A stretch of 30,211 bases of DNA, taken from Sporichthyaceae bacterium. Lineage in GTDB: Bacteria; Actinomycetota; Actinomycetes; JACCUZ01. Below are positions 1-30,211 of this stretch, in pieces. The translations under genes and the position numbers were made by a program. Location: NCBI GenBank assembly GCA_040004585.1, contig JBDUAP010000001.1:1-30211 (forward strand). The letters are read 5' to 3'. The notes beneath the pieces were generated by a model. That model worked only from the letters and a program-made list of their open reading frames with translations, was not told where the DNA came from and searched no databases. The stretch's first letter is position 1. Each line of letters begins with the position of its first letter.

Positions 1-1
1 C

Positions 2-892
2 GCGACCGCAGTCCGCGCCCTCGAGATGGCGGTGCCGGGCGGCGAGCTGGTGACGCTGGACCGCGACCGTGACGGCGACCTGTTCCACGGAGCCGTCGTG
101 GCGCTTGGGGCGCTGGGAGTCGTCACGCGCCTCACGCTCGACGTGGTGCCCACGTTCGAGATCCGGCAATACGTCTATGACGACCTCAACTACGAACAGC
201 TGCTCGATGCCTTCGACGACGTCGTCTCCGCGGCGTACAGCGTCAGTATCTTCACCGACTGGCGCGACCCGGTGCGTGCCCAGGTCTGGCTCAAGCGACG
301 CGACAATGGCCCCGGTCGGGCCGGTGAGCCGCCGCAGCATTGGCTCGGCGCGAGCCTGACAACGGCGCCCCGTCACCCGGTGCCTGGCATGTCACCCGTG
401 AACTGCACTGCACAGCTGGGTGAGCCAGGCCCGTGGCACGAGCGGCTGCCACACTTCCGCCTCGGCTTCACACCGAGCAGCGGGGCCGAGCTCCAGTCCG
501 AGTACCTCGTGGCGCGCGGCTCCGCCGTCGCGGCTCTGCACGCCGTGGCCGAACTGCGGGAGCAGGTGGCCCCACTGCTGCAGATCTCGGAGATCCGCAC
601 GGTCGCGGCAGACGAGCTCTGGTTGAGCCCTGCCTACCGGCGCGACAGCGTCGCGCTGCACTTCACCTGGGTGGCAGACGAAGCGGCCGTTGCACCCGTT
701 GTGTCAGCCGTCGAGCATGCTTTGGGGCCTTTCGACGCCCGTCCCCACTGGGGCAAGGTCTTTACTACCCCGCCGCACATGGTGAGCCGTCTGTACGAAC
801 GCTCGGCCGACTTCACCGCCCTGACGCAGCGGTTCGACCCCGATGGTGTGTTGCAGAACGAACTGCTCGCGGCTTGCTTCTCCAGACGCTGA
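2..892 (+). CDS. FAD-linked alditol/xylitol oxidase-like protein (arabinono-lactone oxidase C-terminal domain), 5'-truncated by window edge
   Basis: Frame is open from base 2 (ATAVRALEMAVPGGE...). Contains GALGVVT, LQSEY, EIRTVAADELWLSP, ALHFTW and the C-terminal RPHWGK motif typical of the AldO/ALO family. Confidence 0.85.
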   Translation, partial: ATAVRALEMAVPGGELVTLDRDRDGDLFHGAVVALGALGVVTRLTLDVVPTFEIRQYVYDDLNYEQLLDAFDDVVSAAYSVSIFTDWRDPVRAQVWLKRRDNGPGRAGEPPQHWLGASLTTAPRHPVPGMSPVNCTAQLGEPGPWHERLPHFRLGFTPSSGAELQSEYLVARGSAVAALHAVAELREQVAPLLQISEIRTVAADELWLSPAYRRDSVALHFTWVADEAAVAPVVSAVEHALGPFDARPHWGKVFTTPPHMVSRLYERSADFTALTQRFDPDGVLQNELLAACFSRR

Positions 893-919
893 ACCACACC
901 GGGCCCCGATATCGCCTCA

Positions 920-1450
920 CTAGTGGATGATGAAGGTCTTCTGCACCGGCGCCTTCACCCAGCCCGCCTGCCCGTAACGACGCCCACACGTGGTCGCTGA
1001 CGTGTTGTAGTAACGGAAGGCCCGGATGTACTGGTCGTACTTCCTGAACCCGAAGTCCACCGTCACCGACGAGTGAGCGGGCACCGATGTGGTGACGGAG
1101 TAGGTGGTGCTGATCGTCACGGACTTCTGCAGAGCGACGCTCGCCGACGCCTCGGCCTTCACCTTCGCAAAGACCCAGAAGCCGGCCTCTGCCCCGACCG
1201 TGATCGTGCCGGTGAAGGTTCGCGACGACGTGTGGCTCTGCGTCACCGAGACCGTCATCGATGCCTTCACATTGCGGCGGTTGACCGCCGTGACCGACTC
1301 CGCCCGGACGAAGTGGCGGTAGACGTTGGTTCGCACATAGTGCGTGTACCCGTCATCGCAGATGACCCTCGCCGAAGCCGGCGACGCCAGCGCCATCGAG
1401 CCGCCGACAAGCCCACAAATCGTGATGATCGTGGCGAAAAGTCGTCTCAT
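920..1450 (-). CDS. Secreted 176-aa protein with aerolysin/ETX-MTX2-like beta-hairpin pattern
   Basis: Sec signal MRRLFATIITICGLVGGSMALASPASA (A-S-A site). Ser/Thr-alternating strands flank an amphipathic hairpin FTGTITVGAEAG-FWVF-AKVKAEASASVAL, followed by VPAHSSVTV. Cys31/Cys155 pair. ORF is credible; function is inferred. Confidence 0.7.
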   Translation of the reverse strand: MRRLFATIITICGLVGGSMALASPASARVICDDGYTHYVRTNVYRHFVRAESVTAVNRRNVKASMTVSVTQSHTSSRTFTGTITVGAEAGFWVFAKVKAEASASVALQKSVTISTTYSVTTSVPAHSSVTVDFGFRKYDQYIRAFRYYNTSATTCGRRYGQAGWVKAPVQKTFIIH

Positions 1451-1458
1451 GGGCCGTG

Positions 1459-1464
1459 ACGCTA
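1459..1464 (-). promoter_or_regulatory. Putative -10 hexamer TAGCGT, leaderless promoter of the secreted protein
   Basis: TANNNT 8 nt upstream of ATG 1450; no Shine-Dalgarno. Confidence 0.45.
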
Positions 1465-1512
1465 GCCGTGCGCGACCCCCCAGGTCCAGGAAACGGCCAA
1501 ACGGGGGGTGTC

Positions 1513-2622
1513 TCAGTCGCGCCAGATGAAGACCACGGCCCTGTCGTCGTGGTGGGCGGAGGCCACCCGGTCGATGAGCTTGCCCGCGCCCTCGCGGAAC
1601 CCGCGGGTCACCAGCCGCTCCGCCTCACCGAGCAGCTTGTCGATCCCGACCGACAGGTCGCGACCCGGCGTCTCGATCAGCCCGTCGGTGAAGAGCAGGA
1701 GTGCGTCGCCCCGATCGAGGCGTCCCGACTCGCTGACGAATTTCGCGTCCGGGAAGACTCCGAGAAGGGGACCCTCGCTCGCCTCGGAGACCCGCCACCG
1801 ACCGGACCCGGCCGCGAACTGCACGGCCGGCGGATGACCGGCGGTCGACACGACGTACTCGCCTGTCTCGAGGTGGATGATCACGTGCGCAACGGTGGCA
1901 AATCCTTCGTCCCACTCCTGCCGCAGCAGGTAGCGGTTGGCGGCGAGCAGGAAATCCTCGGGCGAGACCGAACCGAGCAGGCCGCCGAACGCACCGGAGA
2001 GCAGCAAAGCCCGAGCGCCGGCGTCGACTCCCTTGCCGGACACGTCGACGAGCGCCACCTCGAGAGCACGTCCGTCGTGCGAACGAGTGGCTACCAGGAA
2101 GTCACCCGAGAACGACCCACCACCGGCCGAGCGCAGCACGACTTCGGCCGACCAACCGTCGGGCAGGGCAGGCATCTCGCCGTGCGCCCGTAACCGGTCG
2201 CGGAGATCGACGAGCATCGAGTCGCCGCGGGTGCCCTGGACGCCGAGCCTCCCGCGGCTGCGGGCGAACAGGAGAACGATGGCGGCCGTAGCGGCCACGA
2301 TGAGCACAGCACCGGCCGGGAGCGGAGGCGTGTACGGAGCGAGCTCCCACAGCAGCACAGCACCCACGACGACGTCGAGCAGGAGCAGGCTGCGCACCCC
2401 GAGCAGGAACCCTCCGACGAGCACCACCAGAGCGAGAGAGGCAGACGGGAACCAGCGCGGTACTTCCTGGTTGAGGATGCCGAGGGCCACTGCGGCGAGG
2501 CTCAGGGAGACCAGCACAAAGGCCTCGGAGTGCAGCAGATGGCGCCGGATCCACACAGACAGCCGCCACCACGCGACCGACGCGCGTGAGCGCTGCTGAC
2601 GTCCCGACCGGCTGGGGGTCAT
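1513..2622 (-). CDS. Membrane-anchored PP2C/SpoIIE (RsbU-like) Ser/Thr phosphatase
   Basis: About 4 N-terminal TM helices; motifs FSGDF, LVDVSGKG, AGHPP, LFTDGL, DDRAV. Start moved from 2718 to ATG 2622 because TAGTCT (2631-2636) lies 8 nt upstream. Confidence 0.9.
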   Translation of the reverse strand: MTPSRSGRQQRSRASVAWWRLSVWIRRHLLHSEAFVLVSLSLAAVALGILNQEVPRWFPSASLALVVLVGGFLLGVRSLLLLDVVVGAVLLWELAPYTPPLPAGAVLIVAATAAIVLLFARSRGRLGVQGTRGDSMLVDLRDRLRAHGEMPALPDGWSAEVVLRSAGGGSFSGDFLVATRSHDGRALEVALVDVSGKGVDAGARALLLSGAFGGLLGSVSPEDFLLAANRYLLRQEWDEGFATVAHVIIHLETGEYVVSTAGHPPAVQFAAGSGRWRVSEASEGPLLGVFPDAKFVSESGRLDRGDALLLFTDGLIETPGRDLSVGIDKLLGEAERLVTRGFREGAGKLIDRVASAHHDDRAVVFIWRD

Positions 2623-2748
2623 GCCTCCCGAGACTACCGAGCGGTCTGAGCGATCACCGGCTTTCGCCGGATCCCGCCACGATGCATCGAAATCTGCCAT
2701 GCGGAATCTGCGATGCACGCCCCGACCCGGATCTGATAGGCACGAGCC

Positions 2749-3999
2749 ATGAATGCATCGCCACCGACGCCGTTCTCCGTCCGCGTGCTCACCGACGAGG
2801 ACTGGCCGGCCATCCTCGAGGTCGACAGCAACGCGTTCGGCAACACGTTCCAGCCAGAGGTCCTCGACTCTGAGCGGGTCCTGCAGGAGCCGGGCCGCGC
2901 CTTGGGGGCCTTCGACGGCCTGACACTGGTCGGTCTCACGTCCGCGTTCTCCTTCAACCTCACCGTGCCCGGTGCCGTGGTTCCAGCGGCCGGGGTCACC
3001 TGGGTGGGCGTCCTACCCACGCACCGCCGGCGCGGCGTGCTCCGCGCCCTGATGACCGCACAGCTGCACGACGCGCACGAACGCGGGCGCGAGGCCGTCG
3101 CCATCCTCTGGGCCTCCGAGCCGGTCATCTACGGTCGGTTCGGCTACGGGCTGGCCAGCCGCGCCTACTCGATGAAGGTGCCCCGCAGCGCCCACGCATT
3201 GCGGTCGGACTCCCCCAACGACCCGGCCCTGCGACTCCGCCTGGTGCCCGCGGACGACTGGACGCTGACGGCCGACGTCTACGCCACTGCAGCGGCCGCC
3301 CGACCCGGCATGATCGGCCGCGACGAACGGTGGCACCGGCGTGCTGCCAGCGACTTCCCGTCGCTGCGAGAGGGCAGGTCGGCCCTGCGGTGCGTCGTGG
3401 CCGAGGACGACAGCGGCCCCCGGGGCTACGCCCGTTACAACACCAAGCCGGACTGGAGCACCCCGATCCCGTCCGGCACGGTCAATGTCCGTGAGGTGAT
3501 CGCGGTCGATGGCGCTGCACTGGCCGCGCTCTATCGTTATCTGTTCGACCTCGACCTGATGGGTGTGGCCGAGTTGTGGAACGTCCCCGTCGACAGCCCG
3601 CTCCTGCACTGGCTCGACAACACTCGGGCGACCAAGCCGATCTGGCAGGACGCCCTTTACGTGCGGCTGGTCGATGTCGGCACCGCACTCGCACAGCGGA
3701 AGTACTCCGCGCCGGTCGACGTCGTCCTCGAGGTCACCGACGAGATCTGTCCGTGGAACCATGGCCGTTGGCGCCTCGTCGGAGGTCGCGACAGCGCTCG
3801 CTGCAAGCGGTCCGAGGACGACCCCGACCTCACCCTCAGCATCACCGACCTGGGCGGGACCTACCTCGGCGGCACCGCCCTGGGCGAGCTCGCCACGGCC
3901 GGCCGGATGCAGGTCCGGGCGGGGAGCGCAGAGCTGCTGAGCTCGGTGTCGGCGGCGTTCTCCACGAGCCCCGCACCCTGGTGCCCGTTCATCTTCTGA
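2749..3999 (+). CDS. eis: Eis-family GNAT acetyltransferase (tandem GNAT + SCP2-like domain)
   Basis: VTWVGVLPTHRRRGVLRALM, LWASEPVIYGRFGYG, VRLVDV..AL..R.Y, NHGRWRL, C-terminal PWCPFIF. Confidence 0.9.
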   Translation: MNASPPTPFSVRVLTDEDWPAILEVDSNAFGNTFQPEVLDSERVLQEPGRALGAFDGLTLVGLTSAFSFNLTVPGAVVPAAGVTWVGVLPTHRRRGVLRALMTAQLHDAHERGREAVAILWASEPVIYGRFGYGLASRAYSMKVPRSAHALRSDSPNDPALRLRLVPADDWTLTADVYATAAAARPGMIGRDERWHRRAASDFPSLREGRSALRCVVAEDDSGPRGYARYNTKPDWSTPIPSGTVNVREVIAVDGAALAALYRYLFDLDLMGVAELWNVPVDSPLLHWLDNTRATKPIWQDALYVRLVDVGTALAQRKYSAPVDVVLEVTDEICPWNHGRWRLVGGRDSARCKRSEDDPDLTLSITDLGGTYLGGTALGELATAGRMQVRAGSAELLSSVSAAFSTSPAPWCPFIF

Positions 4000-4022
4000 G
4001 CGGGCCGGTCATTCGGCGCGAG

Positions 4023-4505
4023 TCACACCGCCGGCACGTCGGGCAGGTCCGGCAGCTCGCTGGTCCTTTCGTAGGAGTCGATCATCGCGATCCGGCGCGC
4101 GTGCCGCTCCTCGCCGCTGAACGCCGTCGTGAGGAACAGCTCAACCATCCGGGTGGCCTCATCGGCAGTGTGCATCCGGGCACCGAGGCTGATGACGTTG
4201 GCGTCGTTGTGCTCGCGGGCGAGCACTGCGGTCTCCTCGGTCCAGGTCAGAGCGGCCCGCACTCCGCGGACCTTGTTGGCAGCGATCTGCTCGCCGTTGC
4301 CCGACCCACCCAGGACGATGCCGAGACTGCCCCGGTCGTTGACGACGGCCTGCGCGGCACGCAGGACGTACGGCGGGTAGTCGTCGACCGGGTCGTACTC
4401 GACCGGCCCGTGGTCGACGACGTCGTACCGCTCGCTCTCCAACCACGCGACCAGGTGCGCCTTGAGCTCGAAGCCGGCGTGGTCGGACCCCAGGTGCACG
4501 CGCAT
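4023..4505 (-). CDS. rpiB: Ribose-5-phosphate isomerase B
   Basis: GSDHAGFELK, DDYP, GGSGNGEQIAANKVRGVRAAL, AREHNDANV, ERHARRI. Confidence 0.96.
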   Translation of the reverse strand: MRVHLGSDHAGFELKAHLVAWLESERYDVVDHGPVEYDPVDDYPPYVLRAAQAVVNDRGSLGIVLGGSGNGEQIAANKVRGVRAALTWTEETAVLAREHNDANVISLGARMHTADEATRMVELFLTTAFSGEERHARRIAMIDSYERTSELPDLPDVPAV

Positions 4506-4537
4506 GTGGCGCAGTCTGGCAGGCGGGTCGCCAGCGG

Positions 4538-4711
4538 TCAGTCAGGAGTCCCGGCGGTCTGCGGGGCGGAGATGCCCGGCTGCGGCTCGGGCACCGCGGC
4601 GTCCTCGGGAGGCGTTTGCGCCTCGCCGAGCACCGGCTCGGAAACCGGTGGCCCGGCGTAGGTGACCCAGGCGCATTGGTGCACGTCCCAGTAGCGTGCT
4701 TTCTCGGCCAC
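4538..4711 (-). CDS. Small hypothetical protein, 57 aa (missing from ORF track)
   Basis: Hand translation MAEKARYWDVHQCAWVTYAGPPVSEPVLGEAQTPPEDAAVPEPQPGISAPQTAGTPD*. Strong SD GAGGAGG (4717-4723) 5 nt before GTG; fills the gap between the DsbA-like gene and rpiB on the same strand. Confidence 0.6.
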   Translation of the reverse strand: MAEKARYWDVHQCAWVTYAGPPVSEPVLGEAQTPPEDAAVPEPQPGISAPQTAGTPD

Positions 4712-4777
4712 CACTGCCTCCTCGCTTCAGGGCAAGGATGCCTCGGGAGAAGGGCGCCGCGCAGCCCAAATGTCGGA

Positions 4778-5389
4778 TCAGTCGAAGATCGGGTCGCGGG
4801 TCCGGGAGCGCTTGAGTTCGAAGAACCCGTCGGTGCCGGCGACCAGCAGCACCCCGTCCCAAAGCTTGCCGGCTGCCTCACCGCGAGGCGCGGGAGACAC
4901 AACCGGGCCGAAGAAGGCGACCCCCTCCACCGAGATGACCGGCGTACCGACGTCCATGCCCACCTGGTCCATCCCGGCGTGGTGCGACTTCTTGAGCGCC
5001 TCGTCGAACTCCGTCGACGTCATCGCGTCGGCCAGGTCCGTGGGCAGGCCCACCTCGGCGAGAGCCGCCTCGATCGTGGCCCGGTCCTTTGGGCGCCGCT
5101 CGAGGTGGAAGCGCTCTCCCAGCGCGGTGTACAGAGGCAGGACCACGTCGTCGCCATGTGCGGCCGCCGCCGCGGTGACGACCCGGACCGGACCCCAGGC
5201 ATCTGCCATCGCCGCCTGGTATTCCGGGGGAAGGTCGCGACCCTCGTTGAGATAGCCGAGCGACATCACGTGCCAGCGCACCGTCACGTCTCGAACCTGT
5301 TCGACCTCGAGCATCCAGCGCGACGACATCCAGGCCCACGGGCAGGTCGGGTCGAACCAAAAATCGGCCGGCGCTGGGCGAGAAGTCAT
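4778..5389 (-). CDS. DsbA-like mycothiol-dependent reductase (Rv2466c family)
   Basis: DFWFDPTCPWAWMSSRW, ALYTALG-like helix, DVGTPVI, FFGPV, FFELKRSR. Start ATG 5389 lies 10 nt below a SigH/SigR-type -10. Confidence 0.9.
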   Translation of the reverse strand: MTSRPAPADFWFDPTCPWAWMSSRWMLEVEQVRDVTVRWHVMSLGYLNEGRDLPPEYQAAMADAWGPVRVVTAAAAAHGDDVVLPLYTALGERFHLERRPKDRATIEAALAEVGLPTDLADAMTSTEFDEALKKSHHAGMDQVGMDVGTPVISVEGVAFFGPVVSPAPRGEAAGKLWDGVLLVAGTDGFFELKRSRTRDPIFD

Positions 5390-5399
5390 ATCGGTCAGA

Positions 5400-5425
5400 A
5401 ACGGGAAATGCCGGGCCGGCATTCC
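5400..5425 (-). promoter_or_regulatory. SigH/SigR-type ECF promoter GGAAT-N18-GTT for the DsbA-like gene
   Basis: Minus strand reads GGAAT gccggcccggcatttccc GTT, an exact 18-nt spacer. Rv2466c-family genes are established SigH-regulon members. Confidence 0.75.
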
Positions 5426-5497
5426 CGGTCGAGGCTCGGCGCTGCCTCCCCGTCGTTCATGGGAGGATTTCCAGGCCTGCGACCTAGGAGCCTTTGC

Positions 5498-8056
5498 GTG
5501 CTAGCCCGAGCAAACATGAACCTCACCCGCGACGAGGCCGTGGCCCGTGCCCGGGTGCTGTCTGTGGACACGTACGACGTCGAGCTGGACCTCAGTCGGG
5601 AGGAGCCGACATTCCCGTCCACGACCGGCGTGCGCTTCCGCTGCACCGAGCCCGGAACGAGCACGTTCATCGACCTGGTGGCAGCGTCGGTGCGCGAGGT
5701 CGAGCTCAACGGCCGCACTCTCGACCCGGCCGAGGTCTTCGACGGCACCCGGATCCGGCTGGACGACCTGGCCGGAGTGAACACGCTGCGGGTGGTCGCC
5801 GACTGCCGCTACATGAACACCGGCGAGGGCCTGCACCGCTTCATCGACCCGGTCGACAAGGCGGTCTACCTCTACACGCAGTTCGAGGTGGCCGACTCCC
5901 GGCGCATGTTCGCTGTCTTCGAGCAGCCCGACCTCAAGGCGAGCTTCACGTTCACCGTGCTCGCACCGGCCGAGTGGCAGGTCATCTCCAACGCGCCGAC
6001 CCCGACTCCGGAGCCGGGTTCCGGCGGGCTGGCGACATGGCGGTTTCCGACCACCCAGCGGATGTCCTCCTACATCACCGCCCTGGTTGCCGGCCCCTAC
6101 CACCGGATCGAGGACCAGTACCGCGCGGGAGACCGCGTCGTACCGCTCTCGCTCTACTGCCGCGCCTCGCTCGCCGAACACCTCGACGCCGACGTCCTCT
6201 TCGCGGAGACCCGCCAGGGTTTCGAGTTCTTCGAGCGGATCTTCGACTACCCCTACCCGTTCGAGAAGTACGACCAGCTGTTCGTGCCGGAGTTCAACGC
6301 CGGCGCCATGGAGAACGCCGGCTGCGTCACGCACAACGAGGACTACGTCTTCCGGTCGCGGGTTCCCGAGGTCGCCTACGAGCGGCGCGCGGTGACGATC
6401 CTGCACGAGATGGCGCACATGTGGTTCGGCGACCTGGTCACGATGACGTGGTGGAACGACTTGTGGCTCAACGAGTCGTTCGCCGAATACGCCAGCACCC
6501 TCGCGGCTGCCGAAGCCACGAAGTGGCGCTCGGCCTGGACGACCTTCGCGAACACGGACAAGACGTGGGCCTATCGGCAGGACCAGCTCCCGTCGACCCA
6601 CCCGATCGCTGCCGAGATCAACGACCTGGAGGACGTCGAGGTCAACTTCGACGGGATCACCTACGCCAAGGGCGCATCGGTGCTCAAGCAGCTCGTGGCC
6701 TGGGTGGGCCGGGAGCAGTTCCTCGACGGCATCCAGCGCTACTTCCGCAGCTACGCGTGGGGCAACACGACGCTCAGCGACCTGTTGGGCAAGCTCGAGG
6801 AGACGTCAGGGCGCGACCTGAAGGCATGGTCGGCGGAGTGGCTGGAGACGGCCGGGGTCAACACACTGCGAGCGGACTTCCGGCTCGACGCCGAGGGACG
6901 GTTCACCCGCTTCACCGTGGCGCAGCAGGCCCCGGACGCGTGGCCCACCCTGCGGTCGCACCGCCTCGCCATCGCGCTCTACGACCGGGTGGACGGCAAG
7001 CTGGTTCGTCGCACGCGGATCGAGCTGGACGTGACGGGGGCGCACACCGACGTACCGGACTTCGTGGGTGAAGCCCAGCCCGACCTCGTGCTGCTGAACG
7101 ACGATGACCTGACCTACGCGAAGGTCCGGCTGGACGAGCGGTCGCTGGCCACGTTGATCGAGGGCATCGGCGACTTCGAGGACAGCCTCCCGCGCTCCCT
7201 GTGCTGGGCGGCGGCGTGGGACATGACCCGCGACGGCGAGATGTCGACGACCGACTACGTCACCCTGGTGCTCAGTGGCGTGGGCCGCGAGACCGACAGC
7301 TCGGTCACCCGCACCGTGCTGAGGCAGGCCGAGACAGCCACGATGCTTTACTCCGACCCAGCCGATCGCGAGGCCTCCCGGCGTCGTCTCGCCGAGGGGT
7401 TCTACACGCTGATGCGCGCCGCCGACGCCGGCAGTGACTCTCAGCTGCAGCTGGCTCGGGCGTTCGCGGGCGTCGCCTGCACCGATGAGCACCTCGCGCT
7501 CGTTGCCGGCGCGCTTGACGGCTCGGCACTCATCGAGGGCCTCACGATCGACACCGACCTGCGCTGGCACCTGCTGCACCAGCTCGCCGCGGCCGGTCAG
7601 GCCGACGCGGCGGCGATCGAAACCGAGGTCACTCGCGACGACACGGCCACCGGTCGACGGCAGGCCGCCGCCGCACTCGCGGCGCGACCATTGCCGGAGG
7701 CCAAGCAGGCAGCGTTCGACTCGGTCATGAACGACGACTCGCTGCCCAACGCCATCCAGACCGCGACGGTCGGCGGATTCGCCCAGCCCGTCCAGGAAGA
7801 CCTGCTCCGGCCGTTCGTGGCGCCCTATTTCGCGCGGCTGCGCGAGATCTGGGCGGAGCGGACGAACGAGACCGCGCAGAACATCGTGATCGGCCTTTTC
7901 CCGACGCTGATCCCGGAACAGTCGACGGTGGACGCGGCCGACGCGTGGCTCGCCGACAACGTGGACGCGGTGCCGGCACTGCGCCGGCTCGTTCTCGAGT
8001 CGCGCGACGGCGTCGCCCGCGCTCTGCGGGCACAGGCGCGCGACGCCCAGAGCTAA
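5498..8056 (+). CDS. pepN: Aminopeptidase N (M1 family)
   Basis: NLTRDEA N-terminus, GAMEN, HEMAH...WLNE (HExxH-x18-E), FDGITYAKG. GTG 5498 has AGGAG 7 nt upstream (alternative ATG 5516). Confidence 0.96.
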   Translation: MLARANMNLTRDEAVARARVLSVDTYDVELDLSREEPTFPSTTGVRFRCTEPGTSTFIDLVAASVREVELNGRTLDPAEVFDGTRIRLDDLAGVNTLRVVADCRYMNTGEGLHRFIDPVDKAVYLYTQFEVADSRRMFAVFEQPDLKASFTFTVLAPAEWQVISNAPTPTPEPGSGGLATWRFPTTQRMSSYITALVAGPYHRIEDQYRAGDRVVPLSLYCRASLAEHLDADVLFAETRQGFEFFERIFDYPYPFEKYDQLFVPEFNAGAMENAGCVTHNEDYVFRSRVPEVAYERRAVTILHEMAHMWFGDLVTMTWWNDLWLNESFAEYASTLAAAEATKWRSAWTTFANTDKTWAYRQDQLPSTHPIAAEINDLEDVEVNFDGITYAKGASVLKQLVAWVGREQFLDGIQRYFRSYAWGNTTLSDLLGKLEETSGRDLKAWSAEWLETAGVNTLRADFRLDAEGRFTRFTVAQQAPDAWPTLRSHRLAIALYDRVDGKLVRRTRIELDVTGAHTDVPDFVGEAQPDLVLLNDDDLTYAKVRLDERSLATLIEGIGDFEDSLPRSLCWAAAWDMTRDGEMSTTDYVTLVLSGVGRETDSSVTRTVLRQAETATMLYSDPADREASRRRLAEGFYTLMRAADAGSDSQLQLARAFAGVACTDEHLALVAGALDGSALIEGLTIDTDLRWHLLHQLAAAGQADAAAIETEVTRDDTATGRRQAAAALAARPLPEAKQAAFDSVMNDDSLPNAIQTATVGGFAQPVQEDLLRPFVAPYFARLREIWAERTNETAQNIVIGLFPTLIPEQSTVDAADAWLADNVDAVPALRRLVLESRDGVARALRAQARDAQS

Positions 8057-8059
8057 GGC

Positions 8060-8461
8060 TCAGCGGGGACCGGTGTGCAGCGACCGTGGGGCCTGCGCGT
8101 GCTCGGCGAGGGAAATGATTCCGTTCGCGATGCCGCCGGATAGATCGCCAGCCTGGAAGGCCGACGTCATGGTCATCGCGGCCAGGCCGGTGGAGCGGTC
8201 GTCGAGGCGGCGGCGCACGTCGGGACCCGTGACGATCTCCAGCCGGCGCGACCCCGGGTCCACCGCGACCAAAACCGACTCGCGGGCCTGGTCACCGAGA
8301 GCGCCGTGCAGCAGCATCGCTTCGTCGCGGGGGTCGCCCTCAAGGGTCCCGACATAGACCGAGACCGGCAGGTCGGACTGCTGCTGGGCCAGCCGGATCG
8401 CGCGCACGATGTCGTCGTTCTGGCGCTCCGAGAATGCCTCACCAGCGGGCACTGGAACCAC
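8060..8461 (-). CDS. DUF5130 / TPM-fold protein (Rv2468c, CtaI-like)
   Basis: SVYVG, VLVAVDPGSRRLEIVTG, FQAGDLSGG pattern; position directly after pepN. Confidence 0.8.
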   Translation of the reverse strand: MVPVPAGEAFSERQNDDIVRAIRLAQQQSDLPVSVYVGTLEGDPRDEAMLLHGALGDQARESVLVAVDPGSRRLEIVTGPDVRRRLDDRSTGLAAMTMTSAFQAGDLSGGIANGIISLAEHAQAPRSLHTGPR

Positions 8462-8753
8462 CGCCGTCCGTGGTCGGGGTCGCGCGCCGGACCGCGGTGT
8501 CGGCGTCGTCGGGGCCGTTGAACCACACCGGCGCGGCCCACCAGCCCAGGCCGGGCCGGTAGCGGGGGCCGCGGGTCATCGACGGCGCCATCGCGAGCAG
8601 GGCGATGACGAGGAAAAGCAAGGCAGGTGCGCCGACGTAGAGGAGCAGGGTCTCGATAGCACTAAGACCCTTGCCGGGGACCTCGCCGTCGTCGAGCTGC
8701 GCGGCCGGCAAGGCCTGCACGGCCTGCACTGCGAAGAGGATGTGCGCGGTCAC
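8439..8753 (-). CDS. ctaJ: Small single-TM protein, CtaJ-like (cytochrome aa3 supercomplex accessory subunit family)
   Basis: ETLLLYVGAPALLFLVIALL TM helix, RYRPG..W...PVWF.G, C-terminal GGGSSARW; overlaps the DUF5130 gene. TACGGT -10 lies 7 nt upstream of GTG. Confidence 0.65.
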   Translation of the reverse strand: MTAHILFAVQAVQALPAAQLDDGEVPGKGLSAIETLLLYVGAPALLFLVIALLAMAPSMTRGPRYRPGLGWWAAPVWFNGPDDADTAVRRATPTTDGGGSSARW

Positions 8754-8766
8754 GGGTCAAACCGTA

Positions 8767-10908
8767 CTAGGCAGGCCCGCCGCCACGGACCGCGGCGGCC
8801 AGACCGGCTGCACGCGCCGATCCGACCATGTCCTCGAGCAGGACCGGCCGGCCCGAACCGTCAGCCAGCGGCAGCGCCCAGTTGGGGTACTCGTCGGAGG
8901 TCCCGGGCTGGTTGATCGCCCGGCGATCCCCGACGGCGTCGGTCAACGCGACGCCGAGCAGCCGGCTCGGGGTGGCGGCCAGAGCACGATGCAGCGCCTC
9001 CACCGTCTGCTGCTCGTCGGCACCGTCCGGGAGCCAGCCGCGGTCGCGAAGCAGGGCGAGCCACTGTTCGCGCTCCTCCTCGTCGACCCGGCGCTCCTCC
9101 TCCGGCGTACGGGTCAACAGGCCCAGGGACTCCCGGATCCGCACGTGCTCGCCGGTCAGGTAGCCGGCCGTCGGCGGCAGGTCGTGGGTGGTGACTGCGG
9201 CCAGGCACAGCTCACGCCAGCTCTCCGGCGGCAGCGGAAGCCCGTCGTGGTCGCGCTCGAACCACAGGATCGACGTGCCGAGCACGCCGCGCTCGGCAAG
9301 GTAGTCGCGGACCCACGGCTCGACCGTGCCGAGGTCCTCGCCAACGACTAGCGCACCCGAGCGCCACGCCTCCAAGACGAGGATCCCGATCAGAGCCTCG
9401 TGGTCGTAGCCGACGTACGTGCCTTGGTCCGGCGACGCGCCTTCCGGCACCCACCACAGCCGGAACAGCCCCGGCACGTGGTCCACCCGGATGCCTCCTG
9501 CGTGCCGCAGCACGGTGCGGAGCATGTCGCGGTACGGCCGGTACGCCGCCGCAGCCAGCTGATCAGGCCGCCACGGCGGCTGCGACCAGTCCTGGCCCTG
9601 CTGATTGAACGCGTCCGGCGGGGCGCCGACCGTGACCCCGGCAGCCATCACGTCCTGCAGCGCCCAGGTGTCTGCGCCGTGCGGATGAACGCCGACGGCC
9701 AGGTCGTGCACGATGCCGAGCGGCATGCCGGCGCCGGTGGCTTGTTCCTGCGCGGCGGCGAGCTGCTCGTCGGCCAGCCACTGCAGCCAGCAGTAGAATT
9801 CGATGCGGGAAGCGAGATCCACCCGCGCCGTGGCGACCGCCGGGGACGTCGGGTCGCGCAGCTCCTCCGGCCACGTCGCCCAGACGCCACCGTGCACCTC
9901 GGCCAGGGCGCACCAGGTGGCGAAGTCGATCAGGCCGGCGCCCTCCAGCTCGCGGAAGCGCTCGTACGTCGACTCCCGGTCGGGACTCCGCGGGACTGCG
10001 TGCACCAACCCCAGCGCCGTCCGCTTCGTGTCCCAGACCGTGTCCCGGTCCAACAGTGAGCCCGAGGTGTTCCACTGCCGCTGGGCCGCGGCGATCCGCT
10101 CGACCTGCCCGCGGGCCAGGTCGCCGAGTGCGGCGTACTCCTCGATCGCCTCCACCCGCAGGTAGAGCGGGCTGACGAAGCGCCGGGTGACGGGCAGGTA
10201 CGGCGAGGGCTCCAGCGGCGGGCTCGGGGACGGAGCGTGCAACGGGTTGACCAGCACGAACCCGGCACCGAGGTCGGTCGCGCTCCAGCGGGCCAGCTCC
10301 CGCAGGTCGGCGAGGTCGCCATGGTCCCATGAGGCGCGGGAGCGCAAGGCGTAGAGCTGGGTCATGAAGCCCCAGACCGGCCCGTCCGGCATCGACGGGG
10401 GCAGGCCGAGGAACGACGGCGTCACGACGACCGGGCAGCTGGCCACCCTGTCGCCACTGGTGGCGCGCAGCTCGTGCCAACCCAGCGGCAGGTCGGCAGC
10501 GACTTCGAAGGTCGCCTCACCGACGAGCGCACCGTCGATCGGCCGGGGATGCACGTATCGGTCGACCTGAGCGAGCTGGCGCGGCGACGAACCGTCCTCG
10601 GGTTGCACGCTCACCTGAACCGAGGCACCGTGCGGCACGTGCACGAAGACCTGCCTGGCCGTGCCGGACCGCGTCACGACACAGGACGGCACCATCAGCC
10701 GCCAGGGCGCCTCGTCGCGGGCGCGCAGGGCAGCGCGCACCTCGTCATCGGTGCCTGCCGCAACGCCGAGCGCCGCAAGGACCGCGGTCACCGTCGAGCT
10801 CGGTGCTCTGGTGTGCTGGCCGCGCCAGTCCCAGAACTCGGTGGCCACGCCGTAGGCGGCAGCCAGCTCGGCCAGCGCAGCGCTGAGGTCGTCGGTCACG
10901 CCCGCCAT
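8767..10908 (-). CDS. malQ: 4-alpha-glucanotransferase (amylomaltase, GH77)
   Basis: WGFMTQLYALRS, NPLHA, SPYLPVTRRF, HDLAVG, GAPPD, QDWSQPPW, RVDH, GEDLG, TTHD, NQPGT..EYPNW. Confidence 0.95.
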   Translation of the reverse strand: MAGVTDDLSAALAELAAAYGVATEFWDWRGQHTRAPSSTVTAVLAALGVAAGTDDEVRAALRARDEAPWRLMVPSCVVTRSGTARQVFVHVPHGASVQVSVQPEDGSSPRQLAQVDRYVHPRPIDGALVGEATFEVAADLPLGWHELRATSGDRVASCPVVVTPSFLGLPPSMPDGPVWGFMTQLYALRSRASWDHGDLADLRELARWSATDLGAGFVLVNPLHAPSPSPPLEPSPYLPVTRRFVSPLYLRVEAIEEYAALGDLARGQVERIAAAQRQWNTSGSLLDRDTVWDTKRTALGLVHAVPRSPDRESTYERFRELEGAGLIDFATWCALAEVHGGVWATWPEELRDPTSPAVATARVDLASRIEFYCWLQWLADEQLAAAQEQATGAGMPLGIVHDLAVGVHPHGADTWALQDVMAAGVTVGAPPDAFNQQGQDWSQPPWRPDQLAAAAYRPYRDMLRTVLRHAGGIRVDHVPGLFRLWWVPEGASPDQGTYVGYDHEALIGILVLEAWRSGALVVGEDLGTVEPWVRDYLAERGVLGTSILWFERDHDGLPLPPESWRELCLAAVTTHDLPPTAGYLTGEHVRIRESLGLLTRTPEEERRVDEEEREQWLALLRDRGWLPDGADEQQTVEALHRALAATPSRLLGVALTDAVGDRRAINQPGTSDEYPNWALPLADGSGRPVLLEDMVGSARAAGLAAAVRGGGPA

Positions 10909-10953
10909 CCTTCACTGCCCGCTTGGTCCCCAACCCCGGCGGGCGGCAGGCGC

Positions 10954-11472
10954 TCAGGCAGTCGCGACCGACAGGCCTCCGCCGTACGCCGACAGGTAGG
11001 GCGCCCACTGGGGGTCCGACCGTCCGGTGCTGAGGATGCGCCACGCGGTGCCGGTCGGCTCGCGGGGCGGCTGCATCCGCCAGCCGAGGTCGGAGACGGT
11101 GCGGTCTGCCTTGACGTGATTGCAGCGGCGGCAGGCCGACACGACGTTGCCCCACTCGTGGCGACCGCCCCGGCTGCGCGGGACGACATGGTCGATGCTC
11201 GTCGCAACACCGCCGCAGTAGACGCAGCGACCACCGTCGCGGGCGAAGACGGCCCGGCGGGTGAGGGGCACCGGCCCGCGATAGGGGATGCGCACGAACC
11301 GCGTCAAGCGAACGACTGACGGTGCGGCGAAGGACAGGGCGGCGCTGTGCATCACCAGGTCAGAGTCCTCAACCGCGATCGCCTTGTGCTTGATGACGAG
11401 CAGCAGGGCACGACGCGCAGGCACGACGCAGAGCGGTTCGTACGTCGCGTTGAGCACCAGAGCATGACCCAC
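10954..11472 (-). CDS. HNH endonuclease (Rv2469c-like)
   Basis: LVLNATYEPL, CVYCG, IDHVVPRSRGG..WGNVVSACRRCNHVK; SD GGGAGG 5 nt upstream. Confidence 0.9.
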   Translation of the reverse strand: MGHALVLNATYEPLCVVPARRALLLVIKHKAIAVEDSDLVMHSAALSFAAPSVVRLTRFVRIPYRGPVPLTRRAVFARDGGRCVYCGGVATSIDHVVPRSRGGRHEWGNVVSACRRCNHVKADRTVSDLGWRMQPPREPTGTAWRILSTGRSDPQWAPYLSAYGGGLSVATA

Positions 11473-11491
11473 GTGCGCCTCCCGGCAACGG

Positions 11492-11514
11492 CCCGGTACG
11501 TGGCTCGTACCGGG
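11492..11514. repeat. Perfect 9-bp inverted repeat in the HNH/POP divergent intergenic region
   Basis: CCCGGTACG-tggct-CGTACCGGG; a second palindrome TGACA-ag-TGTCA lies at 11522-11533. Confidence 0.6.
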
Positions 11515-11594
11515 TCGGCTATGACAAGTGTCACCCGAGCGACCCCCGCACCGCCAGCACGAAACTCTGACTGCCTCGTTCTAGTGTGTCCGGC

Positions 11595-13682
11595 ATGAGC
11601 CATCCGGACTATCCCGCCGCGCCCCGCGAAGACCAGGTGGAGCAGCTGCACGGACACCGGGTGAGCGATCCCTATCGCTGGCTCGAGGATGCGACGGCAC
11701 CCGCCACGCAGGCGTGGTCCGCGGCCCAAGACGCGCTCGCCGACGCCAGCCTCGGCGAGCTGCGCGGCCGGAACCGCCTGCAGCGACGGCTGACAGAGCT
11801 GCTGAGTGCGGGCGTCATCGGCGGCCCTTCCTGGCGGCGGGACCGGCAGTTCTTCATGCGCCGCACCGCCGACCAGGAGCATGCGGTGCTGCTCACCGTC
11901 GACCCCGACGGCACGGAACGGACGCTTCTCGACCCGGTCGCTCTCGACCCCTCCGGCACGACCACGCTGGATGCCTGGCAGCCATCGAAGGAAGGCGACC
12001 TGCTGGCCTACCAGCTCTCGGCAGGAGGGACCGAGGAGTCCGACCTGTTCGTCATGGACGTCGCTACGGGGGTGCTGGTGGAGGGGCCGATCGACCGCAC
12101 CCGCTACTCCCCCGTGGCCTGGCTCCCCGGCGCGGAAGCCTTCTACTACGTCCGACGCGTCGCACCCGACGGCCTTCCTGCCGACGAGCAACAGTTCCAT
12201 CGCAGGGTATGGCTGCATCGCGTCGGCACCGACCCGGAGCAGGACGCACTGGTTTTCGGCGACGGGCTGGACAAGACCAACTACTACGGCGTCAGCGTCT
12301 CGATGGACGGTCGATGGCTGTCCATCGGTGCGTCGGCGGGCACGGCACCGCGCAACGACCTCTGGCTCGCCGACCTCTCGCTCTCGGCGCCGGCCGCGCC
12401 GCGGCTCGAGGTCGTGCAGCAGGGGGTCGACGCCAGCACGTCGCTGCACGTGGGCCGCGACGGCCGCGCCTACCTGTTCACCGACCGGGACGCCCCGCGC
12501 GGCCGGCTGGCCGTGACGACACCGGACGACACGGCGTACGACGCCTGGACGGACCTCGTCCCCGAGGACACCGAGGCGGTGCTCGAGGGCTACGCCATCC
12601 TCGACGGCCCCGAGCTGGCCGACCCGGTGCTGCTGTGCTCGTGGACCCGCCATGCCATGAGCGAGGTCACCGTGCACGACCTGCGCACCGGGCGACGGAC
12701 CGGGTCCGTGCCGTTGCCGGGCCTCGGGTCGGTTGGCGGGCTGTCCGAGCGGCCCGAGGGTGGTCACGAGGCCTGGCTCGGCTACACCGACCACGTCACA
12801 CCGTCCTCGGTCTACCGCTACGACGCGACGAGCGGCGAGACGTCGCTGTGGGCTACTGCTCCGGGGAGCGTCAAGGTGCCCGAGGTGCACGCCCGCCAGA
12901 TCGAGTACACGTCGGCGGACGGGACCACCGTGCGGATGGTGCTGGTGGCTCCGACCAAGGAGCCCGACCACCCGCGGCCGGCGGTCCTCTACGGCTACGG
13001 CGGGTTCGGCGTGCCGCTCACGCCGGGCTACTCCGCCGGACTGCTGGCATGGGTCGAGGCGGGCGGCGTCTACGCCGTGGCCAACCTGCGCGGCGGGTCG
13101 GAGGAGGGCGAGGACTGGCACCGGGCCGGCATGCGCGAGCGCAAGCAGAACGTTTTCGACGACTTCCATGCGGCGGCGGAACGGCTGATCGCCGACGGCT
13201 GGACCACGCCGGGTCAGCTGTCGATCTCCGGCGGTTCGAACGGCGGGTTGCTGGTGGGAGCGGCGATGACCCAGCGCCCCGAGTTGCTCTCCGCCGTCGT
13301 GTGTTCGGCGCCGCTGCTCGACATGGTGCGCTACGAGCAGTTCGGGCTCGGCGAGACCTGGTCCGACGAGTACGGCACCGCGGAAGACGCCGAGGAACTC
13401 GACTGGCTGCTGTCGTACTCGCCGTACCACCACGTGCGCGAGGGTGTCGACTACCCGGCGACACTGTTCACCGTCTTCGACGGCGACACCCGCGTCGACC
13501 CGTTGCACGCCCGCAAGATGGCCGCCGCCCTGCAGCACGCGACCAGCGGTGACCGGCCGATCCTGCTGCGCCGGGAGAAGGACGTCGGCCACGGGGCACG
13601 CGCGCTGAGCCGCACCATCGCGCTCAGCGTGGACACCCTGGCCTTCGCGGCGAAGTGGACCGGTCTGGAGCTCGACGAGTGA
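11595..13682 (+). CDS. Prolyl oligopeptidase (S9A)
   Basis: DPYRWLED, beta-propeller region, YGYGGF, GGSNGG (Ser), DTRVDP (Asp), VGHG (His). TAGTGT (11582-11587) lies 7 nt before ATG 11595. Confidence 0.93.
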   Translation: MSHPDYPAAPREDQVEQLHGHRVSDPYRWLEDATAPATQAWSAAQDALADASLGELRGRNRLQRRLTELLSAGVIGGPSWRRDRQFFMRRTADQEHAVLLTVDPDGTERTLLDPVALDPSGTTTLDAWQPSKEGDLLAYQLSAGGTEESDLFVMDVATGVLVEGPIDRTRYSPVAWLPGAEAFYYVRRVAPDGLPADEQQFHRRVWLHRVGTDPEQDALVFGDGLDKTNYYGVSVSMDGRWLSIGASAGTAPRNDLWLADLSLSAPAAPRLEVVQQGVDASTSLHVGRDGRAYLFTDRDAPRGRLAVTTPDDTAYDAWTDLVPEDTEAVLEGYAILDGPELADPVLLCSWTRHAMSEVTVHDLRTGRRTGSVPLPGLGSVGGLSERPEGGHEAWLGYTDHVTPSSVYRYDATSGETSLWATAPGSVKVPEVHARQIEYTSADGTTVRMVLVAPTKEPDHPRPAVLYGYGGFGVPLTPGYSAGLLAWVEAGGVYAVANLRGGSEEGEDWHRAGMRERKQNVFDDFHAAAERLIADGWTTPGQLSISGGSNGGLLVGAAMTQRPELLSAVVCSAPLLDMVRYEQFGLGETWSDEYGTAEDAEELDWLLSYSPYHHVREGVDYPATLFTVFDGDTRVDPLHARKMAAALQHATSGDRPILLRREKDVGHGARALSRTIALSVDTLAFAAKWTGLELDE

Positions 13683-14590
13683 GCCTGACCCGCGAGGACG
13701 TCGTGGACTACCTGGTCGGTGCGCCGCTGCGCATCGTCGCGATCCTGCTCGGCGCCGTGGTGATCCGCTGGCTGGTGCACCGCGCCATCACGCGGGTGAT
13801 GAAGCGCACCATCGACTCACGGCTGCGGGAGCGGCTGGCCGAGCGACGGCACGGGCACGTGCTGGTGGAGGCCTCCGGCGTGCTGGCGTCGGAGCGCCGG
13901 CGGCAGCGGGCCGAGACGATCGGGTCAGTGCTACGCAGCATCGCCTCGTTCGTCATCTTCGGACTGGCCTTCGTCACGGCGCTTGCCGAGCTCGGGATCG
14001 CGCTGGGGCCGATCCTCGCCAGCGCAGGTGTCGCCGGAGTGGCACTCGGGTTCGGCGCGCAAAGCCTGGTGCGCGACTTCCTGTCCGGGATCTTCATGAT
14101 CCTCGAGGACCAGTACGGCGTGGGCGACCTGATCGACACCGGCGAGGCCGTCGGCACGGTCGAGGAGGTCAGCCTCCGGGTCACGCGGCTGCGCGACTCC
14201 AGCGGGATGGTCTGGTACGTCCGCAACGGCGAGATCCTGCGGGTCGGCAACCACAGCCAGGGGTGGTCGACGGCCCTGGTGGATGTGAGCATCGCCTACA
14301 ACCAGGACATCCCCACGGTCCTGGAGGTGATCCGTGCGACCGCGAATGAGCTGGCCGAGGACGAGGCATGGCGGGACAGGATCCTGGAGGACCCCGTCGT
14401 CGCCGGAGTCGAGTCGGTCACCGGCGCGGCCGTGACGATCCGGGTCATCGTGAAGTGCACGCCGAACGATCACTTCGCCGTTCAGCGAGAGCTGCGCGAG
14501 CGGATCAAAGAGGCCTTCGACCGCGAGGACATCCAGGTGCCCCTGCCGCCGGCCCCGGCTCCGCCGGCCGCGCCCAGCGGAGCGACCTAG
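13679..14590 (+). CDS. Small-conductance mechanosensitive channel (MscS family)
   Basis: GTGA overlap with the upstream stop; ALGFGAQSLVRDFLSG, EDQYGVGD, GTVEEVSLRVTRLRD, NGEI. Confidence 0.92.
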   Translation: MSLTREDVVDYLVGAPLRIVAILLGAVVIRWLVHRAITRVMKRTIDSRLRERLAERRHGHVLVEASGVLASERRRQRAETIGSVLRSIASFVIFGLAFVTALAELGIALGPILASAGVAGVALGFGAQSLVRDFLSGIFMILEDQYGVGDLIDTGEAVGTVEEVSLRVTRLRDSSGMVWYVRNGEILRVGNHSQGWSTALVDVSIAYNQDIPTVLEVIRATANELAEDEAWRDRILEDPVVAGVESVTGAAVTIRVIVKCTPNDHFAVQRELRERIKEAFDREDIQVPLPPAPAPPAAPSGAT

Positions 14591-14596
14591 GCCGGG

Positions 14597-15022
14597 TCAG
14601 GCCAGCGCGGCGTCCAGCGTGATCGTGGTGCCCGTCAATGCCCCACTGACCGGGCAGCCCTTCTTGGCTGTCTCGGCAATCTCGGCGAACTCCTCGGCCG
14701 TGATCCCCGGCACCGACGCGCGGGTCGTGAGGTGGCTGCCCGTGATCCCCTCCCCGGGCTGGAAGGTGACGTCCGCCTTCGTGTCGATGGACTCGACGGT
14801 GTGACCGGCCTTCGTCAGCTCGTTCGAGAAGGCCATCGAGAAGCAGGAGGAGTGCGCCGCGGCGATGAGCTCCTCGGGGCTGGTCATCCCGTTCGGCTCC
14901 TCGGTGCGGGCCGGCCAGCTCACGTCGTACGTGCCGATCCCGGACGAGTCCAGGGAAACCGTGCCCTTGCCCTCCTTGAGCGAGCCCTCCCAGTGCGCGT
15001 TGGCGGTGCGGGTGGTAGCCAT
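14597..15022 (-). CDS. osmC: OsmC-family peroxiredoxin
   Basis: [36 protein letters not shown]; SD GGAGG. Confidence 0.93.
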
Positions 15023-15105
15023 GCTGCCTCCATTGGGTGATCGGGGGTGACCGGCGGGTCGTGGACTTTTCTGCCCTGCTCCTAGTGTCTGACAGCATTG
15101 ACCTC

Positions 15106-15504
15106 ATGAATATTCCGGTGACGCCCAGGGAGGCGGACAGCTTCTACGACGCGGTGGGCGGCGAGGAGACCTTCCGGCTTCTTGTCCACCGCTTCTACGC
15201 CGGTGTGGCTGATGACCCGGTGCTGCGCCCGCTGTATCCGGATCCCGACCTGGCCGGAGCGGAGGAGCGGCTGCGGATGTTCCTGGTGCAGTACTGGGGC
15301 GGGCCCCGGACGTACTCCGAGCAACGCGGCCACCCGCGGCTGCGGATGCGGCACGTGACGTTCCGGATCGGACCCCGCGAGCGGGACGCGTGGCTGTCCC
15401 AGATGCACACGGCCATGGACTCCATCGAGTTGACCGAGTCCCAGCACAGCACGCTGTGGGACTACCTCGTGATGGCCGCGCAGAGCCTGGTCAACGTCGC
15501 GTGA
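15106..15504 (+). CDS. glbO: Group II truncated hemoglobin
   Basis: [41 protein letters not shown]. Confidence 0.92.
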
Positions 15505-17147
15505 GTGCACGCCCGCACTGGTGGCGCGAGGCCGTCATCTACCAGGTCTACATCCGCAGCTTTGCCGACGGCGGCGGCGACGGCATTGGCGACCTGGCCG
15601 GCATCCGGTCCCGGCTGCCCTACCTGCGCGACCTCGGCGTGGACGCGATCTGGATCACCCCGTTCTACCCGTCACCGATGGCAGACGGCGGCTACGACGT
15701 CGCCGACTACCGCGACATCGAGCCGCTCTTCGGGACACTCGCCGAGGCCGACGAGATGATCAGCGAGGCACACGAGCTGGGCCTGCGGGTGATCATCGAC
15801 ATCGTGCCGAACCACTCCTCGGACCAGCACCCCTGGTTCCAGGCGGCATTGGCCGCAGGGCCCGGCAGCCCCGAGCAGTCCCGCTACTGGTTCCGGTCCG
15901 GCCGCGGACCCGACGGGTCGCTGCCGCCGACCGACTGGCAGGCCACGTTCGGTGGCTCGGCCTGGACGCAGGTGCCCGGCGGCGAGTGGTACCTGCACCT
16001 GTTCGCACCGGAACAGCCAGACTTCAACTGGGACAACCCCGAGGTGGTTGCGGAGTTCGAGGACGTCCTGCGCTTCTGGCTGGATCGCGGTGTCGACGGC
16101 TTTCGCATCGATGTCGCCAACGCGCTGAAGAAGGACACCTCGTTCCCCGACGTCGGCGGCGAGGAGGAAGCGATCCTCGTTCCTCACGAAGGACCGCATC
16201 ATCCCGTCTGGGACCGTGACGACGTGCACGAGATCTACCGCGGCTGGCGCGAGGTCGCCGACTCCTACGACGGCGACCGCGCGTTCGTGGCCGAGGCCTG
16301 GGTGGACTCACCGGACCGGTTGGCTCACTACACCCGCCCCGACCAGCTGCACACGGCATTCAACTTCAACTTCCTCCGCGCCCCCTGGGAGCCGGACGAG
16401 CTGCGCGACACGATCGACGTGAGCATCGACGCCGCCAGCTCGGTAGGCGCGCCCTCCACCTGGGTGCTGTCCAACCACGACGTCACCCGGCACGCCACCC
16501 GCTACGCCCGACTGGACTCCACCGCCGGTGGGGTATCCGACGAGGCGAGGGTCCGGCCGGACACCCCGCTGGACCCACCCCTCGGCCTGCGCCGGGCCCG
16601 GGCCGCGGCGCTGCTGATGCTCGCGCTGCCCGGGTCGGCCTACATCTACCAGGGCGAGGAGCTCGGGCTGCCCGAGGTCGTCGACCTGCCCGAGAAGGTT
16701 CTCGCGGACCCCATCTGGGAGCGCTCCGGCCACACGGTCCGCGGCCGCGACGGCTGCCGGGTCCCGATCCCGTGGGCGCGCACCGGTCCGTCGCTGGGGT
16801 TCGGTGCGGGCCAGCCGTGGTTGCCCCAACCGGCCGACTGGGCGGAGAAGTCGAAGGAGGCCCAGGACGGGGTCGACGGTTCCGTCCTCGAGCTCTACCG
16901 CGCTGCCTTGCAGCTGCGCCACACGGAGCCGGCGCTCGGCGACGGTGCCCTCAGGTGGCTCAACTCGCACCCGGATGTGCTCGTCTTCGAACGACCGGGA
17001 GAAGGTCCGCGGTTCGTCTGCGCGGTCAACTTCGGCGCAGAACCTGCGCCGCTCCCGCCGTACGACGAGGTGCTGCTGTCCAGCGGACCGCTGGACGAGG
17101 GAGGCCGGCTGCCCACGGATACCGCAGTCTGGCTGCGAGTGCGCTGA
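15501..17147 (+). CDS. GH13 alpha-glucosidase
   Basis: GTGA overlap with glbO stop; [50 protein letters not shown]. Confidence 0.93.
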
Positions 17148-17185
17148 CTTCAGGGTGGTCCTGAAATCCATGCAATCCGAGCGAT

Positions 17186-17210
17186 GAGACTGACGGCTGT
17201 CGGCAGTCTC
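17186..17210. promoter_or_regulatory. Inverted repeat upstream of MMPL gene (operator or terminator)
   Basis: GAGACTG-N11-CAGTCTC, just before a TAGCGT -10-like hexamer. Confidence 0.35.
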
Positions 17211-17251
17211 CTCTAGCGTTCGGGCTGACGCACATTCCCTGGGGAGTTCCG

Positions 17252-19420
17252 ATGGTTCGTCTTGCCGAGTTCGTCCTGCGCCACCGCCGCCTCGTGATGG
17301 GGTTCTGGCTGGTGCTGTTCCTCGTCGGCGGCTACTCCGCCAGCAAGGTCACCGACCGGCTCACCGTCGACTTCTCCCTGCCGGGGCAGCCGGGCTACGA
17401 GACCGAGACGCAGCTGCTCGCGAAGTTCCACAACGGCGGATCGAACCCACCCACGATCGCGGTCGTGACGGTGCCCGAAGGCACCACCGTCAAGGAGCAG
17501 CTCGCCAAGATCACGCCGGTCTTCGACCAGGTTCATGCGGCGCTGCCCGGCACCCGGATGGTCGACTATGCAATGACCCAGGACCAGGTCTTCCTGACCA
17601 AGGACGGCCGCACCACCTTTGCGTTGGTCTACCCGAAGCCGTTCGAGAGCTTCACCGATGTCGGACCCGACGTCGCGATGAAGCCGATCCTGGCGAAGGC
17701 CAGCCAAGACACCGGCTTTGACTTCGGCGTGACGGGCTACAACTTGTTGGCTCAGGGCAGCGACAACCCCGAGGCACCGAGCCTGCTGGCCGAGACCCTG
17801 CTCGGCGGTCTCGGCGCGCTGGCGGTGCTGCTGTTCCTGTTCGCGTCGTTCTTGTCGCTCGTGCCGCTGCTCATCGCCGCGGTCTCGATCCTCACGACGT
17901 TCGCGATCGTGCTGCTGGGCACCTACGTCACCGACATCAGCTTCGTGGTGCAGTTCCTCATCGCGCTGGTCGGGCTCGGCGTCGCCGTCGACTACTCCCT
18001 GCTCGTCGTCAACCGCTGGCGTGAGGAGCGGGCACACGGTCGGGACAACCACGACGCGGTGGTCGTCGCGATGCAATACGCCGGTCACGCGGTGGTCGCG
18101 AGCGCCGGCACGGTGGCCATCAGCCTGTGCGCTCTGCTGGTGATCCCGGTGCCGCTGCTGCGCAGCATGGGCATCGGCGGCATGCTCATCCCGCTCGTCA
18201 GCACCGCGGTATGCCTGACGCTGCTGCCGGCCATGCTGGGCGGCATCGGCCCGCGGGTCGACTGGCCGCGGATCAGGCACGAGGAGAAGCCATCCCGGGG
18301 CTGGAGCGCCTGGGCCCGACTGATCGTGCGCTGGCGCTGGGTCGCCGCCGGGATCGCGCTGATCCTGCTGGGTGCCCTGGTCATCCCGATCTTCGGCATC
18401 AAGATCGGGCAGGCACAGACCAGCTCGCTCGCCAGCGGCGGCCCGGCCTACGAGAAGCTGCAGCTTCTGCAGGACGGTGGCGTGCCCGGCGGCATCGTCT
18501 CCCCCATGGAGGTGCTGGTGGAAGGGCCTCAGTCGGGCACGTCCGCCGACCAGGTGGCCGCAAAAGCCCGCGAGGTCGACCAGGTCGCTGCGGCCTTCGC
18601 GCCCAACAACGACCAGTGGCGCACGGGAGGCGCCGCCCTGGCCGAGGTCATCCCCACCGAGGAGACGGTCGACTCGACCAAGGCCCACGTGGTCGACGAC
18701 GTGCACGCCGCGATCGACGGCATCCCGGGCGTGGTGGGCATCGTCGGCGTCGGGCCTACGGTGATCGACTACATCAACGCGGTCTACAAGAAGTTCCCCT
18801 ACAGCCTCGGGTTGATCGCGCTGGTGACCTTCGTGCTGCTGGTGCGGACCTTCCGGTCGATCCTGCTGCCGGTGAAGGCAGTCCTGCTCAACATCATCTC
18901 GGTCAGCGCCACGTTCGGCGCGACCGTGCTGTTCTGGCAGGAGGGCCATGGCTCGCAGCAGGTCTTCGGCATCGCACCCACCGGCGCGGTGACCTTCTGG
19001 GTGCCGGTGCTGATCTTCGCGTTTTTGTTCGGCCTGTCGATGGACTATGAGGTCTTCATCCTGGCCCGGATGCGGGAGGAATACGACAAGACCGGCGACA
19101 CGGACCAGGCAGTGGTCGCCGGGCTGGCCCGCACCGGTCGGCTGGTCACCGGCGCCGCGATGATCCTGTTCCTGTCGTTCCTCGCCCTGTCGTCGTCGCC
19201 CGGCACGGACATCAAGGTGTTCGCTACGGCCCTCGGCATCGGCATCCTGCTCGACGCGACCGTTGTGCGGGCGCTCCTGGTGCCGGCTCTGGTTTCCCTG
19301 TTCGGGCGGTGGAACTGGTGGCTGCCGTCCTGGGCAGCGAAGCCATTGCGGGTCCAGCCGCACGCCGCCATCCCGGAGCCGCGCAGGCCGGACCGCGACT
19401 TGGTCGGCGCCGACGACTGA
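17252..19420 (+). CDS. MMPL-family (RND superfamily) transporter
   Basis: Two-fold repeat of a TM bundle with Asp-Tyr pairs (GVAVDYSLL, GLSMDYEVF), RWREE, LLDATVVR.LLVPA, GRWNWWLP. Confidence 0.93.
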   Translation: MVRLAEFVLRHRRLVMGFWLVLFLVGGYSASKVTDRLTVDFSLPGQPGYETETQLLAKFHNGGSNPPTIAVVTVPEGTTVKEQLAKITPVFDQVHAALPGTRMVDYAMTQDQVFLTKDGRTTFALVYPKPFESFTDVGPDVAMKPILAKASQDTGFDFGVTGYNLLAQGSDNPEAPSLLAETLLGGLGALAVLLFLFASFLSLVPLLIAAVSILTTFAIVLLGTYVTDISFVVQFLIALVGLGVAVDYSLLVVNRWREERAHGRDNHDAVVVAMQYAGHAVVASAGTVAISLCALLVIPVPLLRSMGIGGMLIPLVSTAVCLTLLPAMLGGIGPRVDWPRIRHEEKPSRGWSAWARLIVRWRWVAAGIALILLGALVIPIFGIKIGQAQTSSLASGGPAYEKLQLLQDGGVPGGIVSPMEVLVEGPQSGTSADQVAAKAREVDQVAAAFAPNNDQWRTGGAALAEVIPTEETVDSTKAHVVDDVHAAIDGIPGVVGIVGVGPTVIDYINAVYKKFPYSLGLIALVTFVLLVRTFRSILLPVKAVLLNIISVSATFGATVLFWQEGHGSQQVFGIAPTGAVTFWVPVLIFAFLFGLSMDYEVFILARMREEYDKTGDTDQAVVAGLARTGRLVTGAAMILFLSFLALSSSPGTDIKVFATALGIGILLDATVVRALLVPALVSLFGRWNWWLPSWAAKPLRVQPHAAIPEPRRPDRDLVGADD

Positions 19421-19433
19421 CCTGTCGGGCGAG

Positions 19434-19856
19434 TCAGTCGACCGGTTGGAGGTAGCGCGCGAGGAACGCGCGCTCCTCGGGTGAGACCCGTCGTGGCCGC
19501 TGCGCCGTCAGGTCGAAGGGCACTAGCAGCGACGCCGCCCGGGCGAACACCGTGTCGTCGTCGTGCACCTCGTAGCGAATCTCGAAGGACGCACCCTTGA
19601 TCGCGCCGGTCCACAGGTCGATGTCCACGCCGCCCTGGTGATAGACGAGCGGACGGCGGTAGTCGATCTCGTGCCGCGCGACCAGCACACCCTCGGAGAG
19701 CGCCTTCGCCCCGAGCTCGGCGCCGAGCGTGAAGAGCATGTCCACCCGCGCCTCTTCGAGGTAGGTCAGGTAGACGACGTTGTTGACGTGACCGTAGGCG
19801 TCCATGTCCGACCACCGCATCGGGCAGTGGAAGGTGTGTCGCTTGCCGCCGGTCAT
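19434..19856 (-). CDS. Acyl-CoA thioesterase (4HBT/hot-dog fold)
   Basis: RWSDMDAYGHVNNVVYLTYLEEAR, RHEIDYRRPL; start trimmed to ATG 19856. Confidence 0.9.
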   Translation of the reverse strand: MTGGKRHTFHCPMRWSDMDAYGHVNNVVYLTYLEEARVDMLFTLGAELGAKALSEGVLVARHEIDYRRPLVYHQGGVDIDLWTGAIKGASFEIRYEVHDDDTVFARAASLLVPFDLTAQRPRRVSPEERAFLARYLQPVD

Positions 19857-19872
19857 TCGCGAGCGCTTTCGA

Positions 19873-21537
<1,665 letters not shown>

Positions 21538-21618
21538 GCAACCAGCCTAGGTGGCGAATGGCTCACGCCCGAATCGCCGGCCGCGGGAGAGAACGAACAG
21601 CCCCGGCGACAGTGCCCG

Positions 21619-22125
21619 TCAGGCCGCGTCCTGGCCGACGGGCGGGGCGTCCTCGTCGGCCGGCTCGGCGGGTCGAGGTCCGAGCACCTCGCCGGTCTCG
21701 GGGTCGAACGGCTCGTCGAACTCGCTGGCGATCTCGCCGATCAGCTGTCGGTCCGCGCCGGTGCTCACCCCGGCCTTCACGAAGGTGGAACGACCCCACG
21801 AGATGTCGTGGCCGAGCGACCGGGCCTCGATCTCGACCGCGGTGCGCATCACGCCGTCCTTCTCGTAGGAGCTCACCCGAAGCCGACCGTGCACCAGCAG
21901 TGGCTGACCCTTCTCGACCGACTCGACGGCGTTCTCGGCCATCGACCGCCAGCAGGTGACCGTGTAGTAGACGGTGTCCCCGTCGCGCCAGGCATGCAGC
22001 TCCTTGTTGTAGCGCCGCTCGGTCGACGCCAGCCGGAAGCTCGCCACCCGCACCCCCGCCGCCGTCACGCGCATCCGCGTCTCCGACGCGACGTTGCCGG
22101 CCACCGTCACCAAAGTCTCGTTCAC
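21619..22125 (-). CDS. ssb: Single-stranded DNA-binding protein, second paralog (SsbB-like)
   Basis: VTVAGNVA, VASFRLASTERRY, YYTVTCWR..AEN..S..KGQPLLVHGRL, GHDISWG; AGGAGG SD 5 nt before GTG 22125; no canonical C-terminal IPF tip. Confidence 0.88.
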   Translation of the reverse strand: MNETLVTVAGNVASETRMRVTAAGVRVASFRLASTERRYNKELHAWRDGDTVYYTVTCWRSMAENAVESVEKGQPLLVHGRLRVSSYEKDGVMRTAVEIEARSLGHDISWGRSTFVKAGVSTGADRQLIGEIASEFDEPFDPETGEVLGPRPAEPADEDAPPVGQDAA

Positions 22126-22144
22126 ATCAGCCTCCTGATCGCTT

Positions 22145-22166
22145 GTCGGCGGTCCGCACCGCCGAC
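22145..22166. repeat. 9-bp perfect hairpin upstream of ssb
   Basis: GTCGGCGGT-ccgc-ACCGCCGAC, about 20 nt upstream of the ssb start. Confidence 0.55.
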
Positions 22167-22213
22167 CGCGAGGCTCGCCCGTCCGCACCCGAAACCGGAA
22201 GGCCACAACCGCC

Positions 22214-22252
22214 GGCTGTGGACGACAGCGACGTGGGCGCGGCTGTGGATCG
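22214..22252. promoter_or_regulatory. Two DnaA-box-like motifs upstream of ssb
   Basis: Direct repeat GGCTGTGGA at 22214 and 22241. Minus strand reads TCGTCCACA (1 mismatch to TTGTCCACA) and CGATCCACA (2 mismatches to TTATCCACA). Confidence 0.35.
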
Positions 22253-22263
22253 GGCCGCGGCGA

Positions 22264-23904
22264 TCAGCCGGCTCGGGCGCGATCCAGGGCGGTCCGGGCG
22301 GTCTCGTGCCGGGCCAGCTCGGCCTCCACGGGTCCGATGACCAGCCGGTCGGCCACCTCCTCGATGCCCCGCCGCAGGCGGGCCTCGGCGTGCCGACGAC
22401 GACGCCGGGCACCTCTCCGGGCGAGCAGCCGGCCGACCGAGGCGATCAGCAGCCCGAGCAGGACGCCCCCGAGGAAGAGCAGCGTGGGCACGGAGAAGCC
22501 GTGCCAGTCGGGAGTCTTCGGCTCGGGCAGCCGCAGATAGCTGCCGAACGCCAGCAGCCCCAACCAGCCCGCTCCCAGCAGCGCAGCTGCGACCAGCAGC
22601 CACTGGACCACCCCGGTCAGCCGCCACCACATCGGCGTCCGGTCGACGCCGAGATCGGTGCGGATCACGGTCACATCCAGCTCGTCACGCAGGTCCTTGG
22701 CTCGCTGGTCCGCTGCCCGCCGTACGGCCTCCTGCCAGCGCGGTGGCAGGCCCATCCCGGCCGCATCCACGACGCCGCGTACCGCTGTCTCCACCTGCGC
22801 CCGCTGAACCGGCGTCGGCTCCGGGACCGACGAGCGGACCATCGCGCGCACCTCGCGCCGCTCACCCGCGCCGAGCCGCAGCCGGCGCAGCGGGTCGGGC
22901 CGCAGCTTGCGTAACCAGCGGGTGGGTGGCCAGCCCAGCACACCGGCCGACCGCAGCTGCCACGACTTCTCGACCGCCTCGCCGATAACGGGCACGCCTG
23001 CAGACCCGGCGAGCGCCTGCACGAGCTGGGTGCGTTCGGGCCCGCCGATCCCGGCCGGTGTGGCCTCGGCGACCTGGGCGGAGAGCTCGTCGGCAACCGC
23101 CTCGACATCGGCAACCAGCCGGTCATTGCGGGCCCGGCGGCGGCGGACCGCGTCGGCGAGCGCCACGCGCAGCGCATCGACTCCGGCGCCGGTTCGCGCT
23201 GACGTCGTCATCAGCTTGGCCCGACTGAGCCCGTCCTCGTCGATCAGTCGGCGCAGGTCCTCGGCGCAGACTGCTGCGGCGAACGGGTTGAGGGTGTCGG
23301 TCTGGTTGAGCACGAGCAGGGTGACCGCGTCATGCCCGGCCAACTTGCGGAGGTAGCGCTCGTGCAGCGCCGCGTCGGCGTACTTCTGCGGGTCGACCAC
23401 CCACACCAGAAGGTCGACCAGGTCGACCAGCCGGTCAACTTCCAGCCGGTGCTCGGTGGCGGTCGAGTCGTGGTCGGGGAGGTCCAGCAGGACGAGGCCC
23501 TCGAGGTCGCCCTGCTGCGCGAGGTCGAGGTCGCTGTGCTGCCAGGCCGTCTGCCGCCGCGGGACTCCCAGCCACTCGACGAGTGGAGCGGCGCCTTCGA
23601 CCCCCCATACGCAGGCTTGTGCCCGCGACGTCGTCGGCCGGCGCACGCCGACCGGCGAGATGTCGGCACCGGATAACGCGTTGAACAAGGACGACTTGCC
23701 GCTGCCGGTGGCTCCCGCGAGGGCCACGACTGTGTGCTCGCCGGAGAGCCGCAACCGCTCCCCCGCCCGGGCCGCCACGGCTTCCGCCCGGCCAGCCACC
23801 TCGGGGTCGATCCGGCCGTCGGCGGCGGCCAGCGTCTCGTCGAGGGCGATCAGCATCGACGGCAGGTCGGCGCGCCGGTGCCGGCCGCGCAGGAGTCGGC
23901 TCAC
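22264..23904 (-). CDS. Dynamin-like GTPase with C-terminal TM hairpin (DynB/YfjP-like)
   Basis: GATGSGKSS P-loop, RRPTT, LLDLPD, WVVDPQKYAD, LNQTD; two TM helices near the C-terminus; GTGA overlap with the upstream GTPase. Confidence 0.85.
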   Translation of the reverse strand: MSRLLRGRHRRADLPSMLIALDETLAAADGRIDPEVAGRAEAVAARAGERLRLSGEHTVVALAGATGSGKSSLFNALSGADISPVGVRRPTTSRAQACVWGVEGAAPLVEWLGVPRRQTAWQHSDLDLAQQGDLEGLVLLDLPDHDSTATEHRLEVDRLVDLVDLLVWVVDPQKYADAALHERYLRKLAGHDAVTLLVLNQTDTLNPFAAAVCAEDLRRLIDEDGLSRAKLMTTSARTGAGVDALRVALADAVRRRRARNDRLVADVEAVADELSAQVAEATPAGIGGPERTQLVQALAGSAGVPVIGEAVEKSWQLRSAGVLGWPPTRWLRKLRPDPLRRLRLGAGERREVRAMVRSSVPEPTPVQRAQVETAVRGVVDAAGMGLPPRWQEAVRRAADQRAKDLRDELDVTVIRTDLGVDRTPMWWRLTGVVQWLLVAAALLGAGWLGLLAFGSYLRLPEPKTPDWHGFSVPTLLFLGGVLLGLLIASVGRLLARRGARRRRRHAEARLRRGIEEVADRLVIGPVEAELARHETARTALDRARAG

Positions 23905-25592
23905 CGAGCGTCCTCGATGTCCTGTACGGCGGCGCGCAGCGCGGTCCCGGCGTTCTCGTCGACGGCAACGGCGTCCAGCCGCTCGGTGAAGCGGCTCCGT
24001 TCACCTTCGAGCAACAGGCCGACCCGGCGGTGCAAGTCGGCCCGCGCCGTTGCGGCGAGGTCACGGACGGCTTGGTCACCGAGCACAGCCTCGAGGATCT
24101 TCTGGCTCAACGCTGAGGCACCGCCGGCCACTGCCAGCTCTCCCGCGACCAACCCACCCGTGTGCGCGAAGACCACGATCATCGCCATCAGGCCGAGCCC
24201 GTTGACACCGAACGCGAGGTAACGGGCCGTAGCCCGCTTGCCCTGGCCCTGCTCACGGACCAGCTCGAGGACATAGCCCTGCCACTCGCGCACGGCACGG
24301 GCCGTTGCCTCGGCCAACTCAGGAGAGCCGTGCCGCAGGTCGTCTCCGCCGAGCAAAGTCTCCCCGGCCGGGTCGTCCCGCCAGGCGGAGCCGGCCTGGT
24401 CGGCTGCCTCATCGGCGGCTGCGCGGACCAACGCCTCGACGCCGGTCTCCAGGGCCTCGGCGAGCTCGGTGCCGGGCTGGGGGCGACCGCGCAGCGCCGA
24501 GGTCACCCTGTCGCGCACCCGGCCGACCTTCGACTCGAGTGCGCGCATCAGCTCGCCGGTGCCGACGAACTCCTGCCAGCGGGCGAGCACTTCGCCGCGC
24601 AGAAGTGAGCCGTCACCACTGGCGGCGTCGACCCGGATGAGCGCGTCGTCGTACGCGTCGTCGACCTCGCGGCGCAGGCGCGCGACCGCATCGGCCTGGG
24701 CGTCCGCGGATGCTGCGAGGCGGAAGACGCGCCCACCGAGCGACCGGATGGCGCCGGCGAGGGTGTGCCGCACCACGTTGGCGCGCACGGTCGCGTCGGT
24801 CGCCAGGCCATGAAGCCACCCGCGCAACGGCTCGATCACCTCGCGCGGCAGCATCCCGTCGTGCGGCGTGGTCTCGGGCACCACGAACAGCGGCGCACCG
24901 CCGAGGCCCTGTTCGGTCAGCATGGTTGCCAGGTCTGCACGAACCTCGTCCGTTGCACCCTCCGGCACCCGGTCGAGGACAACGGCGACGGCAGTGCCGC
25001 GCGTCACCGCGGCACGCAGGAAGTCCCACGGCACCGCATCGGCGTAGCGGGCGGCCGTCGTCACGAAGATCCACATATCGGCGGCGGCGAGCAGCTGGGT
25101 GGCGAGCTCGCGGTTGGCCGACACGACCGAGTCAATGTCGGGGGCGTCGAGAAGTGCCAGGCCGGCCGGGATGCGCGCGCTGCGCACGAGCTGGAGGCTG
25201 GCGGGATCACTGCTGCTTTCGCTGCTGCGCTCGAGACCCGGCAGGACGCGCCGCTCGTCGAACCACGCCGCGTCGGCCGGGTGGTGGGCGAGCACCGCGG
25301 AGCGGGTGGTCGGGCGCAGGACGCCGGCCGCGCTCACCCGGGCGCCGACCAGGGAGTTGACCAGGGTGGACTTGCCCGCGCCGGTGGGGCCGACGACGAC
25401 GGCGAGCACCGGCGCGTCCAGCCGTCGAAGACGCGGCAGCATGTAGTCGTCGAGCTGGTCGGCGATCTCCTGGCGCAGCCGTCGGGCCGCCTCGGCGTCG
25501 GCGAGGTCGAAGGGGACGCGCAGGTCCGTCACCTGCGCGCCGAGCCGCTCGAGGGCCGCGAGCAGGGGTGCGCTCTCCGCCCCGGCTGTCAC
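23901..25592 (-). CDS. Dynamin-family GTPase (DynA-like)
   Basis: GPTGAGKST, LRPTT, LLDAPDIDS, VTTAARYAD, VLDR, amphipathic/TM paddle region. Start is GTG 25592 or TTG 25601. Confidence 0.85.
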   Translation of the reverse strand: MTAGAESAPLLAALERLGAQVTDLRVPFDLADAEAARRLRQEIADQLDDYMLPRLRRLDAPVLAVVVGPTGAGKSTLVNSLVGARVSAAGVLRPTTRSAVLAHHPADAAWFDERRVLPGLERSSESSSDPASLQLVRSARIPAGLALLDAPDIDSVVSANRELATQLLAAADMWIFVTTAARYADAVPWDFLRAAVTRGTAVAVVLDRVPEGATDEVRADLATMLTEQGLGGAPLFVVPETTPHDGMLPREVIEPLRGWLHGLATDATVRANVVRHTLAGAIRSLGGRVFRLAASADAQADAVARLRREVDDAYDDALIRVDAASGDGSLLRGEVLARWQEFVGTGELMRALESKVGRVRDRVTSALRGRPQPGTELAEALETGVEALVRAAADEAADQAGSAWRDDPAGETLLGGDDLRHGSPELAEATARAVREWQGYVLELVREQGQGKRATARYLAFGVNGLGLMAMIVVFAHTGGLVAGELAVAGGASALSQKILEAVLGDQAVRDLAATARADLHRRVGLLLEGERSRFTERLDAVAVDENAGTALRAAVQDIEDAR

Positions 25593-25679
25593 AAGGTCCA
25601 ATCCTGTCGCACCCGAGCGCGTTTTCGGGGCTCTGCGGTGCGCGCCGCTCCACAGCTTGCCGATTACCCTCGATGCCAG

Positions 25680-25752
25680 GCGCCCGTAGCTCAGCGGATA
25701 GAGCGACTGCCTTCTAAGCAGTTGGTCGCAGGTTCGATCCCTGCCGGGCGCG
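25680..25752 (+). tRNA. tRNA-Arg (anticodon TCT), CCA not encoded
   Basis: Acceptor GCGCCCG/CGGGCGC, D-arm GCTC..GAGC, anticodon arm ACTGC-CTTCTAA-GCAGT (TCT at 25713-25715), T-arm GCAGG-TTCGATC-CCTGC. Confidence 0.97.
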
Positions 25753-25788
25753 CGCGATGGTGTGGCGACCTGAGCTGGAGACCTGAGC

Positions 25789-25833
25789 GGGTCCGCGCCG
25801 CCGCTGTTGCGCCCCGGACGGTGGCGCGGACCC
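25789..25833. terminator. GC-rich stem-loop between convergent tRNA-Arg and peptidase-like gene
   Basis: GGGTCCGCGCCGCCG (25789-25803) pairs with CGGTGGCGCGGACCC (25819-25833), 15 bp with one G-U pair. Confidence 0.6.
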
Positions 25834-25879
25834 TGCCACGACTAACGAGCATGCGTTCGCAACGTCACGCGCGCCTTGA

Positions 25880-28222
25880 TCAGGGAGTTGTCGTCGACTC
25901 CGGCACCGTTGCATCGGTGGAGCCGGCGGTCGGAGCAGGGCTCGTCGGAGAGGCGGGATCGGTCGTCTGGCCGGTGGTCGGTTGACTGCTCGGATCGGTG
26001 CCGGAACTTGGCCCGGCCGTGCCGTCGCCGCCCGGTCCCGCCGACGCGCCGGGGACCGACCCGGGATCGCCGTCGCTGCTGCTGCCGCTCGCCGCAGTCC
26101 CGGCCTCGCTCTCGACGATCGTCCGGATGGCCTGCTGGAACTTGTTCAACTCGGTCTGGAGCTGGCTCAACGGCACGCTCTCGATCCGGTCGCCGAACGC
26201 CAGGAGCTGGGCCCACACCCGGTTCAGCTCGGCCATGGCCGCCGGGCTCAGTGCATCGGGAAGGGTGAGCACCAGCTGCTTGGCCAGCGCGTAGGTCACG
26301 CACAGGACACACTCGTAGTTGACGGCAGCGGCGATGTTCTCGGGCACGACGACGTCAGCCTGCCCGACGATGAGCACTACCTGGAAACCGACGGCGACCG
26401 TCCGGCAGGCGACGCAGCTCGCAAAGGCGTAGGCCTCGTTGCGCTGTTGCGCGTCTGTCCCGTCCGCCCACACGAGCGCGAACGCCACGTCGTAAAACGA
26501 CGATCCGTCTTTGGTGTTGGCGGCCATCGCCTGGTTGTCGTCCGCGTTGACCGGCGCGTCCGGCTTGTTGAAGGGGAAGACCCAGGCCGGCTCCCCGCTA
26601 CCGTCGTGCGGCAGCAGGATCAGGGCGAGCTTGGGCTTGTCCTTGGTGCCCAGGGCGGTGGGGGTGGCGACGACCGATGTCGCGGCAGAGCCGACCTGCC
26701 CTTCCCGAAGGGCGGGAGCCGAGCCGAGACTGGTCTGCGAGACTGCAAGCGAGAGTCCGTCCAGCAGCGTGCCGCGTTCATCGGGCTGGATCGGCCGGTA
26801 CTGGCCGTTTGGCCACCACACCGAGAACAGCCCGAGCAGCAACGCGGCCGCGAGCAGGCCAGCAAGTCCGCGACGGGTCGGGTGGCCTTCGGTCGCCGTC
26901 CACACCTTCTTGGTGGTGCGCCGGACCATCCGCGTGAGCATGTAGGCGACGCCGGCCACGGGAACAGAGATCGCGAGGATCGCGAGGGCCCGCGAGCCAA
27001 CCCCGAAGAAGTCGCCGGCGGCCAGGTAGTCGTTGAGCGAGCTCGCCTGTTTGCGGAGGTTGTCCCACGCCGTGGCCAGGAATCGCGGCAGGACGAGCAC
27101 CATCATGGGCGCCGAGAGCGCGAGCAGAGGTACGACGACCAGCACCCAGGTCGTCACAACGACCCGGGCCCACGGCTTGAGCACGTTGCTCTCTGGCTTG
27201 CGCCAGTGCGTCGGCAGCAACCCGACCAGGGTGGGCTTGATGTGAGAGTAGAGATCGGGGACGCCGGTCAGGTCGGCCAGGATGTGGTAGCCGTCGAAAC
27301 GAACAAGTGGTGCGAGCTGTCGCAGCATCTGCAGCACCTGGGTGGCAATGACCAGCAGGAGGGCGTCCCAGCCGCTGACGGCCCAGATCCCGAGCATCGC
27401 GAGGGCGAAGATCGCGTTGAAGTACAGGCCTCCGAGGTCGACCCTGACCCGGCCTGCCCGTCCGAGGCTGTAGGAGTCGTTCACGTCGGTGTAGAAGGCT
27501 GGCCAGACCAGGTAGAGCCCCGTGCCCATCGCGCCCGGTGTGGCACCGCCATAGCGGCACGCCGCGGCGTGGCCGAACTTATGGAAGCCGGCCGAGAGGA
27601 CCGTGAGGGCAAAGACCAACAGGATGAGCCCCGGCTTGTCGAAGGCTTGGTGAGCCGCGCCCGCGAGTCCCGTCTCGAACAGGACCCAGCCTGCGGCCAC
27701 GGCAAATGCGATGCCGACCACAGCCACCACGACGGGGGCGAAAAGAGCCGCGAACGGCGCCGTGATGCGCCGGGTCTTCTCGGGGTCGGACACGACAAAG
27801 CGCCAGCGCAGGCCCAGCAGCGGGTTGGACTTCTTGACCTCGGGCTCAGAGCCGTCGGCCTCGCGCAGAACGCCGAGCGGACGCAACTTTTCCTCGGTCA
27901 CGTGGCGGACGTCATCGGCGCTCGCGACCTTGCCGAACTTCTCACTGACGACGGATGTGATCTCTGCGTGGTCGCGGCGGCTGTCGATCGCCTCGAGCAC
28001 GAGATAGCGCAGTCTGGTGAGCTGGATCGTCTGCCCGTCGGCGCGGCGCACCAGGGATGGCGCCTTCCGGTAACCAGAACCGGGTAGCTCACCGACCAGC
28101 TCGACACCTGTAGCCCGGACCGGCACTCCGTCGCCCGGGGACGCCTCGGCCGGACCCCTCGGCGTGGTGGCCGAGGGGTCCGAGGGCGCACGCGTCCCTG
28201 GCGACGGAGTAACCGCGGTCAC
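25880..28222 (-). CDS. PqqD/RRE-like domain + M50/YydH-like membrane metallopeptidase (HExxH mutated to HKFGH) + C-terminal 2xCxxC domain
   Basis: N-terminal three-strand/three-helix pattern (LVRRADGQTIQLT..YLVLEAID....AEI...VSE..G); FHKFGHAAAC, AFYTDV, RVDLGGLYFN, PLVRFDGYHILADL; multiple TM helices; C-terminal CVAC and CVLC; Pro/Thr/Ser tail. Confidence 0.8.
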   Translation of the reverse strand: MTAVTPSPGTRAPSDPSATTPRGPAEASPGDGVPVRATGVELVGELPGSGYRKAPSLVRRADGQTIQLTRLRYLVLEAIDSRRDHAEITSVVSEKFGKVASADDVRHVTEEKLRPLGVLREADGSEPEVKKSNPLLGLRWRFVVSDPEKTRRITAPFAALFAPVVVAVVGIAFAVAAGWVLFETGLAGAAHQAFDKPGLILLVFALTVLSAGFHKFGHAAACRYGGATPGAMGTGLYLVWPAFYTDVNDSYSLGRAGRVRVDLGGLYFNAIFALAMLGIWAVSGWDALLLVIATQVLQMLRQLAPLVRFDGYHILADLTGVPDLYSHIKPTLVGLLPTHWRKPESNVLKPWARVVVTTWVLVVVPLLALSAPMMVLVLPRFLATAWDNLRKQASSLNDYLAAGDFFGVGSRALAILAISVPVAGVAYMLTRMVRRTTKKVWTATEGHPTRRGLAGLLAAALLLGLFSVWWPNGQYRPIQPDERGTLLDGLSLAVSQTSLGSAPALREGQVGSAATSVVATPTALGTKDKPKLALILLPHDGSGEPAWVFPFNKPDAPVNADDNQAMAANTKDGSSFYDVAFALVWADGTDAQQRNEAYAFASCVACRTVAVGFQVVLIVGQADVVVPENIAAAVNYECVLCVTYALAKQLVLTLPDALSPAAMAELNRVWAQLLAFGDRIESVPLSQLQTELNKFQQAIRTIVESEAGTAASGSSSDGDPGSVPGASAGPGGDGTAGPSSGTDPSSQPTTGQTTDPASPTSPAPTAGSTDATVPESTTTP

Positions 28223-28231
28223 GAGTGCTGG

Positions 28232-28891
28232 CTACTGGGTGATGTCGGACGTCTGGTCGGCGTTGGCCTCGGCCGTCACGTCGTCCAGGTGCTGGTTGAT
28301 CGAGACATCCTGGTCAGCAAGCGCCGCAGAGGACGACAGCGCCGACGCGATGTTGGCCGAGACGGCCGCGTCGATCGGAGCCGCGACGTTCGCATTGGCA
28401 GCCACCGCACCGGCGACCGGTGCCGCGATGTCGGCGTCGATGCCGATGTCGGCGTCGATGTTCAGCAGGTCGCCATCCAGCAGTGCCTCGGGGCTCGGCG
28501 TCGGTGCGGTCACGCCGCCCGTGCCGCCGGTTGGAGGCGGCGGAACGGCAGTGCCGCCCGCGTCGAAAGTGTCGTTGCTCTGGTCGATCGTCGAGTCCTG
28601 CGGGGCGTTGGCGATCGCCACGCCGGAGATGCCCTGGTCGATTGTTCCGTGCTGGGTGGCCATCGCGGCGGATTCAGACCCGATAGACAACACGTTCGCG
28701 GAGACCGCGGCGTTGATCGGGGCTGCCACGTTCGCGTTGGCGGCGCCCGCCAGGTCGATCGGCGCGGCCACGTCGAGTGCGGCGTCGAGATCAATGTTGA
28801 GGTCGAGCAGGGAGATGACCTCCTTGTTCGGCAGCGCGGTGCCAGCCTCGGCTGCGAGGTCCTCGCTGGAAAGGCGTGGTTCGTCGCTCAT
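28232..28891 (-). CDS. 219-aa acidic leader-bearing repeat protein (putative precursor/structural subunit)
   Basis: ATG 28891 with GGAG 6 nt upstream plus AGGAG further up. Leader MSDEPRLSSEDLAAEAGTALPNKEVIS, then two ~78-aa repeats split by a Gly/Pro/Thr linker. Stop is 9 nt before the next gene's GTG. Confidence 0.8.
   Translation of the reverse strand: MSDEPRLSSEDLAAEAGTALPNKEVISLLDLNIDLDAALDVAAPIDLAGAANANVAAPINAAVSANVLSIGSESAAMATQHGTIDQGISGVAIANAPQDSTIDQSNDTFDAGGTAVPPPPTGGTGGVTAPTPSPEALLDGDLLNIDADIGIDADIAAPVAGAVAANANVAAPIDAAVSANIASALSSSAALADQDVSINQHLDDVTAEANADQTSDITQ
28235..28810 (-). repeat. Intragenic duplication: repeat 1 (aa 28-104, 28580-28810) and repeat 2 (aa 142-219, 28235-28468)
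   Basis: Hand alignment needs one single-residue gap; core AANANVAAPI[N/D]AAVSAN is 16/17 identical. Confidence 0.85.
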
Positions 28892-28983
28892 GTTCTGCTC
28901 CGTTTCTCCTGGAATCGTGTCCGTGAACCTGCCTGCACGCGACCCGCAGGGGCGAAACAGGATTGACCCGATCGGGCGAGTGC

Positions 28984-29352
28984 TCAGGCGGAGATCGACA
29001 GCCCGATCGCGAGCCCCGCTGCGGCGAGCCCCAGACCGCCCACCACGCTGAGTCCCAGGGTGGCCACCGCGCGCGACGGCGTCCCCCGCTCCACGAGGGC
29101 GACGGTCTCCCACGCGAGCGCCGACACCGTCGTGAAGGCGCCGCAGAATCCCACACCGAGGAGGGTCACCACGTCGTCGGGCGTGGCAGCGGACAGCCCG
29201 ATCAGCAGCCCGAAGGCGGCGCTGCCCAGCAGGTTCACGGTGAGGGTGCCCCACGGCAGCCGGTCGCCAAAGCGGGCTGTCACTGCGACATCGACGAGGT
29301 AGCGGCAGGCGGCGCCCACCGCGCCGCCGATCGCCACGAGTGCCCAGGTCAC
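28984..29352 (-). CDS. crcB: Fluoride channel Fluc/CrcB subunit
   Basis: GGAVGAACRY, LPWGTLTVNLLG, GFCGAFTTVS; GTGA overlap with the upstream crcB. Confidence 0.88.
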   Translation of the reverse strand: MTWALVAIGGAVGAACRYLVDVAVTARFGDRLPWGTLTVNLLGSAAFGLLIGLSAATPDDVVTLLGVGFCGAFTTVSALAWETVALVERGTPSRAVATLGLSVVGGLGLAAAGLAIGLSISA

Positions 29353-29798
29353 CAGGCAGTCCCGGCATCAGGGCCGGCCAGAGCCCGGCGCGAGAGCAGG
29401 AGTCCGAGCCAACAGCCGACCAGGATCGCCGCGAGGTTGGCAGCGACATAGCCCAGCGCGAGACCGGGCCGGTCGAAACGGACCAGCTGCACCGCGTCGA
29501 CCGAGAGTGTCGAGAAGGTGGTGTAGCCACCCAGCAGGCCGGTGCCCAGCAGCGGCCGGGCGAAGCGGTCGCGCGGGAAGCGCGTGGCCAGGACGGCGAG
29601 CAGTACGCCGAGCAGGGCAGCCCCAGACGCGTTGGTCACCAGCGTCGACCAAGGCCACTGATCTGCCCGATGCGGCCAGAGGTCGGCAAGGCCCGCTCGG
29701 GCGAGGGCACCGACGGCGCCGCCGAGGCCGACAACCGCAGCAGCGACCAGCGGCGAGGGGCGCGCGGCGGGTGCCGGCAGGTCGGGATCGACGCTCAC
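29349..29798 (-). CDS. crcB: Fluoride channel Fluc/CrcB subunit
   Basis: GGAVGALAR, WPWSTLVTNASG, GTGLLGGYTTFS; start GTG 29798 overlaps the upstream stop. Confidence 0.88.
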   Translation of the reverse strand: MSVDPDLPAPAARPSPLVAAAVVGLGGAVGALARAGLADLWPHRADQWPWSTLVTNASGAALLGVLLAVLATRFPRDRFARPLLGTGLLGGYTTFSTLSVDAVQLVRFDRPGLALGYVAANLAAILVGCWLGLLLSRRALAGPDAGTAW

Positions 29799-30211
29799 GC
29801 GCAGCAGGTGTCCTCGAGCGAGGTGGCCCGCCAGCTGCGGACCCCCTCGACCGCGGCCAGTCCGGCGACCACCAAGGCGGCTGCGGGGTCGGCCCACCAC
29901 CAGCCGAACGCTGCGTTGAGGCCAAGGCCGACGAGGACGACAGCCGACAGCACGGCGCACAGCTGGGTCTGCTGTGCCTCCCGCTCCTGGGCCCGGCTGC
30001 CGAGGGCTGGCGCCAGGCGCCGCTTGGCCCGGGCGAGCAGGGGCATCACCAGCAACGACAGGGACGCGAGCACGATCCCGACCGTGCTGGCGGAAGGCTC
30101 GTGGCCACGCACCAGGTTCAGAACGGACTGCACGCCGACGTAGCCGGCAAGGGCGAAGAACGAGATCGCGAGCGCTCGGGTCGCCCGTCGGTCGTCGGGT
30201 TGCCGGCAGCC
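29795..30211 (-). CDS. CDF-like (TMEM163-type) cation transporter, 5'-truncated by window edge
   Basis: Open to the edge: ..ALAISFFALAGYVGVQSV..EPSASTVGIVLASLSLLVMPLLARAKRRL..QTQLC..GWWWADPAAAL..EG..W..DTCCA. Confidence 0.8.
   Translation of the reverse strand, partial: GCRQPDDRRATRALAISFFALAGYVGVQSVLNLVRGHEPSASTVGIVLASLSLLVMPLLARAKRRLAPALGSRAQEREAQQTQLCAVLSAVVLVGLGLNAAFGWWWADPAAALVVAGLAAVEGVRSWRATSLEDTCCA

Follow-up and report, generated by a model that had tools for sequence, protein, structure and literature searches.

A leader-tagged acidic repeat protein encoded next to a predicted membrane protease in a Sporichthyaceae bacterium

In the present study, we analysed a stretch of 30,211 nucleotides (hereafter the window) from a Sporichthyaceae bacterium (GCA_040004585.1, contig JBDUAP010000001.1, positions 1 to 30,211 of the forward strand), in which two adjacent genes lie on the minus strand, as do all of the features of the pair described below. 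The small gene (28232-28891, stop codon included; P0001) encodes a protein of 219 aa, starts with ATG and is preceded by a GGAG ribosome-binding site 6 nt upstream (28898-28901), with a second AGGAG at 28906-28910. The large gene (25880-28222, stop codon included; P0002) starts with GTG 9 nt after the stop of the small gene and encodes a protein of 780 aa. The 723-aa gene call on record for it (P0123) cuts off conserved N-terminal residues. The neighbours are two crcB genes, a tRNA-Arg and two dynamin-like GTPases, and neither a modifying enzyme nor an ABC exporter is in the cassette. A sequence-only reading of the window had described the leader, the repeats, an RRE-like domain (about aa 34-119), an M50/YydH-like core, two CxxC motifs, the tail and the lack of these enzymes. 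These observations were confirmed, with one correction, since the metal motif of this copy reads HKFGH and not HExxH.

The small protein begins with an acidic leader (aa 1-27; 28811-28891), which has 6 D/E against 2 K/R and a pI of 4.1. In an alignment of 60 sequences, L20, P21, K23, E24, V25 and S27 are invariant, and the leader end (LPxKEVxS) is presumed to be the sequence recognized by the RRE, with cleavage inferred near S27/L28. The 192-aa core contains 26 D/E and no K/R/C/W/Y, and its peak 19-residue hydropathy is 1.43, so there is no TM segment or Sec-type h-region; no Tat signal was found either. Repeat 1 (aa 28-104; 28580-28810) carries an amphipathic LDLNIDLD strand, two AAP(I/V) motifs and two Q-x-x-x-I-x-Q motifs. 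It is followed by a Pro/Thr/Gly linker of variable length (aa 105-137; 28481-28579) and by repeat 2 (aa 138-219; 28235-28480), which ends in an invariant C-terminal Gln. Repeat 1 aligned against repeat 2 with a score of 166, against 43.5 +/- 7 for shuffles. The protein has 3819 relatives at E<=0.001, but searches of Pfam, NCBIfam and PADLOC gave no family for it. AlphaFold2 with a 60-sequence alignment gave no confident fold (pLDDT 47.6). Only 4-7% of the words of the small gene occurred in RNA runs, which does not show its expression.

The N-terminal domain of the large protein (aa 32-123; 27854-28129) is predicted to be a cytoplasmic winged helix-turn-helix with a three-stranded sheet and three helices (pLDDT about 85-93). 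By fold comparison, it best matched the RREs of lasso, sacti/ranthipeptide, lanthipeptide, cyanobactin and microcin enzymes and PqqD (VIA-align Z 6.3-8.9), including lasso B1 6jx3 (8.9), TbiB1 5v1u (8.4) and PqqD 5sxy (7.3). The top Foldseek hit was 5v1u_B, TbiB1 (prob 0.97, TM 0.62). At the sequence level, the window's own domain gave no hit to PqqD models (PF05402, TIGR03859), while 15 of 39 family N-domains hit PF05402 (best 1.3e-5) and a split homologue scored 0.0015-0.015. A profile of the domain found nothing among PDB sequences, and only fold comparison showed the RRE. In lasso-peptide B1/B2 pairs an RRE likewise hands a leader to a peptidase, but B2 is a soluble cysteine protease; here there is no lasso cyclase and the peptidase is of the intramembrane metalloprotease type.

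The RRE domain is followed by a site-2-protease-type core (aa 148-322; 27257-27781). It is homologous to the daptide peptidase MpaP/DapP (NF041824, 8.7e-27, aa 54-326 against profile positions 17-291) and to the epipeptide peptidase YydH/LiaK (NF058609, 1.9e-10, aa 200-322), although the scores are far below the cut-off for the former (94.2 against 300 bits) and below it for the latter (40.8 against 225 bits). Structural comparison with MjS2P (3b4r, Z 6.8), SpoIVFB (8vjl, 6.7) and RseP (7w6z, 6.7) gave middling values over 113-131 residues. The window protein has no hit to Pfam PF02163 (M50), and a split homologue scored 0.073. The second motif, RFDG in this copy (aa 308-311), follows P-x-x-R-(F/Y/A)-D-G-Y in 120/120 sequences (119 relatives plus the window's own), with D310 and G311 invariant. 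The regulatory site-2 proteases resemble the family in the predicted fold of the membrane core, at these middling values, and share its two metal-binding motifs, but here there is no PDZ or CBS domain and the small protein is not a membrane-anchored anti-sigma or pro-sigma factor.

The first metal-binding motif (27569-27583) reads HKFGH in this copy (E215K), whereas 119/119 and 80/80 relatives read HE[FL]GH. Sequencing error was considered and rejected after contigs from four metagenomes were compared. Base 27580 is T (Lys) in the window and in metagenome runs X1 and X3, which come from different studies, and C (Glu) at 152x in run X2, a near-identical soil population. Hence the change is a real polymorphism. 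Mutation of the HExxH Glu abolishes activity in characterised site-2 proteases, and this allele is probably proteolytically inactive, so the module may not work in this organism. Whether the cassette is here a recently disabled remnant is an evenly balanced question. The large protein deviates at five columns that are >=95% conserved, four of them in the RRE, but this is not an outlier (rank 49 of 59). Both ORFs are intact, the small protein shows no deviation at conserved columns, and the Lys allele persists in nature, in one of the two metagenomes on a diverged haplotype. This possibility concerns only this allele and is compatible with the interpretation given below for the family.

Three further TM helices (aa 350-470; 26813-27175), seen in hydropathy and in the AlphaFold2 model, with an Arg/Lys-rich loop at aa 431-449, bring the predicted total to seven and place the C-terminal part outside the cell. 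This part is a predicted beta-rich domain plus helical hairpin (aa 525-712; 26087-26650), which is extracytoplasmic, since stand-alone versions carry signal peptides. It carries two CxxC motifs at hairpin turns, C603/C606 (26405-26416), which is flanked by strands, and C638/C641 (26300-26311), and both are present in 120/120 sequences. The domain matched no family in Pfam, NCBIfam or PADLOC, and PADLOC gave no hit to a defence model for either protein. The ESM Atlas gave only the family's own unnamed clusters. A search of representatives returned 1675 clusters at E<=0.001, many of them fragments, and indicates family size only. The database name 'peptidoglycan-binding protein' was rejected because no domain match supports it. 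The protein ends in a disordered Pro/Thr/Ser/Gly tail (aa 713-780; 25883-26086; pLDDT about 30) without a sortase motif. The segment around the second CxxC, VVVPENIAAAVNYECVLCVTYALAKQ, weakly resembles the core of the small protein. A profile of the peptide core scored this hairpin above composition-matched shuffles, always at the same place, but by only 2-13 bits. The likeness was not significant by hhalign (P 0.083), and an hmmsearch of the repeat unit against all ORFs of the genome found only the small protein, the one other hit (contig C417) being an off-frame ORF.

Co-occurrence of the two genes, whose absence had been named beforehand as a ground for refutation, was examined across genomes. 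The pair is a widespread two-gene unit of soil actinobacteria and is adjacent, on the same strand and with the small gene upstream, in 78 of 78 testable species genomes out of 80, and three genera showed it with unrelated flanks. In a sample of 301 genomes, 21 had both genes, 5 had the protease only and none had the small gene only. The system was not found in 8 sampled genomes of one large-genome family (f3, 7-10 Mb). No third gene is conserved within 3 kb in 80 genomes. In small-genome lineages the same system is split into 2-4 tandem leader peptides of 64-79 aa with the same leader-core junction (EREEMSL|INAN) and core motif, a protease of about 600 aa and a separate signal-peptide CxxC protein, often directly downstream.

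Fusion of an RRE to the N-terminus of an intramembrane site-2 protease is not new, as it is the published architecture of MpaP, which acts as leader peptidase in daptide maturation (Ren et al., 10.1101/2023.03.08.531785). As in the daptide system (precursors MpaA1-3), the precursor gene lies directly upstream, the leader is acidic with a short conserved motif next to the core, and split relatives have several tandem precursors. However, MpaB/C/D/M enzymes and an ABC transporter are lacking, the core ends in Gln and not in the class-defining Thr, the substrate is a 219-aa protein with two repeats, and the protease carries three more TM helices, the CxxC domain of about 190 aa and the Pro/Thr tail. 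In the epipeptide system (YydF with YydH/LiaK; KEGG K16922, the source of the name 'putative peptide zinc metalloprotease protein'), a homologous HExxH membrane peptidase core also lies next to its peptide substrate. Here neither the radical-SAM epimerase YydG nor the YydIJ transporter is present, and the YydH model (246 positions) aligns only with the membrane core and not with the RRE or the outside domain. Membership in both systems was thus rejected. The substrate family, the CxxC domain and the lack of modifying enzymes matched no family library or paper searched, and literature searches for this family returned only the daptide work.

We suggest, with moderate confidence, that the pair is the fused form of an uncharacterised, leader-guided proteolytic maturation module of Actinomycetota. 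In this view, the RRE domain docks the invariant end of the leader (ALPxKEVxS), and the adjoining site-2-type zinc protease cuts the leader off near S27/L28. This would release a very acidic, Ala/Asn/Asp/Ile-rich product of roughly 190 residues, made of two copies of a unit that other lineages encode as separate peptides. The product probably acts together with the outward-facing CxxC domain, which points to a cell-envelope role rather than an antibiotic one. The predicted domain folds and homologies, the strict adjacency, the fission and fusion pattern, the conservation of the leader and the outside location of the CxxC domain were demonstrated by our analysis, whereas leader binding, cleavage and its site, localisation of the product, any export route and any assembly are inferred, although leader-guided cleavage is well supported by inference. 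The small protein has no Sec or Tat signal and the cassette has no exporter, while the daptide and YydF systems use ABC transporters, so a route to the outside is left unexplained.

It is also possible, but unlikely, that the outside CxxC domain senses an envelope or redox/metal cue and gates the protease, as PDZ domains do in RseP, and that the protease cleaves or destroys an acidic protein which acts inside the cell, with nothing exported. Site-2 proteases classically work in this way with an active site facing the cytoplasm, and the absence of an exporter and of a signal peptide and the weak likeness of core and C-terminal domain agree with it. However, the small protein has no TM anchor, DNA-binding domain or sigma/anti-sigma features, no regulator gene is linked, and its replacement in split systems by tandem paralogous short peptides is a layout typical of precursor peptides and not of regulators. 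A classical secreted bacteriocin or RiPP-type signalling peptide, modified and exported by proteins encoded elsewhere in the genome, is likewise doubtful. The nearest characterised relatives of the protease do mature antimicrobial or signalling RiPPs, and the leader plus core architecture and tandem precursor paralogues fit this reading. But no modifying enzyme, immunity gene or transporter is conserved within 3 kb in 80 genomes, the core is long, strongly negative and free of Cys and Lys, and a dedicated extracytoplasmic partner domain co-evolves by fusion and fission. Furthermore, the sequences are 60-70% identical across families of Actinomycetes with many invariant positions, unlike fast-diverging bacteriocins.

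The interpretation offered by the sequence-only reading, that RiPP-style leader recognition is repurposed to cleave and/or export a large unmodified structural protein, whose polymerisation into a surface fibre or functional amyloid is templated or anchored by the C-terminal domain, was only partly supported. The RRE fold, the homology of the core to daptide and YydH leader peptidases, the adjacency of the genes, the invariant leader end and the extracytoplasmic domain support it, while export and fibre or amyloid formation remain inference, and the 'large structural protein' is better read as a doubled, fused form of a family of short leader peptides. The imperfect Asn/Gln/Ala-rich repeats and a partner with a weakly similar hairpin, reminiscent of a nucleator, recall functional amyloids and surface-layer peptides (curli CsgA/CsgB, Fap, Streptomyces chaplins), but there is no Sec signal and no dedicated outer secretion machinery, the product is strongly acidic rather than hydrophobic, and no confident beta-solenoid is predicted. 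It is an unlikely, though not excluded, possibility that the module is a self-contained, Sec-independent pathway in which a RiPP-type leader delivers the acidic beta-repeat protein to the protease, which both removes the leader and hands the product across the membrane, and in which the CxxC domain seeds or anchors a cell-surface polymer. If true, this would be a new kind of envelope-building or secretion system in Actinomycetota.

The cassette occurs in culturable genera (Arthrobacter globiformis, Pseudarthrobacter, Micromonospora, Pedococcus, Nocardioides, Saccharothrix) and is therefore open to direct test. The natural Glu/Lys polymorphism at the catalytic residue offers a ready-made pair of active and probably inactive alleles, and hints that loss of function is tolerated in soil populations. 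RRE domains are treated as markers of peptide natural-product pathways, but here an RRE-protease is paired, in at least 574 species genomes, with a protein-sized, highly conserved acidic substrate, inferred to be unmodified, and with an outward-facing domain that matches no known family. That would extend leader-guided maturation beyond small modified peptides, possibly into cell-envelope biology.

On the minus strand, a 219-aa ORF (28232-28891) is followed after 9 nt by a 780-aa ORF (25880-28222). The first starts at an ATG with GGAG 6 nt upstream, and the second starts at a GTG. The small protein has an acidic leader of 27 residues (6 D/E, 2 K/R), and its 192-residue core has 26 D/E and no K, R, C, W or Y. 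No segment is hydrophobic enough for a TM helix or signal peptide. The two halves of the small protein align with a score of 166, against 43.5 +/- 7 for shuffles. The observation made in the sequence-only reading was confirmed, and every element that it had listed for the large protein (a PqqD/RRE-like N-terminal domain, an M50/YydH-like membrane peptidase core, a further TM helix, a C-terminal beta-type domain with two CxxC and a Pro/Thr/Ser tail) is present. The only correction is that the metal motif in this copy reads HKFGH. The gene call on record for the large protein (723 aa) starts 57 residues downstream of the GTG (the region concerned is 28052-28222, minus strand) and would remove invariant residues of the first RRE strand (G44-L57), so the longer start, 9 nt after the upstream stop, fits the family better.

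A search of NCBIfam showed homology of the large protein to the daptide intramembrane metalloprotease (NF041824, 8.7e-27, aa 54-326) and to YydH/LiaK (NF058609, 1.9e-10), but both scores are far below the family cut-offs, and Pfam found nothing. An AlphaFold2 model built on 59 sequences (mean pLDDT 67.6) is confident for aa 35-130 and for the membrane core. An exhaustive structural comparison with this model placed aa 32-123 with RRE domains, namely lasso B1 6jx3 (Z 8.9), TbiB1 5v1u (8.4), TigE, MibB, CteB, PqqD 5sxy (7.3), MccB, ThcOx, LynD and TbtB. The top Foldseek hit for the whole model is TbiB1 bound to its leader (prob 0.97, TM 0.62 by target). In addition, 15 of 39 family N-domains hit Pfam PqqD, the best at 1.3e-5, although the protein of the window itself gave no Pfam hit. 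Residues 137-322 superpose on MjS2P, SpoIVFB and RseP at Z 6.7-6.8. Hydropathy, the model and a strongly basic loop at aa 431-449 give seven predicted TM helices, with the N-terminus in and the C-terminus out. In the model, the region aa 525-712 is beta-rich, with each invariant CxxC at a hairpin turn, and is followed by two helices and a disordered Pro/Thr/Ser tail. This region matched no known fold or family in our searches, and it has 1675 cluster representatives at E<=0.001.

Both proteins have thousands of relatives. In Micromonospora, Pedococcus and Arthrobacter, the pair is adjacent while the flanks are unrelated. A scan of species genomes found at least 574 with a relative of the large protein, and the 80 best include Arthrobacter globiformis, Pseudarthrobacter, Pedococcus, Phycicoccus, Nocardioides, Blastococcus, Saccharothrix, Actinokineospora, Planosporangium and Plantactinospora. 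In 78 of these 80, the two-repeat gene lies directly upstream on the same strand, and in the other two the contig ends at the large gene. Apart from the pair, no gene recurs in more than 21 of the 80 loci, and that one reflects Arthrobacter synteny. In an even sample of 301 genomes of the phylum, 21 have both genes, 5 have only a protease relative and none has only the small protein, and these tallies are floors. Protease relatives that cover only the RRE and core regions also occur without any match to this precursor family, in the genomes with our codes G295 (contig C53, 10345-11697), G113 (contig C1, 1975923-1977188), G190, G252 and G054, and these presumably serve other precursors.

In the window, two tandem, overlapping CrcB (fluoride channel) genes lie directly upstream of the cassette (28984-29960, minus strand), and a cation-efflux gene lies at the end of the window (29795-30211). 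On the other side, tRNA-Arg(TCT) (25680-25753) lies on the opposite strand, 127 nt (25754-25879) beyond the stop codon of the large gene. Two overlapping genes for dynamin-family GTPases of 546 and 566 aa (22264-25601, minus strand) are followed by an SSB-family gene (21619-22206). Very long ORFs antisense to real genes, at 19804-22914 (+) and 25982-28087 (+) (1036 and 701 aa), are most likely artefacts of the high G+C content and not genes. The G+C of the cassette (26000-29000; 0.67-0.69) is lower than that of its neighbours (0.72-0.74). Since the flanks differ between genera, the pair may move as a unit, but no integrase was seen.

In several small-genome families, the same system is unfused. 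It consists of 2-4 tandem genes for 64-79-aa peptides, with leader ...LSxEELEQQGSEEL(P/G)EREEMSL and core (I/V)NANVAAPVNAAVAANVLSDxxVAYAxAxQxxDIDQS, a ~600-aa RRE-protease and a separate ~250-aa protein with a signal peptide, the two CxxC and a Pro/Thr tail, which is often encoded directly downstream of the protease. At one such locus (L006), two small ORFs of 83 and 111 aa, Val/Ser/Thr-rich and matching no family, lie between the four tandem peptide genes and rplA (5656-6264, minus strand). The leader-core junction of the short peptides (REEMSL-INAN) aligns with KEVISL-LDLN of the window protein, and each window repeat contains the short core plus a degenerate extra copy of it. In the sample, every fused protease has a two-repeat precursor (9/9) and every split protease has short tandem peptides (10/10), although relatedness confounds this association. 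The fission/fusion pattern ties the three parts into one system. It also shows that the 219-aa protein, which had been read from the sequence as a large structural protein, is a doubled, fused member of a leader-peptide family.

In the published work on daptides (10.1101/2023.03.08.531785), MpaP has an RRE fused N-terminally to an intramembrane site-2 protease and is described as an 'RRE-dependent intramembrane peptidase' that removes the leader, and daptide clusters are stated to encode also modification enzymes and ABC transporters. Hence, the RRE-S2P fusion itself is not new. The precursor family, the absence of any modifying enzyme or exporter, the extra TM helices and the CxxC domain appear to be undescribed, as no family library searched names them and our literature searches on them found nothing. 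A conventional bioactive peptide remains possible as the product of this system, but we consider it unlikely.

We also examined whether the C-terminal domain resembles the product. Alignment of the C-domain profile against the small-protein profile by hhalign paired VGQADVVVPENIAAAVNYECVLCVTYALAKQLVL with AANANVAAPIDAAVSANIASALSSSAALADQDVS, giving 32% identity over 34 columns but P = 0.083. An HMM of the repeat unit found nothing but the small protein among 26,228 ORFs of the genome. Against composition-matched shuffles, 71% of 48 real C-domains exceed the 95th percentile and about 40% exceed the 99th. The match always falls on the second CxxC hairpin, but the scores are only 2-13 bits and the sequences are related. 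This resemblance is therefore rated as suggestive and not established.

All 119 relatives from the protein search and all 80 species genomes read HE[FL]GH, and only the window reads HKFGH, in which the catalytic Glu of HExxH is replaced by Lys (codon 27578-27580, minus strand). Contigs of four soil metagenomes were aligned to the region. Position 27580 is T (Lys) in one of them (X1), which is possibly the source sample, and in a second (X3), which comes from another study and lies on a haplotype with 8 other differences in 502 nt. In a third (X2), the position is C (Glu) at depth 152, on a contig that is otherwise identical over 328 nt. The variant is therefore a real, shared polymorphism and not an assembly error. 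By analogy with other zincins it should abolish catalysis, and inactivity of this allele is regarded as likely, though with no more than even confidence. The small protein shows no deviation at conserved columns, while the large protein shows five (L72R, G81S, A89T, L108V, E215K), which is not an outlier. Eleven soil and sediment runs filed as metatranscriptomic, two of them flagged as probably DNA, hold only 4-7% of the sampled words of the small gene (28232-28891), probably the conserved AANANVAAPI core of relatives. This is only a weak hint that family members are transcribed in soil, and it does not show expression of the window's gene.

Taken together, the interpretation in the sequence-only reading, in which RiPP-style leader recognition would serve to cleave and/or export an unmodified protein that is then polymerised at the surface, is supported only in part. 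The idea of a fibre or functional amyloid is neither supported nor excluded. The small protein has no confident predicted fold. The homologies, the gene adjacency, the fission/fusion pattern and the catalytic-site polymorphism were established by the present analysis, whereas leader binding, cleavage, any export and the joint action with the outside domain are inferred. The export route is the main gap in this model, and regulated proteolysis of a cytoplasmic protein remains possible, although it seems improbable to us. The best-supported mechanism, which we hold with moderate confidence, is that RRE-guided removal of the leader by the S2P core would release an acidic two-unit product that works with the outside CxxC domain.
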